A stretch of DNA of 64,000 nucleotides from Parcubacteria group bacterium (GTDB taxonomy: Bacteria > Patescibacteriota > Minisyncoccia > Phycocordibacterales > UBA2135). The stretch covers positions 100,927 through 164,926 of the forward strand of contig JACQLQ010000004.1 in the NCBI GenBank assembly GCA_016204045.1. The letters run 5' to 3'. The position numbers were made by a program, and so were the translations under genes. Numbering within the stretch: position 1 is the first letter of the stretch; each line of letters starts with the position of its first letter. Below the pieces are notes generated by a model, which worked only from the letters and a program-made list of their open reading frames with translations, was not told where the DNA came from and made no database searches. Below are positions 1 to 64,000 of this stretch, one piece after another.

Positions 1-1517
1 ACGAAAAGCTCGCTTTCCAGGCGGCAGACGACGAGCGTTTTGCCGCATACAAGAGTCTGATTCGCGAATCATTTGCAAAAAATCAATCTGTCTTCTTTTG
101 TCTCCCAACGATTGAAGACATAGAAGGAAGTCGCGCAACTCTAGAACGAGGAATAGAACAATACACGTTTGTACTTCATGGAGAATTGTCAAAGAAGGAA
201 ACAATCGCCCGCTGGCAGGCGACTCTTCGGGAAAAGCACCCGGTACTGATTATCGCCACCGGCCTTTTCCTCTCACTCCCCAGAGAAGACGTAAAAGTCA
301 TTGTGCTCGAAAAAGAGAGCTCATCAGCGTATAAGCTTTTGACACGACCATATGTCGATATTCGCACGGTCGCAGAGTTTTTGGCCGAAGCATCGGGAGC
401 AAAATTAATCCTGGGCGACATGCTCTTACAAACCGAGACTATTTACAAAAAAGAGGAGGGTGTGCTTGAAGCGTTTGCCCCGCTCAAATTCCGTTCCGTC
501 TCTCGGGCCGAGAATACATTAATTGACATGAACCGCTACCAAACCGAGGCGGGAGGAGAGAAATTCAGAATCTTAAGCGACGAAGTACTGCACCTTCTTG
601 GGCGACTACGAGAGAAGAACGAGCGACTACTCCTCTTTGTCTCTCGGCGCGGACTATATCCGATAACTACATGCTCCGACTGCAACACTGTTGTCGAGTG
701 CCAGCACTGCGAAGCCCCCCTCGTTCTGCACACACAGGGCAAGGGCGAGAAAGAGCGTTACCATGTATGCCACTCATGTGGGAAAAGTGTAAAGGCGCAA
801 GACCGTTGCCCTACCTGCGCAAGTTGGCGCTTGGTCCCTATTGGCATAGGCGCCGAGAATGTCTTCGAAGAGGCGAAGAAACACGCGGGAGATGCGTCGG
901 TTCTTCTCTTGAGCAAGGATTCGGCATCAACAAAGAAGAAGGCGCGAGAGATTATGAAGCAATTTTTTAGCGCTCCGAGTGCCGTACTTGTTGCGACACA
1001 GATGGTCATACCCTATCTTCGAGAAGAACTTAGTAATGTGGCAGTGGTATCTATTGATTCGTTGTTTACACTTCCTGACTTCAAGATAAACGAGCGCGTC
1101 TTCCGCATGCTCGCGGTGCTTAACGCGCGGACGAGTAGACGCTTCCTCATACAAACAAGACTCCCCGACACCCCCCTCTTCCGTCATGTGCTTCTGGGAA
1201 ACTTCCTCGAGTTCTACCGCGAGGAGCTTGCGGACCGAAAAGAGTTTAACCTCCCTCCATTTACGGTTCTCATCAAGGTCTCTTCTCTAGGCACAAAGGA
1301 TGCCATGGAGCGAAACGCGGAGAAGCTCAAGGAGTTGTTCTCACTGTATGAACCGACGATTTTCCCCGGATTTATTGCCAAAGTAAAAGGAAAGCATATT
1401 CTACATATGTTGATTCGCATGCCAAGAGAAAACTGGCCGGACCGGCATCTTGTCTCCATGCTCGGGGCGCTCCCGCCCGGATTTAAAATCCAAGTCAATC
1501 CAGAATCAATCCTTTAG
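1..1517 (+). CDS. priA: Primosomal protein N' (PriA), 5'-truncated by window edge; helicase motifs degenerate
   Basis: Frame is open from base 3. SRRGLYPITTCSDC..C..CEAPL..H..CHSCG..CPTC Zn-binding region, GIGAE and C-terminal LPPF..VNPESIL are typical of PriA; sits next to def/fmt. Confidence 0.9.
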   Translation, partial: EKLAFQAADDERFAAYKSLIRESFAKNQSVFFCLPTIEDIEGSRATLERGIEQYTFVLHGELSKKETIARWQATLREKHPVLIIATGLFLSLPREDVKVIVLEKESSSAYKLLTRPYVDIRTVAEFLAEASGAKLILGDMLLQTETIYKKEEGVLEAFAPLKFRSVSRAENTLIDMNRYQTEAGGEKFRILSDEVLHLLGRLREKNERLLLFVSRRGLYPITTCSDCNTVVECQHCEAPLVLHTQGKGEKERYHVCHSCGKSVKAQDRCPTCASWRLVPIGIGAENVFEEAKKHAGDASVLLLSKDSASTKKKAREIMKQFFSAPSAVLVATQMVIPYLREELSNVAVVSIDSLFTLPDFKINERVFRMLAVLNARTSRRFLIQTRLPDTPLFRHVLLGNFLEFYREELADRKEFNLPPFTVLIKVSSLGTKDAMERNAEKLKELFSLYEPTIFPGFIAKVKGKHILHMLIRMPRENWPDRHLVSMLGALPPGFKIQVNPESIL

Positions 1518-1547
1518 ATTTTTTATATTCAGTGGTAGGTTAATGTT

Positions 1548-2072
1548 ATGGCTAAGATTCTACAAAAGGAACATCCTATACTACGCGGGACCGCCGAAAA
1601 CGTGCCCCTTGCCGACATTGGTAGCAAGAAAATGATGGGGGTGATTTCCGACATGCAAGACGCCATGCATAAGGAAGAAGACGCAATCGCGATTGCGGCG
1701 CCACAGATTGGTGTTCCGCTTCGACTCTTTGTCGTCTCGGGCAAGATGTTCACAGAGGTTGAAGAACGAGAGGATGGGGCACTCGTCCGCCAGTACGACA
1801 AAGTCTTCGTGAACCCCAAGGTCAAGAAGCGCTCGCGCAAACAGCAAGAGCTCGAAGAAGGCTGTCTTTCGGTCCGATGGAAGTACGGTTTCGTGAAGCG
1901 AGCGGACAAGATTACTGTCGAAGCCTACGATGAAAAGGGTGAGAAATTCACCCGGGGCGCATCAGGCTTGCTTGCGCAAATCTTTCAACACGAAATAGAC
2001 CACTTGGACGGCATTCTCTTTATCGACAAGGCACATAGTGTGCGTGACCTCCCGCCAACAGAAGAGAAGTAG
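1548..2072 (+). CDS. def: Peptide deformylase
   Basis: AIAAPQIG, EEGCLS and QHEIDHLDG motifs. Confidence 0.97.
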   Translation: MAKILQKEHPILRGTAENVPLADIGSKKMMGVISDMQDAMHKEEDAIAIAAPQIGVPLRLFVVSGKMFTEVEEREDGALVRQYDKVFVNPKVKKRSRKQQELEEGCLSVRWKYGFVKRADKITVEAYDEKGEKFTRGASGLLAQIFQHEIDHLDGILFIDKAHSVRDLPPTEEK

Positions 2073-2080
2073 CCCATAAC

Positions 2081-2112
2081 AAAAAGACTCCGGTGTACGG
2101 AGTCGTTTTTTG
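2081..2112. terminator. Bidirectional intrinsic terminator between def and the DoxX gene
   Basis: AAAAA-GACTCCG-gtgta-CGGAGTC-g-TTTTTT between convergent genes. Confidence 0.75.
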
Positions 2113-2511
2113 TTATGGAAGAAGCGAAAATGACCAAGGTGCCGGAACCGAGAGGAGCATCAAGATTGCACCGAGAAGAGCCACGTTCTTCAGGAATTGT
2201 ATGCGCGAAATGCGCCGTTCGTTCGGATCGGTAACCTTCCAAAATGGGTGCATATACAACGTCACTGGAATCATGAAGACAGCGAGCGCAAGGAGCGACC
2301 ACTCCGGGTACACCCCGAGGAGAACTCCCGCTCCGCCCACCACAATAAGGAATGATGCGAGAGGAACAGATACTGGTGCGATCGGAACACTTTTAGATGC
2401 GGCATACCCAATCATCTGCTTAATCTGCACAAAGTGCATGACTCCGTTGAAAAGAAAGTACCCGCCGAGAAAAAGGCGGCCGAGGAGAAAAGCGAGTGTG
2501 AAGAAGTCCAT
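2113..2511 (-). CDS. DoxX family membrane protein
   Basis: LGRLFLGGYFLFNG..HF, HPFW and QFLKNVALLG; four hydrophobic segments. Confidence 0.88.
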   Translation of the reverse strand: MDFFTLAFLLGRLFLGGYFLFNGVMHFVQIKQMIGYAASKSVPIAPVSVPLASFLIVVGGAGVLLGVYPEWSLLALAVFMIPVTLYMHPFWKVTDPNERRISRIQFLKNVALLGAILMLLSVPAPWSFSLLP

Positions 2512-2557
2512 GTTGATTGCGAAAAAGCGCGTTGTCTACTAATGTAGAGAGTATACT

Positions 2558-3412
2558 ATGGATACGGAACGCGACACAAACATTCCTTTTGCCTTCTTTG
2601 GTACCGACAATTTTTCGGTCATTATTTTAGACAAGCTTACGAAGGCCGGTTTCGTGCCCTCACTTATCGTCACGGCCCCCGATCGAAGAGCTGGCCGCGG
2701 CATGAAGCTTACTCCCCCACCCGCTAAAGTGTGGGCCGAGAAAAACAAGATTCCTCTCCTCCAACCAGAAACATTCGATACATCGGTGCTTCAAAAACTT
2801 AAGGATGGGGGTTGCGAGCTTTTTGTTATCGCTTTCTATGGAAAGATTCTTCCTCAAGAAGCTTTAGACATTCCGAAACGCGGAACCTTGAACGTGCACC
2901 CCTCACTTTTGCCGGCATATCGTGGGCCATCCCCTGAACAGTCACAAATATTGGACGGAGTCACAAAGACGGGCGTGACGATTATTCTCGCCGATAACAA
3001 AATGGACCATGGGCCAATCGTTGGGAAAAAAGAATACACCTTGGAAACGCCCTACATACAATACAAAGACTTGCGAAGGGAGCTCTCGGCACTCGCTGGC
3101 ACATTGCTTACCGAAGTACTTCCCGAATGGACGCTTGGAAACATAGAACCACGAGAACAAGACCACACAAACGCGACGTATACGAAACTGCTTACAAAGG
3201 AAGACGGCCTTATACGTCTTACTGATGATTCAGAAACAAACTACAGAAAATTTCTTGCGTACAATCCCTGGCCAGGAACATATTTTTTCTCTGGAGACAC
3301 TCGAGTCAAAATCACCGACGCGGTGCTCGAAGATGGAGTGTTCGTCGTAAGGCACGTTACTCCTGAAGGAAAACGGGAAATGTCCTATGACGATTTCCTC
3401 CGTACTTCATAA
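2558..3412 (+). CDS. fmt: Methionyl-tRNA formyltransferase
   Basis: FFGTDNF, PDRRAGRG, LNVHPSLLPAYRGPSP, MDHGPI and PWPG motifs. Confidence 0.97.
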   Translation: MDTERDTNIPFAFFGTDNFSVIILDKLTKAGFVPSLIVTAPDRRAGRGMKLTPPPAKVWAEKNKIPLLQPETFDTSVLQKLKDGGCELFVIAFYGKILPQEALDIPKRGTLNVHPSLLPAYRGPSPEQSQILDGVTKTGVTIILADNKMDHGPIVGKKEYTLETPYIQYKDLRRELSALAGTLLTEVLPEWTLGNIEPREQDHTNATYTKLLTKEDGLIRLTDDSETNYRKFLAYNPWPGTYFFSGDTRVKITDAVLEDGVFVVRHVTPEGKREMSYDDFLRTS

Positions 3413-3518
3413 TATAGTCCCCCGCAGCTTGCCGCAGAGGACTATATTTCGTCTTCCCCCGAAGAAAATGAAAATTGAAACATTTTCATTTTGCCCACTC
3501 GCTCGACGAAATAAAAAA
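3411..3518. repeat. Composite palindromic dispersed repeat (REP/MITE-like), copy 1
   Basis: AATATAGTCC..GCTTGCCGC..GGACTATATT hairpin, then TATTTCGTC..AAAATGAAAAT-tgaaac-ATTTTCATTTT..CTCGCTC-GACGAAATA. Core is near-identical to 36305-36380. Confidence 0.85.
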
Positions 3519-3525
3519 GCCAGAG

Positions 3526-4083
3526 CTAGCGAGCTCTGGCCATATGCGCTTCGGCTTTCTCTGAATTAACCCTCAACTCCTCATCGCAGGCGCTCATCGC
3601 CCTTCTCACATGATCGGCAACATCTCCGATGAAGGCGTACTTGCCCAAATCTTTCTCCTTGAGCCATGCATAGTCGGTCATCTCTCTCCCCAACTGAACG
3701 GTTGATTCTGCGGCGAGAAGCGTCCAATACGTCAGGACGAGGGTAGGTGTACCGCTCTTGCGGATGAAGATAACATCGCCATCTTCAAGCAAACGAAGGG
3801 TATCGGGTGGAACATCAAATCCGCCCTCTTCTTTGATTTCTCGAGCCGCCGCACGACGGAGGCCACCTTCCCAAATCGGATGACTTTTGGTCTTCCTCTG
3901 ACGACCCCAGTCTTTTCTGGACATTTTGCCGCCGGCAATTGTCCACAAACCTGGGCCTTCGGCATCCTCATCCCTTCGCCTAAACACCAACGACTCCAAA
4001 ACGCCATCGGAGTCTCTACGAAGCACTACGGTAGTGGTAACCACAACGTATTCAGGAACAGATTCTGCAGATTCCCTAGTCAT
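3526..4083 (-). CDS. NUDIX hydrolase
   Basis: GLWTIAGGK...AAAREIKEEGG Nudix box with an insertion. Confidence 0.85.
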   Translation of the reverse strand: MTRESAESVPEYVVVTTTVVLRRDSDGVLESLVFRRRDEDAEGPGLWTIAGGKMSRKDWGRQRKTKSHPIWEGGLRRAAAREIKEEGGFDVPPDTLRLLEDGDVIFIRKSGTPTLVLTYWTLLAAESTVQLGREMTDYAWLKEKDLGKYAFIGDVADHVRRAMSACDEELRVNSEKAEAHMARAR

Positions 4084-4188
4084 TGAGCACCCTCACAGAC
4101 TCATCTGTCCGCAGTGTACCATGCACGTTTCTCGCGCTCCCATTGCCCCAATAAAAAAGCCGTGGTATATCACGGCGTTTACAAAAAC

Positions 4189-4770
4189 TTACTCAGCAAC
4201 TATGCGCCCACCCTTGGCCATTTCCTCGGGAGTGAACCAAACGGCCATTTCACGTTCTGCCTCTTTCGGGGAATCCGACGCGTGGATGAGATTTCTCGCC
4301 GCAAGGTGATCTCGTGGGCCTGGGGGCGCGGCAAAATAACCGCGAATCGTCTCCTTTGCCGCTTGAGACGGTAGTGGACTGCCGAGCATCTTCCGTACGA
4401 GCGCGATAGCATTTTCACCCTCCAGCACAACGGCCTCAAGCGGCCCTTCTTGATAATAGAGGCGGCACTCCGCCGCGATCATTTTCCCAATCTCGAGCGG
4501 ATCGTCTGCTCCATAAATCTTTTTGGGATCTTCACCCTGCGCTCGCCAGCGCCCTACCGCTCGCTCTCCCATATTCATCATCCATTCTTCCGTGTTTGGG
4601 AAATGACGATCAAGATGGTCCTCCTTTGCCATAAGTCTCTTTGAGACGACAACCGCGAGACCTTTGCGCGCAAATCGCTTCAAGATTTCATATTCGAGTT
4701 TCCGTTGCACTGCATCAGGCTTCAAGATAACCAGTGTGCGCTCGGTCACAGCAATACCTTCCGTTCTCAA
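4189..4770 (-). CDS. ndk: Nucleoside-diphosphate kinase (with insertion)
   Basis: ERTLVILKPDAVQR, GP..AVVLEG, TIRG and RNLIHASDS carrying the catalytic His. Confidence 0.88.
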   Translation of the reverse strand: MRTEGIAVTERTLVILKPDAVQRKLEYEILKRFARKGLAVVVSKRLMAKEDHLDRHFPNTEEWMMNMGERAVGRWRAQGEDPKKIYGADDPLEIGKMIAAECRLYYQEGPLEAVVLEGENAIALVRKMLGSPLPSQAAKETIRGYFAAPPGPRDHLAARNLIHASDSPKEAEREMAVWFTPEEMAKGGRIVAE

Positions 4771-4845
4771 TTCTGCAGGGACTGTAGCATGCGAATTGCC
4801 TTACGTCAACATGATCACGTCGACATACTCTAAAGAAAAAGCCGC

Positions 4846-5529
4846 TTATGTGTGAGCGGCCATGAAATTACTAAACCCTGTGTAAAGAGCATCTTTATCC
4901 TCGGGGGTAACTAACACCCCAAGATCTTCGAGCAACCTTACGAACAACATCTTGGGTCCGTCTTCTTGTGGACGCCAAAGATGATTTCTTTCTCCACCCA
5001 AATCCTCACCAAAATCGATCGCGACTACGTCGGCACCGCGGGAACGCAGATCGTGGACAGATATTGGTTTAAAGCCAAGCACTACGAGCCCAGCAGCATA
5101 TGCCCCATATCTCTCCATGAGCGTGGGGCGCAATTCTTCATTCTGAAGCGCCTCAGTGAAAGTGAGTGGAATATACTCCTCAAGAAGAACGGCTGGCCCG
5201 CTCCCGTATAGCTTGGGCGTTGAAACGCCTGCGCGAGAGAGAATCTCTCGGCGCCGAAGCCACTCGACGAAAATTTCCGAGATGGGACGCATGGCAAAAG
5301 GTGCGCACGCCTTGAAAAGGAGCCCGCGTGGCGGTTGATCGCCAATGCAAAGGGAGAAATAGAGAACGTATGTTTCAGCTCCGCCACGTGCCCACTCGGA
5401 TACAGAATCAAAATGGTAAGGTGTCTCAGTAGATGGTAGCAACCCAAGTGTAACGAGGGCTCCAGGCACACTCTTGGCATCTGTCAGCGCCAAGAGTTCT
5501 CTTTCGAGATGCTCATTGGGAGCTGACAT
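4846..5529 (-). CDS. Hypothetical protein, possible protein-kinase-like (APH/RIO/Kdo-type) fold
   Basis: GGAETY loop, LLFK, conserved E, GVSTPKLY, LLEEYI and VVAIDFG. Catalytic loop is atypical and the start is uncertain. Confidence 0.5.
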   Translation of the reverse strand: MSAPNEHLERELLALTDAKSVPGALVTLGLLPSTETPYHFDSVSEWARGGAETYVLYFSLCIGDQPPRGLLFKACAPFAMRPISEIFVEWLRRREILSRAGVSTPKLYGSGPAVLLEEYIPLTFTEALQNEELRPTLMERYGAYAAGLVVLGFKPISVHDLRSRGADVVAIDFGEDLGGERNHLWRPQEDGPKMLFVRLLEDLGVLVTPEDKDALYTGFSNFMAAHT

Positions 5530-5661
5530 TAGGGGCACCGACAACAAATCTGTACAGAGAATAACAGTACTCACTCCTCGAATCAATCCAGTAGGAACCT
5601 TGACGCACCTCTTATTGTGTGTACTCTTGAGTAAGGCCGCTGTCGACAGAGGTTCCGAACA

Positions 5662-6441
5662 ATGAGACTCGCTCCGGGCGACGGGGCTCTTCTTACACTC
5701 GGGGGTATTGGCACTGAAGTTGCCCTGCTTGATATTGAGGGATGCCTCACGGTCAAGAAAGGGGTGCCCATCCCTCTTGACTGGCTTTGGTACCTCATCG
5801 ATTCAATTCCGTTTGTTCCGCTCGCACTTTGCACAGGAAGATCACAACCTTATGCCGAATGCATGATTCAGCTTCTCGGCGATAAAGCATTCCACGTGCC
5901 TTCGATTGTTGAAAATGGTTGCTTTCTCTACGACCCGAAGACTGACCGCCTCATCCCCCACCCAAAGATAGACGCTGGGGTTCGACGCACATTCAGAGGC
6001 ATAAGGGAATTCCTCGAGGAACACTTCCCTGAAGCACGGATTGAGCCGGGCAAGGAACTTTGCCTATCGCTTGGTCCTCCAAATGGAGTTTCTGTAGAGA
6101 GTCTGTTCGAACGAGTTTGGACCAAAATGGGAGATTTTGAGAATGACATTTTTATCGCCCACAGCAACTCGGCGGTGGACATTACACCGAAGGGCATCGA
6201 CAAGGGTGCGGGTGTTCTTTTCCTTTGCGAGCACCTGGGTATTTCTCCAAAGAGTATCGTCGCAATCGGCGACTCGGGTGGCGACTTGCCGGCGCTTCGC
6301 GTTGCTGGACGTATCGGATGCCCAGCCAACGCTACTCCCGCAGTCAAGCAATTGGTCACGGAGAAATTCGGGCTTATTAGCAAGCATGAGCATGCCAAGG
6401 GCACTACTGATGTCCTAAAAGGCTTCGGTATCATTCTCTAA
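5662..6441 (+). CDS. HAD-superfamily hydrolase, subfamily IIB
   Basis: LLDIEGCL, CTGRS, ENG, DKG and IGDSGGDL motifs; TTGACG-16-TACTCT promoter upstream. Confidence 0.88.
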   Translation: MRLAPGDGALLTLGGIGTEVALLDIEGCLTVKKGVPIPLDWLWYLIDSIPFVPLALCTGRSQPYAECMIQLLGDKAFHVPSIVENGCFLYDPKTDRLIPHPKIDAGVRRTFRGIREFLEEHFPEARIEPGKELCLSLGPPNGVSVESLFERVWTKMGDFENDIFIAHSNSAVDITPKGIDKGAGVLFLCEHLGISPKSIVAIGDSGGDLPALRVAGRIGCPANATPAVKQLVTEKFGLISKHEHAKGTTDVLKGFGIIL

Positions 6442-6477
6442 TATATAGATACGACGAACCACCCATACCGGGTGGTT

Positions 6478-6855
6478 TTAATTTCGCAGATTATCTTTGA
6501 GCTTGCGCGCACCGCGGCGGGCAGTATCAATACTTTTTGTTTTTGTCTTTCGTAGTTCGTGGTCCATTTCATCCTTCGCTTCGTCAATGGCGGGAAACAA
6601 AGCGTCTTGCACAGACTCGGACCGTAAGTGCACTGATCCAGCAGTAAAATTAATTTCAGCACGATAGACCATTCCCTTCCGGTGATGATCGGTGGTCTTC
6701 CCCACCTCGACGTCAAAAAGCATTTCTTTTGTCTCCCCCGCATAATGCGTCAAGTATTTCTCGAGCATTGCTATTTTCGTATCAACATAAGCGCGAAGTG
6801 CTGGGGTATCATCAATGCCGGTAACAAGATAGTTGATTTTGTATGTCGAAGACAT
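6478..6855 (-). CDS. hpf: Ribosome hibernation promoting factor / RaiA (short form)
   Basis: TPALRAYVDTKI..LEKY, HHRKG.VYRAEIN and LFPAIDEAKDEM. Confidence 0.88.
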   Translation of the reverse strand: MSSTYKINYLVTGIDDTPALRAYVDTKIAMLEKYLTHYAGETKEMLFDVEVGKTTDHHRKGMVYRAEINFTAGSVHLRSESVQDALFPAIDEAKDEMDHELRKTKTKSIDTARRGARKLKDNLRN

Positions 6856-6864
6856 GGGTACGTG

Positions 6865-7092
6865 TTAATTGCTATTGATAATACTTAGTACTTTTTTAGA
6901 ACGGTGGTGACCATTTACGATTCTGATTTTCGCGCGTGGCACTCCCAGATGCGCGGCAACGAGTTCACGGACGCGTATATTTGCCTGGTTCTCTTCTGCT
7001 GGCTCCTTGACCTTAACAGTAAAATGAAGCTTCTTTACTTCTTTGATTTCCTCTCTTCTTGCATTTGACGTAACCGTCACGTGTATATACAT
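6865..7092 (-). CDS. DUF167/YggU family protein
   Basis: MYIHVTV..NARREEI, VKEPAEENQAN and IRIVNGHHRSKK; start reassigned to ATG at 7092. Confidence 0.88.
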   Translation of the reverse strand: MYIHVTVTSNARREEIKEVKKLHFTVKVKEPAEENQANIRVRELVAAHLGVPRAKIRIVNGHHRSKKVLSIINSN

Positions 7093-7215
7093 AACCAGAT
7101 GGTGCCAGTATAACACAAAAACTTTCTCGGCTCGCTGTCCACTCCAAAAGTACGCGCTAGAAGCGTATACTTTTAAATAGAAAAGACCGCGTTCTTCCTC
7201 ATAAGGAGGGTCGGC

Positions 7216-8250
7216 ATGCTTGCGCGTCTCAAAGAACCATTTGAGGCACTTCGTGGTGAGAACGGCGCGTTCATTGCCGCGCTGCACAAGGATTACCACA
7301 CATGCTATCTTCGAGACCATCTGTACGCTACCTTTGCATACTTCTTCCTTGAGGAGCATGACAAGTTTAGGCAAGGCATGTGGCTCACCTTTGACATCTT
7401 TCATAAACACCGCCAAAGGATTAAGCGGATTATAGAACACCCTCCCAAAAATGGACATGAATTCCTCCATGCGAAATATGATCCAGAAACACTTGGGGAG
7501 ATTGAGCCGTTTTTTGGACATCACCAGTTAGATGCGTTAGGGCTTTTTCTCTTTATTGTTGGTTTCGCGGAGCAAAATGGTCTTCCTCTCGTCAGGAAAA
7601 ATGCGGACAAGGCAATGCTTAATCTCCTGGTGCTCTATGTCCGCGCAGTAGAGTATTGCAAACGTGGAGATAACGGTATGTGGCAGGGGGAGATGGCGCT
7701 CCATTCGTCTTCTGTCGGGGCCGTTCTCTCTGGCCTTGTGGAGTTGAAGGCAGCAAAACTTGTAAAAGTTCGGAATCCGCTTATTGCAAATGGGATAACC
7801 GCGCTTGACGCTCTTGTTTTGGAAGAGCCTCCCGGACTAGCACAACTTTCGCTTATTTGGCCGTATGATATCGTCACCCCTGCTGTCCGTAATGAAATTC
7901 TCTCCAAAGTGTCGAAAAAATTGGTAGAGAAACATGGTCTAAATCGTTACTTCGGAGACGAATACTATCGCTCTAGAGCAACCGGCATCTCTGCCCAATG
8001 GCCACTCGGCTTCTTCTGGCTTTCCATAATCAAAAGTGAACTCGGCGACACGAAGGACGCGCGTCTATGGTTTGAGCGCGGCGCGGCGCAAATAACGCCC
8101 GCGGGTATTCCCAAGCTGTACACGGACGATACCCCAAACGACCATGTGCCCCTTGCGTGGGCACATGCGCTTGCAATTATTGCGTATACAAAACTTCAGA
8201 ACAAAGCTGCTCCCAAGGATAACAATCACAGTGAGGACGCAACATCATAA
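7216..8250 (+). CDS. Glycoside hydrolase family 15 / phosphorylase-kinase-like protein, catalytic Glu residues apparently lost
   Basis: YLRD, HQLDA.GLFL, DNGMW, HSSSVGA, LSLIWPY, RYFGDEYY and PLAWAHA. Confidence 0.78.
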   Translation: MLARLKEPFEALRGENGAFIAALHKDYHTCYLRDHLYATFAYFFLEEHDKFRQGMWLTFDIFHKHRQRIKRIIEHPPKNGHEFLHAKYDPETLGEIEPFFGHHQLDALGLFLFIVGFAEQNGLPLVRKNADKAMLNLLVLYVRAVEYCKRGDNGMWQGEMALHSSSVGAVLSGLVELKAAKLVKVRNPLIANGITALDALVLEEPPGLAQLSLIWPYDIVTPAVRNEILSKVSKKLVEKHGLNRYFGDEYYRSRATGISAQWPLGFFWLSIIKSELGDTKDARLWFERGAAQITPAGIPKLYTDDTPNDHVPLAWAHALAIIAYTKLQNKAAPKDNNHSEDATS

Positions 8251-8315
8251 CTGCTCCGAAATTGGAGCAGTTTTTTAATTAAAAAGCCGCAGGAGGAACC
8301 TGCGGCGCACTATAG

Positions 8316-8777
8316 CTAAGCTGGCAATGAATCCTTGAGGATCCGCCGCGCGCGATGGTACTTGAGACGGCGCGTAATATCTTCTTCAGTCGGATTGGTG
8401 AACCTCGAAAGATCTGAATTGTCTTCCAAGTCCGCAATCTTGACCTTCCGGGCAAGGATCGGACCTTTCCGAATTCTTTCAATGAAGGCGAAATACCCCT
8501 CGTCGCTGCCCTTTTCTTCAGGGCGCTTCGTTAGGTACTCAAGCGCTTCTATCACGTCTTCGTCATAGCCCAGACCACGCATCAACTCCGCAGTGAGACC
8601 ACAATCTTCCCACGTGTCGTGAAGCGCCGCGGTCATGCGTTCCTTCTTTGTCTTTAAGAGAGGATTCAACATCACTCGTAGGGGGTGCAAATAATAAATG
8701 TCCCCCGCTTTGTCTTTCTGATTACCGTGAAGTCGTACACAAAGCGCAATTGCGTCGGCTAATGTCCGCTTTCGCAT
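8316..8777 (-). CDS. HD-domain small alarmone hydrolase (RelA/SpoT-HD, Mesh1-like)
   Basis: HGNQKDKAG..YYLHPLRV, AALHDTWED and KVKIADLEDN. Confidence 0.85.
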   Translation of the reverse strand: MRKRTLADAIALCVRLHGNQKDKAGDIYYLHPLRVMLNPLLKTKKERMTAALHDTWEDCGLTAELMRGLGYDEDVIEALEYLTKRPEEKGSDEGYFAFIERIRKGPILARKVKIADLEDNSDLSRFTNPTEEDITRRLKYHRARRILKDSLPA

Positions 8778-8803
8778 AGTTCAGCTTCTCCTGGTCTGGG
8801 TCT

Positions 8804-9082
8804 TCATCCTAGGCGCGCCTTCGCTGCGGCAGAGTCTTGGGCATTTCCTCTTGCTTGAACAAGCGTTGCCCATTCCCCTTCGGACAGCTCACGAGCTGGT
8901 CCGTTGACCTCGATAAAGTAGTGCTCGTCTACGGTCGGCCAAAGGAAGTCGGCTGGAGTAAGAACACGAAGCGTGCCTCCATCGCGACCATTTGGACGAT
9001 CAGCCTCTATGACACGAGGCTTAGAATTGGTATACCCACGATTACCGTGTTGGTCTCTTGGACGTTCAATGAAGAACGGCAT
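8804..9082 (-). CDS. Hypothetical protein
   Basis: 92-aa ORF with purine-rich SD and TTGACT-16-TACAAT promoter (9121-9148). Confidence 0.6.
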   Translation of the reverse strand: MPFFIERPRDQHGNRGYTNSKPRVIEADRPNGRDGGTLRVLTPADFLWPTVDEHYFIEVNGPARELSEGEWATLVQARGNAQDSAAAKARLG

Positions 9083-9210
9083 GGCCTGTTCCCCTCTTTC
9101 TCAGAGTTCGTTCCAAAAACATTGTACATTTTATATAAGAAAAGTCAATTTCCGGTTCTGCAAACAAAAAACCCGTTGATGTCATCGCTGGGTCGCTTCA
9201 CATTGTTTGA

Positions 9211-9990
9211 TTAACCGCCACAACCTCCACCGCAACCGCCGCCGCAGCTGCTGCCGCCTCCACCACCTCCGCCACCGCTGTCATGACCTCCGCCGCCTCC
9301 ACCCGAGCCGACATCAGTATCTCCACCAATCGCATCTGCCACTTTTCCTGCAACATCGGTCACGGCTTCATCAACGTCCTCCGGACGCGTCTTGCGACCA
9401 ACATTGCCTTTACTTGTGCTTATACGCACACCTTCGGCGGGGTCTGCACCAGCCGCTCTACCCTCCGCCGCTGCCACAGCTCCAATCGATTCCTGGAACT
9501 CCGGATCACGTTCCCGATAAGCCTGAAGGCGCTCCGCAGTCGAGTCACCGATGAGGCTCATACCGAGATACACGACGAGGAATCCATCCATGCCATCATT
9601 GCGGTGCACCTGCTTCGTGTGCTCCATAGCACGCATGAATGCCGGGGAACCCTTCGTGAGTCCGGGGAAATGATCAATATACTCACCGACAAGGTTCATG
9701 CAGAACGTGCGATACTTGGAGCTGTCGAGGATATGCTCGTGCCAAATCGCATCGGCACGTTCCGTGGGTACAACAAACTCCTTATTGCCTGCAGTCTTGT
9801 TGATCCACACGAGCAGCAGAAATTGGCGATACTCATCGATGGCCGGACCGACATCGACTTCGACCAACGTGCCATGGCGTTTTGCTTTAGCAATATAGGA
9901 GCTTAGATCAAGCGCCGTGATGACTATCCGTGCGTCGGCCTTCGTCTTTGCTTTCATTGAGCTTTGGCCTCCTACCCTATGATCTGCCAT
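9211..9990 (-). CDS. Glycine-rich-domain protein (GRDP/DUF1399-like) with Gly/Cys tail
   Basis: AIDEYRQFL.L, VVPT..ADAIWHEHILD..KYR.FC..IDH.P; C-terminus GGGGSSCGGGCGGGCGG. Confidence 0.78.
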   Translation of the reverse strand: MADHRVGGQSSMKAKTKADARIVITALDLSSYIAKAKRHGTLVEVDVGPAIDEYRQFLLLVWINKTAGNKEFVVPTERADAIWHEHILDSSKYRTFCMNLVGEYIDHFPGLTKGSPAFMRAMEHTKQVHRNDGMDGFLVVYLGMSLIGDSTAERLQAYRERDPEFQESIGAVAAAEGRAAGADPAEGVRISTSKGNVGRKTRPEDVDEAVTDVAGKVADAIGGDTDVGSGGGGGGHDSGGGGGGGGSSCGGGCGGGCGG

Positions 9991-10090
9991 TCTTGTAGCA
10001 CTTTGCGATAACCGGTGTCAACCCCAATTATCGCAACAAAAAACCACCGGATAATCCGGTGGGGCCTAAAAAGAGCGCTGCGTATATCAC

Positions 10091-11134
10091 CTACATACCG
10101 ATAGTTCGTAGTGCGCGAGCGGAAGTGCGCTCCGCATTTCGATCGGCATCGGGGAGCGGAATCAGGCCACGGTCGGCCAAGTAACCGTCGGGCCCCCATG
10201 TACGCTCCTCGGTCCATTCACGGACGAACACTTCGATACCCGGAACGATTCCGTTCGCGTGCTGCTTCTTCACGTAGAAGTAGAGCGGCCGCGAGACAGG
10301 ATACGCCCCCGTAGCGATGGACGCAAACGTCGGGGCGACTCCTCCGACGATACTCCCCTGCACCTGATCGAGGTTCTGCGCCAAGAAGCTGTACCCGAAG
10401 ACACCGAAGGCGTCTCGGTTCGCCTGGAGTCGACGGACGATCAAGATATCGTTCTCGCCCGCGTCAATCCATGCGCCGTCTTCGCGAAGGGTTGCGCATG
10501 CGGCCATGTAGCGCGCCGCATTAGCTTGCTGGACGACCCGCATTGCTGGATTCGCAGCACAGCCGGGTGTCATCACGAGCTCCACGAACGCATCACGAGT
10601 GCCCGATGTCGGCGGCGGACCCATAACTTCGATACGCTTGTTCGGCAACGAGCGGTCGATGTCGGACCACATACGGTGCGGATTGGGTACCAGTTGTCCA
10701 GCCGCATTGGGAACTTCGCGCGCGAGCGCAAGCCACAATTGCGGAATACTCACGGCCATCATGGGTGCTTGGCGAGAGTTTGCAAGGACGATACCGTCGA
10801 ACCCAATCTTGACCTCAACCACGTCGGTGACTCCATTGTTCTTGCAGGACGTTTTCTCGGAAGCGGTGATGGCTCGGGAGGCGCCCGTGACATCGGGGTG
10901 CGCCTCGCCAACGCCGGCACAGAAGAGGCGGAAACCTCCGCCCGTTCCAGTGCTTTCGACGACGGGTGTTTTTGCCCCCGCTACGCGCCCAAATGACTCA
11001 GCGACGGCGGTCATAAACGGAAATACCGTCGAAGACCCGACGACACGGATCTGGTCACGCGCCTCTGCGGGCAGAGCAACACCACCCAAGGCAACCGCTA
11101 CTGCAATAGCAAAAAGAGCCCTTCTCTTTACCAT
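10091..11134 (-). CDS. pstS: Phosphate ABC transporter substrate-binding protein (PstS family), orphan
   Basis: Signal peptide, VGSSTVFP, ESTGTGGG, GASR, PPPTSGTRDAF and YPVSRPLYFY. Confidence 0.93.
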   Translation of the reverse strand: MVKRRALFAIAVAVALGGVALPAEARDQIRVVGSSTVFPFMTAVAESFGRVAGAKTPVVESTGTGGGFRLFCAGVGEAHPDVTGASRAITASEKTSCKNNGVTDVVEVKIGFDGIVLANSRQAPMMAVSIPQLWLALAREVPNAAGQLVPNPHRMWSDIDRSLPNKRIEVMGPPPTSGTRDAFVELVMTPGCAANPAMRVVQQANAARYMAACATLREDGAWIDAGENDILIVRRLQANRDAFGVFGYSFLAQNLDQVQGSIVGGVAPTFASIATGAYPVSRPLYFYVKKQHANGIVPGIEVFVREWTEERTWGPDGYLADRGLIPLPDADRNAERTSARALRTIGM

Positions 11135-11238
11135 GGCGTATGTGTCTCCTCTTTCGTGTGAAGGGACGAGATATCGGCCTGACGGTTTTTGTCAGCCGAT
11201 AATACCCACAAAGATACTATATTTGAAATGAATTGGAG

Positions 11239-11967
11239 TCAACTTCTTTGTTTCGACAAATATTCCGGCAAGTTTGTGAAAATACCTTTTTTAAACAAGG
11301 GTGCACGGGCGAGCGTGAGTAGCGGATTCGCAAGGTTAAGCCACCCGCTCGTGTATACAAATGAGAGGTGGTACCTCGTGGCATTAAAAGGCGGCGCGGT
11401 AATATCGAGCTGGCGAAAATCGCCCGTTCTAATATCTCTATTTCGAGTACCCCCACTTCGGATATCGTTCTGGATAATCGCATATTTGTATTTCCCGAGC
11501 TTCGACAAGACGCGTGCTACTTCCTTGTTCGAGAGATGCTGAAGCACATCACGCACGATGACAAGGTCTCCTTGGGGAAGCTCGTCCGTTACCGCATCGA
11601 GATGTATGAAGCGTCGCCTGGGAGAAGCAAACTTCTGCTTAGTTTTTTCGAGAATAAACCGAGAGATATCACACCCCACATAGTCCTTATTCCCCAACTC
11701 AAGATTTTGCCCAATCTGCCAGTCGCCACAGCCGATATCGACAACTGTGTGTATGTCCGAATGCTTCTCTAAGACGGAGTTAACAAATCTGATATAGGGT
11801 CTATTGAGTACAGCGACCGACCCCGAACCGGAACCAAAGAGCCACTTATGTTTTTTGTAAATCTCATCAAAAAGGTGCGCCCTTGATTGACTGGCAACAG
11901 CGTCAGGAGCGTCTTGGGGCACTCGTGCATTAATGATCTTGGACCATACAAAGTCGACTGTTTTCAT
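11239..11967 (-). CDS. Class I SAM-dependent methyltransferase
   Basis: GSGSGS, VVDIGCGDW, YVGCDIS and RDVLQHL. Confidence 0.85.
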   Translation of the reverse strand: MKTVDFVWSKIINARVPQDAPDAVASQSRAHLFDEIYKKHKWLFGSGSGSVAVLNRPYIRFVNSVLEKHSDIHTVVDIGCGDWQIGQNLELGNKDYVGCDISRFILEKTKQKFASPRRRFIHLDAVTDELPQGDLVIVRDVLQHLSNKEVARVLSKLGKYKYAIIQNDIRSGGTRNRDIRTGDFRQLDITAPPFNATRYHLSFVYTSGWLNLANPLLTLARAPLFKKGIFTNLPEYLSKQRS

Positions 11968-12114
11968 ATGTTGAGTTGTAGAGTGTTTGTGTGCTTCGTG
12001 ATTGTTTCCCTCAAGCTTACCATAGAACACCGCGTAATAAAGTACTCAAGGCCCATGCTCATAATAAAGAAAAACCGCAGGGCGAACCGTGCGGTCAAAA
12101 ACCAATCATTCTAT

Positions 12115-12564
12115 TTAGGAGCAAATACAAACTCTCGTATGTCTCGAAAGCGCTACCCCCTTTTTGTCGGCCCAATCCCCCAGCGTCTCGGGGCCAGTGT
12201 ACTCGGCGGCGAATCCGAAACTCGGCATGTCTCTCACCGTATGCGGATTACTCTTGGCTCCGCGAAGGAAATCTACACCGCCCTGTTCCGAATATGCGCG
12301 CACTACCCGATGCCACTTTGACGCCGAATCGACGATGCCAAAGGCCTGATTTCCCTCGAACCAAAACGTAGTCCATGGTTTGAGGTACACATTAGGATCA
12401 TCGAGTGGGGCACCTGTATCATCCTGGAACTGTCGCCCCGCTTCGAAAGCAAGTGCGAAGATCGAGTTCACAGCTTTATTCCCGAGCATCCCCGAGATTT
12501 GTGCTGAAAGACCTGGGAGCTTTTCCTCCACCCACGACTGAATGGCTACATCTCTCGCATTCAT
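12115..12564 (-). CDS. Hypothetical protein
   Basis: ORF with GAGG SD and TTGACA-17-TATTGT promoter upstream. Confidence 0.55.
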   Translation of the reverse strand: MNARDVAIQSWVEEKLPGLSAQISGMLGNKAVNSIFALAFEAGRQFQDDTGAPLDDPNVYLKPWTTFWFEGNQAFGIVDSASKWHRVVRAYSEQGGVDFLRGAKSNPHTVRDMPSFGFAAEYTGPETLGDWADKKGVALSRHTRVCICS

Positions 12565-12714
12565 CCCCGTACCTCGCCCTCGGTTCCGAAATGACAATAC
12601 TATCAACCAATATTTTTGTCAAAAACTCTAATGTCCAAATAGTAAACAAAAAGCCGGGCACCCTGTGGGGGCGCCCGGCACTAAACATCACTTGAGAACA
12701 GGCAGAGTTGCCAG

Positions 12715-13542
12715 TTACCGGCCGACGTTGACGACCGGCGTGGCGGCGCCCTGGGTGACGACGGTGCACTTCCCGCCCTCACAAACACCGCGGAACGCCT
12801 TCAGCCACTCAAGCATCACGAACTGCTCAGTCGTGAGACCCATCTCCTTCTGGTAGGCCTTGTCGGCTTCTGCGCGGCTCTGTTCCGCCGCCTTGCGCTG
12901 ATCCTCGGCGAGCTTGCGCTGCTGCTGGGTCAGAATCGCCTGCTGCTGCGTCGCCGTCTCGATGCGCTGCGTCTTCACAGCGTCCGGCGGATTCGCCTTG
13001 CCGATGGTGACCTGGACCAAGCGAATCGGAATGCCCGCGTCCTTGATGTACGTCTCCATGGCGAGGCTGACTTCCGTATCGATTGCGTCGATGGCAGTCG
13101 TCTCGATCGCGACCTCGTTCATGCCGTGTTTGCGAACGGCCTGACGGATGCGATTGTTGAATTCGGCCGCGACGTTGTTCTTGTACCAGTCTGGGCCGAA
13201 CTTCTCGATGATGCGCACCGAGTCCAGGACCTGAAGCCGGATGACCGCGTCGAAGTCGAGCGGCACGCCGTCGTTCGACATGAAGTCGTCGAAGTGTGCG
13301 ACGAACTGCTGGGGTCGCATGTCGACGTTGACACGTTGCGTCGTCCATGCAAGGAGCTTGCGCCCCGCCTTGACCGGAACCGGATCGATCCCGCCATCGC
13401 CGAAGATGATCGGCTTCCGGATGAGGACGGTCTCCTCGCCGGCGGTCGGGTGCGCAGATGGCAAGATGCCAGTCAACCAAAGCGCCATACATAGGAGGAA
13501 GAGTGCGATGCCCGCCGCAACTGTAGCAATCACTGCTTTCAT
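12715..13542 (-). CDS. SPFH/band-7 domain membrane protein
   Basis: N-terminal TM, DFMSNDGVPLDFD, VTIGKANPPD and an A/E/Q coiled coil. Confidence 0.88.
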   Translation of the reverse strand: MKAVIATVAAGIALFLLCMALWLTGILPSAHPTAGEETVLIRKPIIFGDGGIDPVPVKAGRKLLAWTTQRVNVDMRPQQFVAHFDDFMSNDGVPLDFDAVIRLQVLDSVRIIEKFGPDWYKNNVAAEFNNRIRQAVRKHGMNEVAIETTAIDAIDTEVSLAMETYIKDAGIPIRLVQVTIGKANPPDAVKTQRIETATQQQAILTQQQRKLAEDQRKAAEQSRAEADKAYQKEMGLTTEQFVMLEWLKAFRGVCEGGKCTVVTQGAATPVVNVGR

Positions 13543-13615
13543 TTGTGCTGTCTCCTCTTTGCGGCTTGTTTCAAAATGGAGAAAGGCGCCGCAAAACCTC
13601 CTCCTAGCTCGTTTA

Positions 13616-13645
13616 ATTATAGCATAAAATACTTATATCTGTCAA
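13616..13645 (-). promoter_or_regulatory. Consensus sigma70 promoter for the SPFH gene
   Basis: TTGACA (13645-13640), 18 nt, TG-c-TATAAT (13621-13616) on the minus strand. Confidence 0.75.
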
Positions 13646-13687
13646 TAACGTCTTTATATAAAAAGGACCTTATGATAGGCCCTTTAC

Positions 13688-13918
13688 TTAATGCACCACC
13701 TTCTTTATGAACAAGCTTGGGAGGTATGGGATCTCGAGAGGACCGTCACCCTCCACCTCTTCAATCTCAATTAGTTCACCATCCTCTGCGTGTAAATCAG
13801 GGACAATGCTCACAACGCGATAGTCTGTATTGTGCCTTAAGTTGCAACCCCCGAGTAAGATGCGCGGGAGTTCGGGATCACAAATGAGGATGTCCCCAAC
13901 CTTGAACTCCCCCTCCAT
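13688..13918 (-). CDS. Small hypothetical protein
   Basis: MEGEFKVGD.. with a G-rich SD and a downstream terminator-like hairpin. Confidence 0.5.
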   Translation of the reverse strand: MEGEFKVGDILICDPELPRILLGGCNLRHNTDYRVVSIVPDLHAEDGELIEIEEVEGDGPLEIPYLPSLFIKKVVH

Positions 13919-14045
13919 GCCACCCCCCGTGCTCGAGCTCGTCTGATTGTATAGGGCATTCCAACACAATGTCCATAGCCGCATACACTTTGACTTCTTA
14001 CAACCGTGAGTGTACAACAGTGGGAGATCAACTCGCGGAATCCCA

Positions 14046-14687
14046 ATGAAGCCAGAGACAATAGCGAGGGCGCAGGCTGTTGACGAAACCTACTTCGGCA
14101 ACCGACCCTTGGACCAGCTTGTCGCAGTACTCCTCTCCCAAGTCGAGTCACTCCGAAAAGAACCTACTCGTCTGAACATTCAAGCGCAGACGGGCGACAT
14201 TCAGTTCGTTCTCGTCTCCATAGCGCGAAACGAAGGTTGGGATCTTGACCAATTACTTGCAGACACGACGACCAAGGTCGAGAACCGCCGCCGTGGACGC
14301 CATTATTACGAAGCGCACATCACAATAAATCCCGTCTTCGGTAGGAAGCTCGAGCACTTCATCGAGGTGTGCAAGCCATATGAGTTTCGTGTGGCTACAC
14401 TGCTCATGCAAAAGCGCAAAAGGGATACGCCGAGACGCTCGAAAAATGACTCATTCTGTACCGGGCGAAGCATTTCATATTCTGACATTGAGACGAGAAT
14501 GCTAGCCCTTGTCGCCAAACTGAAGGCGGCGGGATTCCACGTACAGCGTTTTAAGATTGAAAGTACGCTTCTTGATTCCCGTTACGATGACTCCAAGTTC
14601 CCACTCGACCTCGCCAAATTGCCTGAGAAGGAAATAACTCCTCGCGCACCCGCATCTGGTGCCTTGTCGGGTCGCAAAGAGAAGTAA
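14046..14687 (+). CDS. Hypothetical protein with MazG-like N-terminal helix pair and an unknown C-terminal domain
   Basis: GDIQFVL..IA..EGWDL..LL..T..KV..R resembles the MazG C-half; YEAHITI..RFKIE domain follows. TTGACT-17-TACAAC promoter and a terminator. Confidence 0.55.
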   Translation: MKPETIARAQAVDETYFGNRPLDQLVAVLLSQVESLRKEPTRLNIQAQTGDIQFVLVSIARNEGWDLDQLLADTTTKVENRRRGRHYYEAHITINPVFGRKLEHFIEVCKPYEFRVATLLMQKRKRDTPRRSKNDSFCTGRSISYSDIETRMLALVAKLKAAGFHVQRFKIESTLLDSRYDDSKFPLDLAKLPEKEITPRAPASGALSGRKEK

Positions 14688-14802
14688 GTAGTGTGCCGTC
14701 CCGCTTCATAGCTGGGCGGTTTTTTAATTACTATGTAGGACTAGACAAAATCAATATAATATGGTAGTGTAACTTCGGAACCAACCAGCGGAGCGCATAG
14801 AC

Positions 14803-15318
14803 ATGAACCTCTTCGGCGGATCGAAGAAGCCAAATAATGCCCCTGCTTTGGGAATTGATCTGGACCAATATCGTGGCCCTGCCCCCAAAAGAAATTTGGA
14901 GTCGAGACTAATCGGCCAACGCATACAAGCACACGCACGGAAGCATCGCCTTCCGATGTGGCAGGTCTTTCGCGACACAATCCTCACCGAGTTTCAGAAA
15001 GGGGTACTGACGCCGCATGAGCTCGTCGCTACCGCTGCGCAATGCGGTCCTGACTCGAGCCACAGCTGGACAGATGCTGTGGTCATCCTGTATTACGCAC
15101 TTGGATTGAACCCGGCGAATGCCCGCGAGAAACTTTTTGCGGTTTGGAAGCAAATACCCGGCATCGATGGGGTAGGTAAAACCACACTACCGACCCCCGA
15201 CGGCAAGGGATCCGACTTGGGAGAATCAATGACCGCGTCGGCTTTCTGGAACGCAGAAATCTATCTCGGTCTCCCGACGGGGACTCTCGGTTACGACCAA
15301 AAAACATTCTGGCCATAG
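14803..15318 (+). CDS. Hypothetical protein
   Basis: 171-aa ORF with GGAG SD, TAGACA-17-TAGTGT promoter and terminator TGCCACCC..GGGTGGCA-TTTTT. Confidence 0.6.
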   Translation: MNLFGGSKKPNNAPALGIDLDQYRGPAPKRNLESRLIGQRIQAHARKHRLPMWQVFRDTILTEFQKGVLTPHELVATAAQCGPDSSHSWTDAVVILYYALGLNPANAREKLFAVWKQIPGIDGVGKTTLPTPDGKGSDLGESMTASAFWNAEIYLGLPTGTLGYDQKTFWP

Positions 15319-15419
15319 CCAATGTTTCGATTAAAGAGGCTGCCACCCCCCAAGGGTGGCATTTTTGTTGGTGGAAAATAAAGGTTCCTCGGGGTAAGTC
15401 CTGAGGTATTGTCGGAACT

Positions 15420-15555
15420 CACTCGCCTGCCTGCGGCAGGCGGGACTCGTACCCCGCGTGCGGCAAGCCATGCGGTAGTAACCTTTGATACGACTTCGCT
15501 CGGACGCGATGAAAACGTGTTTTCATCGCGCTCCTCGCTCGTCGTAATAAAAAAC
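15420..15555. repeat. Composite palindromic repeat, divergent copy of the 3411/36268 family
   Basis: CGCCTGCC-tgc-GGCAGGCG, then CCGCGTG-cggcaagc-CATGCGG, then TACGAC-TTCGCTCGG-[CGCGATGAAAAC-gt-GTTTTCATCGCG]-CTCCTCGCTC-GTCGTA-ATAAAAAA. Confidence 0.7.
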
Positions 15556-15585
15556 CCGCGAGCCACGAATGGCTGCGGGAGATAA

Positions 15586-16821
15586 TCAAACCCTTAAGAA
15601 CTTGAGAAGCGTCCCCATGCTCAACCCCTGAACAATTGAGAAGATCACCACGACGTAGGTAATGATGATGAGGGCATCCCTCACCTCTCCGTGTGGGAGC
15701 GCCAAGGCAAGCGCAAATGAGACGCCGCCGCGCAGCCCTCCCCATGTGAGAATGAGCACTGCATGTTCGCTAAACTTCTTCACTACTCCTGTGAGCACAG
15801 AAGCGGCCCAGACAGAGAGGAATCGTGCCGAAAGCACGAGTGGTATCGCCGACAAACCGGCGAGGATATACCCGAGCTTAACGTTCAAGAGAAGCGCCTG
15901 GAGGCCGACGAGTACAAAGAGTGCGGCATTCAACATGTCATCGATCACCTCCCAAAAGAGGTCGAGATGTGCACGTGTCTCATCTGACATGCCGAAGTTG
16001 CGACCATGGTTGCCAATGAAAAGTCCGGCAGTCACAATCGCAAGCGGTCCAGACACATGAAGCAGATTCGCAAGTGCGTAGCCTCCCGCGACAAGTGCAA
16101 GCGACATCAAAATCTCAATGTGGTAATTGTCGACGCGCTTAATGAATTGGAAGGCAATCCAGCCGATGGCAAGACCGTAAATGATGCCGCCGAACGACTC
16201 GCGGAGTAGCGTCGTAAGCACATAATCAACCGAGAAAGTCGCAGTCCCCATGAAAACCCCGAAAAAGACCAAGAAGAGCACAATGCCGGCTCCGTCGTTC
16301 AAGAGCGACTCGCCGGCAATCTTCATCCGAATGCTATCATCGGGCATTTTCGAATGCTTGAGAAGCGCCAAGACTGCGATCGGATCAGTGGGCGAGATGA
16401 GCGCTCCAAAAAGGAAGCACGCCACGAACGGAATCTCGAATCCGAAAAGTGGGAAAAGAAAGTACGCCCCAACGCCGATGATCGCGGCTGAAATGCAGAC
16501 GCTCACGGTTGAGAGCACACCAATCGCCCAGCGCTGCTCAAAGAATGCGTTTAGGTTGATGTGCAATGCTCCGGCAAACAAGAGGAAACAAAGTACGATC
16601 TTTAAGATTGCTTCACTGAAATCGATAGCACCCACAGCATTCCTTGCCATCTCCGGAATGAACTCGAGCCCCAAGAGATCCAGCGCCGCCAATGACATTG
16701 AGAAGACGAGGGAGATCAACATGAGCCCCAGAGTCTTGGGGAGCTTTATGTACGCATAGTTCACATAGCTCAAGACGGCTGTGACGACAAGGAGTAGTGC
16801 TAGAACGTTAAAGAGTCCCAT
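15586..16821 (-). CDS. Na+/H+ antiporter, CPA1/NhaP family
   Basis: LLFAGALH, GALISPTDPIAV, GESLLNDG and WGGLRGG; many TM segments. Confidence 0.95.
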   Translation of the reverse strand: MGLFNVLALLLVVTAVLSYVNYAYIKLPKTLGLMLISLVFSMSLAALDLLGLEFIPEMARNAVGAIDFSEAILKIVLCFLLFAGALHINLNAFFEQRWAIGVLSTVSVCISAAIIGVGAYFLFPLFGFEIPFVACFLFGALISPTDPIAVLALLKHSKMPDDSIRMKIAGESLLNDGAGIVLFLVFFGVFMGTATFSVDYVLTTLLRESFGGIIYGLAIGWIAFQFIKRVDNYHIEILMSLALVAGGYALANLLHVSGPLAIVTAGLFIGNHGRNFGMSDETRAHLDLFWEVIDDMLNAALFVLVGLQALLLNVKLGYILAGLSAIPLVLSARFLSVWAASVLTGVVKKFSEHAVLILTWGGLRGGVSFALALALPHGEVRDALIIITYVVVIFSIVQGLSMGTLLKFLRV

Positions 16822-16939
16822 TACCACCTCACTAGTTACGCGTTACGTCCTTTTGCTTTTTATAACATTTTTCACTCTGTGTCAATATTTTGATTTTATT
16901 GTAGCAAAAACCCACGCATAGCGTGGGTGTGTACAAAAC

Positions 16940-17146
16940 TTATCTCGTTGTATTCTCCATCCCCGTCTTCATGCCGAGGAAATACCGCGGTGTGATGACA
17001 AACCAGAATCGGAAGAAACCAGGGCGTTCGATAAGCATATAGCCATCCTTACCAATCCAGATCCAATACCCCCAGATAGAGACCATACCAACGACGACTG
17101 CCATAGCCATGATGAGGGAGAATACCACTTGATCCCCTGGACTCAT
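16940..17146 (-). CDS. Small membrane protein
   Basis: GGAGG SD, ATGA overlap with the upstream ORF, TM segment. Confidence 0.55.
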   Translation of the reverse strand: MSPGDQVVFSLIMAMAVVVGMVSIWGYWIWIGKDGYMLIERPGFFRFWFVITPRYFLGMKTGMENTTR

Positions 17147-17559
17147 GCTCCACCTCCTTGGACTGCAGCTTGCTCCTGCAATGCCTCCTTGAGAGATACG
17201 TCGTTGAAAGTCCGCTGAACGATATCGTAGATGCCACTTCTCATTACTGTGGCAGCCTCAGGTTCAACTGACTTTCTGGCATCAGTGAAACGTACCACGG
17301 TTGCATTATATGCCAACACGAGCCATGGAAACTTTCCCAAGCTCGGATGTGTACAAGCAAGCCGCACGAGCTCAATCGCTTTTTCGGAATTTGGATCGTG
17401 GATGAAAAGATCCGTAATCGCACCGGCGACAAGAAATGCCGCTTGTTTGGGATACTTAAGCAACTCCGCAATGAGTGCTTCCGGCTCGAGATCAAACAAC
17501 ATGTCTCCGTTCGTCTCGAGTCCGTAAAAGATCCCATCCCATCCTTGTGGAAGTCCCAT
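17143..17559 (-). CDS. Hypothetical protein
   Basis: GAGGAG SD; middle gene of a three-gene operon. Confidence 0.6.
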   Translation of the reverse strand: MGLPQGWDGIFYGLETNGDMLFDLEPEALIAELLKYPKQAAFLVAGAITDLFIHDPNSEKAIELVRLACTHPSLGKFPWLVLAYNATVVRFTDARKSVEPEAATVMRSGIYDIVQRTFNDVSLKEALQEQAAVQGGGA

Positions 17560-17582
17560 GGCTTAGCTCCTCACCTTAGGCA

Positions 17583-17777
17583 TTAGTCGCCACTGCATCC
17601 GCCGCCACCATCGGTGGTGCAACTTGAGCTGTCGCCAACTGCGCTCGTGTAAATGAATCCATCCGATGAGCCCGATCGACCTCGACCAGGATGCTTGATG
17701 GAGAGCCACAAGGCCCACAAAATAAGTGCGACTGCAGCCACGCCGATCATCGTGATAATGACGCCCAAAGGTGTCAT
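17583..17777 (-). CDS. Small single-TM protein with Gly/Ser/Cys tail
   Basis: AGGAGG SD, TTGACA-17-TACAAT promoter, TM followed by SSSCTTDGGGGCSGD. Confidence 0.6.
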   Translation of the reverse strand: MTPLGVIITMIGVAAVALILWALWLSIKHPGRGRSGSSDGFIYTSAVGDSSSCTTDGGGGCSGD

Positions 17778-17971
17778 GGTTCCTCCTGTTTTTGATTGCG
17801 GAGTCCATTCCGCAACTCTTCTAAAATTGTAACCTATTAAAACTGATTTGTCAAAGATTTATTGTGGTTTTGGGTGCTCCTAAAGGGGGTTTACAAAGCA
17901 ACTAAAGTATTATTTAATGTGTTAGACGTCAGTCCTATAAAAACACCAAGCCTTAACAAATGAGGTTCCCA

Positions 17972-19804
17972 ATGGCAGAGCCCTCCCCCAAGACCGTCCT
18001 GATCGGGCCAGCCGTGGAAACGCTCTTCGCAAGGAGCGTGGAATCCCCCTGGCCCCAAGACATACTGAACGATCCCGATTTGGTCCTGCACTCTGAACTT
18101 CGACAGAAGCTATGTACGGCACTCGACACGCTGTACAAACAGCTACCCGATTCACGTATGGATATTGCCGCGGCTATTGAAATGAGAATCGTCGGGGCAG
18201 ACGCGGTAGCAGAGCTCTATCGGCTTCTCACGGAGTTCCTAGACATTGATCCGAATCATCGTCGGCTCGTGTTGTATCTCCCGTTTGAGCTCCTCCCCCA
18301 CGCAGGTTGGAACCCAGCTTCCAATCTACTCCGCACATCTGCGAAATTGTTTGTAGATTCCTACATGCGCTCTTGGCGAGAGTTACTTGAGGAGACACAC
18401 GTACGAGCCAACTTTGATGACGGCAACATCCTCGAGCCAGCACTCGCCCCGAACGGACAACCCAGAGTCTCGAAGGCGGCACACCTCATCCCGCAACTCA
18501 TGCGCAAGGGACTTATCTCCCCCGATGAAGTGACGGCACTTAAGGACAGTACTTCAAGCGACATCCTGAAAGAGAGTATTGTGGAGGCGCTTTCCGCATT
18601 GGAACCCGTGCTTAAGGCTACGGCCAAGAAAGAACCAGACCATCTTACTTCCTTAAAGGGCTTACCCGACGCAATTGCCTTCGATCTGAAGAAACTCGAC
18701 ATGCGCGAAGCGCTCGACCGTTCGCGAGGCATGCCTGGGGCACGAGTCACATGGGAACGATCTGACCGAGAGGATGCACTTATCTCGAACTACGCTACAC
18801 GCATTGCGGAGGCGTTCTCGAGAAACAGCATCGTATGGGAGGATCTGGCAAAACTTTTGTCCCACACCAACAAAGTGATATGTCTCACCGCAATGCGCGG
18901 AGTACGCCTGGCAGTAGAAGCGCTGGCGGACACCGAGAGAGAGCGGGCGCTAGGCCTTTGTGTAAAATTCGGTGCGCATATCAGGGTAGACATGCCGAAC
19001 GTCTCGGATTTCTCTGATGAACTAGAGAGTCTACTCGCACATTGGGCACACCTTGGATTCGTCACCGAAGGAGACCTGCAGAAGTTCGGGTTCGCCTTGC
19101 CGAGATTGGACGCTCCATTCTCGGGGGCGGGTGCTCTTGCCTCTGACCTTAGAACATTCGACAATGTCACTTCACGGATCGCATCTGACCCAGAGCTCTC
19201 GCGGCTTTTCTATCCAGTGGCAATCTTCTTTGGTTCGCGCCTCAAAGGCTACGCCAAGAAGAATGCTGATCTCGATGCCGCAGTCTTCGTGCGACCCGGC
19301 GTCTTGGAGAGCGAGCTCGGAAAAGTGCGACGTGTGCTTGGGGAACTCTTTACCGGGCGAAACATAGACGGTAAGGTCGTCCAATTCTGGCTTGAGGCTC
19401 GAAAAGGAAGTCTTCACATACGTGACTTACCGGACCCCGATGTCCTTCTTGGTGACAGTACTTGGGTACACCTGCTTTTGGGGAGCGTGTGGCTCGGAGA
19501 AGAATCGGCAGTCCGAGAACTCTATACCAGACTGCTTCCTGGGTTCCTGCGCTCCATAGACAAGATGTCTGATGGACGTAGTATTCGAACATTCTGGCTC
19601 GATGAAATGGAGCGAGAAGTCCTGCAATACCGCTTGCTCCACAAAGGATATGGGCGGTTCTTCCCGCGGAGACTTGGGAAGGTGAACCAGGGTAGTATCG
19701 GACCCAACCCGGAAAGCACGTTTTGGGATTCGGGATACAGACGACTTGCAACAAAGCTCTTTATCTCCCGGGTATTTCTACCCCAATTGAAAACAGTTAT
19801 ATAG
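17972..19804 (+). CDS. Large protein with a C-terminal pol-beta-type nucleotidyltransferase motif
   Basis: FFGSRLKGYAKKNADLDAAVF matches hG[GS]x9-13DhD; long helical N-terminal region. Confidence 0.7.
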   Translation: MAEPSPKTVLIGPAVETLFARSVESPWPQDILNDPDLVLHSELRQKLCTALDTLYKQLPDSRMDIAAAIEMRIVGADAVAELYRLLTEFLDIDPNHRRLVLYLPFELLPHAGWNPASNLLRTSAKLFVDSYMRSWRELLEETHVRANFDDGNILEPALAPNGQPRVSKAAHLIPQLMRKGLISPDEVTALKDSTSSDILKESIVEALSALEPVLKATAKKEPDHLTSLKGLPDAIAFDLKKLDMREALDRSRGMPGARVTWERSDREDALISNYATRIAEAFSRNSIVWEDLAKLLSHTNKVICLTAMRGVRLAVEALADTERERALGLCVKFGAHIRVDMPNVSDFSDELESLLAHWAHLGFVTEGDLQKFGFALPRLDAPFSGAGALASDLRTFDNVTSRIASDPELSRLFYPVAIFFGSRLKGYAKKNADLDAAVFVRPGVLESELGKVRRVLGELFTGRNIDGKVVQFWLEARKGSLHIRDLPDPDVLLGDSTWVHLLLGSVWLGEESAVRELYTRLLPGFLRSIDKMSDGRSIRTFWLDEMEREVLQYRLLHKGYGRFFPRRLGKVNQGSIGPNPESTFWDSGYRRLATKLFISRVFLPQLKTVI

Positions 19805-19829
19805 TAAATAAATAAGGGCAGTGAGTATC

Positions 19830-21257
19830 TCACTGCCCTTTTGTAATATCTATTTTATCTTGTTCCGTCGGACCGATAGACACGGCAGCGACGGGAACAC
19901 CAAGATTTTTTTGTATTGTAGAAACGCAAAGATCAATGAACGACTCCTTCGCATTCCCAGAGGGAATGACATGCGTCGTAAGTTTCGGTCTGCACTTGAG
20001 AAGTGCCTGGCCAAGCTTTTCTTGGCGCTGAAGGTGCTCTGCCCCTTCAGCGTCTTTCCGAGCCTTAATCCCCGTGACGATTCCTCGATCGATCTTCAGA
20101 AGATGCTCTGCATCTGGCACGTTGTCGACAATATCATACGCGTCGCACACCTGCCATGATCCCCTGCTCCATATCCGATCGAGACATGTAATGACGAGGT
20201 CATCGATTGCTCCGGGACCGCATGCTTCCAACGCGTAGCGGGCGGCCAACATGTCGAAATGTCCGACACGGAAGTTGCCCTGCCATGGGTGTTCTTTGTT
20301 GACGGCATCTGGCAACTCTAATGCAAGCTCGGACGCTTCAGTGACAAATGGACCTCCGCCGTGCCGCGTGTGATAGGCGCGGAGAATGCCCAAACTTTGC
20401 ACAGCTCCATCATAGTCGCATTCGCGCAAGATGCTCTGCGCCATTTGGGGAATCGTGCGCACTTTCGTCGTATGCGGATGAAAGCCCTGATACCGATCGA
20501 GGAGTACTCCTTGAGAACCCTCAAAGACTACTGTCCCCTCTCTACCAAGTATCTTTTCTGCCACGTATGTATCGTCGACAATGCGCACCTGCCCCACAAG
20601 GTCACCGAAGCGTTCGACTGCCCACTCGACGGTATCGGAATCTTCCATGTCTGCAAGTTCGGCAAGGACACGATGGCGCACATCGGGTGGAACAGTGCTT
20701 GCGCGATCCGCAAATTCCTCGAACTCCGTCCATTTGCAGCGCTGAATGGCTTCCAATTTCTCTCGTAGCAGATCAGTGTTATGCAAATCCTTGATCCTAA
20801 TAGCTCCATCGTTCAAGACTTCGGAGTCAAGCACCGTCTCGCCGACACCAATACCGACAGAGCCGCGTCGCCCCTGGCCACGCATGAGTTCGCGGACACG
20901 GCCGGCAATGGCTTGAAATGGAGTGATGACAAGAGCGTCTTCGTGAATGGTCATGATGTCCAATGCACCGCGAACACCACTCTTCTCTCGCAACCATTCT
21001 TCTTCTTTAAGTATCGCAGCCGGATCGACGAGCATATGCTTCGAGAGATGCGTACCTGCACCCTCAAATGTGCCGGAGCCAAACTGCGAGAAGACGTGCT
21101 CTCTGCCATCTCTACACACCACGTGATGCAGGGCTTGCGGCCCGCCTGTGCGAATCACTGTGTGCGCTTTGTGCTTGCGCGACAACCAGTGCGTCGTAGT
21201 ACCCTTGCCTTCATCTCCATACCCGAGTCCTGTCACTATAAACGCTTTTCTCGTCAT
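19830..21257 (-). CDS. Divergent adenylosuccinate-synthetase-like (PurA-fold) protein
   Basis: GLGYGDEGKG, GSVGIGVGET, FEGSQG.LLD, YHTRHGGGPF.TE and VSIGP; the Asp-binding loop is replaced. Confidence 0.88.
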   Translation of the reverse strand: MTRKAFIVTGLGYGDEGKGTTTHWLSRKHKAHTVIRTGGPQALHHVVCRDGREHVFSQFGSGTFEGAGTHLSKHMLVDPAAILKEEEWLREKSGVRGALDIMTIHEDALVITPFQAIAGRVRELMRGQGRRGSVGIGVGETVLDSEVLNDGAIRIKDLHNTDLLREKLEAIQRCKWTEFEEFADRASTVPPDVRHRVLAELADMEDSDTVEWAVERFGDLVGQVRIVDDTYVAEKILGREGTVVFEGSQGVLLDRYQGFHPHTTKVRTIPQMAQSILRECDYDGAVQSLGILRAYHTRHGGGPFVTEASELALELPDAVNKEHPWQGNFRVGHFDMLAARYALEACGPGAIDDLVITCLDRIWSRGSWQVCDAYDIVDNVPDAEHLLKIDRGIVTGIKARKDAEGAEHLQRQEKLGQALLKCRPKLTTHVIPSGNAKESFIDLCVSTIQKNLGVPVAAVSIGPTEQDKIDITKGQ

Positions 21258-21326
21258 CGCGGCTCCTCCTTTCGTTTCGTGTTTAGAAAACAGGGCGGTC
21301 CTGTGGGCCGCCCTGGCTTGGAGACA

Positions 21327-22538
21327 TTATAGTTTCCAATCCGGCTTCTCTTTACCTTTGGGGGCCGGCTTCTTGTCCTTTGACTTTGAACGCGGAGGAG
21401 AACCCTTTGTCCCGATCGGCCAGATGTCCTCGCGGCTCGCAAACGTGGCACCCGCCATAGGAATCTTGTCGAAATTCGGAAGCGTAGTCTGAAGACCAAT
21501 GGGAATTCCAGAACATGCCTCGACGATACGCTTCGCTTCGGAAGCTGTGACTTTAGCTTCCTTGAGGAAGTCGACTGCGCTCTGAAGATCGAGTACACCT
21601 TCGGTGAGTCCGATGATGACGGCCTGTACTTCGGCAAGGTCTTCTGTCTTTGGCAACCGAATAACACGTTCCTCGCCGAGGACCTTCGACCACCACTCTG
21701 CGGTGTAGCGATTGTTTCCAACCTGCAGGAAAAAGCCATGCCAGTTTCGGAGCAACTTCTTCGCGACTTCAACCGTCGAAGGCAATGACTGGGGTGAACC
21801 CTTACCAAATGCCTTTTCGAGGACTGATGGTCCGAAGACCTGCTCAAGCACTCGCCCATCGAATGAATCGCGCCCAATCTCATCGCCTACCGAGAAGTAG
21901 TAGCCACGAAGCCCGTACTCGGTAATTGCTGCCCTGGTGAGATGTGCTGCTGCAAAAAGTCCGAGCTGATAATCTTCGGTGGAATCCCCACCACTTCTCT
22001 CGGGAACCAAGAGCCCCATCTGCCGTTCGACTTCATTGTCTGGCTCGAACATGGAACGCTGGTAGGGAAATTGATCAACACGGTCCTGCACGACGCCGGT
22101 GCACAACTGTGCGTGATAACGGCGCAATACTGCATTCCCACCCTGTATGAGCAGATTCTGCACCTTGGGCTGCACCTTGAAAGCAATCTCCACGTTGCCA
22201 CCCATTGAGCCAGTCGTATCGACATCCGTCTCGACGGGTATCGCGACACCGAACTTGAGCTCAAATTCATCGCTCCCGGGTACGGGCACGAGAAGGTTGT
22301 TCGCTTCGCGGATGACACCCCGCTCTTTGGGGTCCACAAGAGAATCGAGGCCTTTGCCTTGTTTGGCGCGCTGTTCGCCCTCAAATGTTACCGAGCCAAG
22401 CTTTTTCGCCACAGCGGCTCTCGAAGTATAGTCGGCCATAGAGAATGTGCCTTTAGTTCTCACGGGCGGTCTCCTTGTGAAAGAGCTTTTTCGCCGGAAA
22501 TCACTGTCTTGTGTTTCGGCGCCACCAGCAGTGTACAT
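21327..22538 (-). CDS. vWA-domain protein 1
   Basis: MIDAS-like DVDTTGSMG, GGDSTEDY and FSVGDE; K-rich tail ending PDWKL. Confidence 0.78.
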   Translation of the reverse strand: MYTAGGAETQDSDFRRKSSFTRRPPVRTKGTFSMADYTSRAAVAKKLGSVTFEGEQRAKQGKGLDSLVDPKERGVIREANNLLVPVPGSDEFELKFGVAIPVETDVDTTGSMGGNVEIAFKVQPKVQNLLIQGGNAVLRRYHAQLCTGVVQDRVDQFPYQRSMFEPDNEVERQMGLLVPERSGGDSTEDYQLGLFAAAHLTRAAITEYGLRGYYFSVGDEIGRDSFDGRVLEQVFGPSVLEKAFGKGSPQSLPSTVEVAKKLLRNWHGFFLQVGNNRYTAEWWSKVLGEERVIRLPKTEDLAEVQAVIIGLTEGVLDLQSAVDFLKEAKVTASEAKRIVEACSGIPIGLQTTLPNFDKIPMAGATFASREDIWPIGTKGSPPRSKSKDKKPAPKGKEKPDWKL

Positions 22539-22717
22539 CGCTTGTCGACCCGTGTCAAAACTGGTCTCTAGGGGTCGCTCGCTCTCTACACGTGGTGTCT
22601 ACTTGGTATCGTATCAGGAAGAGAGTAAGTGTCAAGTATACACTATGTTACAACCCAAAGGCTGGTGTGAGTCAACAAAAAACCTGGGGGGTCGTCCCAG
22701 GTTGTTACTTCTATGTA

Positions 22718-23656
22718 TCAGATCGGATTGGCGGTCGTATATTCCTGCCAAAAGGCAAGCGCTTCTTTTGAATGCTCGCGAGAAATCTCATCGCACAGCA
22801 TGAAGTGCTTGAAGCCCAGTATACGCATCAACTCAATGTCGGAAATATCCGCCATAGAGACTCCTCCCCCATCAAGTCCCAGGAGAAGGCGTGAGGCACA
22901 GATCGCGCGCGGATCTTTCTCTGCAATCTCGCGGAGTGCACCGACCATTTTCCCCACACCAATCTGAATCATCAAATCATCGCGCGCAGCCATCAGTCGA
23001 TACGGACTGCCGTTTGAGAAATGCTTTTGCTCAAGCCCGCGCACGAACTCAACTCCCGCTTGTGATTCGATCTTCAATACAATTTCGCATTCTTCAAGAG
23101 ACACCGCTCCTCGAGAATGCCGCTCGATGGCTTCTTCGAGTTCACGAACATCATCCCTGCTTTCGATAAAAGAAAGCATGAACCGCCTAATCCCCTGTTC
23201 CAGTGCCGCTTTGATATATTCGTGGTCGAGAGGAAGAAGACCGCCCTCAATCGTAAGTCTCTTGGCGAGTATGTTCACTGACTGCCCCTTGCCGACGAAT
23301 TTCGGTTTGGAGTCTACAAAGAGCTCATTACCACGCCGCACCTCACGGAGTTCACACGGCTGATCGCCACGCAAATATACTGTTGCTGGCAATTCTACCG
23401 AAATACCGTGGTTGAGGATAATCGGGCTATCGGGCACCACAGCCCATTCGATAATGCGGAGTTGTCTACCCTTCAAATCAACATAGAAAGGCTTATTGAG
23501 CGGCTTTGCAAGCGCTTGAATGCGCTCCAGTGCCCCATATGGGCCGCATACAGACTCTACTCCTGTGTTGTATCGAACTGCTTCAACAATCGGATTCGCA
23601 ACAATCGATCGCAAAAGTTCACTCTGGTGTACGGGCGGTAAGCTAGAGATGAGCAT
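22718..23656 (-). CDS. Pyruvate-kinase-like barrel protein lacking the C domain
   Basis: VRYN, VDLKGRQLR, VGKGQSVN, LSFIES, LKIESQAG and MAARDDL parallel PK motifs; ~312 aa. Confidence 0.75.
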   Translation of the reverse strand: MLISSLPPVHQSELLRSIVANPIVEAVRYNTGVESVCGPYGALERIQALAKPLNKPFYVDLKGRQLRIIEWAVVPDSPIILNHGISVELPATVYLRGDQPCELREVRRGNELFVDSKPKFVGKGQSVNILAKRLTIEGGLLPLDHEYIKAALEQGIRRFMLSFIESRDDVRELEEAIERHSRGAVSLEECEIVLKIESQAGVEFVRGLEQKHFSNGSPYRLMAARDDLMIQIGVGKMVGALREIAEKDPRAICASRLLLGLDGGGVSMADISDIELMRILGFKHFMLCDEISREHSKEALAFWQEYTTANPI

Positions 23657-23807
23657 GGGCAATGTCTCCCCTACCACGGACTATCTGCACAAGGAATACC
23701 ACATATATTGCACTCATGTCAATGTCTATGTGTTTAAGTATTGCAATAAAAAACCGCAAGCGATGCGTCGCCTGCAGTGTGCTATCTCTCTAGCTTCTAT
23801 GTGTGTG

Positions 23808-24854
23808 TTAGAGCTTCCAGCTCTGGTCTTTGTTACCCTCATCCTTGCCCTTAGCGCCTGGCTTTTTCTTTTTCTTCGTCCCGGTATCTTTGGGCGGGTC
23901 TTCATCTGAGGTCGAACGCGCAGCCTTGATTGGCTTGAAGTTCTTTAGCGGCTCAAGTGCTGCCGCGACCTGGCGAATGCGTTCAGGCGACTGTGGTTCG
24001 TAGACAACATCTTGTCCCAAGTTGAGTGGCCGTGTCCGCATATCTTCCAGGTACTCGGCAAGAGTTCGCGCGCCCGAGACGATAGCGTAGACCCCGAGCG
24101 TGACGTCGCCAATGGCAAGGTCGCCATCGTCGCCCTTCGGGAGTAGGATCACCCTATCCCTACCAAGAGCTTCGCGCCATTCGCTCACAATGCGAGCATC
24201 CAATTCGTTTGGATAATGCCGATGAATGAGCAACGCATTACCCTTAAATTTCTTCACAAGATCAGCAAACACCTTGTTCGCGGTCGTATCCTGGTGCTCT
24301 CCACCAAAATGTTCGCTAAGATCCGCACCATAAAGTTGCGGATAGAATCCCTCATCTCCCGTGAAGAGGAAAATGGGCACTTCGGCGTTCGGCATGTCAA
24401 AGAGGTATGCATAGTAATACGCGACCACTTCATACGACTCCCTGTGTTGACCGCCACCACCGCCCTCAAAGTAAATTTTCTTGAAGTACTTATCGAGGTT
24501 CCGTAAGGCGGAAAAGTCTGCCATTTGGAGCGGGGCATTATCCCAGGTGATGTCACCAACCGCGGACAGACTCATCTCGGGTTCCCGAAGATAGTCACGC
24601 GCTACAATCTGACCAACAATGCCTGGCCACTTGTCGTAGATGATCTTGGGCAGTCTACCCATGGACCCAGTCACATCAAAGGCATAGACCAGAGGGCTTC
24701 GCGCACTGCACACGAGTCTGCGATTTTTTGGCAAGAACGATGGGTCAACTCTCGCCTGGGAAAGGTCTCTCTCTGCAACGCTCGTAAATCCACTTGCTGT
24801 ACGAAGCGCTTTGCTAGTTACGTCACGACCATAGAAGTCGCCGCTACCACCCAT
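23808..24854 (-). CDS. vWA-domain protein 2
   Basis: MGGSG start after AGGAGG; AFDVTGSMG, GGGGQHRESY and FLFTGDEG; K-rich tail ending QSWKL. Confidence 0.8.
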   Translation of the reverse strand: MGGSGDFYGRDVTSKALRTASGFTSVAERDLSQARVDPSFLPKNRRLVCSARSPLVYAFDVTGSMGRLPKIIYDKWPGIVGQIVARDYLREPEMSLSAVGDITWDNAPLQMADFSALRNLDKYFKKIYFEGGGGGQHRESYEVVAYYYAYLFDMPNAEVPIFLFTGDEGFYPQLYGADLSEHFGGEHQDTTANKVFADLVKKFKGNALLIHRHYPNELDARIVSEWREALGRDRVILLPKGDDGDLAIGDVTLGVYAIVSGARTLAEYLEDMRTRPLNLGQDVVYEPQSPERIRQVAAALEPLKNFKPIKAARSTSDEDPPKDTGTKKKKKPGAKGKDEGNKDQSWKL

Positions 24855-24984
24855 GGGAGATCCTCCTTTCAAGGATCTTGTGTAGAAACTGCCCTCACCA
24901 TAACGGAAGGATGCTCCATTGTCAATAATGCCAAAAGAAAAAGCCTCGGCATGAATATGCCGAGGCGTATGACGATAAAGAACG

Positions 24985-26955
24985 TTAGGCGACAGCAACG
25001 GCTTCGCCACCGTTGACGATATTCCGCGCCTCGATTTGCGCAATGATCTCGGCTCCACCCGGAACCAAGTCGCGCTCCTTAATATCCTCGATAATCTCTC
25101 TCGCATTTTCGGGCAAGAGTCTGCGAGAAGAAGACTCTGAAATCGCAAGAAGTGTCATGAGGTCAATCTCTGTTTGACTCGCCGAAGGAATGAAGTCCTC
25201 GATCGATGCCCGAAGTGCCTCATCATCAACCTTGTCCTTGCGCATCTCACCCGCAAACTTGAATGCCTTGAGCGTAATCGCTTCAACATCAGCTCCGGAG
25301 CGCCCCTTGACCATTGCGGCGAAGGGGGCAAAATTGGTTACCGAATTCGGAATATCGTATCGGCGAAACATGACCGTAAAGATCGAGGCGATCTCCACCT
25401 CTGTTGGCATCAAAAGCGCAATACGATCATCGCTCCGACCGCTCCGCTTCAGCGCGGCATCCATGCGATCGGGCCTGTTGGTACAGTTGATCATGAGGAT
25501 ACGCCCGCGAATCTTCGGATCAGAAAGGAACTCCATCCACGCGCGCATAATGCGTTCCGAGACACCGGAGTCGCCCTTTGGCGAATCGCGGTTTGCCTCT
25601 CCCAAGTCTACCTCATCGTTCATGACGATGACTGGCGCAAGCGCCCACAGCCCTTGGATCTGAAGCTCGGTCCGTTCTTCGGACTGCCCCACCCACATTG
25701 ACCGCGCGTTTTTCATTCTAACGAAGTTGAAACGAGCGCCCTTGGCGAGAGCCTGACCCAAAGCAGTCTTGCCCGTGCCTGGGGGACCCATAAGGGTAAC
25801 GCCCTGTGGAATGAGACGTATCTCGTTCCTGGTGATAGCATCGATCACGTTCGCAAAGTATCTCTTTACTTTCTCCAAGCCGCCGATCTCATTGAGGCTC
25901 CACTGCGGTTCGACGATTTCCATCACTGACCCATATTCGGCATTCAAGATTTCGTTCTTCCTCGCCTTTACGAAAGAAAGGTCAATTGGACGTTTCGCCT
26001 GCGCGGCAGTACGGAAGACCTCGAGGATCTGCCGCAAGCTCAGGCCTTGTGTCGCGTTAACGAATGCGTTGAGATCAAAATCTTCGGGGACTTCAAAGTG
26101 CGGAGGAAACTCTTGCAGGCGTTCCTCTAGCCCTTCAATCTCCTCTGTTGTCTCACTCTTCGCGCTACCCTTGGCACGCGGAAGCTTCTTCTTCAACGCG
26201 CTCAACTGGGCTTCAATCTCCTGCTCTTCTGGCAGACCATACGCCTGGCGTTCGATATAGCATCTGCGCTCCTCGGCCGTCGGCTTCGGAATAAAGACGC
26301 TACTAATTCTGGCTGATGACTGACGCAACTCACCGGAGACCTTGGTCGCGAGATCAGTAAGAAGCAATACGATATTGCTCCGCTTCTTTACGCGAGAATC
26401 CTGCGCCCACGCACGAAGTCGTGCAATATGCGTCCGCTCCGCAGCGAGAAGCGCTCCACCTGTCGACTCGGGCACAATAAGATGTGCTGATTCGATAACC
26501 ACGGCAACGCGCTCCATATCTTTGAGCACTTTCTCAATGAGGGGCAAGCACAGCTCCGGTTCGCGAGGGAGTTGCCGCTTTGCGGCAAGCCCAGCCTTCG
26601 CGGCGGCAACGGCGTCTTTCGCGGCTTTTGCCGCGTCTTCCTCACTTTGGAGCCCCGCGACCTTGCGAAACTCCCTTTCCATGTCAGGGGTGAGAAAACG
26701 AAGACCTGTCGCGATGTCGTAGAAAATCACCATCTCTTGCGCGCTCAACAAGCGCTTGAAGAACTCGTGAAGTGGAATATACGGATACCGCGGCTCATCT
26801 TCTACTTCTGGGTTTGGCACGAGGCAATTGATGTCACCGTGCAACAAGAAGACCGAGGAGATAGACGATACACCACGATTGAACTTGTCGAGCACTCCCG
26901 CCGTAAACCACGGGGGCACCTTGGGAAGCACTGGGGCGGCGGTCTTGTCTTTCAT
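24985..26955 (-). CDS. AAA+ ATPase (degenerate N-terminal plus active C-terminal AAA module, Ycf46-like architecture)
   Basis: IGGLEKVK, GPPGTGKT, VIVMNDEVD and TNRPDRMDAALKRSGR; start MKDKT after AAGGAG. Confidence 0.9.
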   Translation of the reverse strand: MKDKTAAPVLPKVPPWFTAGVLDKFNRGVSSISSVFLLHGDINCLVPNPEVEDEPRYPYIPLHEFFKRLLSAQEMVIFYDIATGLRFLTPDMEREFRKVAGLQSEEDAAKAAKDAVAAAKAGLAAKRQLPREPELCLPLIEKVLKDMERVAVVIESAHLIVPESTGGALLAAERTHIARLRAWAQDSRVKKRSNIVLLLTDLATKVSGELRQSSARISSVFIPKPTAEERRCYIERQAYGLPEEQEIEAQLSALKKKLPRAKGSAKSETTEEIEGLEERLQEFPPHFEVPEDFDLNAFVNATQGLSLRQILEVFRTAAQAKRPIDLSFVKARKNEILNAEYGSVMEIVEPQWSLNEIGGLEKVKRYFANVIDAITRNEIRLIPQGVTLMGPPGTGKTALGQALAKGARFNFVRMKNARSMWVGQSEERTELQIQGLWALAPVIVMNDEVDLGEANRDSPKGDSGVSERIMRAWMEFLSDPKIRGRILMINCTNRPDRMDAALKRSGRSDDRIALLMPTEVEIASIFTVMFRRYDIPNSVTNFAPFAAMVKGRSGADVEAITLKAFKFAGEMRKDKVDDEALRASIEDFIPSASQTEIDLMTLLAISESSSRRLLPENAREIIEDIKERDLVPGGAEIIAQIEARNIVNGGEAVAVA

Positions 26956-26965
26956 CGGCTTCTCC

Positions 26966-27664
26966 TTAGTGGTCATGACGATGGCCATGGCCGTGTTGGT
27001 GGCTCTCCGTGTGGCCGTGCTTGTCACGAGTTTCGCCCGGGAAGGGATCGCCCTGCTTGATTGCGCGCTTCCCAAGGACAAGCTTCACTCCGAGCCGAGC
27101 CGCAAGCGCCAGAAACTTTGCTGTTGCGAGATCGAGCGCCTTGCGTGACTTGAAGTGTTCGAAGACAATCTCGGAGACATCGCCCCGTCGCGTGATCTTG
27201 ATGTAGTCAGAGGGGTGTGATTTCCCTGCCTCTTCGGCTTCGAGCACAAGCTCTTCGCCTTTTTGCGTAATCGTCACCGTGTAATCGAGAAGTTCTGCCA
27301 CAATGCCGAGAATCTCGAATTGCCAACGATTGGAAACAGCCGAGCTTCGTTCACTCAGCCGCGCTTTTTCGCGAGCAGAGGTAAAGCTCCCCTTCGCCTC
27401 AAGCATCCCTTGCGCATTTACGGTGAAATCGAGACCTCCACCGTCCACTTTCGCAAGGGCGCGCTTAAGCGCCTCAGTGAGAAGCGACTCGACGTCTATC
27501 TCATTACCAGTAATCCATTCCAAGAATGTCGAATCTTCTATACCGAGCTTTTCCAAGAGGTCTGCATCGATATCAAGGGCCTTTGCCTTTTCAGTAAATA
27601 CTTGCGGCTGCGGCGCTGGAATTGTGACCTTAGTAACACTTCTATATCCGATATCGCACGGCAT
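26966..27664 (-). CDS. Hypothetical protein with MPC N-terminus and His-rich C-terminus; AAA partner
   Basis: AAGGTGG SD; ends 10 nt before the AAA start; tail HGHTESHQHGHGHRHDH. Confidence 0.7.
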   Translation of the reverse strand: MPCDIGYRSVTKVTIPAPQPQVFTEKAKALDIDADLLEKLGIEDSTFLEWITGNEIDVESLLTEALKRALAKVDGGGLDFTVNAQGMLEAKGSFTSAREKARLSERSSAVSNRWQFEILGIVAELLDYTVTITQKGEELVLEAEEAGKSHPSDYIKITRRGDVSEIVFEHFKSRKALDLATAKFLALAARLGVKLVLGKRAIKQGDPFPGETRDKHGHTESHQHGHGHRHDH

Positions 27665-27782
27665 GCGGTACCACCTTTCCTTTGCGATCGTTCGTATGTC
27701 AACGACGCTTCTGTCCTCGTACTACCACGAAAAAACGCCGATGGCAAGTCGGCGTAGTGGTGTTGTTTCGCTCATCACTATC

Positions 27783-28007
27783 TTAAAGCTTTTCTATTTC
27801 CTTCAAGTCCTTGTCGGGTATGTAGAGGAGGGCGAGACCAAGTGCAATGCCACCTATGACGGTATAGATATGCACACCATCAAAAAGGGCACCGTCTAGC
27901 CAATCGAGACCATACCAAATGCCCCGCCAGATTAAAACGAGCGCGACGACGACAATGAGGTTCTTCGTAAAATACTGAATGAGATTTCGTTTGGGTATAG
28001 TAGGCAT
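27783..28007 (-). CDS. Small two-TM membrane protein
   Basis: VLIWRGIWYGLD and LALLYIPD.DL.EI.KL. Confidence 0.65.
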   Translation of the reverse strand: MPTIPKRNLIQYFTKNLIVVVALVLIWRGIWYGLDWLDGALFDGVHIYTVIGGIALGLALLYIPDKDLKEIEKL

Positions 28008-28013
28008 GTTGTA

Positions 28014-28628
28014 TTATTTTAAACCAGTGTGAATATTTTCTGTAGGCCACTCGATGAGCTCGAGTGTAATGGTGCCGTTGTTAACGTTGAATTTTATGAA
28101 GCCGCTATCAAGCACTTTGAGCGCGTCTTCACGCCCTTCGACGTATCGTCGTTCAAGAGCAATCTCCCACGGACGCTCATCTCTCCCCCGAGATAAGTCT
28201 ACATTGTATGCAATCCCCCGAGTGTTGTGACGCGCATATATCTCGTCTTTAAACGCTTCGAGGTTATTCCCTTCGAAAACCCGAGCGACCTCTGGCGGCA
28301 AGGGCGCAACGTCCCCTGCTGCTCTTCCTTTGAGATAGTCGCGGAGTGTTCGTATGACCTCCCTTGAGTCGGGGCGCATTGATTTTGTCTCACCCAAAGG
28401 TTCATCGAAACGTCTATCGATTGCATCGAACTCTTGCGCGAGGAAATCGAGAAAGGCCGCATATGCCGGAGAGTCGGGCTTGAGACGATACGAGCCTTCG
28501 CTTCCACCTCGGCCGGATTCATCTTCTATGCCATAGCTCGCCAATGCCACTTTCGCCCTTTCAATAAATGTGCGGTCGTGGGGAAGAGGGAGACCCTCCA
28601 TTGTTTCAGAACGAAATTGTTCAAGCAT
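28014..28628 (-). CDS. Hypothetical protein
   Basis: 204-aa ORF with a -10-like element 6 nt before ATG. Confidence 0.6.
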   Translation of the reverse strand: MLEQFRSETMEGLPLPHDRTFIERAKVALASYGIEDESGRGGSEGSYRLKPDSPAYAAFLDFLAQEFDAIDRRFDEPLGETKSMRPDSREVIRTLRDYLKGRAAGDVAPLPPEVARVFEGNNLEAFKDEIYARHNTRGIAYNVDLSRGRDERPWEIALERRYVEGREDALKVLDSGFIKFNVNNGTITLELIEWPTENIHTGLK

Positions 28629-28688
28629 ACATCTACAATATCATAACGACGCAGTCACTGACGAGATGCTCTCTGCGTAAAAAACTGA

Positions 28689-29255
28689 CTAAAAAATAAT
28701 GAAGCTGGCGACGAGGAAGTAAACGAGAAGACTAATGAGATCTTGGATGATGGTGGCAGTGGGCCCGGACCCCAATGCTGGGTCGATGTGCCGCCTATAG
28801 AGTATGTTCGGAATAAAGAGTGCGAGAAGCGGGGCGATAGAAAGGTTGATAAGCATGGTGAGCCCCACCGTTAAGCCAATGGCGTACGATTCGAGCCAAA
28901 CAACAGAGAAGACTCCGAGTGAAACGGCGGAAATAATGCCGAGCCCGAACCCGACGGCGCACTCTTTGAGCACGTATTTCGTGAGACTAAACTTCTTTTT
29001 TTCGGCGAGTGCACGCACATAGATGGTCTCGGTCTGCGTTCCTAGCGCATCACTCAAATACACAATGATGGGGATGAAAAATGCGAGTCGCACGTCTGCA
29101 GAAAGGATCGCTTCGTACTTCGCAACGATCAGGGTAGCGAGAACGCCTCCAAGGAGTCCGAAGATGAGCCATGGTGTACGGTGTTCGATAAGGTGGTCTA
29201 TCGACTCTTTGTTCACATCTTCTTCCGGATACCGATCTCTAGAATTCATTTCCAT
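28689..29255 (-). CDS. MgtE-family Mg2+ transporter, membrane domain only
   Basis: RTPWL..GL, FIPIIVYLSDALGTQT and DPALGSGP.ATIIQD. Confidence 0.88.
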   Translation of the reverse strand: MEMNSRDRYPEEDVNKESIDHLIEHRTPWLIFGLLGGVLATLIVAKYEAILSADVRLAFFIPIIVYLSDALGTQTETIYVRALAEKKKFSLTKYVLKECAVGFGLGIISAVSLGVFSVVWLESYAIGLTVGLTMLINLSIAPLLALFIPNILYRRHIDPALGSGPTATIIQDLISLLVYFLVASFIIF

Positions 29256-29369
29256 ATATTCATTATACTATTTTTCGTATCGCTCCTCTACCCGCGCTTC
29301 TTGTTAACAAAAAAACCGCTGGGCAAAACCATGCGGCACGGACTCGATTATCTCTATCAATTTCGCATA

Positions 29370-30071
29370 TCAGCTCTTAGGCGGAATCTCCTCCACCTCA
29401 TCAGCATACACGAACCCCATCTCCTGGACGCCAAGTGGGGAGAGATCGACATCATATCCACCCTCGCGCTTGTGGATCACTCTAAAGGAGTGTCCCTTAA
29501 CGCGCTCAAAGAACCCGGGGACTTTTAGTCTGTGTTGCCTGACCACCCGAACCCTGATTACAGGAACACTCTTCACGAGAACGCGCCCCCAGCCATCTGT
29601 CGTCCACACCTCTGATGTCGTCTCCTTGGGAGACGTGTTGAGACGCGACTCGAGCACAATGGCCGCCTTTCTGACTTCAGACGTGAGGTCATAGGTAAGC
29701 ATCTCAGCGTACGTAACCCATGCGTGGTCGGTGTGCTCTTCGCTCAAGGCGAGGGTGCCACCGACAAGCCGAGTGATACTGAATATGACGACGTAGGGCA
29801 AACCCTTGTACTGCCCCGCACCAATCACGAAGCTGTCTACGAACACCTGTCGCTCTGTCGGTTCGACGAGGTACCCGGTTTCTTCCATCACTTCGCGTTC
29901 TTGCGCGTGGGAAAGATCTTGCCCTACATCCACCTTGCCACCGGCAACTTCCCATTTCCCAGGATTATTCTTATCTTTTAGCGACCGCTTGATAATGAGC
30001 CACGTGCCGTCATCGCGTCCCAAGAAGCATCGATTGACGAGAACAACACGAGGTCTGGTGTTCGCTGACAT
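29370..30071 (-). CDS. NUDIX hydrolase with C-terminal extension
   Basis: GKWEVAGGKVDVGQ..AQEREVMEETG and LSEEH. Confidence 0.88.
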   Translation of the reverse strand: MSANTRPRVVLVNRCFLGRDDGTWLIIKRSLKDKNNPGKWEVAGGKVDVGQDLSHAQEREVMEETGYLVEPTERQVFVDSFVIGAGQYKGLPYVVIFSITRLVGGTLALSEEHTDHAWVTYAEMLTYDLTSEVRKAAIVLESRLNTSPKETTSEVWTTDGWGRVLVKSVPVIRVRVVRQHRLKVPGFFERVKGHSFRVIHKREGGYDVDLSPLGVQEMGFVYADEVEEIPPKS

Positions 30072-30140
30072 GGCGCCCCTTTCGCAAGGCAGAACCTTTG
30101 AGAGTAAATCACAAAAATGTAGTTTTGTCAATCAATGACT

Positions 30141-30530
30141 TCACGCGAACGCAGTGACTATGTAGTGCCCAAAAACCAAAACCCCAATGACGACGGCCAC
30201 GAGAGCAGAGACGAGTACGGCGCCTGCGGCAACATCTTTCGTGTCCCTTGCGTATGGGTGGAATTCCGGAGAGGTCAGGTCCATATCTATTTCGATTGCC
30301 GTGTTAAACGCCTCGGCGACAAAGACCAGCCCGCACGCAAGAACCAGGAGCGCCCACTCTGTGGTTGTGATGTGAAAATAAAATCCCAGGGAAACCACAA
30401 AGAGAGAGACAAACGCATGAACCCATGCATTGTGCGTGGTTTTCAAAAACAACCACAATCCCCTCCCCGCGTGAGTGAAGCTCTTCGCGCGCTTCACCAA
30501 AGAGAACCTCTTTTCATTCATTTGTTCCAT
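30141..30530 (-). CDS. dgkA: Diacylglycerol/undecaprenol kinase (DgkA family)
   Basis: SF.HAGRGL, N..VH, AEAFNTAIE..D and KDVAAGAVL. Confidence 0.9.
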   Translation of the reverse strand: MEQMNEKRFSLVKRAKSFTHAGRGLWLFLKTTHNAWVHAFVSLFVVSLGFYFHITTTEWALLVLACGLVFVAEAFNTAIEIDMDLTSPEFHPYARDTKDVAAGAVLVSALVAVVIGVLVFGHYIVTAFA

Positions 30531-30580
30531 ATATATGGAGGGGCAAAACAATTATCTATGTGGATCAAAAATCAACTCTT

Positions 30581-31411
30581 CTAATCTGCTTTAAGAAAAA
30601 TATACTCCGTAGCGCCTGATGACGACGGGAAGTAGATTGTGTCGGGGTCTTGACCCGGACCATTTTGCTCTTTAGGCAAGACCGGGCAGTCATGCCTATC
30701 GCGATAGTCCTCGGCAATAGCCAATGTTGCGGGGGTAATGCCATAGCGCGCATACTCCGCAAGAATGTGTGGCGTCATGTGGGTAAACACCTCGTCTACC
30801 ATTGGTTGGTGCAGTGGCCGGGTGAACTTCATGCCGATGTCGAAGTTGTCGGTTGCACGTTCGGGGCCACGAGCCAAATTAGCCGTGCCGATTTTTTGTC
30901 CGGCAGTTACGCGCGATCCCCGATGCAACGAGGGGTCGAGATTGATATGAAAGAATACGAACTGCCACCGCCGCGGACTCACGGGGCTATGCGTATCGGG
31001 AGCCAGCCAAATCTGCTGGTCCCCGGGACCACCCAAGTCATTATCGACAAGAGAAATCTCACCATCAAACGGCGCAAATACGGAAACCTTCTCCAGTGTG
31101 CCGCGATACTCTGGCCTTGCCTTCACATAATGCTTCATGGAGCGCGGCGTTTTTTCACGCTCGCCGGTTCCAACAGTTGGGTGTCGGAAATCGTGGCCAG
31201 CACAACTGCGATATTGCGAAAAGGCGGCAATTTGGGAAAGGTCTACAGGATTAGCAGTAATAAACTTCTGGGCAATTTCGGTGGATGTTGGCAAATATGA
31301 AAACCCAAGTGCCATTGCCGTGAGCCCAGTGGCACCAACCACTACTATAATGAACACTGCCTTAATCCAGGGACGCATGATGTTTATCATATCATGATTA
31401 CCGCGCGCCAT
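30581..31411 (-). CDS. Membrane-anchored exported protein, M23/barrel-sandwich-like
   Basis: N-terminal TM, RSCAGH, VFAPFDG.I, FFHI and V.AGQ.IG. Confidence 0.55.
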   Translation of the reverse strand: MARGNHDMINIMRPWIKAVFIIVVVGATGLTAMALGFSYLPTSTEIAQKFITANPVDLSQIAAFSQYRSCAGHDFRHPTVGTGEREKTPRSMKHYVKARPEYRGTLEKVSVFAPFDGEISLVDNDLGGPGDQQIWLAPDTHSPVSPRRWQFVFFHINLDPSLHRGSRVTAGQKIGTANLARGPERATDNFDIGMKFTRPLHQPMVDEVFTHMTPHILAEYARYGITPATLAIAEDYRDRHDCPVLPKEQNGPGQDPDTIYFPSSSGATEYIFLKAD

Positions 31412-31471
31412 GTTTGTTGCTAGTGAGACAGACGTGGCAGAGACAATGCGGTTGAGCCATACTCGGCAGAA

Positions 31472-31729
31472 CTAACCGTGTATGCGGTTCCACACCAAAG
31501 CTCCTATATAGCCGATGACATAGCCCATGATTGAGGTCGCCACCACCAACGTCACCGCTGCTGTCGCATCAAACGGACCAACTATAATCTCCATGTGAAT
31601 CATGTGCGCCCAAAGGATAAAATCCCAAATCACCTGCGCAAATCCCGATAAAACCAAAAGCGACCACATGAGGTGCCAACCACCAAGCAGAGCACCAAAC
31701 ACAATTCCTACTTTGTTTGTATTTGTCAT
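31472..31729 (-). CDS. Small membrane protein
   Basis: GGWHLMWSLLV..G.AQ..DFILWAHMI; three hydrophobic segments. Confidence 0.7.
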   Translation of the reverse strand: MTNTNKVGIVFGALLGGWHLMWSLLVLSGFAQVIWDFILWAHMIHMEIIVGPFDATAAVTLVVATSIMGYVIGYIGALVWNRIHG

Positions 31730-31875
31730 AAAGATAGTAAGGCTGTTAATAATCCCATTATACGCTCTTCTTTATTAAGCACACTGTATGCTGTGAATAA
31801 CATTTAAAAATAGCGTAAGTGCCTCTAACAAAAAAGCCGCTGGGTAAACCATGCGGCAAAGACATCACAATTATT

Positions 31876-32805
31876 TTACGATTCCTTAGGGGCCTTGCCT
31901 GCGTTGCTAAGGCGCGGCAGTGCACCAATCATTCCGGCAGCTTTTTCCATCTCCGCAAACGCCTTTTCATGGAGCCCAGCTGCGACATGACTTGGAGCAA
32001 AAAGCACAGTCGGTCCAAGTAAGTCTGCCAAACCACCCCGAACAATGAGCCCGAATTCCCCCTCTGCTGGATCAAGAGTGAAGAAAAACCCTACACCGTT
32101 TACCCCACCTTTAGGCTTGAAACCAACTGTCCTAGCCACGTGATTCTCTGGAGCCCCATCCTCGTATAAAGAGATCGCTTCTTCATGAGTCATCGCTTCA
32201 AGTTGGTCAGCGGCGACCTCTTCCTCTTGAACAGTCAGACCAGTTGCCATCCTTATCTTGACCGTCTTCTCGTCTATCGTAATCTCTATTTCTCCCAACA
32301 CGAGAGCTGATTCGTCCGTAGGGGCCAACCCGATATACGTTCCCATCAAATCCTTCAGACTTGGTGTGATCTTGTATTCGTCGTAGACGTAGTTCCCCCC
32401 ATAGACTGTAGCCCGCCCCGCGGTTTGGTAAATCTTCTTTTGTTCGCGGAGGGCGAGGAATGTATGAATCGAGCAACGAGTCGTCTTTGACGGTGAACCG
32501 TCCTTCTCATAGACCGCCACCAGGCCGTCGAGGAAAACATAGCGGATAGAGCACCCCTTCTTCAGGGCGCTCAAGACCACTTCTTCTTCGCTCAAGACTT
32601 CGAGCTCGAACGCTGCTACTGAAATCACAACTCCGTCATCGAACTGGACAACATGTGATGCCACAACACCCGATTCCTCGTAGGGGTTAATGTAGAATCC
32701 TTCCTTCCCGATGTATTGGGCGGAAGTGGGAAATACGTCGGTGTGTGGGGCCGCCTTTACGCGCACCCGCGACCTGTTCGATGGAGCCTTCGACAGTTGC
32801 GTCAC
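31876..32805 (-). CDS. Hypothetical protein
   Basis: Long ORF with GAGG SD before GTG, TTGACA-17-TAGTTT promoter and a terminator. Confidence 0.6.
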   Translation of the reverse strand: MTQLSKAPSNRSRVRVKAAPHTDVFPTSAQYIGKEGFYINPYEESGVVASHVVQFDDGVVISVAAFELEVLSEEEVVLSALKKGCSIRYVFLDGLVAVYEKDGSPSKTTRCSIHTFLALREQKKIYQTAGRATVYGGNYVYDEYKITPSLKDLMGTYIGLAPTDESALVLGEIEITIDEKTVKIRMATGLTVQEEEVAADQLEAMTHEEAISLYEDGAPENHVARTVGFKPKGGVNGVGFFFTLDPAEGEFGLIVRGGLADLLGPTVLFAPSHVAAGLHEKAFAEMEKAAGMIGALPRLSNAGKAPKES

Positions 32806-32943
32806 TTTGGTCCGTCCTCTTGCATGCGGCAACTCAATGCAAACTAACATACAAATGGTATTATGTCAAACACTACTTCAATCGTACGTATCCTCATCTT
32901 AAAAAATAAAAAAGCCGCCGGTCTTGCGAAGGGCGGCGGCGGT

Positions 32944-33891
32944 CTATACTGCACATTGCACAGATGAACCAGAACGGATCTTTCGATGCATGATCCCATT
33001 TATTTTCCTCGACGCGCCGAAGGCGAAGGCGTAGCCTCCAACATTGCGGTAGAAAGACGCGAGGCGCCGCTTGTCTCCTTCGAGGTGCGCAATCTTCTCC
33101 TTGATACCGCGGCACTCCTCCGGCTCTCGCACACGTTCAGCGCTCCGCAGTCCGCGACGATAATCCGCCAGAGTCTTCTTGACCAGCGACTTGCCGTCGA
33201 TGACCCAGAGACCAAATCCAGAAAAATACTTTTTGAAGAGCCCAATGACAAACTCTAGCCGATTTCGAGGAAACCGATAGAGCCAACGGTTGCCCGTGCG
33301 GTTGATCAACTGCACTTGCTGAATCAGCAGTTGCCGCTTCTCCATAATCGAGAAGCTGATCGTCATCACGTGCCTACGCTTGTAGTAGACGAGAAAGGCA
33401 AAGACTCCATCGAGGTAGACGCGACTGTACTTGCCCCGACCAAACTCGTTAAAGTACGTCGTGTAGTCGAGTCTAATCTCGAAATCGGGGAGGCCGAGCG
33501 AGAATGCGCGGATGCCATTATATACATCCACAACACCGTTCCATGTGCCAGTGCCACAACCCCATCGCCACATTGAGCTTTTAATCTTGCGCACGACTTC
33601 GTGTTGGGCACTCGTTTCGAAAAACTTATCGACCGAGGTGTCCATCATGAAGATGCTCGAGTAATAGATCTTGCAGAGCTCATCAAAGGACAGTCCAGCA
33701 AAAGCCTCGAGCGGCAACCTGGAGCAATCATCGGGGAATGCAAATGCTCTCTCGAAATCCCTCTCCAGAGACTGGGCCCATGAGCCCAACTTCTCCTTCG
33801 CACCAGTAATCGCATGAGCCGGCTTACTCGCGTACGCAGGCTCGACTTTGTGTAGCTCCCCCGAAAGAGAGCGCAGCTGAAGTCCCTTCAT
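32944..33891 (-). CDS. Hypothetical protein
   Basis: GAGGGAG SD, TTGACA-18-TAACAT promoter and a terminator. Confidence 0.65.
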   Translation of the reverse strand: MKGLQLRSLSGELHKVEPAYASKPAHAITGAKEKLGSWAQSLERDFERAFAFPDDCSRLPLEAFAGLSFDELCKIYYSSIFMMDTSVDKFFETSAQHEVVRKIKSSMWRWGCGTGTWNGVVDVYNGIRAFSLGLPDFEIRLDYTTYFNEFGRGKYSRVYLDGVFAFLVYYKRRHVMTISFSIMEKRQLLIQQVQLINRTGNRWLYRFPRNRLEFVIGLFKKYFSGFGLWVIDGKSLVKKTLADYRRGLRSAERVREPEECRGIKEKIAHLEGDKRRLASFYRNVGGYAFAFGASRKINGIMHRKIRSGSSVQCAV

Positions 33892-34029
33892 GCTCCCTCT
33901 CCGGCAAGTGTCAGCGAACAACTGGAGAATATGTTAGCAATGAAAATAGAGAAATGTCAAGTTCTCCTTTTCTCAAAACAAAAAAGCCGTCGATGTAGAA
34001 TCGACGGGCTCGCTTAACTACGAAAACTC

Positions 34030-34359
34030 TTAGGCGACACTCTCTCCCGAGTGTGTCCGACGCAATACCCAACTTCCGTTGCACAGAAAATCAACCACGA
34101 GAACGAACTTGCCCTCTCTGTCGGGGGTCACTCGACATTCGAGAGAAGCTACCTTTTCGCCAACCTTCATCTCTTGGTAGTGAGGCTCAATAGTTACGCC
34201 AGACCCGTGCACAACGACTGCCCCATCAAATGTTTCAGACGTTACTCTGTCAGGTGCTGGCGTAACGGTAATTGCCAACACATACGTTGTGCCAACCTTG
34301 CATGGGTGGTCAGTATCAGCTCCCCTGAGCTCTGAAGCGACGATGTGGGTTACGCTCAC
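34030..34359 (-). CDS. Hypothetical protein (beta-rich)
   Basis: GGGGAG SD before GTG, TTGACA-17-TAGTTT promoter and a terminator. Confidence 0.55.
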   Translation of the reverse strand: MSVTHIVASELRGADTDHPCKVGTTYVLAITVTPAPDRVTSETFDGAVVVHGSGVTIEPHYQEMKVGEKVASLECRVTPDREGKFVLVVDFLCNGSWVLRRTHSGESVA

Positions 34360-34491
34360 GGTGTCAACTCCCCTTTTCTTCTTTCATAAAACTATCTGTA
34401 AATATTGCGGGTGTCAATTTGGCTGCCGCTCCTCCTTTGTATAAAAAAGACCCTCGCCTCCGCCAACCGGCAGACGCGAGGGCCCCTAGTC

Positions 34492-34737
34492 TTAGTCGCC
34501 GCCACCAAGGCGTCGGATGATCTTCACGACCTGGGTATCGCTCCCAAGTGTGTACTGCCCCGTTAGGAAGAGACAGCGCAACCACGCGTGGCTGCCGAGC
34601 ACCGGACTGTACTTGTCGCGGGCGACCTTCTCCAGTTCAGCCGGAGTCATTTCCCGAAGCTGGGTTGGGTCGATGAGATACGTATCCCATCCGCCCGCCC
34701 ACAACACCGTGACCTCGCGGCCTGATTCTTTGGTCAT
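34492..34737 (-). CDS. Small hypothetical protein
   Basis: AGGAGGT SD and TTGACG-17-TAAGCT promoter. Confidence 0.6.
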   Translation of the reverse strand: MTKESGREVTVLWAGGWDTYLIDPTQLREMTPAELEKVARDKYSPVLGSHAWLRCLFLTGQYTLGSDTQVVKIIRRLGGGD

Positions 34738-34916
34738 GTGACACCTCCTGCTTTGCGAGCAGAAGATGGTCAAGACCAATTCTTGATTATCTATCTGCTC
34801 AATAGTTAACAAAGTAAGCTTAGCATAAAAATAGAGCCACGTCAAGCTCCACGAGTAAGATTTTTTAAAAAGAAGAACCCCGCGCTCCGAAGAGACGCGG
34901 GGGTGTGGGGAGGGAC

Positions 34917-35279
34917 TTACCTCCCCACCTCGGACAGCGAGACACTTTCGCCGTAGTAGCCGTTCGACGATCCATACCAGCGAATCGTCACTGATCCTTT
35001 CTGAGTCGCGAACTCATAGAACGTCCAAGTCCCACTTTCGTCGGCATTGGGGTCATCCTGCGTCCGCTCTTCCGCGCGAATGATGGGTGCATGGACAAGG
35101 TCGTCCAAGTCCCCAGCAATGTCCTCGATCGAGACCGCCTCGCAGCAGTCCTGCTCGTGGTACATGAGGAACTTTCGCCCCCCTTTAGCATGGAAGATAA
35201 TCTCGTCCTTCGACCCTGGTATTTCGACTTTCTCGAAGGTGAGGCCGAGCAACTCAGTCAGCGTGGTGTATGCGTACAT
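34917..35279 (-). CDS. Conserved phage-type hypothetical protein
   Basis: MYHEQDCCEAVSIEDIAGDLDDL..WTFY..T.KG.V.IRWYGSSNGYY, a pattern I recall from phage proteins; AGGAGG SD. Confidence 0.7.
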   Translation of the reverse strand: MYAYTTLTELLGLTFEKVEIPGSKDEIIFHAKGGRKFLMYHEQDCCEAVSIEDIAGDLDDLVHAPIIRAEERTQDDPNADESGTWTFYEFATQKGSVTIRWYGSSNGYYGESVSLSEVGR

Positions 35280-35431
35280 GGAGAGTCCTCCTAGGGGTGA
35301 GACATCAGGCTCTTCCCAAGAGGTATCTCCAATTAAAATACTATCATAAAATATAGTTTTTGTCAATATCCCTTTGGCGGGGTTTGAATATAAAAAAACC
35401 GCCGATGTAGCATCGGCGGGCGTTTAAAAAA

Positions 35432-36154
35432 CTATTCAACATAGACGCGGGTCTCATCTCCACCACTCAAGGCAAAGTCGAAATACGTCATCGAGACACC
35501 ACCCACCTCTTCGGCGCCAGTCCCGACCAGTGTAACGTCACCCACATCAAGCGTTGTGCCTGCTAACGCCTTCAATGCTGACGCCTTCAATGCAAAGAGG
35601 GCGCTTTCATGGGGAAGAGAAATTGCCGAACGGAGCTGGTCGGGTCTGATGTCGACGTCCCATACACTGCGCTCCACCTCGACGAGTTCATCGTCCTTAA
35701 TCGCGAGAATGAGACCCGCATCGGGAGCAAGCCCTCCAGAGTGATCAGTCAAAAGAACAGCATTGCCAATAACGTGCATCGGCACTTCCCCTGCCTGCGT
35801 GCCCCCAGACCATGTTTCAGTTGGGGCGACTTTTACTGCGCCAAAATAGCGCTTGGTTCTGCGGGAAATAAATTTTTCCCCAAGGCGTACTTCTCGGAAA
35901 GATAGTTCCCTAGAGTTCGACTGCGCCAACCAACCTAGATCTTTCAGGATCTGACACTCGCTGCAGAGGTTCGACTTGCTGACATAACCCTCGGAAACGA
36001 CGATGTCGCCACCGCAAGCGACGCAATCAAAGTGCATTGGTGAACCTGCGCGGAGAGCGGAGTTGTCAATCCGCTTCCTCGTCTTGTTTTCTGCGCGCCT
36101 GCTCTGCCAAGCCGCAAGAGCCGCCGCCTTTCCTTGTGTGGTCGCCAAAGACAT
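35432..36154 (-). CDS. Hypothetical protein with N-terminal CxxC..CxxC Zn ribbon
   Basis: AGSPMHFDCVAC..LCSEC; AAGGAG SD; TTGACA-17-TACATT promoter. Confidence 0.6.
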   Translation of the reverse strand: MSLATTQGKAAALAAWQSRRAENKTRKRIDNSALRAGSPMHFDCVACGGDIVVSEGYVSKSNLCSECQILKDLGWLAQSNSRELSFREVRLGEKFISRRTKRYFGAVKVAPTETWSGGTQAGEVPMHVIGNAVLLTDHSGGLAPDAGLILAIKDDELVEVERSVWDVDIRPDQLRSAISLPHESALFALKASALKALAGTTLDVGDVTLVGTGAEEVGGVSMTYFDFALSGGDETRVYVE

Positions 36155-36267
36155 CCGTGTCTCCTTCCGTGTCTTGTTTTCTGAAGAGGTCATCTCTCCA
36201 GATTGCTATCGGCAAATGTAATAGGAAAAGTTCACTCTGTCAAGATGTCGGCCGCGCGGAGGACGTA

Positions 36268-36380
36268 AATATAGCCCCCTGCGGCTTGCCGCAGGGTATT
36301 CAACCTATATTTCGTCTTCGCTCGGAGAAAATGAAAATTGAAACATTTTCATTTTGCCCACTCGCTCGACGAAATAAAAA
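36268..36380. repeat. Composite palindromic dispersed repeat, copy 2
   Basis: CCCTGCGGC-tt-GCCGCAGGG, then a core near-identical to 3442-3517. Confidence 0.85.
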
Positions 36381-36413
36381 GCCGCCTTGTGGAAGGGCGG
36401 CTTCCGAAGGCGG

Positions 36414-36782
36414 TTAATGCGAATTCAGATAAATGTTCAGACACCCGTCGGAATTAATTTCCCTTATGTAGATTACCCGCATCTCGGAACCCCACGGCAC
36501 TCTAAGATTCAGGCGATCAACCTTGTGCGCCGCCATTGCCTCGCGAATAGCCTTGAGCAGTGCCTTCTGGAGGGGATGCGTCATAGACGTCCAACGAGCA
36601 AGCAGTTCACGCTCCCGAAAGAAGAGTTCCTTGCCGGTGTCTGCCGCGGGAACGCGGAATTCTGTATCTCTCGTGCCGCGGAAAGCTCTGCACACAGACT
36701 CCATGTTCCACAACTCATCTTTTGCATAAGGGACGAGGTCGTTGAGTCCACCCTCAAGAGCGGGTTCCGATTTGTTCAGCAT
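36414..36782 (-). CDS. Hypothetical protein
   Basis: AGGAG SD; terminator hairpin at the 3' end. Confidence 0.55.
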   Translation of the reverse strand: MLNKSEPALEGGLNDLVPYAKDELWNMESVCRAFRGTRDTEFRVPAADTGKELFFRERELLARWTSMTHPLQKALLKAIREAMAAHKVDRLNLRVPWGSEMRVIYIREINSDGCLNIYLNSH

Positions 36783-36891
36783 TGTGACTCCTGTCGCTCA
36801 AGTTGCCGCCCTGGACGCCCGGTTGGGCACGCTTGAGGGAAAGAGGCGTCCGGATTTTTTATATCATAAAATACGAAAATTGTCTGCCTTC

Positions 36892-37137
36892 TTATTTGGA
36901 GCGATGCGGACATCCAGCCCAACAACAGGGCCGACGCATCCCGCCTCTAAGCTTCGAGAGCGCCTTCGCAATACGGATACTCCTCGTCTCCGCTTTTTTG
37001 CCAGAGGTAACCCAGCAGATCCACTCATTGCGTGCGAGTGGTGTAATGTCCTCCCATACTGCTCGTGCCGCCTTGTCAGAAGCAATAGCCTTCCGTAAAT
37101 CCGTTGGCACTGTATGCAAAACTTCTTTTTGAGTCAT
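36892..37137 (-). CDS. YdeI/OmpD-associated (bacteriocin-protection) family protein
   Basis: VPTDLRKA..WEDITPLARNEWICWV.S.KK.ETR..RI..G.RRPCCWAGCPHR. Confidence 0.85.
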   Translation of the reverse strand: MTQKEVLHTVPTDLRKAIASDKAARAVWEDITPLARNEWICWVTSGKKAETRSIRIAKALSKLRGGMRRPCCWAGCPHRSK

Positions 37138-37222
37138 AGATTCATTTTGCATCAATTGCGCTGTTAGATAAAGTTAACTTTCTAAAAAGAAAAACCGTCC
37201 AGCGGAAGCCGGGCGGTAGTGA

Positions 37223-37411
37223 TTAACGTGCAATTTGGATGAGCCAACCCAATTGGTAGAGCGTGGCGAAGCCGTCCATGCCAGCAAGAGCGAACAAGGC
37301 AATCTTTATGAAGACATTCACCCAACCGTATTTTGACCAGATAACACCAAGGATGAAAAAAGCGATAGCGCTTATCAAAAGCAGCAGGTCGGAATTGGCG
37401 AAGAAGTCCAT
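37223..37411 (-). CDS. Small two-TM membrane protein
   Basis: AAAGG SD, TTGACA-17-TATAAA promoter and a terminator. Confidence 0.6.
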   Translation of the reverse strand: MDFFANSDLLLLISAIAFFILGVIWSKYGWVNVFIKIALFALAGMDGFATLYQLGWLIQIAR

Positions 37412-37523
37412 TGCAGCGCCTTTCCTTTGTCGGTGCAAACACCAAAAACTAAGTTGTTTATATTCTATTCTCTATAGTGTGTCAAACCTTGCTCGAGAAA
37501 TTAAAAAGGGTGAGCACCTATCG

Positions 37524-37982
37524 CTAGGTGCCCCCCTGAAGTCGTGACCGGATCCGCGTGAGCCGCTCGCAGAACTCGCGTTCGGTAAGGACCGTGTCGC
37601 TCGGATTTTGAGTCCCGATTGAGTGGGTCAGTACCGCATCGCCTGTCGCGAGCAGCGCCTCACGGAAAGATTGATTCTCGGCGAGAGCGTCAAACGCCCT
37701 GTCGAGTAGCTCCTGGTATTGCTTGCCGTGACGGTCGTACGCCACGCCATTCCACCAGAGCTTTTGAACTCGCTTCCACGCTCCGCTCTGTTCCTGGCCG
37801 CGGCGCTTGGCGCTGAAGCCAATGAGCTTGCACACTTCGACTTGGATGCGGGGGTCGTCGTACTTGAACGCCTGCAACAACCCCTCCATCGAAGAACACT
37901 TCACCCCGTCAAACACAAACGAACGAGGTGCGAAGTTGGTCACTTCCGAAGCGGGGTATGCCGACCTCGAACCGATGTCCAC
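37524..37982 (-). CDS. NADAR-family protein, phage T4 gp30.3-like
   Basis: YPAS..TNFA..FVFDG..SMEGLLQ..K, LWWNG..Y.R..YQELL..AF..N..FR.AL.ATG..LTHSIG..TVLTE.EF follows the gp30.3 pattern; AGGAGG SD. Confidence 0.8.
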   Translation of the reverse strand: MDIGSRSAYPASEVTNFAPRSFVFDGVKCSSMEGLLQAFKYDDPRIQVEVCKLIGFSAKRRGQEQSGAWKRVQKLWWNGVAYDRHGKQYQELLDRAFDALAENQSFREALLATGDAVLTHSIGTQNPSDTVLTEREFCERLTRIRSRLQGGT

Positions 37983-38159
37983 GATGCACCTCCTGTGTCA
38001 GGTGGAAAGTAAATAGTATCATATAAAACAGCTTCTGTCAAACCAACAAATTCTTGCGAAACGTTTTGTTTGGTAAAGAACGGTGCCTGTCCCCGTTTCC
38101 GTTTTGAATTGACTTATTGTCCCCAGGTTTGCTAGGATATCGGTTCTATACGTTTTACA

Positions 38160-38715
38160 ATATAAGGAAAGCAAAACACCCCTTTCGGGATGTTTGCTCG
38201 TAAGATTTCCTTACGTTTACGGAAAACCGTTCTTGCTTTGCAGGGGCGGTTTTCGTTTTCCCTGCGACAAGATTACTTGTCCCTTTTTGCATCGCCGTAC
38301 CCGGGAAGAGGCAAGTGTTCAACAGTTGAGGATTTCTTTTCTCGAGCTTTCTCGAGTTCCTCAAACTGACCTTCCTTGTTCCGTCCGGCGAGCCTTGATT
38401 GTCTTTCAGACATCTTGGCATGGTTTTGTCAGTCCATAAACTGCCAGCTCTACAGGGGTCTAAGCTGGTTATGTGCTAAGCGTCCCCTGTCGAGGGAACG
38501 ACCATTTCTCAGAGGAGAAACTTGGCAAACAAAAAGCTCTATTGGCCGAGGTTTGTGGGTTACATCAGTTCCCCGATGTTCCCCTGCGTTAGCAGGGTTT
38601 TCACCCCGCAAACACCCGCCACTAGAGCTTTTGACTTTTGTTCGAGTATTTGTTTTGCTAAACCATCGGCCGCCTTTCTTTTAAACCCCATAACCTCGAA
38701 AGACAGAAGGTTACC
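38160..38715. ncRNA. Candidate large structured non-coding RNA (~550 nt), class unknown, strand uncertain (minus slightly favoured)
   Basis: No credible ORF. At least ten helices readable by eye, including nested multi-branch domains; promoter-like elements at both ends. Confidence 0.6.
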
Positions 38716-38758
38716 TCCTAAGTATACGCCTACTGGATAAAGTCAACAAATCCAATTC

Positions 38759-38767
38759 TGTGGATAA
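38759..38767. promoter_or_regulatory. DnaA-box consensus
   Basis: TGTGGATAA exact match; single copy, function unproven. Confidence 0.35.
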
Positions 38768-38831
38768 CCAGAATAATGATGGAGACGGGGGTGTAAAAAT
38801 GGAAAATGGCCAAGGACCGTGGTACCAGCAC

Positions 38832-39032
38832 TTAGATACCGTACAGGTGTGCCTTTGTGACTGTTGAGGGACTGACCGAAGAAGGGACGTGTTTTGTTCG
38901 GGAAACCTCCTTCACGAAAGAGCGCGTCTCACTGATTGCCTCACGTATAAAACCCGAGGTCGCAGAGTTCTGAGCCATCTCATCAAAGTCCTGAAAGGGC
39001 TTATTTTTTTGTTTTTTTGGCTTGATTTTCAT
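38832..39032 (-). CDS. Small hypothetical protein overlapping the end of the SDH gene
   Basis: 66-aa ORF directly downstream of the protease; no motif. Confidence 0.3.
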   Translation of the reverse strand: MKIKPKKQKNKPFQDFDEMAQNSATSGFIREAISETRSFVKEVSRTKHVPSSVSPSTVTKAHLYGI

Positions 39033-39966
39033 TGTTTTTCTTTGCTTTTACTTTACCTTGAGCTGACGGGGTTGGCGTGAACTCAAGGAGCTTTATTTCT
39101 TGTTCGTCTGTATGGTTTCGTATTTGGAGCGAAAGACCGAGTGCTTCCATGATAACTTCGAGATCACCTTTCGCGTTTTCCACAGCAAACCCAAGTTCCG
39201 CAAGCTCTTCCGTATCTATTATGAACTCGTGGGACGGGTAATCATACACCATACGGTGTATAACTGGCTTTGCCTTTTCTGCACTCCAACCCATATAGCG
39301 TAGCAAAATGCGAACGCCGTATTGTTCACCAATATCAAGGGCGCGGGCATATTCCGTGATGCTCTTTGGATGTATTTGATTGTAAAGACAACCGCTCGTG
39401 TTTCCAGAAAACTCAATGGCAAGTTTTATGACATCTTGCAGTCGCATCCTGTTTCTTGTGCGATGAAGGATGAGTTTGGTTGCTATGTCCAAATTTTCTA
39501 CCGCGTGATTCTGTATTTGCTCGAGGGATTTATAACCATTCAACGCCGATTTGAATGTGTCCACATCTCCTTCCTGTTGCTCTGGTATCTGTACGTCAAG
39601 GGGCCCGAGTTCTGAAGTCGTCGCCATAACGAGCGTCTCCCCCGCAAGAGAGATGAGGGTGCCCGCACTCTTTGCATAGGTAGGAACCACAATGTTTACG
39701 CGCTTAGTGTGTTTCCGCAGCAACTTCACTATCTTATAGGCGGACTCAATATGGCCGCCCGGAGTTTCCAAAATAACATCGAGCTCATCAAAATTTTTGC
39801 CGCGCAGCTTGTTTTGGGTCAATATGACCGACGCTGGTGTGACCGTGCCCATACGCAAGAGAAGAGCTGGCTTTTTTCGCTCAGCCACAAATGCTTTCAA
39901 CTGCTTTGCGAACTTATCTTCCTTCGGCGCTGAAGCGGCTACTTCGTTCATATCGTTGCTGATCAT
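39001..39966 (-). CDS. SDH-family (ClpP/crotonase-fold) serine protease
   Basis: LDVILETPGG, VVPTYAKSAGTLISL, SELGPLDVQ and YPSHEF; start reassigned to MISND. Confidence 0.88.
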   Translation of the reverse strand: MISNDMNEVAASAPKEDKFAKQLKAFVAERKKPALLLRMGTVTPASVILTQNKLRGKNFDELDVILETPGGHIESAYKIVKLLRKHTKRVNIVVPTYAKSAGTLISLAGETLVMATTSELGPLDVQIPEQQEGDVDTFKSALNGYKSLEQIQNHAVENLDIATKLILHRTRNRMRLQDVIKLAIEFSGNTSGCLYNQIHPKSITEYARALDIGEQYGVRILLRYMGWSAEKAKPVIHRMVYDYPSHEFIIDTEELAELGFAVENAKGDLEVIMEALGLSLQIRNHTDEQEIKLLEFTPTPSAQGKVKAKKNNENQAKKTKK

Positions 39967-40123
39967 GATAACAGAATGTAACCTATAGTAAAGAATGGAA
40001 ATGGTGGAAATGGGGACCTTGTGGGAATGGAGGGAATAGGGACAGTCACAATTGTTTTTTTTGGAAACTCCCCAGAGTAAAGCGCGTCGTCCAACAACTG
40101 ATTGAAATGGTTTTAGAAGGAGG

Positions 40124-40399
40124 CTATTTAGCGGGTTGGTTGGTCTTCGCTTTTCCGGCCATGCGTTCGTGCTCTGCGGTAATGAGCTTTCTTGATTCGT
40201 CGCCGTCGCCATGGACACGGCGAGTCTGCGCCTTGAAGGTGCGCATGTGTCTCCGGGTGGAGTTCGAGAGCCGCTTTGGCATCCCGTTAGAAACAGTGGC
40301 TACCGCCTGCTTGCCCGCCGTAGCTTTAGCGGAGGCGGGTGATGACGTTTCTTTAGTCTTTTTAGTTTTAGTTGATACTTTGGGCATAAGTAGCTCCAT
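40124..40399 (-). CDS. Small basic hypothetical protein carrying an in-frame palindromic repeat
   Basis: K/R-rich ORF with GGGG SD; PASAKATAG is encoded by the repeat. Confidence 0.5.
   Translation of the reverse strand: MELLMPKVSTKTKKTKETSSPASAKATAGKQAVATVSNGMPKRLSNSTRRHMRTFKAQTRRVHGDGDESRKLITAEHERMAGKAKTNQPAK
40314..40339. repeat. CPR-type short palindromic repeat inside an ORF
   Basis: CCCGCC-GTA-GCT-tt-AGC-GGA-GGCGGG. Confidence 0.7.
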
Positions 40400-40482
40400 T
40401 TCCCCTGTTCAGACTCAACGCAATGCTCGAGTCTCTAAGGGGATAAGTGATTGCCCAGTCTAGCACATGAGGGAATAAACAC

Positions 40483-40514
40483 AAAACACCCGCCGTGAGG
40501 CGGGTGTTTTGTTT
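40483..40514. terminator. Intrinsic terminator after the cold-shock gene
   Basis: AAAACACCCGCC-gtga-GGCGGGTGTTTT. Confidence 0.8.
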
Positions 40515-40518
40515 CAGG

Positions 40519-40719
40519 TTAGACGCGCTTTACGTTCACCGCGTTTGGACCCTTAGGTCCTGTGGTGATCTCGAAAGTGACTTTGTCACCTTCGTTGAGC
40601 TCGTCAAATGTGGTGCCCTGAAGTTCATTAGCGTGGAAAAAGAGTTCCTTTTCCTGGCCTGGGACGGAGATAAATCCGTAACCGCGGTCCATTTTTTTCG
40701 CGACTGTTCCTTCTTGCAT
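40519..40719 (-). CDS. cspA: Cold-shock protein
   Basis: RGYGFI, LFFHANEL and L.EGDKVTFE..GPKGPNAVNV. Confidence 0.95.
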   Translation of the reverse strand: MQEGTVAKKMDRGYGFISVPGQEKELFFHANELQGTTFDELNEGDKVTFEITTGPKGPNAVNVKRV

Positions 40720-40860
40720 ATCGTTGATTTATTTGAGTTCTCTGTAAGAGAAACTTTTCTACTAATTCAAACCGCTCTGTAACGACAAAACCCGACCTTC
40801 GTTTCTCTTACAGACACGATTTGATCCTCCTACCCTAGCATACTTCCGCAAACTTTGCAA

Positions 40861-40932
40861 GCCCCCACACCTTTCCTCGCAATATTGTCCCCGACAACGC
40901 GCTTTGCGCCTTGCGGGGAAAGGTGTGGGGGC
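40861..40932. repeat. Three-way palindromic element
   Basis: 22-bp arms GCCCCCACACCTTTCCTCGCAA / TTGCGGGGAAAGGTGTGGGGGC enclosing TTGTC-ccc-GACAA and GCGC-ttt-GCGC. Confidence 0.75.
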
Positions 40933-41037
40933 AAGCCCTCTTTTTCGTTGCTTTTGTGCCTTTTTCTGGTATTCTCTAGATACATTCCCCGGTACCTGTC
41001 CGCAGGCAGAGCGCAGTGTACAATGGTGTATGTTTAT

Positions 41038-41109
41038 TCCCCGGTAGCGCAGCGGTAGCGCAGCGCGCTGTTAACGCGTTGGTCGTAGGTTCGAATCCTA
41101 CCCGGGGAG
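41038..41109 (+). tRNA. tRNA-Asn (GTT), CCA not encoded
   Basis: Acceptor TCCCCGG/CCGGGGA, anticodon arm CGCG-CTGTTAA-CGCG, T arm GTAGG-TTCGAAT-CCTAC. Confidence 0.96.
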
Positions 41110-41130
41110 TTTGAGTGAAACGAAGAACGA

Positions 41131-41254
41131 CCCGGGTAGGATTGGGAGAGGGTCGGAGAACGGGAGTTCTCCGTGGAGGAACGCAGCTCCTCTGCTGGGC
41201 AGAGGAGCGTTGAGAACCGTGGGTTCTCAAGGAGGAGTCCGCCAATCGGCGGAC
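41131..41254. repeat. tRNA-adjacent hairpin array beginning with an inverted copy of the tRNA 3' end
   Basis: CCCGGGTAGGATT is the reverse complement of 41094-41106; four hairpins at 41154-41173, 41186-41208, 41210-41230 and 41237-41254. Confidence 0.75.
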
Positions 41255-41286
41255 GACGACGTCTTACTCCGTGGAGCTTAGTTAAT

Positions 41287-41448
41287 ATGAACAAGATCAT
41301 CAAGGTAACTTCTTTCTTTCTGGCAATATTGTTCGGAGCATTTATGGTTGTATACGGCGGAATTGACGACAGCCCCGGCGGGCAGGTTCTCGGACTCCTA
41401 GTAGCTATCGTTGGCGTTGTGGGCGTGCTGAGGACCAAACTGACCTAA
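41287..41448 (+). CDS. Small two-TM membrane protein
   Basis: GGAG SD; YGGIDDSPGGQ.LG lies between two TMs. Confidence 0.65.
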   Translation: MNKIIKVTSFFLAILFGAFMVVYGGIDDSPGGQVLGLLVAIVGVVGVLRTKLT

Positions 41449-41573
41449 ACAAAGTGTCCACAAAAAACACTCCGACAATCTTGAGATTGTTGGAGTGTTT
41501 TTTGTTGGGGTCGGGATTGACCTCGACGGGGCCATCTGTTTAAATGGCGGGAGATAGGTAGGGCTAGAAGTAG

Positions 41574-42083
41574 ATGATCCTCCAGTGTGGTTTCGCCGCC
41601 CAGTTCTATGTCGCTCCCGAAGCGGGTGCTCCGATGGAACGTCGACCGTCGATACGGGTTATGAAAGGCAGAGGCATCGTCGATGACCGGTATAGTAGTG
41701 GTGCGGGATTCTTTACCGACGCGAAACGCACGGTAATCAAACACGTGACCTTTATCGAGATGGAGGCAATCGAGGGTGCCCGGACTGACCGCAAGCGCCC
41801 ACTCCCCAACCTCCTCCCCGAATACACGCGCCGAAACATCGTGACCTGCGGCGTCGCCCTGAACCACATGATCGATAGGGAATTCATGACTTCGCGAGGA
41901 GTTTTCTTCAGGGGGATCGAACTTGCCGAACCGTGCGAACGCCCGGCAAAGCTCGCCCACGAACAGTACGGCCGTGACATTATCGGCTTCAAAGAGACCA
42001 TGCGCCATCGCGGCGGGATCCGCGCCGAAGTGTTGACCGATGGCATCATCGAAGAAGGAGACACGATCATCTTCATGGCATAA
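41574..42083 (+). CDS. MOSC-domain protein
   Basis: GRGIVDDRY, TRRNIVT.G, AEPC.RP and RGGIRAEVL.DG.I..GD.I. Confidence 0.85.
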   Translation: MILQCGFAAQFYVAPEAGAPMERRPSIRVMKGRGIVDDRYSSGAGFFTDAKRTVIKHVTFIEMEAIEGARTDRKRPLPNLLPEYTRRNIVTCGVALNHMIDREFMTSRGVFFRGIELAEPCERPAKLAHEQYGRDIIGFKETMRHRGGIRAEVLTDGIIEEGDTIIFMA

Positions 42084-42188
42084 AGCCGACACACCCCGCC
42101 AACTCGCGGGTTTTTTAATGCAATTAAAAAACCCGCGTCTGCAGTCCACCGAATGGTGAACACTGACGCGGGACTTTAGAAAAATGAG

Positions 42189-42488
42189 CTAAGCTGCGAC
42201 ACCCTGTGCTTGCGAACGTGCAGCACTCGGGAAAAGCGGACAATGGTTGCAATGAAGATGGCCTTCGTACCCGTTGGGGTAATTGATGCTCGGCTTCTTG
42301 CACGTCGGACACTTGAAGAAATAGAACGGGAGAAACCCAGTCCAACCCTCGTACTTGCGCTCGCCCACGGAGATGCAGCGACCCAAGTGGTACCACACCT
42401 TCTTCCACCACGGAAGCGTGCGGAGCATGATCTTTGCTTCGCGCGCAAGCTCGTGCCGATCCAACGGGAACTCGCAGGTCACTCGCAT
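42189..42488 (-). CDS. Small Zn-finger hypothetical protein
   Basis: GWTG.LPFY.FKC..C..YPNGY..L.C..C. Confidence 0.6.
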   Translation of the reverse strand: MRVTCEFPLDRHELAREAKIMLRTLPWWKKVWYHLGRCISVGERKYEGWTGFLPFYFFKCPTCKKPSINYPNGYEGHLHCNHCPLFPSAARSQAQGVAA

Positions 42489-42578
42489 TTACGAACCATC
42501 CTATGCTGTCGTTTCTAAAAAAGACCATACCACATCCATAGACAGAGCGCAAGAGAGACACTGACCACTAAGAGCCCC

Positions 42579-42625
42579 TGTGGACAAATAAGGAAAAGGT
42601 TCAACCTTTTCCTTATTTGTCCACA
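42579..42625. repeat. Perfect 23-bp inverted repeat
   Basis: TGTGGACAAATAAGGAAAAGGTT-c-AACCTTTTCCTTATTTGTCCACA. Confidence 0.85.
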
Positions 42626-42662
42626 AAAGCAAAAAACAAAAAAACAAAGGAGTCGGGGGCGC

Positions 42663-43373
42663 TTACCACTCTATCGGTGCTTGTCCCTGCTTCTCTAAAT
42701 ACTCATTTGCCTGACTAAAGTGTTTTGATCCGAAAAAGCCGTTAGATGCGGAGTAGGGTGAAGGATGCGCCGCAACTAAGACAAGATGTTTTTCAAAATC
42801 GATGATGCTCCCCTTTTCCTCTGCATACCGCCCCCAAAGCATGAAGACCAAGTGTTCGCGCTTTTCTGAAAGTGCTTTGATGACCGCATCGGTGAATTGC
42901 TCCCACCCCTTACGCTGGTGCGACCCCGGCGAAGAGGCGCGCACGGTGAGCGTTGCGTTTAAGAGGAGCACGCCCTGCTCGGCCCAATAGGTTAAGTCCC
43001 CGCTTTGGTCTTTCGCTGGTCTCCCCAAGTCGCTTTCAATCTCTTTAAAAATGTTTTTGAGCGAAGGCGGAGGAGTGACACCCTTACCCACAGCAAAACA
43101 CAATCCATTCGCCTGCCCCTTACCATGGTAAGGATCCTGCCCCAAGATGACCACCTTCACCTTGTCGAAAGGTGTCAAATCAAGCGCACGAAAAATATGC
43201 TTCGCCGGTGGATAGATGGTCGCCTCCTGGTACTCGCCACGCACAAACTCTGTGAGCTCCTTAAAATATGGTTTCTCAAATTCATCTTTCAAAACACGCT
43301 TCCACGATGCCTCTATGCGGACATTGGAATCCCCTGGCTTATTCTCGTTAGAAAATGACGACTCCATAGACAT
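42663..43373 (-). CDS. ung: Uracil-DNA glycosylase family 1
   Basis: GQDPYHG, PPSLKNI, GVLLLN and HPSP; TAATG overlap with the upstream gene. Confidence 0.97.
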   Translation of the reverse strand: MSMESSFSNENKPGDSNVRIEASWKRVLKDEFEKPYFKELTEFVRGEYQEATIYPPAKHIFRALDLTPFDKVKVVILGQDPYHGKGQANGLCFAVGKGVTPPPSLKNIFKEIESDLGRPAKDQSGDLTYWAEQGVLLLNATLTVRASSPGSHQRKGWEQFTDAVIKALSEKREHLVFMLWGRYAEEKGSIIDFEKHLVLVAAHPSPYSASNGFFGSKHFSQANEYLEKQGQAPIEW

Positions 43374-44518
43374 TATGCCGCCTTCCGCAGTTCGGGTACG
43401 ACTTTGTTGAGAACACCGAGAACATAGTCGACCTCTTCCAGAGTATTGTATTTGGAAAAGCCGAAACGCATTGAGGAGCGCTTGATCTCCTCGGAAACGG
43501 GAAGTGCCTCGAGCACGTGGCTCTGAATTACCTTTCCCGCAGCGCATGCGGGACCAATCGAAGCATATATCACCTCTTTCTCGAGTGCTTCCAAAAGCGT
43601 CTTTGCTGGGATCCCGAGAAATGCGGCGTTCAGGGTAGTATAGAGCGCATCTTCGGGAGAGTTGATGCGGACGTTATTCATCGCGCGAAGCCCTGCTAGA
43701 AATTGTTCGCGGAGCGGACGCACATGCCGAACCGTCTCTTCGTGGGTTGCGTAGGCAAGCTCCACCGCCTTGCCCAAGCCAACGATACCGGGCACATTTT
43801 CCGTCCCCGAGCGTAGACTGAACTCCTGCCCGCCACCATTAATGAGCGTTTGCAATTTGATACCCTTGCGAATGAACAGAGCACCCACACCTTTCGGTCC
43901 GTGGAGCTTGTGCGCAGAGAACGCGTAGAGGTCAATGCCGGTCAAATCGACAGGCAGTTTCCCAAACGCTTGGACGCCATCGCAAAACATCACGATTTCC
44001 GGATCGCGCTTTTTCACTTCGGATGCAATCTCATTAACCGGGTAAATCGTACCCAGTTCATTATTAACATGCATGATGGCGACGAGCGCAGTGTTGTCTC
44101 GGAGCGCGTCACGGACAGCCGCAGGAGTAATGCGCCCGTACTCGTCTGGAGTGAGATATGTGGTTTCAAATCCTTCATCACCCAGAGCGCTTAGTGTCTC
44201 GAGTACTGCATCGTGTTCAACAAGACTCGTAACCACGTGGGTACGCCCGACTGCCTTCGCCCTACGCAAAGCGCCCTTAAGCGCGAAGTTAACGCTCTCG
44301 GTAGCACCCGACGTGAAGATGATGCCCCCTTCGTTGCCCAAATACCGCGCGAGAATATCGCGACTTTTCTCCACGGCTTCGCGTGCTTCTCGGCCCTTCA
44401 TGTGCATGCTTCCAGGGTTGCCAAATTTCTCGGACCAATACGGCTCCATTGCGACAAGCACCTCCGGAGCAAGCGGGGTCGTGGCATTATTGTCTAAATA
44501 TACTTCTTCTCTCTTCAT
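43373..44518 (-). CDS. iscS: Cysteine desulfurase (IscS/NifS family)
   Basis: YLDNNATT, FTSGATES, SAHKLHGPKG and RSGTENV; catalytic loop is SIGPAC instead of SSGSAC. Confidence 0.85.
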   Translation of the reverse strand: MKREEVYLDNNATTPLAPEVLVAMEPYWSEKFGNPGSMHMKGREAREAVEKSRDILARYLGNEGGIIFTSGATESVNFALKGALRRAKAVGRTHVVTSLVEHDAVLETLSALGDEGFETTYLTPDEYGRITPAAVRDALRDNTALVAIMHVNNELGTIYPVNEIASEVKKRDPEIVMFCDGVQAFGKLPVDLTGIDLYAFSAHKLHGPKGVGALFIRKGIKLQTLINGGGQEFSLRSGTENVPGIVGLGKAVELAYATHEETVRHVRPLREQFLAGLRAMNNVRINSPEDALYTTLNAAFLGIPAKTLLEALEKEVIYASIGPACAAGKVIQSHVLEALPVSEEIKRSSMRFGFSKYNTLEEVDYVLGVLNKVVPELRKAA

Positions 44519-44573
44519 GATTATATGTTACACTCCCCTCCAATCTGGTACAATAGAACCTACTTTTATTGAT

Positions 44574-45152
44574 ATGAGAAAGATTGTCCTCGATGTCGAA
44601 ACAAAAAATATGTTCTCGGATGTCGGCGGGAACGACCCGACCCTTTTGGATATGTCGCTCGTCTGCATCTACGACTCCCTCACCGATTCGTACTCCTCGT
44701 ATCTCGAGGCGGAGTTGCCAAATCTGTGGCCAATTCTCGAGCAGTCGGATGTTTTGATCGGTTTTAACTCCGACCATTTCGACATACCGCTCTTAAACAA
44801 GTACTACCTGGGCGACCTGACACAAAAGAAAAGTCTCGATCTCCTTGCAGAGGTCAAGAACGTACTTGGTCGCAGGATTAAGCTCGACACCATCGCAGAG
44901 GCGACACTCGGCGTTAAGAAGTCTGGCAATGGCCTTCAAGCCATCGCATGGTGGAGGAATGGTGAAATCGATAAAGTGCGACAATACTGCATCGACGACG
45001 TGCGCATCACCAAAGAAATCTACGAGTACGCGCTCGCAAACGGCCATCTCAAATACAAAGACTGGGACGGTGGGGTACTGCAAATACGACTCAACACCTC
45101 AAAATGGGAGGAGAAGAAAGCGGGAGCCGTGACACAATCACTCCCATTCTAA
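44574..45152 (+). CDS. RNase H-like / 3'-5' exonuclease domain protein (YprB-like)
   Basis: IVLDVET, GFNSDHFDIP and YCIDDVRIT. Confidence 0.85.
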   Translation: MRKIVLDVETKNMFSDVGGNDPTLLDMSLVCIYDSLTDSYSSYLEAELPNLWPILEQSDVLIGFNSDHFDIPLLNKYYLGDLTQKKSLDLLAEVKNVLGRRIKLDTIAEATLGVKKSGNGLQAIAWWRNGEIDKVRQYCIDDVRITKEIYEYALANGHLKYKDWDGGVLQIRLNTSKWEEKKAGAVTQSLPF

Positions 45153-45991
45153 CCCTGGTGAGCAGTAGCCAACAACGCCTGTGCCTCTTTGTTGATCTTT
45201 GAGGCAACGGCTTTTTTGATACCGAACTTGGTCTCTAGGTCTTCCGCGGTGTAGGGAATGAGGTCTTGCGCAAGCATCATGCCGTGCTTTGCAAATATTT
45301 CAAGGGTGTGGCTATTAACCGATGGGAGGACTGTTACCGGATAGAGCGCGTGTTTGGCGATTAGGTTTTCGAGCGCTTCTCCGTTCGGATGGCTCCAACT
45401 TGTTGTCTTAATGTTTTTGCAGTTTGCGTATTGGATCGCGCTCAAGGTCAGCTTCGTGTTGGTGATGACCCATGCATAGTGCTTTGCTTTGCCACCCTCC
45501 TTCTTCTCCTCCACGCGCCTAATGTCGTCCAATCGCGCCCACGCATAGGCAACCACATCGACGTGCGTTTTCAAATGTGGTTTGTTTTTGTATTTTGCCT
45601 CGATGAAATAGTGCTCGTCTCCTTTGTAAGCAACAATGTCGACTTCGTGTGTGACACACTCGCCTCGTAGAAACTGGTTCCGTGCCGTCGTGTACCCCTC
45701 TGCACGTAGGATTGCCTCGACGAATTGCTCAAAGTAGAAACCCGCTGGGCCAAGCTCCGCCATACCACGTTTCAGGCTGTAGCGGGCGGCGAGACCAATG
45801 TTTTCCTTGACCAAGTGCCGGAGTGCCTCCCGAAAGATCTCTGTTGTTGTTGCCCCTGGAGAAAGGTCTTTTGCGACTGCGTTGCAAATCTTGTCTGCCA
45901 CCTCACTCGGGGCGCCCGAGGCGCGCAAAGAACCGCAAAGCTTCTCGTGCTCGAAGAGTTCTTTCTCGCCTGTTGCCTTAATAATTTCCAT
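45149..45991 (-). CDS. ATP-cone plus Mrr-like restriction endonuclease domain protein
   Basis: IIKATGE.E.F..EKL..SL, LGPAGFYFEQF and HEVDIVA..FIEAK. Confidence 0.85.
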   Translation of the reverse strand: MEIIKATGEKELFEHEKLCGSLRASGAPSEVADKICNAVAKDLSPGATTTEIFREALRHLVKENIGLAARYSLKRGMAELGPAGFYFEQFVEAILRAEGYTTARNQFLRGECVTHEVDIVAYKGDEHYFIEAKYKNKPHLKTHVDVVAYAWARLDDIRRVEEKKEGGKAKHYAWVITNTKLTLSAIQYANCKNIKTTSWSHPNGEALENLIAKHALYPVTVLPSVNSHTLEIFAKHGMMLAQDLIPYTAEDLETKFGIKKAVASKINKEAQALLATAHQG

Positions 45992-46085
45992 CCCGAAATT
46001 GTACCATGCCTGGGTGTCTTGAAGAAAGTTTTGCTACGGCGTATAGTGGCCTAAGACGAATGCAGTATGGTGAGGAGGGCTTCCT

Positions 46086-47510
46086 ATGTGCGGCATTATC
46101 GGAGTGGCGAACGAGAAAGAGACTGCTGCACCCGACATTTATACGGGTCTTCTTGAAATGCAACCGCGCGGCAAGGGCGGAGCTGGTATGGTAACCGCCC
46201 TTCGCGGTGACCACTACGACCTGCGCGACATGGGAGAGGTGAAAGAGGCGCTCGGCAAAGAGGCGCTCAAGCACATGCCGGGAAAAATTGGAGTGGGACA
46301 CACCCGCTACCCAAATGCCGGTACTAATTCGCCATGGAATCTGCAACCTGTGCGCGATTCCTTCCGTGGGCAGGAGTTCGACGCGAGCCACAACGGCAAC
46401 AGTGTAAATATGGGTTCGCTCCGCAGAAAGTATGGCATCCTTCATGACGAAAACGCTTCTGACACGCGCACTATTGCGGCAATCATCGCACAGTCAAAGC
46501 GAACTGATTTTGTTTCTGCACTTGTAGACACCGTTCGCGAGCTTCAGGGTTCGTTCAGCCTCATTGTCCTTTTTAATAACACACTCTACGCGCTTCGTGA
46601 TCGATTCGGCTTTCACCCGCTCCAGATCGGCATGCGTGGTAACGACATATTCATCGCTTCCGAGAGTTGCGCGTTCACGCAACCGCAGATCGGTGCTACA
46701 TTACTGCGCGACATTGGCCCTGGGGAATTGGTCACCGTCAAAGACGGACGCATTACGAGTGAGTCGTGGCTCCCCTCGGGGGTCGCAGCGACCCTCCGTT
46801 TCGATATCTTCGAGTTTATCTATTTCATGTCTCCGCACAGTGTCGTCGAGGGTGTGGAGGTAGGTAGTGCACGCGAAGAAATGGGAAAACGTCTCGCACG
46901 GCTCCACCCAGTCCCAACCGACATCGTCGTCCCCGTGCCTGATTCTGGAAACCAGGCGGCACAAGGGTACTACGAGGAACTCAAACTGACGCAAGCGCAG
47001 GTGCGCTTCACTCCGTGGGCATTCTTCCGCCCGCACACTGTCGGGCGCACATTCATCGATCCCATAGCCGAGCTCCGCGCAGAACTCGTAAAGTCGAAGC
47101 TACGACCCAGGCCTGCTGTGCTTAGCAGGAAAAATGCAACAGTTCTGGACGATTCGGAAGTCCGCGGCAATACCATGAAAAGAGCGGTGATCATGGCACG
47201 AGAGTCGGGCGCAAAAAGGGTGGACGGACGCATCGCTTCTGACCTCTACCGTTTCCCCGACTACTATGGCATGGACACGTACCGCTACGGAGAAGAGCTC
47301 ATTGCGAGAAAACACGACGGGGATGTCGAAGCGATCGCTCGTGAATGTGGGCTCGACACTTTGGGTTATCTCCCGAATGATCTTGTTATCGAGGCGATCC
47401 TCGCTGTGCGTGGACCGAACTCCCCCCTCACGAAAGATTCTTTCTATGACGGTCCCTTTACTGGCAACTACCCTGACGGTATTGGCGACTTCGCTCACAG
47501 CAATACATAA
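46086..47510 (+). CDS. purF: Amidophosphoribosyltransferase (Fe-S-free type)
   Basis: N-terminal MCGIIG, GHTRY, HNGN, RDRFG..PL, PVPDSG, GRTFI and DDSEVRGNT. Confidence 0.9.
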   Translation: MCGIIGVANEKETAAPDIYTGLLEMQPRGKGGAGMVTALRGDHYDLRDMGEVKEALGKEALKHMPGKIGVGHTRYPNAGTNSPWNLQPVRDSFRGQEFDASHNGNSVNMGSLRRKYGILHDENASDTRTIAAIIAQSKRTDFVSALVDTVRELQGSFSLIVLFNNTLYALRDRFGFHPLQIGMRGNDIFIASESCAFTQPQIGATLLRDIGPGELVTVKDGRITSESWLPSGVAATLRFDIFEFIYFMSPHSVVEGVEVGSAREEMGKRLARLHPVPTDIVVPVPDSGNQAAQGYYEELKLTQAQVRFTPWAFFRPHTVGRTFIDPIAELRAELVKSKLRPRPAVLSRKNATVLDDSEVRGNTMKRAVIMARESGAKRVDGRIASDLYRFPDYYGMDTYRYGEELIARKHDGDVEAIARECGLDTLGYLPNDLVIEAILAVRGPNSPLTKDSFYDGPFTGNYPDGIGDFAHSNT

Positions 47511-47617
47511 AAAAGCAAACCACCTTTCCGGGTGGTTTTTTAACAAGAAAAAAGGCCTTCCGTGCCTGCGCTTTCGCGTGGGCAGTAGAAGACCTGTGTC
47601 AGCGCCGAGGCTGACCG

Positions 47618-48133
47618 TTAATTTTTTGCGAGCGCCCGTACGCGGGCCATCGCTGGATCGTCGGGGAACATGTCCGCAACACACTCCGCCGACAGTGACG
47701 GGAGGTCGCGGATATCCGGAAGCCATGTCACGTAGAGGTAGTCACGACTTTCCTGGAACCACCCGAGCATGTTACCGGTCTTCTTCGAAGGATCGACGAC
47801 CGTTTGATGCGACATGTCGAAGACTGCTCCGAGGGCTCGGCTTCCACGACGGAAGTTCATAGAATCCTCCACGACCTCCACGACGACTTCGGGACCAGCC
47901 GGGAAGAAAGCGCCCGCCGTCTTCCCGCGCCAATGCCATTCGACGAACCGGAGATCCATTCCCAGACTCTTGTTTGCGGCGTCAGTGCACCATACGCCAC
48001 CATCATCTTCTGGGAGAGCAGCGACCGGGCTGGTGCTTGCCGGAGGAAAAATAAAACTCATGAGGGCGAAAAAGCCAACGACTAGAACGAAAACAGCAAC
48101 CGTTGCTACGGTCGACTGTCGTACTCGTACCAT
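47618..48133 (-). CDS. Membrane-anchored hypothetical protein
   Basis: AAGGAGG SD, N-terminal TM and TTGACT-16-TATAGT promoter. Confidence 0.65.
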   Translation of the reverse strand: MVRVRQSTVATVAVFVLVVGFFALMSFIFPPASTSPVAALPEDDGGVWCTDAANKSLGMDLRFVEWHWRGKTAGAFFPAGPEVVVEVVEDSMNFRRGSRALGAVFDMSHQTVVDPSKKTGNMLGWFQESRDYLYVTWLPDIRDLPSLSAECVADMFPDDPAMARVRALAKN

Positions 48134-48239
48134 GCGCGTGACCTCCTTGTTGTTGCCTCGTTTGCAACTATAGCATGTGTATATAAAAAGTCAATCCCCA
48201 CCTGGTTTGGGGGTGGGGATTACTCTTTACGTGGCATCG

Positions 48240-48752
48240 TTATTGGTTGGCCGTGTCTTGGCTACGTGCCCATTCAGCTCTCTTGCGATTTGCCCTCTGG
48301 TTTTCTGCCAGGACAAGCTCATCATAAATACCGTCAATAAGATTGTGCCCCTTTGCGTCATTAAGCGTGACCCATGCATAGGAGTCTGCCTCCCCTTCCT
48401 GAAGCGTGATCTCACCACCGGCGTATTCGGCGATACAAGAAATGACGAGTGAGGGACTCCCGTCTTCATGCACCGTCGCCAAACTTGTGAGGTATTCAAT
48501 ATTCTCTATGTCGAGGCCCACTTCTTCCTTAACCTCACGTCGAAGTGTCCGTTCGAGCACGTTGTACCAGTAGAACTTCGTATCCTTCTTGAGTTTGAGA
48601 TAGTCGTCCGTTTCGAGCTTGCCTCCCGGTACGGTCCACATGCTCGGGAACCGCTTCTTGTTTGATGAACGGCGGATTATAAGAAACTTGCCGTCCTTGT
48701 CAGCGATGATTGCGGTAATCGCAACTTCGTGGAGATGTTTGTTTTCTGTCAT
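48240..48752 (-). CDS. NUDIX hydrolase
   Basis: MWTVPGGKLE..LRREVKEEVGL. Confidence 0.88.
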   Translation of the reverse strand: MTENKHLHEVAITAIIADKDGKFLIIRRSSNKKRFPSMWTVPGGKLETDDYLKLKKDTKFYWYNVLERTLRREVKEEVGLDIENIEYLTSLATVHEDGSPSLVISCIAEYAGGEITLQEGEADSYAWVTLNDAKGHNLIDGIYDELVLAENQRANRKRAEWARSQDTANQ

Positions 48753-48870
48753 TCTGATAAGTGTATACGAAATAAGTACGCTCGACAAACGTATCATTGA
48801 CGACTCTTTTGCCTCGTGCTGAAGATGCAAATATCACAACTTTTCTCATGTACACTATAGTTTTAATAGT

Positions 48871-49842
48871 ATGCGTGATGCGATACAAAACTTCGCACAA
48901 CAATTCTCCTTTGAGCCAGAAATCAGAAACGGAGGAAACTTTACACCCCGTCCCAAACTCCTGATTGCCGGAATGGGCGGTTCGCACCTTGCCGCGGGAC
49001 TCTTGAAGACGATGCTCCCGGAACGCGACATTGTGATTCACCGCAGTTATGGCCTCCCTCGCCACATGAGCGACCTCGGAGAGCGGCTTTTTGTCGCAAG
49101 TTCATACTCGGGCAATACCGAGGAAACCGTCTCCGCCCTTGAAGAAGCATTGGAGCGACGCCTCCCTTCTGTCGTCATCTCTACGGGGGGGATACTTGGC
49201 GGCATGGCGGAAGAGCACTCACTCCCCTACATCCAGCTCCCCAAAACGGGCATCCAGCCGCGCGCCGCGATCGGCTTCGCCTTCCGGGCACTGCTTGCCG
49301 TATTGAGCGAGAAAGACATGCTCGACCTAAGCGCGAAGTTCGCAAACACATTCAATGCAGGTTCGTATGAGGATGCCGGCCGAGCACTCGCACAAATGCT
49401 TCGCGACTCTATTCCCGTCATCTACTCCTCCGAAAAAAACGAAGCACTCGCGTATCACTGGAAGATTACTTTTAACGAAACAGGCAAAATCCCCGCCCTC
49501 TACAATCTCCTCCCCGAACTCAACCACAACGAGATGTCGGGTTTTGACGTAAGGGACGCGACTCGACACCTTTCGGAAAAATTCTATTTTATCTTTCTTC
49601 GTGACGGGGATGACCATCCCCGCGTACTGAAGCGAATGGATATTCTCACAGAAGAATACAGGAACCGTGGACTTCGTGTCTTGGTGGTACACCTCAACAC
49701 AGAAGGCGACAAATACACAAAGATATTCTCCCTTGTCGTCCTCGCAAGCTGGGCCGCGTACCACACGGCAGTTGGGTATACGCTCGACCCCGAGGAAGAC
49801 CTTCCTTTCGTTGCAGATTTCAAAAAGAGAATGGCGGACTAG
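48871..49842 (+). CDS. Bifunctional phosphoglucose/phosphomannose isomerase (SIS)
   Basis: AGMGGS, SSYSGNTEET, QPRAA, FNETGK and PELNHNE. Confidence 0.92.
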   Translation: MRDAIQNFAQQFSFEPEIRNGGNFTPRPKLLIAGMGGSHLAAGLLKTMLPERDIVIHRSYGLPRHMSDLGERLFVASSYSGNTEETVSALEEALERRLPSVVISTGGILGGMAEEHSLPYIQLPKTGIQPRAAIGFAFRALLAVLSEKDMLDLSAKFANTFNAGSYEDAGRALAQMLRDSIPVIYSSEKNEALAYHWKITFNETGKIPALYNLLPELNHNEMSGFDVRDATRHLSEKFYFIFLRDGDDHPRVLKRMDILTEEYRNRGLRVLVVHLNTEGDKYTKIFSLVVLASWAAYHTAVGYTLDPEEDLPFVADFKKRMAD

Positions 49843-49903
49843 CTCTAGACATGGAGAAGTGCCGTATGGTACGATGAGCGCAACTAAAAACTAATTAAAT
49901 ACA

Positions 49904-50641
49904 ATGGATACCAACAACAACGTCCAACTCCAGAATCTTTATGTCCCGGGCGCGATCGTTCTCGCCGGAGTTATTATCGCCGGAGCAGTCTTCCTCTCCT
50001 CTTCAAAGGAAGGCACTACCGCGGCAGTAAGTGAAACGGTCGTCGACGCAACGGAGGTCATGGAGCCGATCTCTCCTGTCGACCACATCTTGGGAGCACC
50101 CAACGCTCCAGTCGTCATTGTTGAGTATTCTGACCTTGAGTGTCCGTTCTGCAAAGATTTCCATGAGACAATGAAGATGGTAATGAAGGAATACGGTGAG
50201 CAGAGACAAGTTGCATGGATTTTCCGCCACGCGCCACTCACCCAACTCCACTCTAAGGCGGTCACAGAAGCAGAGGCTGCGGAATGTGCGGCAGAGCTTG
50301 GTGGGACGGTGAAGTTCTGGGAATACATAGACCGAGTCTTTACGCTGACACCGTCGAACGACGGACTCGACCTCGCATTACTTCCTGATATTGCAGAAGA
50401 TGTGGGCCTTTCGCGCAAAAACTTTGAAGCATGTCTCAAGAACAACACATTCGAAGAAAAGATTCTTGGCCAGCTGAACGATGGAGTAAACACAGCGCAA
50501 GCTCTCGGTCTTAACTTCGGAACTCCTTTTAGCATCTTTATAGAGAGAGACGGCAGGGCACAGCCGATCTCTGGCGCGCAATCATACGAATCATTGAAGT
50601 TCATGATCGACGAAGCGCTTGCCAAGACCGCTCAAGAATAG
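49904..50641 (+). CDS. DsbA-family thioredoxin-fold protein
   Basis: N-terminal TM, EYSDLECPFC, GTP and SGAQ. Confidence 0.92.
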   Translation: MDTNNNVQLQNLYVPGAIVLAGVIIAGAVFLSSSKEGTTAAVSETVVDATEVMEPISPVDHILGAPNAPVVIVEYSDLECPFCKDFHETMKMVMKEYGEQRQVAWIFRHAPLTQLHSKAVTEAEAAECAAELGGTVKFWEYIDRVFTLTPSNDGLDLALLPDIAEDVGLSRKNFEACLKNNTFEEKILGQLNDGVNTAQALGLNFGTPFSIFIERDGRAQPISGAQSYESLKFMIDEALAKTAQE

Positions 50642-50645
50642 GCAC

Positions 50646-50678
50646 AAAAAAACCCGCGAAATAGCGGGTTTTTTGTTT
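50646..50678. terminator. Intrinsic terminator
   Basis: AAAAAACCCGC-gaaata-GCGGGTTTTTTGTTT. Confidence 0.8.
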
Positions 50679-50742
50679 CCCTTAGGGGTATTGCTTTTTT
50701 GTGATAAGTGTGATATAATTAAAGTTGGATTGGAGGTGTGGA

Positions 50743-50964
50743 ATGAACAAATATTTCGCAGACCTGTGGCGTTCGCGCCACAAGTACTTCGCCGATCTGG
50801 CACGCGTATGGCGGCCCTCGGGCAAAGCGTCTGTGGCTGCCCTCGCCAACCTGTTTGACCCATGGAGGCTCGCAAAGAGCGTCTTCTGGCTCATCGGCGC
50901 GCTTGCCACATCGATCGTGAAGACGATCTTCTTCTCGGCGAAGCTCGCGCTTCGCATGTACTAG
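50743..50964 (+). CDS. Small hypothetical protein with tandem KYFADL repeat
   Basis: GGAGG SD and TATAAT upstream. Confidence 0.5.
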   Translation: MNKYFADLWRSRHKYFADLARVWRPSGKASVAALANLFDPWRLAKSVFWLIGALATSIVKTIFFSAKLALRMY

Positions 50965-50974
50965 GGAGGACACG

Positions 50975-51226
50975 ATGCAACGCTGGTTCCGGTTCTTTTT
51001 TGGTTCACGTGTTCGGGCAGGCACTACAACGCTTGCCCTCATCGTCCTCGGGGCAATCCACTACTTCGCCCCGGGGACACTGACGCAGATCGCGGTCGGA
51101 ACAGTAGACGAGTTGGGCCCACTTTTGAATATGGTGCTCGTCTACGGCATCGCCTTCGCCCTTCTCATCTGGGCGTTCCGTCTGCTCCTTCGCCCTTTCA
51201 CGGGCAAACGCGGCAAGTCATCCTGA
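50975..51226 (+). CDS. Small two-TM membrane protein
   Basis: GGAGG SD and two hydrophobic segments. Confidence 0.6.
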   Translation: MQRWFRFFFGSRVRAGTTTLALIVLGAIHYFAPGTLTQIAVGTVDELGPLLNMVLVYGIAFALLIWAFRLLLRPFTGKRGKSS

Positions 51227-51241
51227 CTGCCGCGTTTTTTG

Positions 51242-52057
51242 TTATAAACCCAAGCGATAGATATCAAACGAGTTTTCTCCCTCAAACATATCCGAGGGGT
51301 TGGGCAGAAAGACCTTCGTCCGCATAAGTTCTGCTGTCGCGTCGTTTACCAGGCGGTGAAAGATTGCGAACTCTTCATCGCATTTGTCGAAATCAATAGT
51401 ATAGCGCCGCATCTGCGATGACCCGTCCGCATTCTTAGTCTTCTTGCACTCTTGCAAGATGAAGCGCCGGACCGGCCGCTTAAATTCACTTTGCACTGTG
51501 TAGTAGTTGAAGATCGCCTGGATGACGAAGAGTGTCTTTTGCGAGCCCCCGGCACTCCACGAATCGACAAACTTGTGGTCAATAATGTCGAGCGCCTTCG
51601 GGTCGACACGCGACTCGACGACCAAGTCAGAGACTGCCTTAATGGGGAGCGGCAGACCCTTCACATTAGCCATTCCCCTCACCTCGACGCCAAGCACTTT
51701 GTGCCGGGGTGGCCGAGCAAGATAAAAAGCGATGGCACGAAGATAGTCGCGCTCCATCTGGAGACGTTTTTTCTTTTTTGCAAGACGCGAGGTGGCTTTC
51801 CCAAAGTTAATTTCGAAATCAGGGACATTGCAGAGGTAATCGAGACCGAGCTGTATAGCCCCTTCTTTCTCTATACCACCATAGAAGTGTTGGAGCGCAA
51901 CATGCCCGGCGCGCCCGATAATTGAGGCCGGGGTTCCCGGTGTGTCATATACTTCTTCGACATAGCGCTTGTACCATGCCAAGGGATTCCGGAGAAAAGT
52001 TATGAGCGACGAGTAACTCCAGTGTGCAATGGGAAACTCCTTCCCAGAAGATTTCAT
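51242..52057 (-). CDS. PD-(D/E)XK nuclease family protein
   Basis: WSYSSL..F, IIGRAGH.ALQ and AVSDLV..IIDHK. Confidence 0.85.
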   Translation of the reverse strand: MKSSGKEFPIAHWSYSSLITFLRNPLAWYKRYVEEVYDTPGTPASIIGRAGHVALQHFYGGIEKEGAIQLGLDYLCNVPDFEINFGKATSRLAKKKKRLQMERDYLRAIAFYLARPPRHKVLGVEVRGMANVKGLPLPIKAVSDLVVESRVDPKALDIIDHKFVDSWSAGGSQKTLFVIQAIFNYYTVQSEFKRPVRRFILQECKKTKNADGSSQMRRYTIDFDKCDEEFAIFHRLVNDATAELMRTKVFLPNPSDMFEGENSFDIYRLGL

Positions 52058-52149
52058 GTAGGCAGTATAACACGCTGGGGCTCCACGTTCAGAGTGGTTG
52101 ACAAAGATTCAATAACGGTATCTAGTGTACATAGACAGAGGAGGCCGGT

Positions 52150-53001
52150 GTGGTGACCCTCAACGTTTTACTGTTTTTGAGTGTCCTCGTCCTGCTCTAC
52201 ACAACGCTCTGTAAAGTCCTTTCTCATGGATTCCTGCGGATAGACAATAGTAAGTTCCGGAAGATAGACCCTGAACCATTGGGCAATGCTGCTACTGGAG
52301 ATGCTCAATCATTGGCCATCCAAAACATTAACATTGAGATGTTGGCACAAAAATACACAAGGCTTGCCCAACTCCCCACGGCAGTAATCCTGAGAGTGAC
52401 AACGGGAATTCCAATCGCCGCTCTGATCAACATGACACAGATGACTTTCGGGAATGCCCGCACATCTCCCGTCTTGGCCCTTTCGGAGGACGCCATTGAA
52501 AGTCTTGGTGGTGACGAAGTTGTCGAGGCTATACTTGCCCACGAAATCGCGCATGGTTACAAGCCAAAGAGACTGAGTATATTTGTGCGGCTTGGCTTAC
52601 TTGTTGCGGAGCTTTCCCTGCAACGTCTCTGGCTCTTCTTAACACTTGTGGGTGCCCTCTTTTTTGCCATAATGGCATTCGAGGGCACACAGACCTCTGC
52701 GAATATTGCGCTGTTGGGGGCGCTTCTCCCATTGACTCTTCTTTCTCTCTTTGAGATGGCTGGTAACGTACTAGACCGCCGCGAAGAGTACCGCGCAGAC
52801 GCCTACGCCGCATTGTGGAATAAGAGAAATGCAGAGAGGCTCATTGGGTTTTTCAAACGTGATTTAGCACATCTCGAGGGAAGGATGAAAACTATTGTTT
52901 TTTATTTCGCACTCCCGTTTATGACACACCCACACCCCTCTCAGCGCACCAAACGTCTGAAGCGGTTTCTAGAGCGAGAAGGGAACGTAGCCCCGGCATG
53001 A
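52150..53001 (+). CDS. M48 (HtpX-like) membrane metalloprotease
   Basis: AILAHEIAH, REEYRADAYA and MTHP..RTKRL. Confidence 0.85.
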   Translation: MVTLNVLLFLSVLVLLYTTLCKVLSHGFLRIDNSKFRKIDPEPLGNAATGDAQSLAIQNINIEMLAQKYTRLAQLPTAVILRVTTGIPIAALINMTQMTFGNARTSPVLALSEDAIESLGGDEVVEAILAHEIAHGYKPKRLSIFVRLGLLVAELSLQRLWLFLTLVGALFFAIMAFEGTQTSANIALLGALLPLTLLSLFEMAGNVLDRREEYRADAYAALWNKRNAERLIGFFKRDLAHLEGRMKTIVFYFALPFMTHPHPSQRTKRLKRFLEREGNVAPA

Positions 53002-53038
53002 ACCGGGGTTTTTAATTGAGATGCTCTCCATAATACGA

Positions 53039-53068
53039 AACCAGCCCCGACGGTCGGGGCTGGTTTCT
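53039..53068. terminator. Intrinsic terminator-like hairpin
   Basis: AACCAGCCCCGAC-g-GTCGGGGCTGGTT. Confidence 0.7.
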
Positions 53069-53099
53069 TACTTATAAATAGGTGGCCGGAGGTGCCAGA

Positions 53100-53159
53100 C
53101 TAATGAATTATAGTGCTGGCGAAGATACCGGCAAGAGTTATAATAATTGCTTTTTCCAT
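53100..53159 (-). CDS. Candidate 19-aa hydrophobic leaderless peptide
   Basis: MEKAIIITLAGIFASTIIH; perfect promoter with its -10 six nt before ATG. Confidence 0.45.
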   Translation of the reverse strand: MEKAIIITLAGIFASTIIH

Positions 53160-53165
53160 ACCCCA

Positions 53166-53194
53166 ATTATAGCATAGTGGGGTATTGTTGTCAA
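53166..53194 (-). promoter_or_regulatory. Perfect sigma70 promoter
   Basis: TTGACA, 17 nt, TATAAT with an extended TG. Confidence 0.8.
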
Positions 53195-53202
53195 GTGCTT
53201 GA

Positions 53203-53967
53203 TTAGGTGAGCTGATACTTCGCTTCAATAGCCTTAAAAAACCGCTCCGCAACCTCATCGCGTGCTTTCCAAACCGAAAGTGATTCAGGGTTTCCCTCGT
53301 CATCAAGGAAAAGGGTGGCGCTGCTACTCTCCTTAAGGTTAGGCATCGAGAGTTCGCGAGCGAGAGCGTGTACCCGCGCCTGCTGGTTTTTGTACTTCTT
53401 GTGAAGCACCGTTATCAATATCTCCGCTTCATCCGCCTTTCTCTCATGCCACACTACATCGAGAAGGTCACAACTTGGATGCTCTGCGTCTTTAACCGCA
53501 GCGAAGCCACGTAGCTTAACGCGTTGTTCCCCAGTCTCTGTTGAGAGACGCATACTCCTTTTTTGACCCATAGGATGCGAAGAAAGAAGCCGGTAGGCAC
53601 TCTCCACTAAATCTCCTTCGCTTTCTACTCGATCTGGATCATATGCAGACTCGGCACCAGCTTTCGCTCTGTCACGAAACAGTTGCAAACGCCAGGAATC
53701 GAGTGACCACTGCTGTCGCCATACCTCTTCAACATCATCAACCAAAATATGCCTTCTTGTAGAAAGCATCAATTCATGTGCAATGGCCTCGATCTTCTCC
53801 CCCACTTCTTTGCATTTTGTTTCAAATGCTGTAAGTTCGCGTGCGAGTTCTAATTTCTCGCCAGGACGCATTGGGGTATCCCCTCTCATTTTCACAACTG
53901 GTCCATCTGCTAAATATGGATGCGCTGGTTCTACTGAAACAATTTTCTGTTTTGGGGCCTCACTCAT
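53203..53967 (-). CDS. Hypothetical protein downstream of rpoD
   Basis: 254-aa ORF starting 8 nt after the rpoD stop. Confidence 0.6.
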   Translation of the reverse strand: MSEAPKQKIVSVEPAHPYLADGPVVKMRGDTPMRPGEKLELARELTAFETKCKEVGEKIEAIAHELMLSTRRHILVDDVEEVWRQQWSLDSWRLQLFRDRAKAGAESAYDPDRVESEGDLVESAYRLLSSHPMGQKRSMRLSTETGEQRVKLRGFAAVKDAEHPSCDLLDVVWHERKADEAEILITVLHKKYKNQQARVHALARELSMPNLKESSSATLFLDDEGNPESLSVWKARDEVAERFFKAIEAKYQLT

Positions 53968-53975
53968 GCAAACAC

Positions 53976-55247
53976 TTAATAACTCTCGAGTCTTCGTGCG
54001 CGGTCGTGGTGACGAATCTTCTCGTGTGCCTTGGCTTCGATTTGGCGAATACGTTCACGGGTCACACCAAACTCACGCCCCACCTCTTCCAAGGTGTGGA
54101 CAGTGCCGTCAATAAGGCCGTGACGCATTTCGAGAATCTTGCGCTCCTTGGGAGAAAGATCATCCAATATCTCTTTGATTTGATCTCGAAGAATACGTAG
54201 TGATGCCTCTTGCGATGGAGAATCTATCTTTTCGTCTTCGATAAAGTCGCCGAAGGTTGATTTCTCATCATCCTCGCCCACCGGACTCTCGAGCGAAATG
54301 GTGTCTTGGTCAATGTTTTGAATTATGTAAATCTTTTTCACGTCGAGCCCCATCTCTGCGGCAATCTCTTCTGCCAAGGGGTCGCGACCCAAGTCTTGGG
54401 CAAGCCGACGCACCACCTGCTTGTACTTCGCGATGGTCTCCACCATGTGGACAGGAATACGAATGGTTCGCGACTGGTCAGCGAGCGCGCGCGTAATTGC
54501 CTGCCGAATCCACCATGTAGCATATGTTGAAAACTTGAAGCCTTTGGTTGGTTCGAATTTCTCAATCGCTTTGTATAGCCCAATGTTCCCCTCTTGGATG
54601 AGGTCGAGGAGGGTCAGATCGCGGCTTCGGCCGACGTAGCGCTTCGCAATAGAAACAACGAGACGGAGGTTCGCCTTGGCGAGGAGGTGACGCGCGTCTT
54701 CGTCCCCTTCTTTAATGCGCCGCGCGAGCGACTTTTCTTCGGCGGCAGAAATGAGCGAGTAGCGGCCGATCTCTTTAAGATACATCTGCACAGAGTCGAT
54801 AGAGGTCTCTTCATGAGCAGTAATCTTGCCGTCAAACATAGGCGTCTCATCTGCAGCAAGGAGCGACCCCGCTTCCACAAGCTCGACTCCTTCGGCGCTC
54901 AAACGTTCGTAGACGCGCTCCAGAAACACAATATCATCTTCAATGGTAGGAAATTCCTTGAGGAGTTCGTCGTGGGTCACAAAACGACGCTCACGTCCTC
55001 GGATAATGAGCTTTTCGAGCTTTGCGTCACGCGCCTCCTTCTCTTTCTTGCTGACAGGAGCTTTGGAGACGGCCTTGCCCTTACCACGCGCCACACGAGT
55101 CTTGGGGGCCTTTTTCTTGCCTTTCTTGGCTACAGGAGCCTTCTTTGCCTTAGAAGCACGCTTGCCCTTCATCCGCAAACGGGATGATTTGGAAGCCTTT
55201 TTACCCGTTTTGCGGGCACGACGGATACGCTTTAGGAGCTTTGCCAT
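53976..55247 (-). CDS. rpoD: Primary sigma factor RpoD with K-rich N-terminal extension
   Basis: [38 protein letters not shown] and TRERIRQIE. Confidence 0.97.
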
Positions 55248-55280
55248 ATATTAGAGAATGATAAAGGATTACCTCGCTAG

Positions 55281-57026
55281 TTACAACTCTTTAGCTCTTG
55301 CCTTTTTCACTTCCGCGATTTCATTATATTCGCGCGTGAGCGAGGCATACGCACGTAGCGCCTCATTGATTTCACCTATTTCTCCTTTAAGTTCGGCCCG
55401 ATGGAGCTTCAGGTGGGCACTTTCGAGATGCTTTTTGAGTTCCGCTTCACGGAGCGACAAGAGTAGCTCGTCGACTTCGCGCAGAAGCCCCTCCGAATCT
55501 TTGTAGTACATCTCGGCCTCGAAAATCATTCTCTCACGCCCCTTCTCATCAATGGCCTCTAGTATCCCGGAGATAGAAATATCACAAAGATTTTTTACTT
55601 TATCTCCCACTTCAGTAATAGTGACCACTGGCTTTTCACATGACTTTTGCCACAGGACAATGCCGAGTAGTCTCCGCAGTGCGGGATGCAGCGCCTTTTC
55701 ATGAACGACATTAGAAACAACGCTCGGTGTCGAGGCGCTTGTCCTCACCTTTTCTGTTGAGGCCTTCGAGGCTTCCTTCACCGCTCGCCAGACCGGCTCC
55801 GCATCAAGCTTGAGTGCCTCTGCTACTCGGACCACAAAGTGCGCTTGTTCTATTGGGCGGCCGATCTTGGCTATATAGGGCACTACCACCTCTTCGACCT
55901 TGCGGCGAAAGATGTGCTCGTTTGGTGTGTGCTCTTTCAAAACATTAATATAAAACTCTATCGCGTGTTCGCGGGCCTTCAAGATCTCGTGCCATTTGTC
56001 TTTGTCTTCAAGCACCACATCTGCCGGGTCTTTACCTTTGGGGAGACGCGCGACAGAGACTGTGAAGCCGTGTTCAAGCGCAAGGTCGATACCTCGGCGA
56101 GAAGCATTCAGCCCGGCGACATCGGCATCGTATGCGAAGACGACAGTGTCTGTCAGCCTCTTCAAGAAGGTAAGTTGGTCAGTAGTAAGCGCTGTTCCCG
56201 AAGTCGCAATCGTGTTGGTGGCGCCCGCTTGGTGGGAGAGCAATAGATCCATCTGCCCCTCGACCAAGACACAACTCTTCATCTGTCGGATCGCAAGTTT
56301 CGCCTTGTCATAGCCGTAGAGTACTCGTGATTTATGAAAAAGCGGCGTCTCGGGGCTGTTCACATACTTTGCCGCCTTCGGGTCGGCAGCGCTAAAGATT
56401 CTTCCGGAGAAACCAATAACCCGTCCCGAAGCATCGGCGATGGGGAACATAATCCGTCCTCGAAAACGATCGTAGATCTTGCCGCTGGTTGCGCGGATGG
56501 CAATCCCTCCGGTAAAGAGCTCCTCGTCCTTCCACCCCCTACTCTTTAGAAAGGCAGCGGCGTCACTCCAACCATCCGGAGCATACCCCAGACGAAATGA
56601 ACGTATTGTTTCTTCAGTAAGACCACGCTTGGTGAGGTATTCGAGAACATCCTTTGCTTCCAGGAGCTTCTCCGTCCAATGCAAGGTAATGTCTTCGAGA
56701 AGCTCGAAAAGACGCTTGCGCTCATCACTTTCTTCTTTGCTGTGTGCAGTAAGGATTACTCCCGCCCGGTCAGCAAGAATCTTTAAGGCGCCAGAGAAGT
56801 CCACGCCCTCTATCTCCTCCACAAATGTGAAAATATCTCCCCCTTTGTCACACCCAAAACAATGGAACGTTTCCCGTTCTGGAGAGACGAAAAAAGAAGG
56901 AGACTTTTCTGTATGGAAGGGGCAACGCGCCTTAAAATTCCTCCCAGCTTTCTCGAGCTTTAAATACGAAGAGACAATATCGACGATGGAGAGCCGTTCT
57001 TTGATTTGGTCTACAGGAGAAGACAT
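55281..57026 (-). CDS. dnaG: DNA primase
   Basis: CPFH..CFGC Zn finger, DRFRGRIMFPI, KYVNSPET, VEGQMD and YDAD.AG. Confidence 0.97.
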   Translation of the reverse strand: MSSPVDQIKERLSIVDIVSSYLKLEKAGRNFKARCPFHTEKSPSFFVSPERETFHCFGCDKGGDIFTFVEEIEGVDFSGALKILADRAGVILTAHSKEESDERKRLFELLEDITLHWTEKLLEAKDVLEYLTKRGLTEETIRSFRLGYAPDGWSDAAAFLKSRGWKDEELFTGGIAIRATSGKIYDRFRGRIMFPIADASGRVIGFSGRIFSAADPKAAKYVNSPETPLFHKSRVLYGYDKAKLAIRQMKSCVLVEGQMDLLLSHQAGATNTIATSGTALTTDQLTFLKRLTDTVVFAYDADVAGLNASRRGIDLALEHGFTVSVARLPKGKDPADVVLEDKDKWHEILKAREHAIEFYINVLKEHTPNEHIFRRKVEEVVVPYIAKIGRPIEQAHFVVRVAEALKLDAEPVWRAVKEASKASTEKVRTSASTPSVVSNVVHEKALHPALRRLLGIVLWQKSCEKPVVTITEVGDKVKNLCDISISGILEAIDEKGRERMIFEAEMYYKDSEGLLREVDELLLSLREAELKKHLESAHLKLHRAELKGEIGEINEALRAYASLTREYNEIAEVKKARAKEL

Positions 57027-57079
57027 GCCTCAAGTATAAGGTATCAGGCAGAAAGTATAAAGATGGCACGGCGGCCGTG

Positions 57080-60739
<3,660 letters not shown>

Positions 60740-60757
60740 GGATGTGTTGGGTGGCTG

Positions 60758-63700
60758 TTACTTGTCTCCCTCCTTCTTCTTATCTCCGAGCTCCACATTG
60801 AGCGCGAGAGCGCGAAGGTTGTTGAGTAAGACCTTAAACGACTCAGGAATATTCATCTGCCGCACGTCTTCTCCCTTAATGATTGCGTCAAATGCTTGTG
60901 CTCGACCAAAAATGTCATCGGATTTGATGGTGATGATTTCTCGCAGTGTGTGTGCGGCTCCGTAGCCTTCGAGTGCCCAGACTTCCATTTCTCCAAAACG
61001 CTGTCCACCACTCTGCGCCTTACCTCCAAGTGGCTGTTGGTGAATGAGTGAGTAGGGTCCAATGGAGCGCATGTGTATCTTGTCCTCAACCATGTGGTGC
61101 AGTTTCAAAATGTGCATGTATCCTACTGCAACGTCCTGGGCAAACTTGTCCCCTGTTCGGCCATCATAGAGCTTGACCTTCCCCGTTTCGGGGAATCCTG
61201 CCTTTACGATTTCGCCTTTGATCTCTTCTTCGGTCGGTCCTAAGAAAGGCGGAGTAATCGCCTGATAGCCAAGCGTGTTTGCGGCAAGTCCCAAGTGGAG
61301 TTCCAAAATCTGTCCCAAGTTCATACGAGAAGGGACACCAAGCGGGGTCAAAATGATATCGACGGGAGTACCATTTTCGAGAAACGGCATTTCTTCGATT
61401 GGCAGAACTTTCGAGATGACACCCTTGTTTCCATGGCGACCGGCAAGCTTGTCACCCACAGAGATGTTGCGGAGTTGTGCGACATCGACGTGAATACGCT
61501 TGATGATGCCCGGCTCCAGGTTGTCGCCACGTTCACGTGAGAAGACACGCACGCCGATAATGCGTCCGCGCTTGCCGTGTTCCATTCTCTTTGAGGTATC
61601 TTTCACATCCCGCGCTTTCTCGCCAAAGATCGAGCGGAGGAGTCGCTCTTCTGGGGTCAGTTCCGCCTCACCCTTCGGCGTAATCTTGCCGACGAGAATG
61701 TCGTTTGGTCCCACCTCGGAACCAACCATGATGATGCCGTCTTCGTCCAAGTTCTTGAGCTTCACTTCTCCGACGTTTGGAATGTCGGGAGTCGTCACCT
61801 CGGGTCCAAGTTTTGTGTCGCGAACATCAACGATAAACTCCTCAATGTGAATTGAGGTGAATACGGCATTGCGCACCAAGCGCTCCGAGATAATGATGGC
61901 GTCTTCATAGTTTGAGCCTCCCCACGAGACGAAGGCCGCGAGAATGTTTTGTCCCAACGCAAGCTCACCACCCACGGTAGAGGCAGCGTCAGCAAGGACA
62001 TCACCCTTCTTGACCTTGTCTCCAATAGCCACGATAGGGCGCTGGTGGAAGACGGTAAAGTCATTGGTACGTGAAAAGTTTACGAGACGGTAGTCACGGT
62101 TTTTGCCGTTCTTGTCTTCTATAGAAATCTTCTCTGCATCGGCATAGGTGATAGTGCCGCTTTCGCGAGCAATCACGAGACGTCCAGAGTCAATCGCCGC
62201 TCTTCGCTCCATGCCTGTTGCCACGAGTGGCGCGTGCGGAACAATACATGGAACAGCTTGTTTCTGCATGTTCGAACCCATGAGTGCGCGGTTTGCGTCG
62301 TCTCGCTCGAGAAATGGGATGAGCGATGTCGCGACCGAGAACGGCTGTGCCGCGGCGACGTCAATATAGTGCACATCGGAAGGTGTTACGAAACGCACCT
62401 CGCCTTCGCTTCCCTTGGCGCGCACCTCGACAAGATCAGTCGTTATCGTGCCCGCGTCGTTGTAGCGAGTCGCGGCGTGTGCGATGTTGTAACGCTCTTC
62501 TTCGAGCGCGTTCAAGTACTCTATTTTTTCGGTCACCTTACCGTTCTCTACCTTCGCATAGGGTGTTTCGATGATGCCAAACTCGTTCAGGCGGGCATAC
62601 AAAGAAAGGCGGAGAATGAGACCGATGTTCTGACCTTCTGGCGTCTGAATGGGGCACACTCTGCCATAGTGCGACGGATGTACGTCACGCACCTCGAAGC
62701 CCGCGCGTTCACGCGTTAAGCCACCCGGTCCAAGCGCCGAGAGCGTGCGGAGTTGCTCGAGCTCGTCCAGAAGGTTCTTCTGGTTCATGTGCTGGGAGAG
62801 AGAGTTCGTATTGAAAAATTCTTTGATTGATGCCTGGAGCGGGCGCGGGTTCAAGAGCTGAACCGGTAGCGTTGTGTCCGGGTCAATCGTCGACATGCGG
62901 TCTTGGATGTTGCGCTTGATCCTCGTCATACCAACGCGAAGCCGCTGTTGAAGCGTCTCGCCTACGAGACGAACTCTTCGGACTCCGAGGTGGTCGATGT
63001 CATCTTCCGAGGCGCCTGGTGTATTTTGAAGCGTCAAAACATGCGAGACAATCGTCGCAACGTCATCGAGTGAAAGTGTCTTTTGCTGTTTGCCGCGTTC
63101 TACATCATTCTTATCAAACTGCTTGTTGAAGCGGTAACGACCAACGAGCGAGAGGTCGTACTTTTCGTCACCAAAGATGGAGGCAATAAAGTCTCGAGCG
63201 TGTTCCGGAGTCGCGAGTGTGCCGTCGCGAAGGCGCCTGTATACCTCGACAAAGGAGTCATCTGCACTCTTTGCTGTGTCTTTGGCAAATGACGCAACCA
63301 TATACGGGTGTGCGTACTTGTTGTCCTTGAAAAGTTCGATGAGATCTTTGTCAGTTTTGGCGTTTGCCTTCTTTGCTGTGAGGTCGGCAAAAATGCGGAG
63401 GAGCGATGAGAGCGGGAACTTGCGCTTCTTGTCGATGCGTACGTAGACCGCGCCATCTGGCTCGATCTCGAGCTCTATCCACGCGCCGCGAGCAGGGATA
63501 ATCTTCGCACCAAAGTATTTCTTCCCTTTGGCAAAGTCTGCCGTAAAGGTGACGCCGAACGAACGTGTGAGTTGGGAGACAATAACGCGTTCGTTGCCGT
63601 TCACGATGAAGGTGCCGTGGTCCGTCATCTGTGGCACATCTGCGAGAAAGATCTCCTGCTCCTTGTCGGTCTTCAACATCTTGTTCTTAAGACGCATCGT

Positions 63701-63961
63701 GGCGCGGAGCGGTACTTCAAGTGTGAGTTTGTGCTCCTTTGCGTAGAACTCGTCGCATTTTGGTTCGCCAAATTCAAACTTCAAAAACTCAATGTCGAAC
63801 TTTTTGCCCGAGTAGTCAGATATAGGAGAGAACTCTTTACGAAGTTCCTCCAGACCGTCAGAGAGAAGCCAATCATACGAAGCCCTCTGGCTTTCGACCA
63901 GGTTGGGCATATCGATCATCGGCTTCTTATAGCGAGAGAAGGTTTTCTTTGGCAGAAGCAT
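60758..63961 (-). CDS. rpoB: RNA polymerase beta subunit
   Basis: GDKLAGRHGNKG, RALMGSNMQKQA and GGQRFGEME. Confidence 0.99.
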   Translation of the reverse strand: MLLPKKTFSRYKKPMIDMPNLVESQRASYDWLLSDGLEELRKEFSPISDYSGKKFDIEFLKFEFGEPKCDEFYAKEHKLTLEVPLRATMRLKNKMLKTDKEQEIFLADVPQMTDHGTFIVNGNERVIVSQLTRSFGVTFTADFAKGKKYFGAKIIPARGAWIELEIEPDGAVYVRIDKKRKFPLSSLLRIFADLTAKKANAKTDKDLIELFKDNKYAHPYMVASFAKDTAKSADDSFVEVYRRLRDGTLATPEHARDFIASIFGDEKYDLSLVGRYRFNKQFDKNDVERGKQQKTLSLDDVATIVSHVLTLQNTPGASEDDIDHLGVRRVRLVGETLQQRLRVGMTRIKRNIQDRMSTIDPDTTLPVQLLNPRPLQASIKEFFNTNSLSQHMNQKNLLDELEQLRTLSALGPGGLTRERAGFEVRDVHPSHYGRVCPIQTPEGQNIGLILRLSLYARLNEFGIIETPYAKVENGKVTEKIEYLNALEEERYNIAHAATRYNDAGTITTDLVEVRAKGSEGEVRFVTPSDVHYIDVAAAQPFSVATSLIPFLERDDANRALMGSNMQKQAVPCIVPHAPLVATGMERRAAIDSGRLVIARESGTITYADAEKISIEDKNGKNRDYRLVNFSRTNDFTVFHQRPIVAIGDKVKKGDVLADAASTVGGELALGQNILAAFVSWGGSNYEDAIIISERLVRNAVFTSIHIEEFIVDVRDTKLGPEVTTPDIPNVGEVKLKNLDEDGIIMVGSEVGPNDILVGKITPKGEAELTPEERLLRSIFGEKARDVKDTSKRMEHGKRGRIIGVRVFSRERGDNLEPGIIKRIHVDVAQLRNISVGDKLAGRHGNKGVISKVLPIEEMPFLENGTPVDIILTPLGVPSRMNLGQILELHLGLAANTLGYQAITPPFLGPTEEEIKGEIVKAGFPETGKVKLYDGRTGDKFAQDVAVGYMHILKLHHMVEDKIHMRSIGPYSLIHQQPLGGKAQSGGQRFGEMEVWALEGYGAAHTLREIITIKSDDIFGRAQAFDAIIKGEDVRQMNIPESFKVLLNNLRALALNVELGDKKKEGDK

Positions 63962-64000
63962 AAGTAAAAAGCCCGTTACTCAAAAACGGGGGCTGACGCC

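Follow-up and report, generated by a model that had tools for sequence, protein, structure and literature searches.

The window analysed here is a stretch of 64,000 nucleotides from a Parcubacteria group bacterium (contig JACQLQ010000004.1), in which an earlier note had described seven contiguous genes and proposed that they form a scaffolded nucleotide-chemistry system. All seven open reading frames were confirmed within 17972..27664, and their coordinates, order and strands hold as described (Table 1). The most likely start of vWA-1 is the GTG codon at 22463, preceded by AAGGAG 7 nt upstream. The hairpin that separates PurA-like from the convergent NTase gene likely serves both as terminator. 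Promoter-like and terminator-like sites occurred between several genes of the window, in numbers showing no excess over shuffled sequences (6 vs 6.3 and 13 vs 10.3, respectively).

Table 1. Genes and sequence features of the locus, in window coordinates
Feature	Position	Strand	Remarks
MPC protein	26966..27664	-	232 aa, His-rich tail
AAA+ ATPase	24985..26955	-	656 aa, PF00004
vWA-2	23808..24854	-	348 aa, start MGGSG, end Lys-rich tail + SWKL
PK-like barrel	22718..23656	-	short lid, without C domain
vWA-1	21327..22463	-	378 aa, start MRTKGTFS, end Lys-rich tail + DWKL
PurA-like	19830..21257	-	475 aa, PF00709
NTase	17972..19804	+ (convergent with PurA-like)	610 aa, large helical N-terminal part
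Lys4 codon of vWA-1, predicted acceptor amine	22452..22454	-	from sequence and register against Gly2 relatives
vWA-1 C-terminal tag, WKL-stop	21327..21338	-	TGG AAA CTA TAA
vWA-2 C-terminal tag, WKL-stop	23808..23819	-	TGG AAG CTC TAA
12-pair hairpin	19814..19840	.	25-nt gap between PurA-like and NTase; consensus match only

In the gene-neighbourhood check suggested in the note, homologues of the PurA-like protein were recurrently accompanied by vWA, PK-like, NTase, AAA and MPC genes. The complete set of seven recurred, in various gene orders, at 5 further dereplicated loci, and a vWA gene was found at most 9 kb from the PurA-like gene in 101 of 103 well-flanked loci from bacteria and phages. 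Among 400 other genomes of the class, 17 carried a PurA-like gene; these 17 contained all six strong MPC matches, and five of the six NTase matches adjoined a PurA-like gene. The constant core is the PurA-like and vWA pair, to which MPC-AAA-vWA2-PK is added as an exchangeable block (MPC was accompanied by AAA and by the PK-like protein in 13/13 loci each) and the NTase as an optional one (7/11 well-flanked MPC loci). The recurrent module postulated in the note stands as far as linkage is concerned, but its partners are exchangeable or optional; the genes are not independent cassettes, and the gene set is kept through rearrangements. Members were distributed in Patescibacteria, Actinomycetota, Chloroflexota, Myxococcota and large phages, among them 201 mycobacteriophage records. 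On viral contigs an alignment scan retrieved 41 loci, while a single-protein scan found nothing.

A mutual exclusion was also observed: MPC and AAA never occurred with a pseudokinase (0/11 loci), which was present in 80 of the 92 other loci. It should be kept in mind that the loci were picked by their likeness to the PurA-like protein of the window and that kin are not independent, so that p-values are overstated. The kinase-like protein, whose place MPC-AAA takes, displayed an HPD motif in 53/87 loci outside the NTase clade vs 1/27 NTase-type loci, which are the closest kin of the window; due to this scarcity, the idea that the AAA replaces DnaK recruitment is a weak one for NTase-type loci. 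NAD-salvage genes lay at most 9 kb away in 23 of the 103 loci and in 7 of the 11 MPC loci; in the host, a NUDIX-PncA-PncB-NadE cluster sits on a separate contig. PADLOC 2.0 returned generic AAA matches and one weak NTase match (E 0.03), with no specific component models. No description of the system was found in the literature searched, to which subscription papers and supplements did not belong; the parts consulted of PMC10892097, PMC9476963 and PMC7824862 contain gene names or other vWA systems only.

The PurA-like protein matches the adenylosuccinate synthetase family (PF00709, E 8e-49), with homology to E. coli PurA (1ADE) spanning residues 7-378. It nevertheless scored below every purA/PurZ equivalog cut-off, with 120 bits for TIGR00184 (cut-off 396) and 43 bits for NF038379, i.e. 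PurZ/PurZ0 (cut-off 300). Equivalents of E. coli K16, H41, R305 and D333 were kept in all 197 relatives, that of D13 in all 188 ungapped rows, and that of Q224 was kept too. The window protein thus has D15 and H44 for catalytic Asp13 and His41, and K18 and D360 for GTP-binding K16 and D333. By contrast, the aspartate-binding residues were swapped family-wide: T300 became W/Y, T301 became Q, V273 an invariant H and R303 variable (W325, Q326, H299 and N328 in the window), and T129 and K331 were altered as well. The role of D13 in PurA is treated in section 24 of PMC12884076. Residue 265 was Lys in 14/14 MPC loci and Trp in 108/122 "other" loci, hinting at distinct nucleotide substrates among PurA-like types. 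The PurA-like proteins of MPC loci did not form one clade (p-AU 0.0002).

The absence of an adjacent purB, mentioned in the note, extends further: the genome, which is 95% complete, yielded no PurB-type lyase at all, and an adenylosuccinate product would thus be left without outlet. Together with the replaced aspartate pocket, this identifies the protein as a re-tooled PurA relative rather than a housekeeping enzyme, judging from its residues. The PurA-like and PK-like proteins are the only PurA and PK matches of the genome, and the promoter- and terminator-like sites do part several genes; both could be expected of a divergent adenylosuccinate synthetase and pyruvate kinase serving salvage among unrelated cassettes. 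This explanation is nonetheless very improbable, as it has to face the changed pocket, the PurB not found, the restriction to 17 of 400 class genomes and the retention of the gene set through rearrangements.

The PK-like protein fell just short of the cut-off for PF00224 (E 6e-7) and far from that of TIGR01064 (37 bits, cut-off 306), but a profile of 20 relatives matched solved pyruvate kinases (E 4e-16). With about 312 aa, it is devoid of the full lid and of the C-terminal regulatory domain. R35, N37, D67, R74, K202, E204, D234 and S262 (numbering from GTG 23677) were invariant in the 20 relatives; the R, N, D, K, E, D and T/S among them correspond to the PEP and metal ligands of the barrel. 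PEP-dependent NTP synthesis is the likely activity of this miniature enzyme.

Of all the family labels, vWA is the least secure. The two window proteins had no Pfam match, VWA_4 was matched by 1/111 relatives (E 0.007) and no PDB sequence match was obtained for vWA proteins. The label relies on a MIDAS-type DxTGS motif with a downstream Asp, on invariant acidic residues (D82, D127, E140, E163 and D194) and on phrog_2971 of PHROGs (E 6e-20 for vWA-2 and 2e-9 for vWA-1).

A Met-Gly start was observed in 155 of 176 vWA proteins. The genome background for Gly at this position is 6/73, and in PurA-like, kinase-like, NTase and AAA proteins from the same loci Gly does not rank with the six residues most frequent at position 2. 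Fifteen of the 21 other starts, including that of window vWA-1 (MRTKG), carry Lys at residue 3-5, as do only 11/155 Gly2 members, and these replacements occupy seven separate places on the vWA tree. The window Lys4 falls one alignment column after the Gly2 of relatives. Four of the remaining starts are apparent Gly2 masked by a stop, a frameshift or an odd start codon, one is broken and one is a true exception. The latter belongs to an MSE-starting lineage that travels as kinase-vWA-PK and lost the amine in a single event according to the tree. It was found without a PurA-like gene in some genomes, one of them single-contig, while in 2/5 of its members the genome also has a PurA-like gene. Conversely, the vWA of genome G409 keeps MG, and no PurA-like gene was found there (94% complete). 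vWA-2 proteins, a single clade of 13 across MPC loci, group with the vWAs of kinase-vWA-PK units; although descending from this PK-associated lineage, they kept Gly2 in 13/13 cases. None among 442 PurA-like columns survived as co-varying with the Gly-to-Lys switch.

On this pattern of starts, the vWA proteins are likely amine-bearing substrates and not scaffolds alone. The conserved amine may instead serve the structure of the vWA, as a salt bridge or metal ligand inside it, or act as a plug inhibiting the PurA-like protein or as a target for a host enzyme. Another proposal makes the vWA the central enzyme or a polymerising scaffold, whose own acidic pocket would use the N-terminal amine while the PurA-like and PK proteins supply nucleotides. 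It draws on the acidic residues that are invariant outside the metal motif (D127, E140, E163 and D194) and on the fact that the vWA is the gene common to PurA-containing and PurA-less forms. We regard it as improbable, because members of the MSE lineage, which lack the N-terminal amine, keep scoring with this vWA family and because the replaced aspartate pocket would need another amine anyway.

A second conservation was found at the opposite end. In MPC+AAA loci the two vWA paralogues end in matching, locus-specific tags: over 12 pairs the shared suffixes summed to 48, a score reached by 0/100,000 shuffles, which averaged 10.4. Recent duplication was ruled out as their origin, possibly except in locus L228, since the paralogues are 19-32% identical and the trees show vWA-2, AAA and MPC each as one clade with partner vWA-1 drawn from several lineages; most tags also differ at synonymous sites. 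The two tags of L228 are nearly identical at the DNA level, which fits gene conversion. No matching tags were seen in the 5 two-vWA loci without MPC. vWA proteins from AAA-less systems also have conserved ends (xRL or xWL). Tag class agrees with the PK tree no less than with the AAA tree, so that the reader of the tags is not pinned to the AAA. The PurA-like protein is disfavoured in this role, W-x-hydrophobic tags accompanying two unrelated PurA-like lineages.

The AAA+ ATPase (PF00004, E 1e-21; AAA_5, E 0.018) has one intact C-terminal module with Walker A at 390, an aromatic pore loop (SMWVG) at 419 and Walker B at 445. Its top NCBIfam matches were CDC48/PAN, far under cut-off, and no MoxR model was among the 25 listed. 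MPC-linked AAAs form a single clade; next to the kinase-containing locus L239 lies an AAA of more remote kinship, accompanied by two small genes. The MPC protein, with P2-C3 invariant in 98 relatives, is likely the adaptor of this ATPase. Resemblance of its C-terminal part to DUF2997 is a lead only: the Atlas pointed to DUF2997/DUF1257, and the MPC profile matched P0298 at 98.7%, which in turn weakly matches DUF2997 (E 0.017), but 0/25 MPC proteins matched DUF2997/DUF1257 directly. Its structural model (pLDDT 83) had a best fold match within background (Z 7.8, rmsd 2.5 over 94 residues).

The NTase remained under the cut-off for Polbeta (E 0.005) and matched PDB 1no5 with E 0.009; the Atlas proposed Pol-beta look-alikes (TM 0.50 to a Pol-beta cluster), and whole-model fold searches (pLDDT 90) were filled by helical repeats, with no clear match. 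G421-S422 and D433-x-D435 were invariant in 34 relatives. The third acidic residue is Glu in most relatives and Gln471 in the window protein, whose activity may differ for this reason. The genes around the NTase of genome G089 are unrelated ones, which rules out a partner lost at a contig end; a different contig of this genome carries a broken piece of a vWA.

The reading that we tentatively favour, at slightly less than an even chance, is a GTP-driven PurA-like ligase that places a protein-N6-linked AMP on the vWA arm and works with an AAA+ remodeller. The ligase would spend GTP on activating an IMP-type nucleotide at C6, which it would join to the free amine of the vWA N-terminal arm, giving a stable protein-N6-AMP conjugate. 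Acceptors would be Lys4 in vWA-1 and, after Met removal, Gly2 in vWA-2; a methionine aminopeptidase homologue is encoded in the genome. The matching WKL tags would be where MPC-AAA+ grips both vWA proteins to remodel or release them. From PEP the mini PK would supply NTP, whether by recycling GDP or by phosphorylating the tethered nucleotide, and the NTase would further target that nucleotide or else some protein of the set. Each chemical step, the binding of vWA to PurA-like and the identity of the tag reader are what we infer from the genes. Complex prediction for PurA-like with GTP, Mg and vWA-1 residues 1-352, both proteins as alignments, scored 0.00 twice and was counted neither way.

A further elaboration, protein purinylation, is rather unlikely. 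Here, C6 of a purine nucleotide would be fused to the vWA N-terminal amine with the 5'-phosphate and 3'-OH left free, on which mini-PK, NMN adenylyltransferases and NTase would build tethered ATP, tethered NAD or an oligonucleotide; the AAA+ machine and its DUF2997-like adaptor would recycle the carriers via the co-evolved C-terminal tags.

The main competitor, possible though also below an even chance, involves no protein conjugate. An inosine nucleotide or deaminated NAD derivative would be aminated directly by ammonia or a small amine, to make or repair a small molecule; each vWA would be the adaptor of one enzyme (vWA-1 of PurA-like, vWA-2 of PK) for AAA+ or kinase-like remodelling, and the amine would be structural or regulatory. 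A small nucleophile might fit the bulky W/Q/H that replace the aspartate pocket, direct amination requires no PurB, and the Lys/Trp split at residue 265 and the NAD-salvage genes near the loci and in the host agree with such substrates. Kinase-vWA-PK units existing without PurA-like, and the grouping of vWA-2 with them, likewise fit one vWA per enzyme. What it leaves unexplained is the Lys present at seven separate places of Gly2 loss, and the fact that the lineage without both amines is the one that can lack PurA-like. As to purpose, the least certain aspect, the NAD-salvage genes linked to the loci and the occurrence in large phages hint at a part in conflict or in the handling of stress at the nucleotide level.

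Known protein AMPylation attaches the nucleotide via its phosphate. If the favoured conjugate is real, a PurA paralogue would form the link through the base N6, a chemistry new among protein modifications and a way in which nature tethers nucleotides to proteins. The finding also offers a direct and cheap test for the unexplained protein annotated "PurA-like adenylosuccinate synthetase" in Bxz1-type mycobacteriophages, and hints at what the DUF2997/Ycf46-type AAA family may do. The small-molecule alternative, too, would leave a widespread nucleotide-handling system not known to have been described, whose partner blocks are exchangeable and whose docking tags co-evolve, in hosts with very little nucleotide metabolism. 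New here are the Gly2-or-Lys starts, the replacement of the PurA-like pocket, the matched tags and the exclusion between MPC+AAA and pseudokinase.

Compared with PurA itself (EC 6.3.4.4), the PurA-like protein shares homology and the kept D13, K16, H41, Q224, R305 and D333; it differs by score, by changes at T129, V273, T300, T301, R303 and K331, by its almost constant vWA neighbour and by the PurB not found. Like PurZ/PurZ0, it is a repurposed, phage-borne PurA paralogue, and PHROGs groups both in phrog_1211. Yet, its clade retains Asp where PurZ carries Ser at the catalytic position (PMC12884076), and no Z-DNA genes were among the frequent neighbour families listed for PurA-like loci. For N-myristoyltransferase substrates, the Gly2 alpha-amine and Lys3 epsilon-amine are described as interchangeable nucleophiles (PMC7048800), as proposed here for the vWA arms. 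Enzyme and donor would be unrelated in our case, so that this precedent concerns geometry only.

MoxR-type AAA+/vWA chaperone pairs (CbbQ/CbbO, NorQ/NorD, RavA/ViaA) carry out activase-type remodelling. They likewise combine an AAA+ ATPase, vWA partners and enzyme neighbours, and one such pair is mentioned from a jumbo phage (PMC7824862). The present system differs by a classical PF00004 ATPase, a possibly DUF2997-like partner and two vWAs with matched tails. Ycf46-type AAAs, associated with small DUF1257/DUF2997 proteins, resemble it in their long AAA with N-terminal extension and in the small partner gene preceding it, and a pair of small genes precedes the stand-alone AAA relatives of loci L244 and L245. 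Here, in contrast, the partner is one 232-aa protein without Pfam match, and the AAA clade is tied to the PurA-like system.

The seven ORFs claimed in the earlier note were all found as described when the window was checked, in a host genome of 674 kb (95% complete). Judged from sequence, family assignments appeared strong for the PurA-like protein and the AAA, good for the PK-like protein and moderate for the NTase, both vWA labels being motif-based. The closest named relatives of the window PurA-like protein belonged to Patescibacteria, and so did the named NTase homologues. Sequence comparison showed that the PK-like protein has kept the catalytic residue set, and a confident NTase model (pLDDT 90) displayed helical repeats and a probable Pol-beta-type domain (residues 385-610). 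MPC also gave a confident model, without clear match in fold searches; its link to DUF2997 was transitive and weak. No PurB-type lyase was found in a search of the host genome at its 95% completeness, and neither a kinase-like (pseudokinase) gene nor the unnamed protein X400 was found elsewhere in it.

Loci around PurA-like relatives were drawn from genomes (549 confirmed stretches, of which the 80 best were used), viruses (all 41 stretches) and metagenomes (the 80 best among 455 stretches), and regions of individual genomes were added. The 222 loci with a PurA-like gene were reduced to 204 by 90% dereplication, of which 103 had enough flank. This set was biased toward kin of the window, and statistics over its related loci overstate significance; within it, vWA occurred in 101/103 loci, the kinase-like gene in 80, NTase in 29, PK-like in 17 and MPC in 11. 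All seven genes were present together in five other loci, in the window's order in L011, L012 and L232 and rearranged in L131 and L228. L006 and L010 agreed with the window up to their contig ends, and L008 and L129 were devoid of vWA-2. When 400 genomes of the class were sampled independently, 17 of them had PurA-like (E below 1e-100). The vWA family was present in 20 genomes, and 15 of the 17 were among these. All six genomes with strong MPC matches were among the 17, and NTase adjoined PurA-like in five of the six genomes carrying it. Named phage records yielded 218 matches, 201 of them in Mycobacterium phages; among the bacterial loci, L047 came from Myxococcus eversor. In phage ET08 the order was kinase, a 595-codon gene, a small gene and PurA-like; given its length and its family start and end, the second gene (gp248) probably carries an insertion. 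In another phage group (L099, L101, L104 and L105) the module lay near a common gene set, one gene of which was labelled TROVE-like by eye. The system is real, mobile and modular, and undescribed, no description having been found in the literature searched; a housekeeping role is very improbable.

Coordinates of features in the window, the host genome and related loci
Location (strand)	Feature	Remarks
G000:C4:270523-275583	Host NUDIX-PncA-PncB-NadE cluster	Same families flank other copies of the system
Window 3526-4770 and 29370-30131 (-)	Genes for NUDIX and nucleoside-diphosphate-kinase proteins	Second NUDIX 1.7 kb upstream of MPC
Window 14010-14687 (+)	Protein with weak MazG-like N-terminal part (E 0.003)	C-terminal part without match; 3 kb from module; absent from recurrent neighbours
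Window 17143-17559 (-), 28014-28628 (-)	Flanking proteins of no named family	Relatives upstream of module in same-genus genome L006
Window 20463-20465	K265 of PurA-like protein
L020:11392-12618 and relatives; L035:11407-12417	X400/X336	Unnamed 330-450-aa proteins between PurA-like and NTase
L244:7325-10001; L245:5467-8921	Distant AAA relatives, stand-alone	Each after two small genes, the first MPC-like
L239:6671-9357	Distant AAA relative	After two small genes; beside kinase-type PurA-like locus
L246:4954-6738	ET08 gp248	Start GTG-GSGAW, end DRL; about 595 codons
L248 (G362:C1:827000-830400); L249, L250, L251, L252, L255	Kinase-like, vWA and PK-like unit	PK about 370 aa, 344 in G409

Four recurrent forms were distinguished: kinase-vWA-PurA, in bacteria and phages; kinase-vWA-PurA-X400 with convergent NTase; versions carrying PK and NAD-salvage genes; and that of the window, where MPC-AAA-vWA2-PK replaces the kinase-like gene and X400. 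Among well-flanked loci, AAA and PK accompanied MPC in 11/11 cases and two vWAs in 10/11, whereas the kinase-like gene occurred in none of the 11 MPC loci as against 80/92 others. NTase was found with X400/X336 or MPC in all 29 loci. Since AAA, MPC and vWA-2 each formed one clade, while their partners vWA-1 and PurA-like fell into several lineages (p-AU 0.0002 for a single PurA-like clade), the block has come together with different cores at least twice. In most cases the kinase-like protein displayed HGA at the position of the kinase catalytic Asp, and an HPD motif in 53/87 loci outside the NTase clade versus 1/27 inside, so that the exchanged item is a pseudokinase with only a partial DnaK link. 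X400 and X336 shared an N-terminal region, SAM-like in one member (E 4e-4). Many of them end in Leu, as vWA does, and in L043 the two ends almost match (PSGGWL / PSGGKL).

Both vWAs ended alike past a Lys-rich linker in the 12 MPC-type loci with two whole vWAs (WKL/WKL, WKI/WKI, and ESWQL, GRIF, KKGGGLKV and KEDWEM twice each, among others). The summed shared suffix was 48 against 10.4 in shuffles, 0/100,000 of which reached 48. In G355 the pair lay on two contigs, both vWAs ending in KPGRI; the L232 tags differed in the last residue only and those of L010 had two residues in common. The paralogues were 19-32% identical, with mostly different tag codons, and trees were built without the tails. 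In two-vWA loci without MPC, the tags of five did not match; those of L082 did, its two vWAs being close paralogues, and L143 held two systems in one locus. Such matching would imply a common tag reader within the MPC-AAA-vWA2-PK block, for which AAA, with its aromatic pore loop (motif positions), may be the natural candidate, although tag class followed the PK tree at least as well as the AAA tree.

The PurA-like protein was compared with E. coli PurA and surveyed across 197 relatives. It keeps the residues by which PurA forms 6-phosphoryl-IMP and recognises guanine. In place of the aspartate loop it has W-Q-G-x, and the position of V273 is an invariant His. With first-step residues kept and this loop replaced, the enzyme would share the first step of PurA and use another amine. 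Residue 265 was Lys in 14/14 MPC-locus enzymes despite mixed ancestry, basic in 10/14 other PK loci and Trp in 108/122 remaining ones. PurZ was excluded as an identity, since it has Ser for Asp13 according to PMC12884076 (section 24). The product could quite possibly be a small molecule, with the vWAs as adaptors.

The vWA N-termini may offer the acceptor amine. With starts chosen by ribosome-site score, Met-Gly opened 155/176 vWA proteins, a feature not typical of neighbour proteins and found in 6/73 of the genome background. Fifteen non-Gly2 vWAs had Lys at residue 3-5, at seven tree positions including the window's clade of nine, compared with 11/155 among Gly2 vWAs. On inspection of the remaining six, four seemed to have a Gly2 masked by a stop, frameshift or unusual start codon, one was broken and one was a true exception, from a clade starting MSE and travelling as kinase-vWA-PK. 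PurA-like was not found in three genomes holding MSE-clade vWAs, G362 (one contig), G186 and G411, the G411 start being cut off. In the vWA tree, amine loss in this clade was one event; both forms were present in G355 and G123. G409 is a counter-example, MG being kept in a unit without its own PurA-like gene. This kinase-like/vWA/PK-like unit without its own PurA-like gene is an undescribed sister system. As PurA-like is the only amine-condensing enzyme almost always beside vWA, the best explanation is that the vWA amine is the acceptor, and protein N6-purinylation is the reading we tentatively prefer; chemistry centred on vWA itself seems unlikely. By analogy, the Gly2-or-Lys alternative has the geometry of N-myristoyltransferase substrates, for which PMC7048800 describes acceptance of either amine, with Lys one residue past Gly2.

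On the features tested, the system fell outside PurA, PurZ and MoxR systems; it would resemble PurA and PurZ in its first step, and resembles AAA+/vWA remodelling pairs in its layout.

Follow-up and report, generated by a model that had tools for sequence, protein, structure and literature searches.

A structured, conserved transcription unit around a 46-amino-acid peptide gene in a Parcubacteria accessory island

A peptide gene within a structured region

The region at positions 38160–38715 of the window, the 64,000-nucleotide stretch of Parcubacteria group bacterium DNA analysed here (contig JACQLQ010000004.1), occurs once in its own genome and lies between two minus-strand genes: a gp30.3-like phage gene (37524–37982), which has a strong promoter of its own at 38013–38041, and a gene for a ClpP-like SDH protease (39001–40218). 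The features between them (Table 1) follow an order that recurs in Patescibacteria: a promoter, a leader of roughly 300 nt, a small open reading frame (ORF), a 3′ element, a terminator and an inward-pointing −10 box.

Table 1 Features of the cassette, in window coordinates.
Feature	Positions	Strand	Remarks
DnaA-box 9-mer, exact TTATCCACA	38759–38767	minus	upstream of sense promoter
Sense promoter, predicted	38721–38749	minus	−35 TTGTTG 38744–38749; −10 TATACT 38721–38726
5′-terminal leader hairpin(s)	38670–38713	minus	predicted folds; weak alone, z 0.08
Element U, predicted switch strand	38660–38671	minus	complementary to stem 3′ strand 38544–38554
Leader domain	38527–38632	minus	long irregular stem, three-way-junction cap, U tract end; z −6.95
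Leader three-way-junction hairpins	38582–38597; 38562–38579	minus	
Variable spacer hairpins of leader	38430–38520	minus	z −2.3; not alignable between families
Start-stop minigene (Met-Asp-stop)	38429–38437	minus	15 nt upstream of ORF
Small protein P0001, 46 aa, hydrophilic	38273–38413	minus	purifying selection; in no family library
Dual-strand 3′ element	38222–38265	both	near-invariant in 14/18 cassettes, diverged in 4
Predicted H-type pseudoknot	S1 38260–38265/38240–38245; S2 38247–38254/38222–38229	minus	
Variable hairpin	38200–38214	both	between pseudoknot and terminator
Intrinsic terminator, sense mRNA	38168–38197	minus	covarying hairpin in homologues
Predicted cis-antisense RNA, ~95 nt	38168–38262	plus	three hairpins; complementary to whole mRNA 3′ UTR
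Predicted antisense promoter(s)	−10 TACAAT 38156–38161; TTGACT-18-TAGGAT 38109–38138	plus	

The original prediction interpreted this interval as an undescribed large non-coding RNA in a CPR accessory island. Its structural claims hold up well. All 12 helical pairings that we checked are present at their positions, ten as exact reverse complements and two with imperfections, and the segment 38140–38720 folds better than 100 of 100 dinucleotide-shuffled sequences on either strand (z −7.73 plus, −6.71 minus), with sliding windows limiting the signal to about 38100–38660. Searches of Rfam 15, at gathering score and at E-values up to 10, place no family on the region at gathering score; the best E-value there is 0.38, a chance-level match, and the one family reaching the gathering score is a distant tRNA-Asn. 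Extending the search to an E-value of 10 on 12 close loci and nine prophage loci likewise gives no match on the cassette. Neither covariance models nor hallmark motifs of tmRNA, RNase P RNA or group I or II introns match within the region, as had been stated, and the tmRNA and RNase P RNA of the 673-kb genome are found elsewhere. As a separate observation, ARAGORN calls two tmRNA genes (G000 C4:105009–105460 and C4:195663–196060), one of them permuted, with different tags. An attC site was ruled out by size and missing R boxes, according to commonly held criteria for such sites.

The same prediction held that the gap contains no credible ORF, and on this point it was mistaken. The minus strand at 38413–38273 encodes 46 amino acids and takes up 25% of the interval. 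Homologous loci (L numbers) were fetched from genomes and metagenomes and 18 non-redundant copies were analysed; duplicates (L018, L020 and L027), loci of the own genome and a 14-residue match (L022) were left out before counting, L029, where the contig ends, was also left out of the promoter counts, and L021 and L029 were left out of the leader counts. Across codons 4–41 of the 18 copies, third positions are variable at 38 of 38 codons and second positions at 11 of 38, and mean pS is 0.78 versus a mean pN of 0.11. No copy carries an in-frame stop, whereas stops interrupt the other five frames in 7–18 of the 18. Thus, this segment is a protein-coding gene under purifying selection, and its homologues conserve a reading frame, the outcome that the original prediction itself had named as speaking against a non-coding RNA. 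Two other candidate ORFs were set aside: a 43-amino-acid ORF at 38560–38691, which matches no family, and an 88-amino-acid ORF at 38155–38421, as frames other than that of the peptide are broken in the homologues.

The charged, hydrophilic peptide (GRAVY −1.56; best 19-residue window −0.97) has no hydrophobic segment or membrane helix. It has 25 other close protein relatives, and a wider profile collects 671 proteins at an E-value of 0.01. No match was found in Pfam, NCBIfam, PHROG, PADLOC or PDB, no named match in a PDB sequence search and the ESM Atlas, and no likeness to known toxins in family and sequence libraries. Some family members of 84–92 amino acids (P0027 and P0032) are tandem duplications of the peptide within one chain, and P0039–P0044 probably are as well, judging from length and score. 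These duplications hint that the peptide may act as a dimer.

The conserved reading frame bears directly on the view that the region is a single ornate non-coding RNA of about 550 nt. Folding z-scores of −7.7 and −6.7 and the lack of an Rfam match favour such an RNA, but a conserved frame with saturated synonymous sites, 671 protein relatives whose distant members lack the RNA scaffold, and poor conservation of the helices within the ORF make it highly improbable. Specifically, the three helices of the long arm proposed at 38292–38391, which lies over the ORF, are paired in 93%, 68% and 44% of cells across homologues. The best of these, TCGCCG/CGGCGA, is indeed retained, although its retention on the sense strand is largely forced by the amino acids; the CTCGAG hairpin is the one paired in 44%, and the consensus fold across the ORF is weak (−4.6 kcal/mol, 8 pairs). 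A pseudoknot suggested for ACAGGGG/CCCCTGT and CCAGCT/AGCTGG cannot form as one minus-strand structure, because a 2-nt loop would have to span a 7-bp stem, and both sites fall in the variable part of the leader. What survives is a real structured, conserved transcription unit in a CPR accessory island that is absent from Rfam, rather than one non-coding RNA. As judged from sequence comparison, its structured parts are the 5′ leader and 3′ untranslated region (UTR) of the peptide gene, and its most conserved middle is coding.

The start of the gene has features of its own. No motif resembling a Shine–Dalgarno (SD) sequence precedes the ORF in any of the 18 cassettes, and the start region is mostly paired in predicted folds. 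A start-stop minigene lies 11–17 nt upstream of the start codon in 10 of 18 cassettes, compared with 3.8 expected, and in 58 of 429 control genes.

The leader domain

Transcription of the sense strand is predicted to start near 38714, from a promoter 307 nt ahead of the ATG, and a promoter is found 244–330 nt upstream of the ORF in 13 of the 17 cassettes scanned. Both the TATACT box and the DnaA box that had been reported here are present, although the exact DnaA 9-mer occurs in 20 copies genome-wide and is thus not specific.

The most prominent structure of the leader is a long capped stem. In an alignment of 11 leaders, its 27 pairs (positions 38532–38632) are formed in 87.5% of cells and 14 of them have changed on both sides, a result matched by none of 500 shuffles; controls in which the strands were slid reach at most 56% pairing. 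Wobble cells comprise 26 G-U versus 11 A-C, which favours the minus strand. Leaders outside this alignment also fold as a long capped stem. A model of the leader, R1, finds only its own locus among 151 genomes of the order and matches neither the remaining leader families nor the prophage loci, and therefore the leaders of L006/L016, L023, L025/L031 and L030 are best called analogous by fold, a likeness short of demonstrated homology.

A second, competing structure is predicted upstream. In 10 of 16 leaders, including that of the window, the 11-nt element U pairs with the 3′ strand of the stem better than any of 25 shuffles; U is not found in L006 or L011 and is weak in five other leaders. In the alignment, a change in L005 is tracked by U and not by the inner strand of the stem. 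For the leader of the window, the U-paired fold (−68.3 kcal/mol) and the closed stem (−69.9 kcal/mol) lie 1.6 kcal/mol apart, and the U-paired fold is the predicted minimum when the transcript is cut at 38543. Similarly, an early cut of the transcript leaves 16–41 bases from upstream paired with the domain in 15 of 16 leaders, and a late cut only 0–10 in 14 of 16. A U tract (at least six of eight positions) follows the stem in only 10 of 16 leaders, and a further switch helix, U2, outperforms every shuffle in just three of 16, all of one family. On these folding models the leader would be a two-state switch, probably an attenuator. Unlike usual antiterminators, the switch strand here would capture the 3′ side of the terminator, which is an unusual arrangement.

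The shape of this domain also recalls the C4 RNAs of phages P1 and P7 and the CI RNA of P4, in which a small ORF is preceded by a long leader that contains a three-way-junction RNA with an upstream complementary site. By analogy, the leader domain could itself be a small RNA of about 105–190 nt that ends at the U tract and acts on sites within its own transcript, with the ORF as the gene it switches off. The three-way junction and the upstream site U, laid out as in a1/seqA, agree with this idea, as does a weak C4 similarity on the plus strand (17.5 bits, E 2.2), although that score is far below the gathering cut-off of 45 for RF01695. Upstream pairing is found in 10 of 16 leaders, but the downstream target near the start codon is absent (0 of 17 leaders beat all 12 shuffles). 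Moreover, the complementary strand sits inside the stem rather than in loops, and the C4, c4-2 and c4-a1b1 models match none of 12 homologous loci at E-values up to 10. We consider a regulator of the C4/CI type improbable here, and prefer to view the leader as a switch acting on its own mRNA.

The 3′ element and a predicted antisense RNA

Immediately following the stop codon is a 44-nt motif that is 94.5% identical in 14 of 18 cassettes, compared with 46% identity at third codon positions. Its exact pattern occurs in two of 401 genomes of the order, both of which carry the ORF. On the minus strand the motif is predicted to form a pseudoknot, and on the plus strand it would give a hairpin of 15 bp, accompanied by a short U tract, in which three G-U pairs are invariant; cells are paired in 99% for the antisense hairpin versus 77% for the sense strand. 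Selection on both strands would account for the near-invariance of the element.

Among the 14 near-identical elements, which show no double changes, the pseudoknot scores above all shuffles in 12, ties in one and is not found in one. The four remaining cassettes (L006, L014, L016 and L030) carry a diverged element at the same place before the terminator, with letters that differ in both stems. In each of them the pseudoknot is the best within 400 nt and is equalled by none of 30 shuffles, and two of 60 real genome pieces reach a pseudoknot score of 35. The same four elements still fold as a hairpin of 17–19 bp on the antisense strand. Folding models thus show that the 3′ element keeps a predicted sense pseudoknot together with an antisense hairpin across its diverged copies, with the covariation of the pseudoknot resting on these four copies, two of which are close relatives. 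A function as a read-through signal was ruled out by the spacer between stop codon and pseudoknot, which is 5–12 nt and reaches about 190–290 nt in cassettes with two ORFs.

The antisense hairpin is part of a longer candidate transcript that ends short of the ORF. The segment 38168–38262 folds with a z-score of −6.19 on the plus strand versus −4.66 on the minus strand. The original prediction had noted signals on both strands, which is borne out: the plus-strand G-U pairs belong to this separate predicted antisense RNA, and the promoter-like site TTGACT-18-TAGGAT is present on that strand. Directly beyond the sense terminator, 11 of 13 cassettes carry an inward −10 box, which is an exact TATAAT in eight of them. 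Among 111 loosely called control terminators of the same genome, 8 have a −10 box and none an exact TATAAT, and shuffled sequences lead one to expect 3.2 and 0.7 of 13, respectively; the homologues are kin, and P values from these counts are therefore overstated. A second promoter-like site, 130–142 nt from the stop codon, has the best promoter score in 9 of 13 cassettes. These predicted promoters face into the cassette and not towards a neighbouring gene.

Alternatively, there may be no antisense RNA, and the plus-strand hairpin and −10 boxes could be insulators or by-products of a bidirectional terminator, leaving simply an mRNA whose leader is structured and whose 3′ end is protected by a pseudoknot. 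AT-rich tails do yield chance −10 matches, at the frequency given above, the antisense U tract is short (4–5 U) and weak in L006 and L016, and L014 has no −10 box past its terminator. Against these points stand the eight exact TATAAT boxes and the G-U pairs that serve only the antisense strand yet are kept in diverged copies, and we regard this explanation as quite improbable. The predicted antisense RNA may in some cases also contact the leader, in the manner of the Fst/RNAII and SprA1 systems, whose antisense RNAs make further contacts near the 5′ end: pairing beats 12 of 12 shuffles in three of 12 cassettes and fails to do so in the other nine, with the additional sites at −46 in the window and at −92 in L017 and L026.

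Distribution, proposed mechanism and known systems

The cassette is patchily distributed. A BLAST search with the region gave no long match in 60 relatives, and long DNA matches turn up in G225 and G305, two of 400 further genomes from the order; six more match at the terminator hairpin only. BLAST and tblastn searches against phages and plasmids gave no match, and DNA contigs from three runs of a single study contributed nothing further. From these groundwater runs, the YdeI/OmdA gene at 36892–37155 of the window recruits many contigs of other organisms. Close cassettes sit at unrelated places, next to a portal gene, a serine recombinase and GHKL ATPase, DNA methylases, an EcoRII-C nuclease, DUF3800 and a tRNA, or housekeeping genes. 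Distant relatives of the peptide are encoded in five of 400 other genomes of the class and on ten IMG/VR contigs; the close-type ORF, the exact 3′ motif and the second ORF described below are all absent from IMG/VR.

Several surroundings are recorded here for their own sake. LOOT RNA (RF03000) is found 1.2 kb from the cassette in L005 (2738–2860, 81 bits) and 2.7 kb from it in L030 (5693–5813, 86 bits). In L014 (1584–3919) the cassette adjoins 5S and 23S rRNA, group I intron matches and an intron-type ORF. A 116-amino-acid ORF without Pfam match directly follows a distant peptide gene (L035:1117–1467) and is presumably GIY-YIG-like. Finally, L011 (G077, ~960–1620) has a similar scaffold around a different, basic ORF of ~48 amino acids with no Pfam match, comprising a long capped stem, a minigene hairpin before the AUG, a terminator, an antisense hairpin with U tract and an inward promoter; neither U pairing nor the pseudoknot was found in it.

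Taken together, these features lead us to favour, tentatively, a stand-alone peptide gene whose ~550-nt mRNA would be governed by a leader switch and an antisense RNA, much like a type I toxin–antitoxin (TA) system of the 3′-overlap kind but with a cytosolic effector. As the leader is transcribed, U would first pair with the 3′ strand of the stem to give a read-through fold, and the long stem would later close onto the U tract to give a stop fold, allowing just a fraction of the transcripts to extend into the ORF. The pseudoknot would stabilize the 3′ end of the mRNA. The antisense RNA would end at the 3′ element, read as a terminator hairpin, and would pair with the 3′ UTR to form a duplex that could be handed to RNase III, which the genome encodes. 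The last step is the weakest of the model, and a doubtful one: should antisense synthesis stop, through island loss or phage shut-off, production of the peptide would begin and would inhibit growth, which would stabilize the island or abort infection.

The main rival keeps the same RNA control but gives the peptide another role. It would be harmless, an accessory factor of the moron type that serves, for example, in superinfection exclusion, anti-defence or regulation, and the leader and antisense RNA would only time a short burst of expression that follows entry. Distant members are stand-alone prophage genes; the peptide gene directly follows a terminase gene in L042 and L044 and directly precedes a portal gene in L013 and L044, which by gene order is a moron position. 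Several prophage relatives have a leader of ~200 nt with a hairpin and U tract. The antisense parts are lacking in distant relatives (L033–L037 and L042–L051), where no antisense promoter occurs at a fixed place in the five genome loci tested, the prophage loci being judged by eye. One of these, L033, has a short leader and a strong SD, and thus the family is apparently expressible without an RNA antitoxin. In addition, four close cassettes hold a second small ORF between the peptide gene and the pseudoknot (L006:1741–1887, L016:3254–3406, L030:3225–3392 and L014:1033–1263), with a conserved Cys/His/Gly N-terminal motif and no family match below an E-value of 0.02. However, the peptide shows no likeness to described anti-defence or exclusion proteins, and heavy double control is commoner for harmful products. 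We consider such an accessory role less likely than the TA-like model, which remains our preferred one.

The literature searched describes almost no regulatory RNAs or RNA-antitoxin modules in CPR bacteria, and we found no paper on type I TA systems or antisense RNAs of Patescibacteria/CPR or on the peptide. This phylum is absent from the type I TA phyla named in the opening of the abstract of PMC12390103, and the cassette is not described in the abstract and outline of PMC13551039 or in the passages covered of PMC5737381, whose supplement of 224 motifs, like that of PMC8594479, could hold related motifs. The cassette provides two RNA motifs that covary and have no entry in Rfam 15, and it brings to light a peptide family that is widespread yet unannotated and turns up repeatedly in prophages and beside restriction systems. 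It also offers a compact, testable case in which both strands of one sequence are under constraint to fold. A toxic peptide would establish a new class of soluble type I toxins; a non-toxic one would be a candidate phage–host effector. It is rather unlikely, but conceivable, that the cassettes make up a new TA-like family of Patescibacteria that combines a soluble 46-amino-acid effector, a 44-nt element selected on both strands, as a pseudoknot of the mRNA and as the terminator of the antitoxin RNA, a kinetic leader switch that gates transcription, and tiny peptides that are swapped (L011) or added (L006, L014, L016 and L030).

The cassette shares features with several known systems. In size and helix density it resembles the ROOL, OLE, GOLLD and LOOT RNAs, but it has no Rfam match, contains a selected ORF and does not conserve its pairs over the full length. 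The antisense-controlled attenuators of pT181 and pIP501 have leaders of ~300 nt with mutually exclusive folds and a U tract at the end; in the cassette, unlike in those systems, the 3′ end is the site of the predicted antisense RNA, and it is the 3′ side of the stem that the competing strand would capture. SymE/SymR and RalR/RalA pair a soluble toxin with an RNA antitoxin, as proposed here, and PMC11352940 describes cytosolic type I toxins, which are longer nucleases. SymE and RalR are likewise longer, nuclease-type proteins, and no sequence similarity to the peptide was found. SymR overlaps the 5′ end.

The closest parallel is with the 3′-overlap type I TA systems of Firmicutes (txpA/RatA, bsrG/SR4, bsrE/SR5, Fst/RNAII and SprA1/SprA1as), which also have ORFs of fewer than 60 amino acids. 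As summarized in PMC7430163 and PMC8594479, these systems use a convergent cis-antisense RNA on the 3′ side, of about 100–200 nt (predicted here to be ~95 nt), have RNase III available and lie in mobile or prophage DNA, as does the cassette. PMC7430163 describes RatA as sharing about 120 nt with txpA and as triggering RNase III, and according to PMC8594479 the antisense RNAs of Fst/RNAII and SprA1/SprA1as overlap the mRNA but not the ORF. Unlike these systems, the cassette has a hydrophilic peptide without membrane helix, no SD/anti-SD pairing, a leader of ~300 nt with a giant branched stem, and also a predicted 3′ pseudoknot. Because the peptide lacks a hydrophobic helix and there is no SD that could be sequestered, we do not file the cassette as a member of the class, and describe it instead as a unit that would work like a type I TA system.
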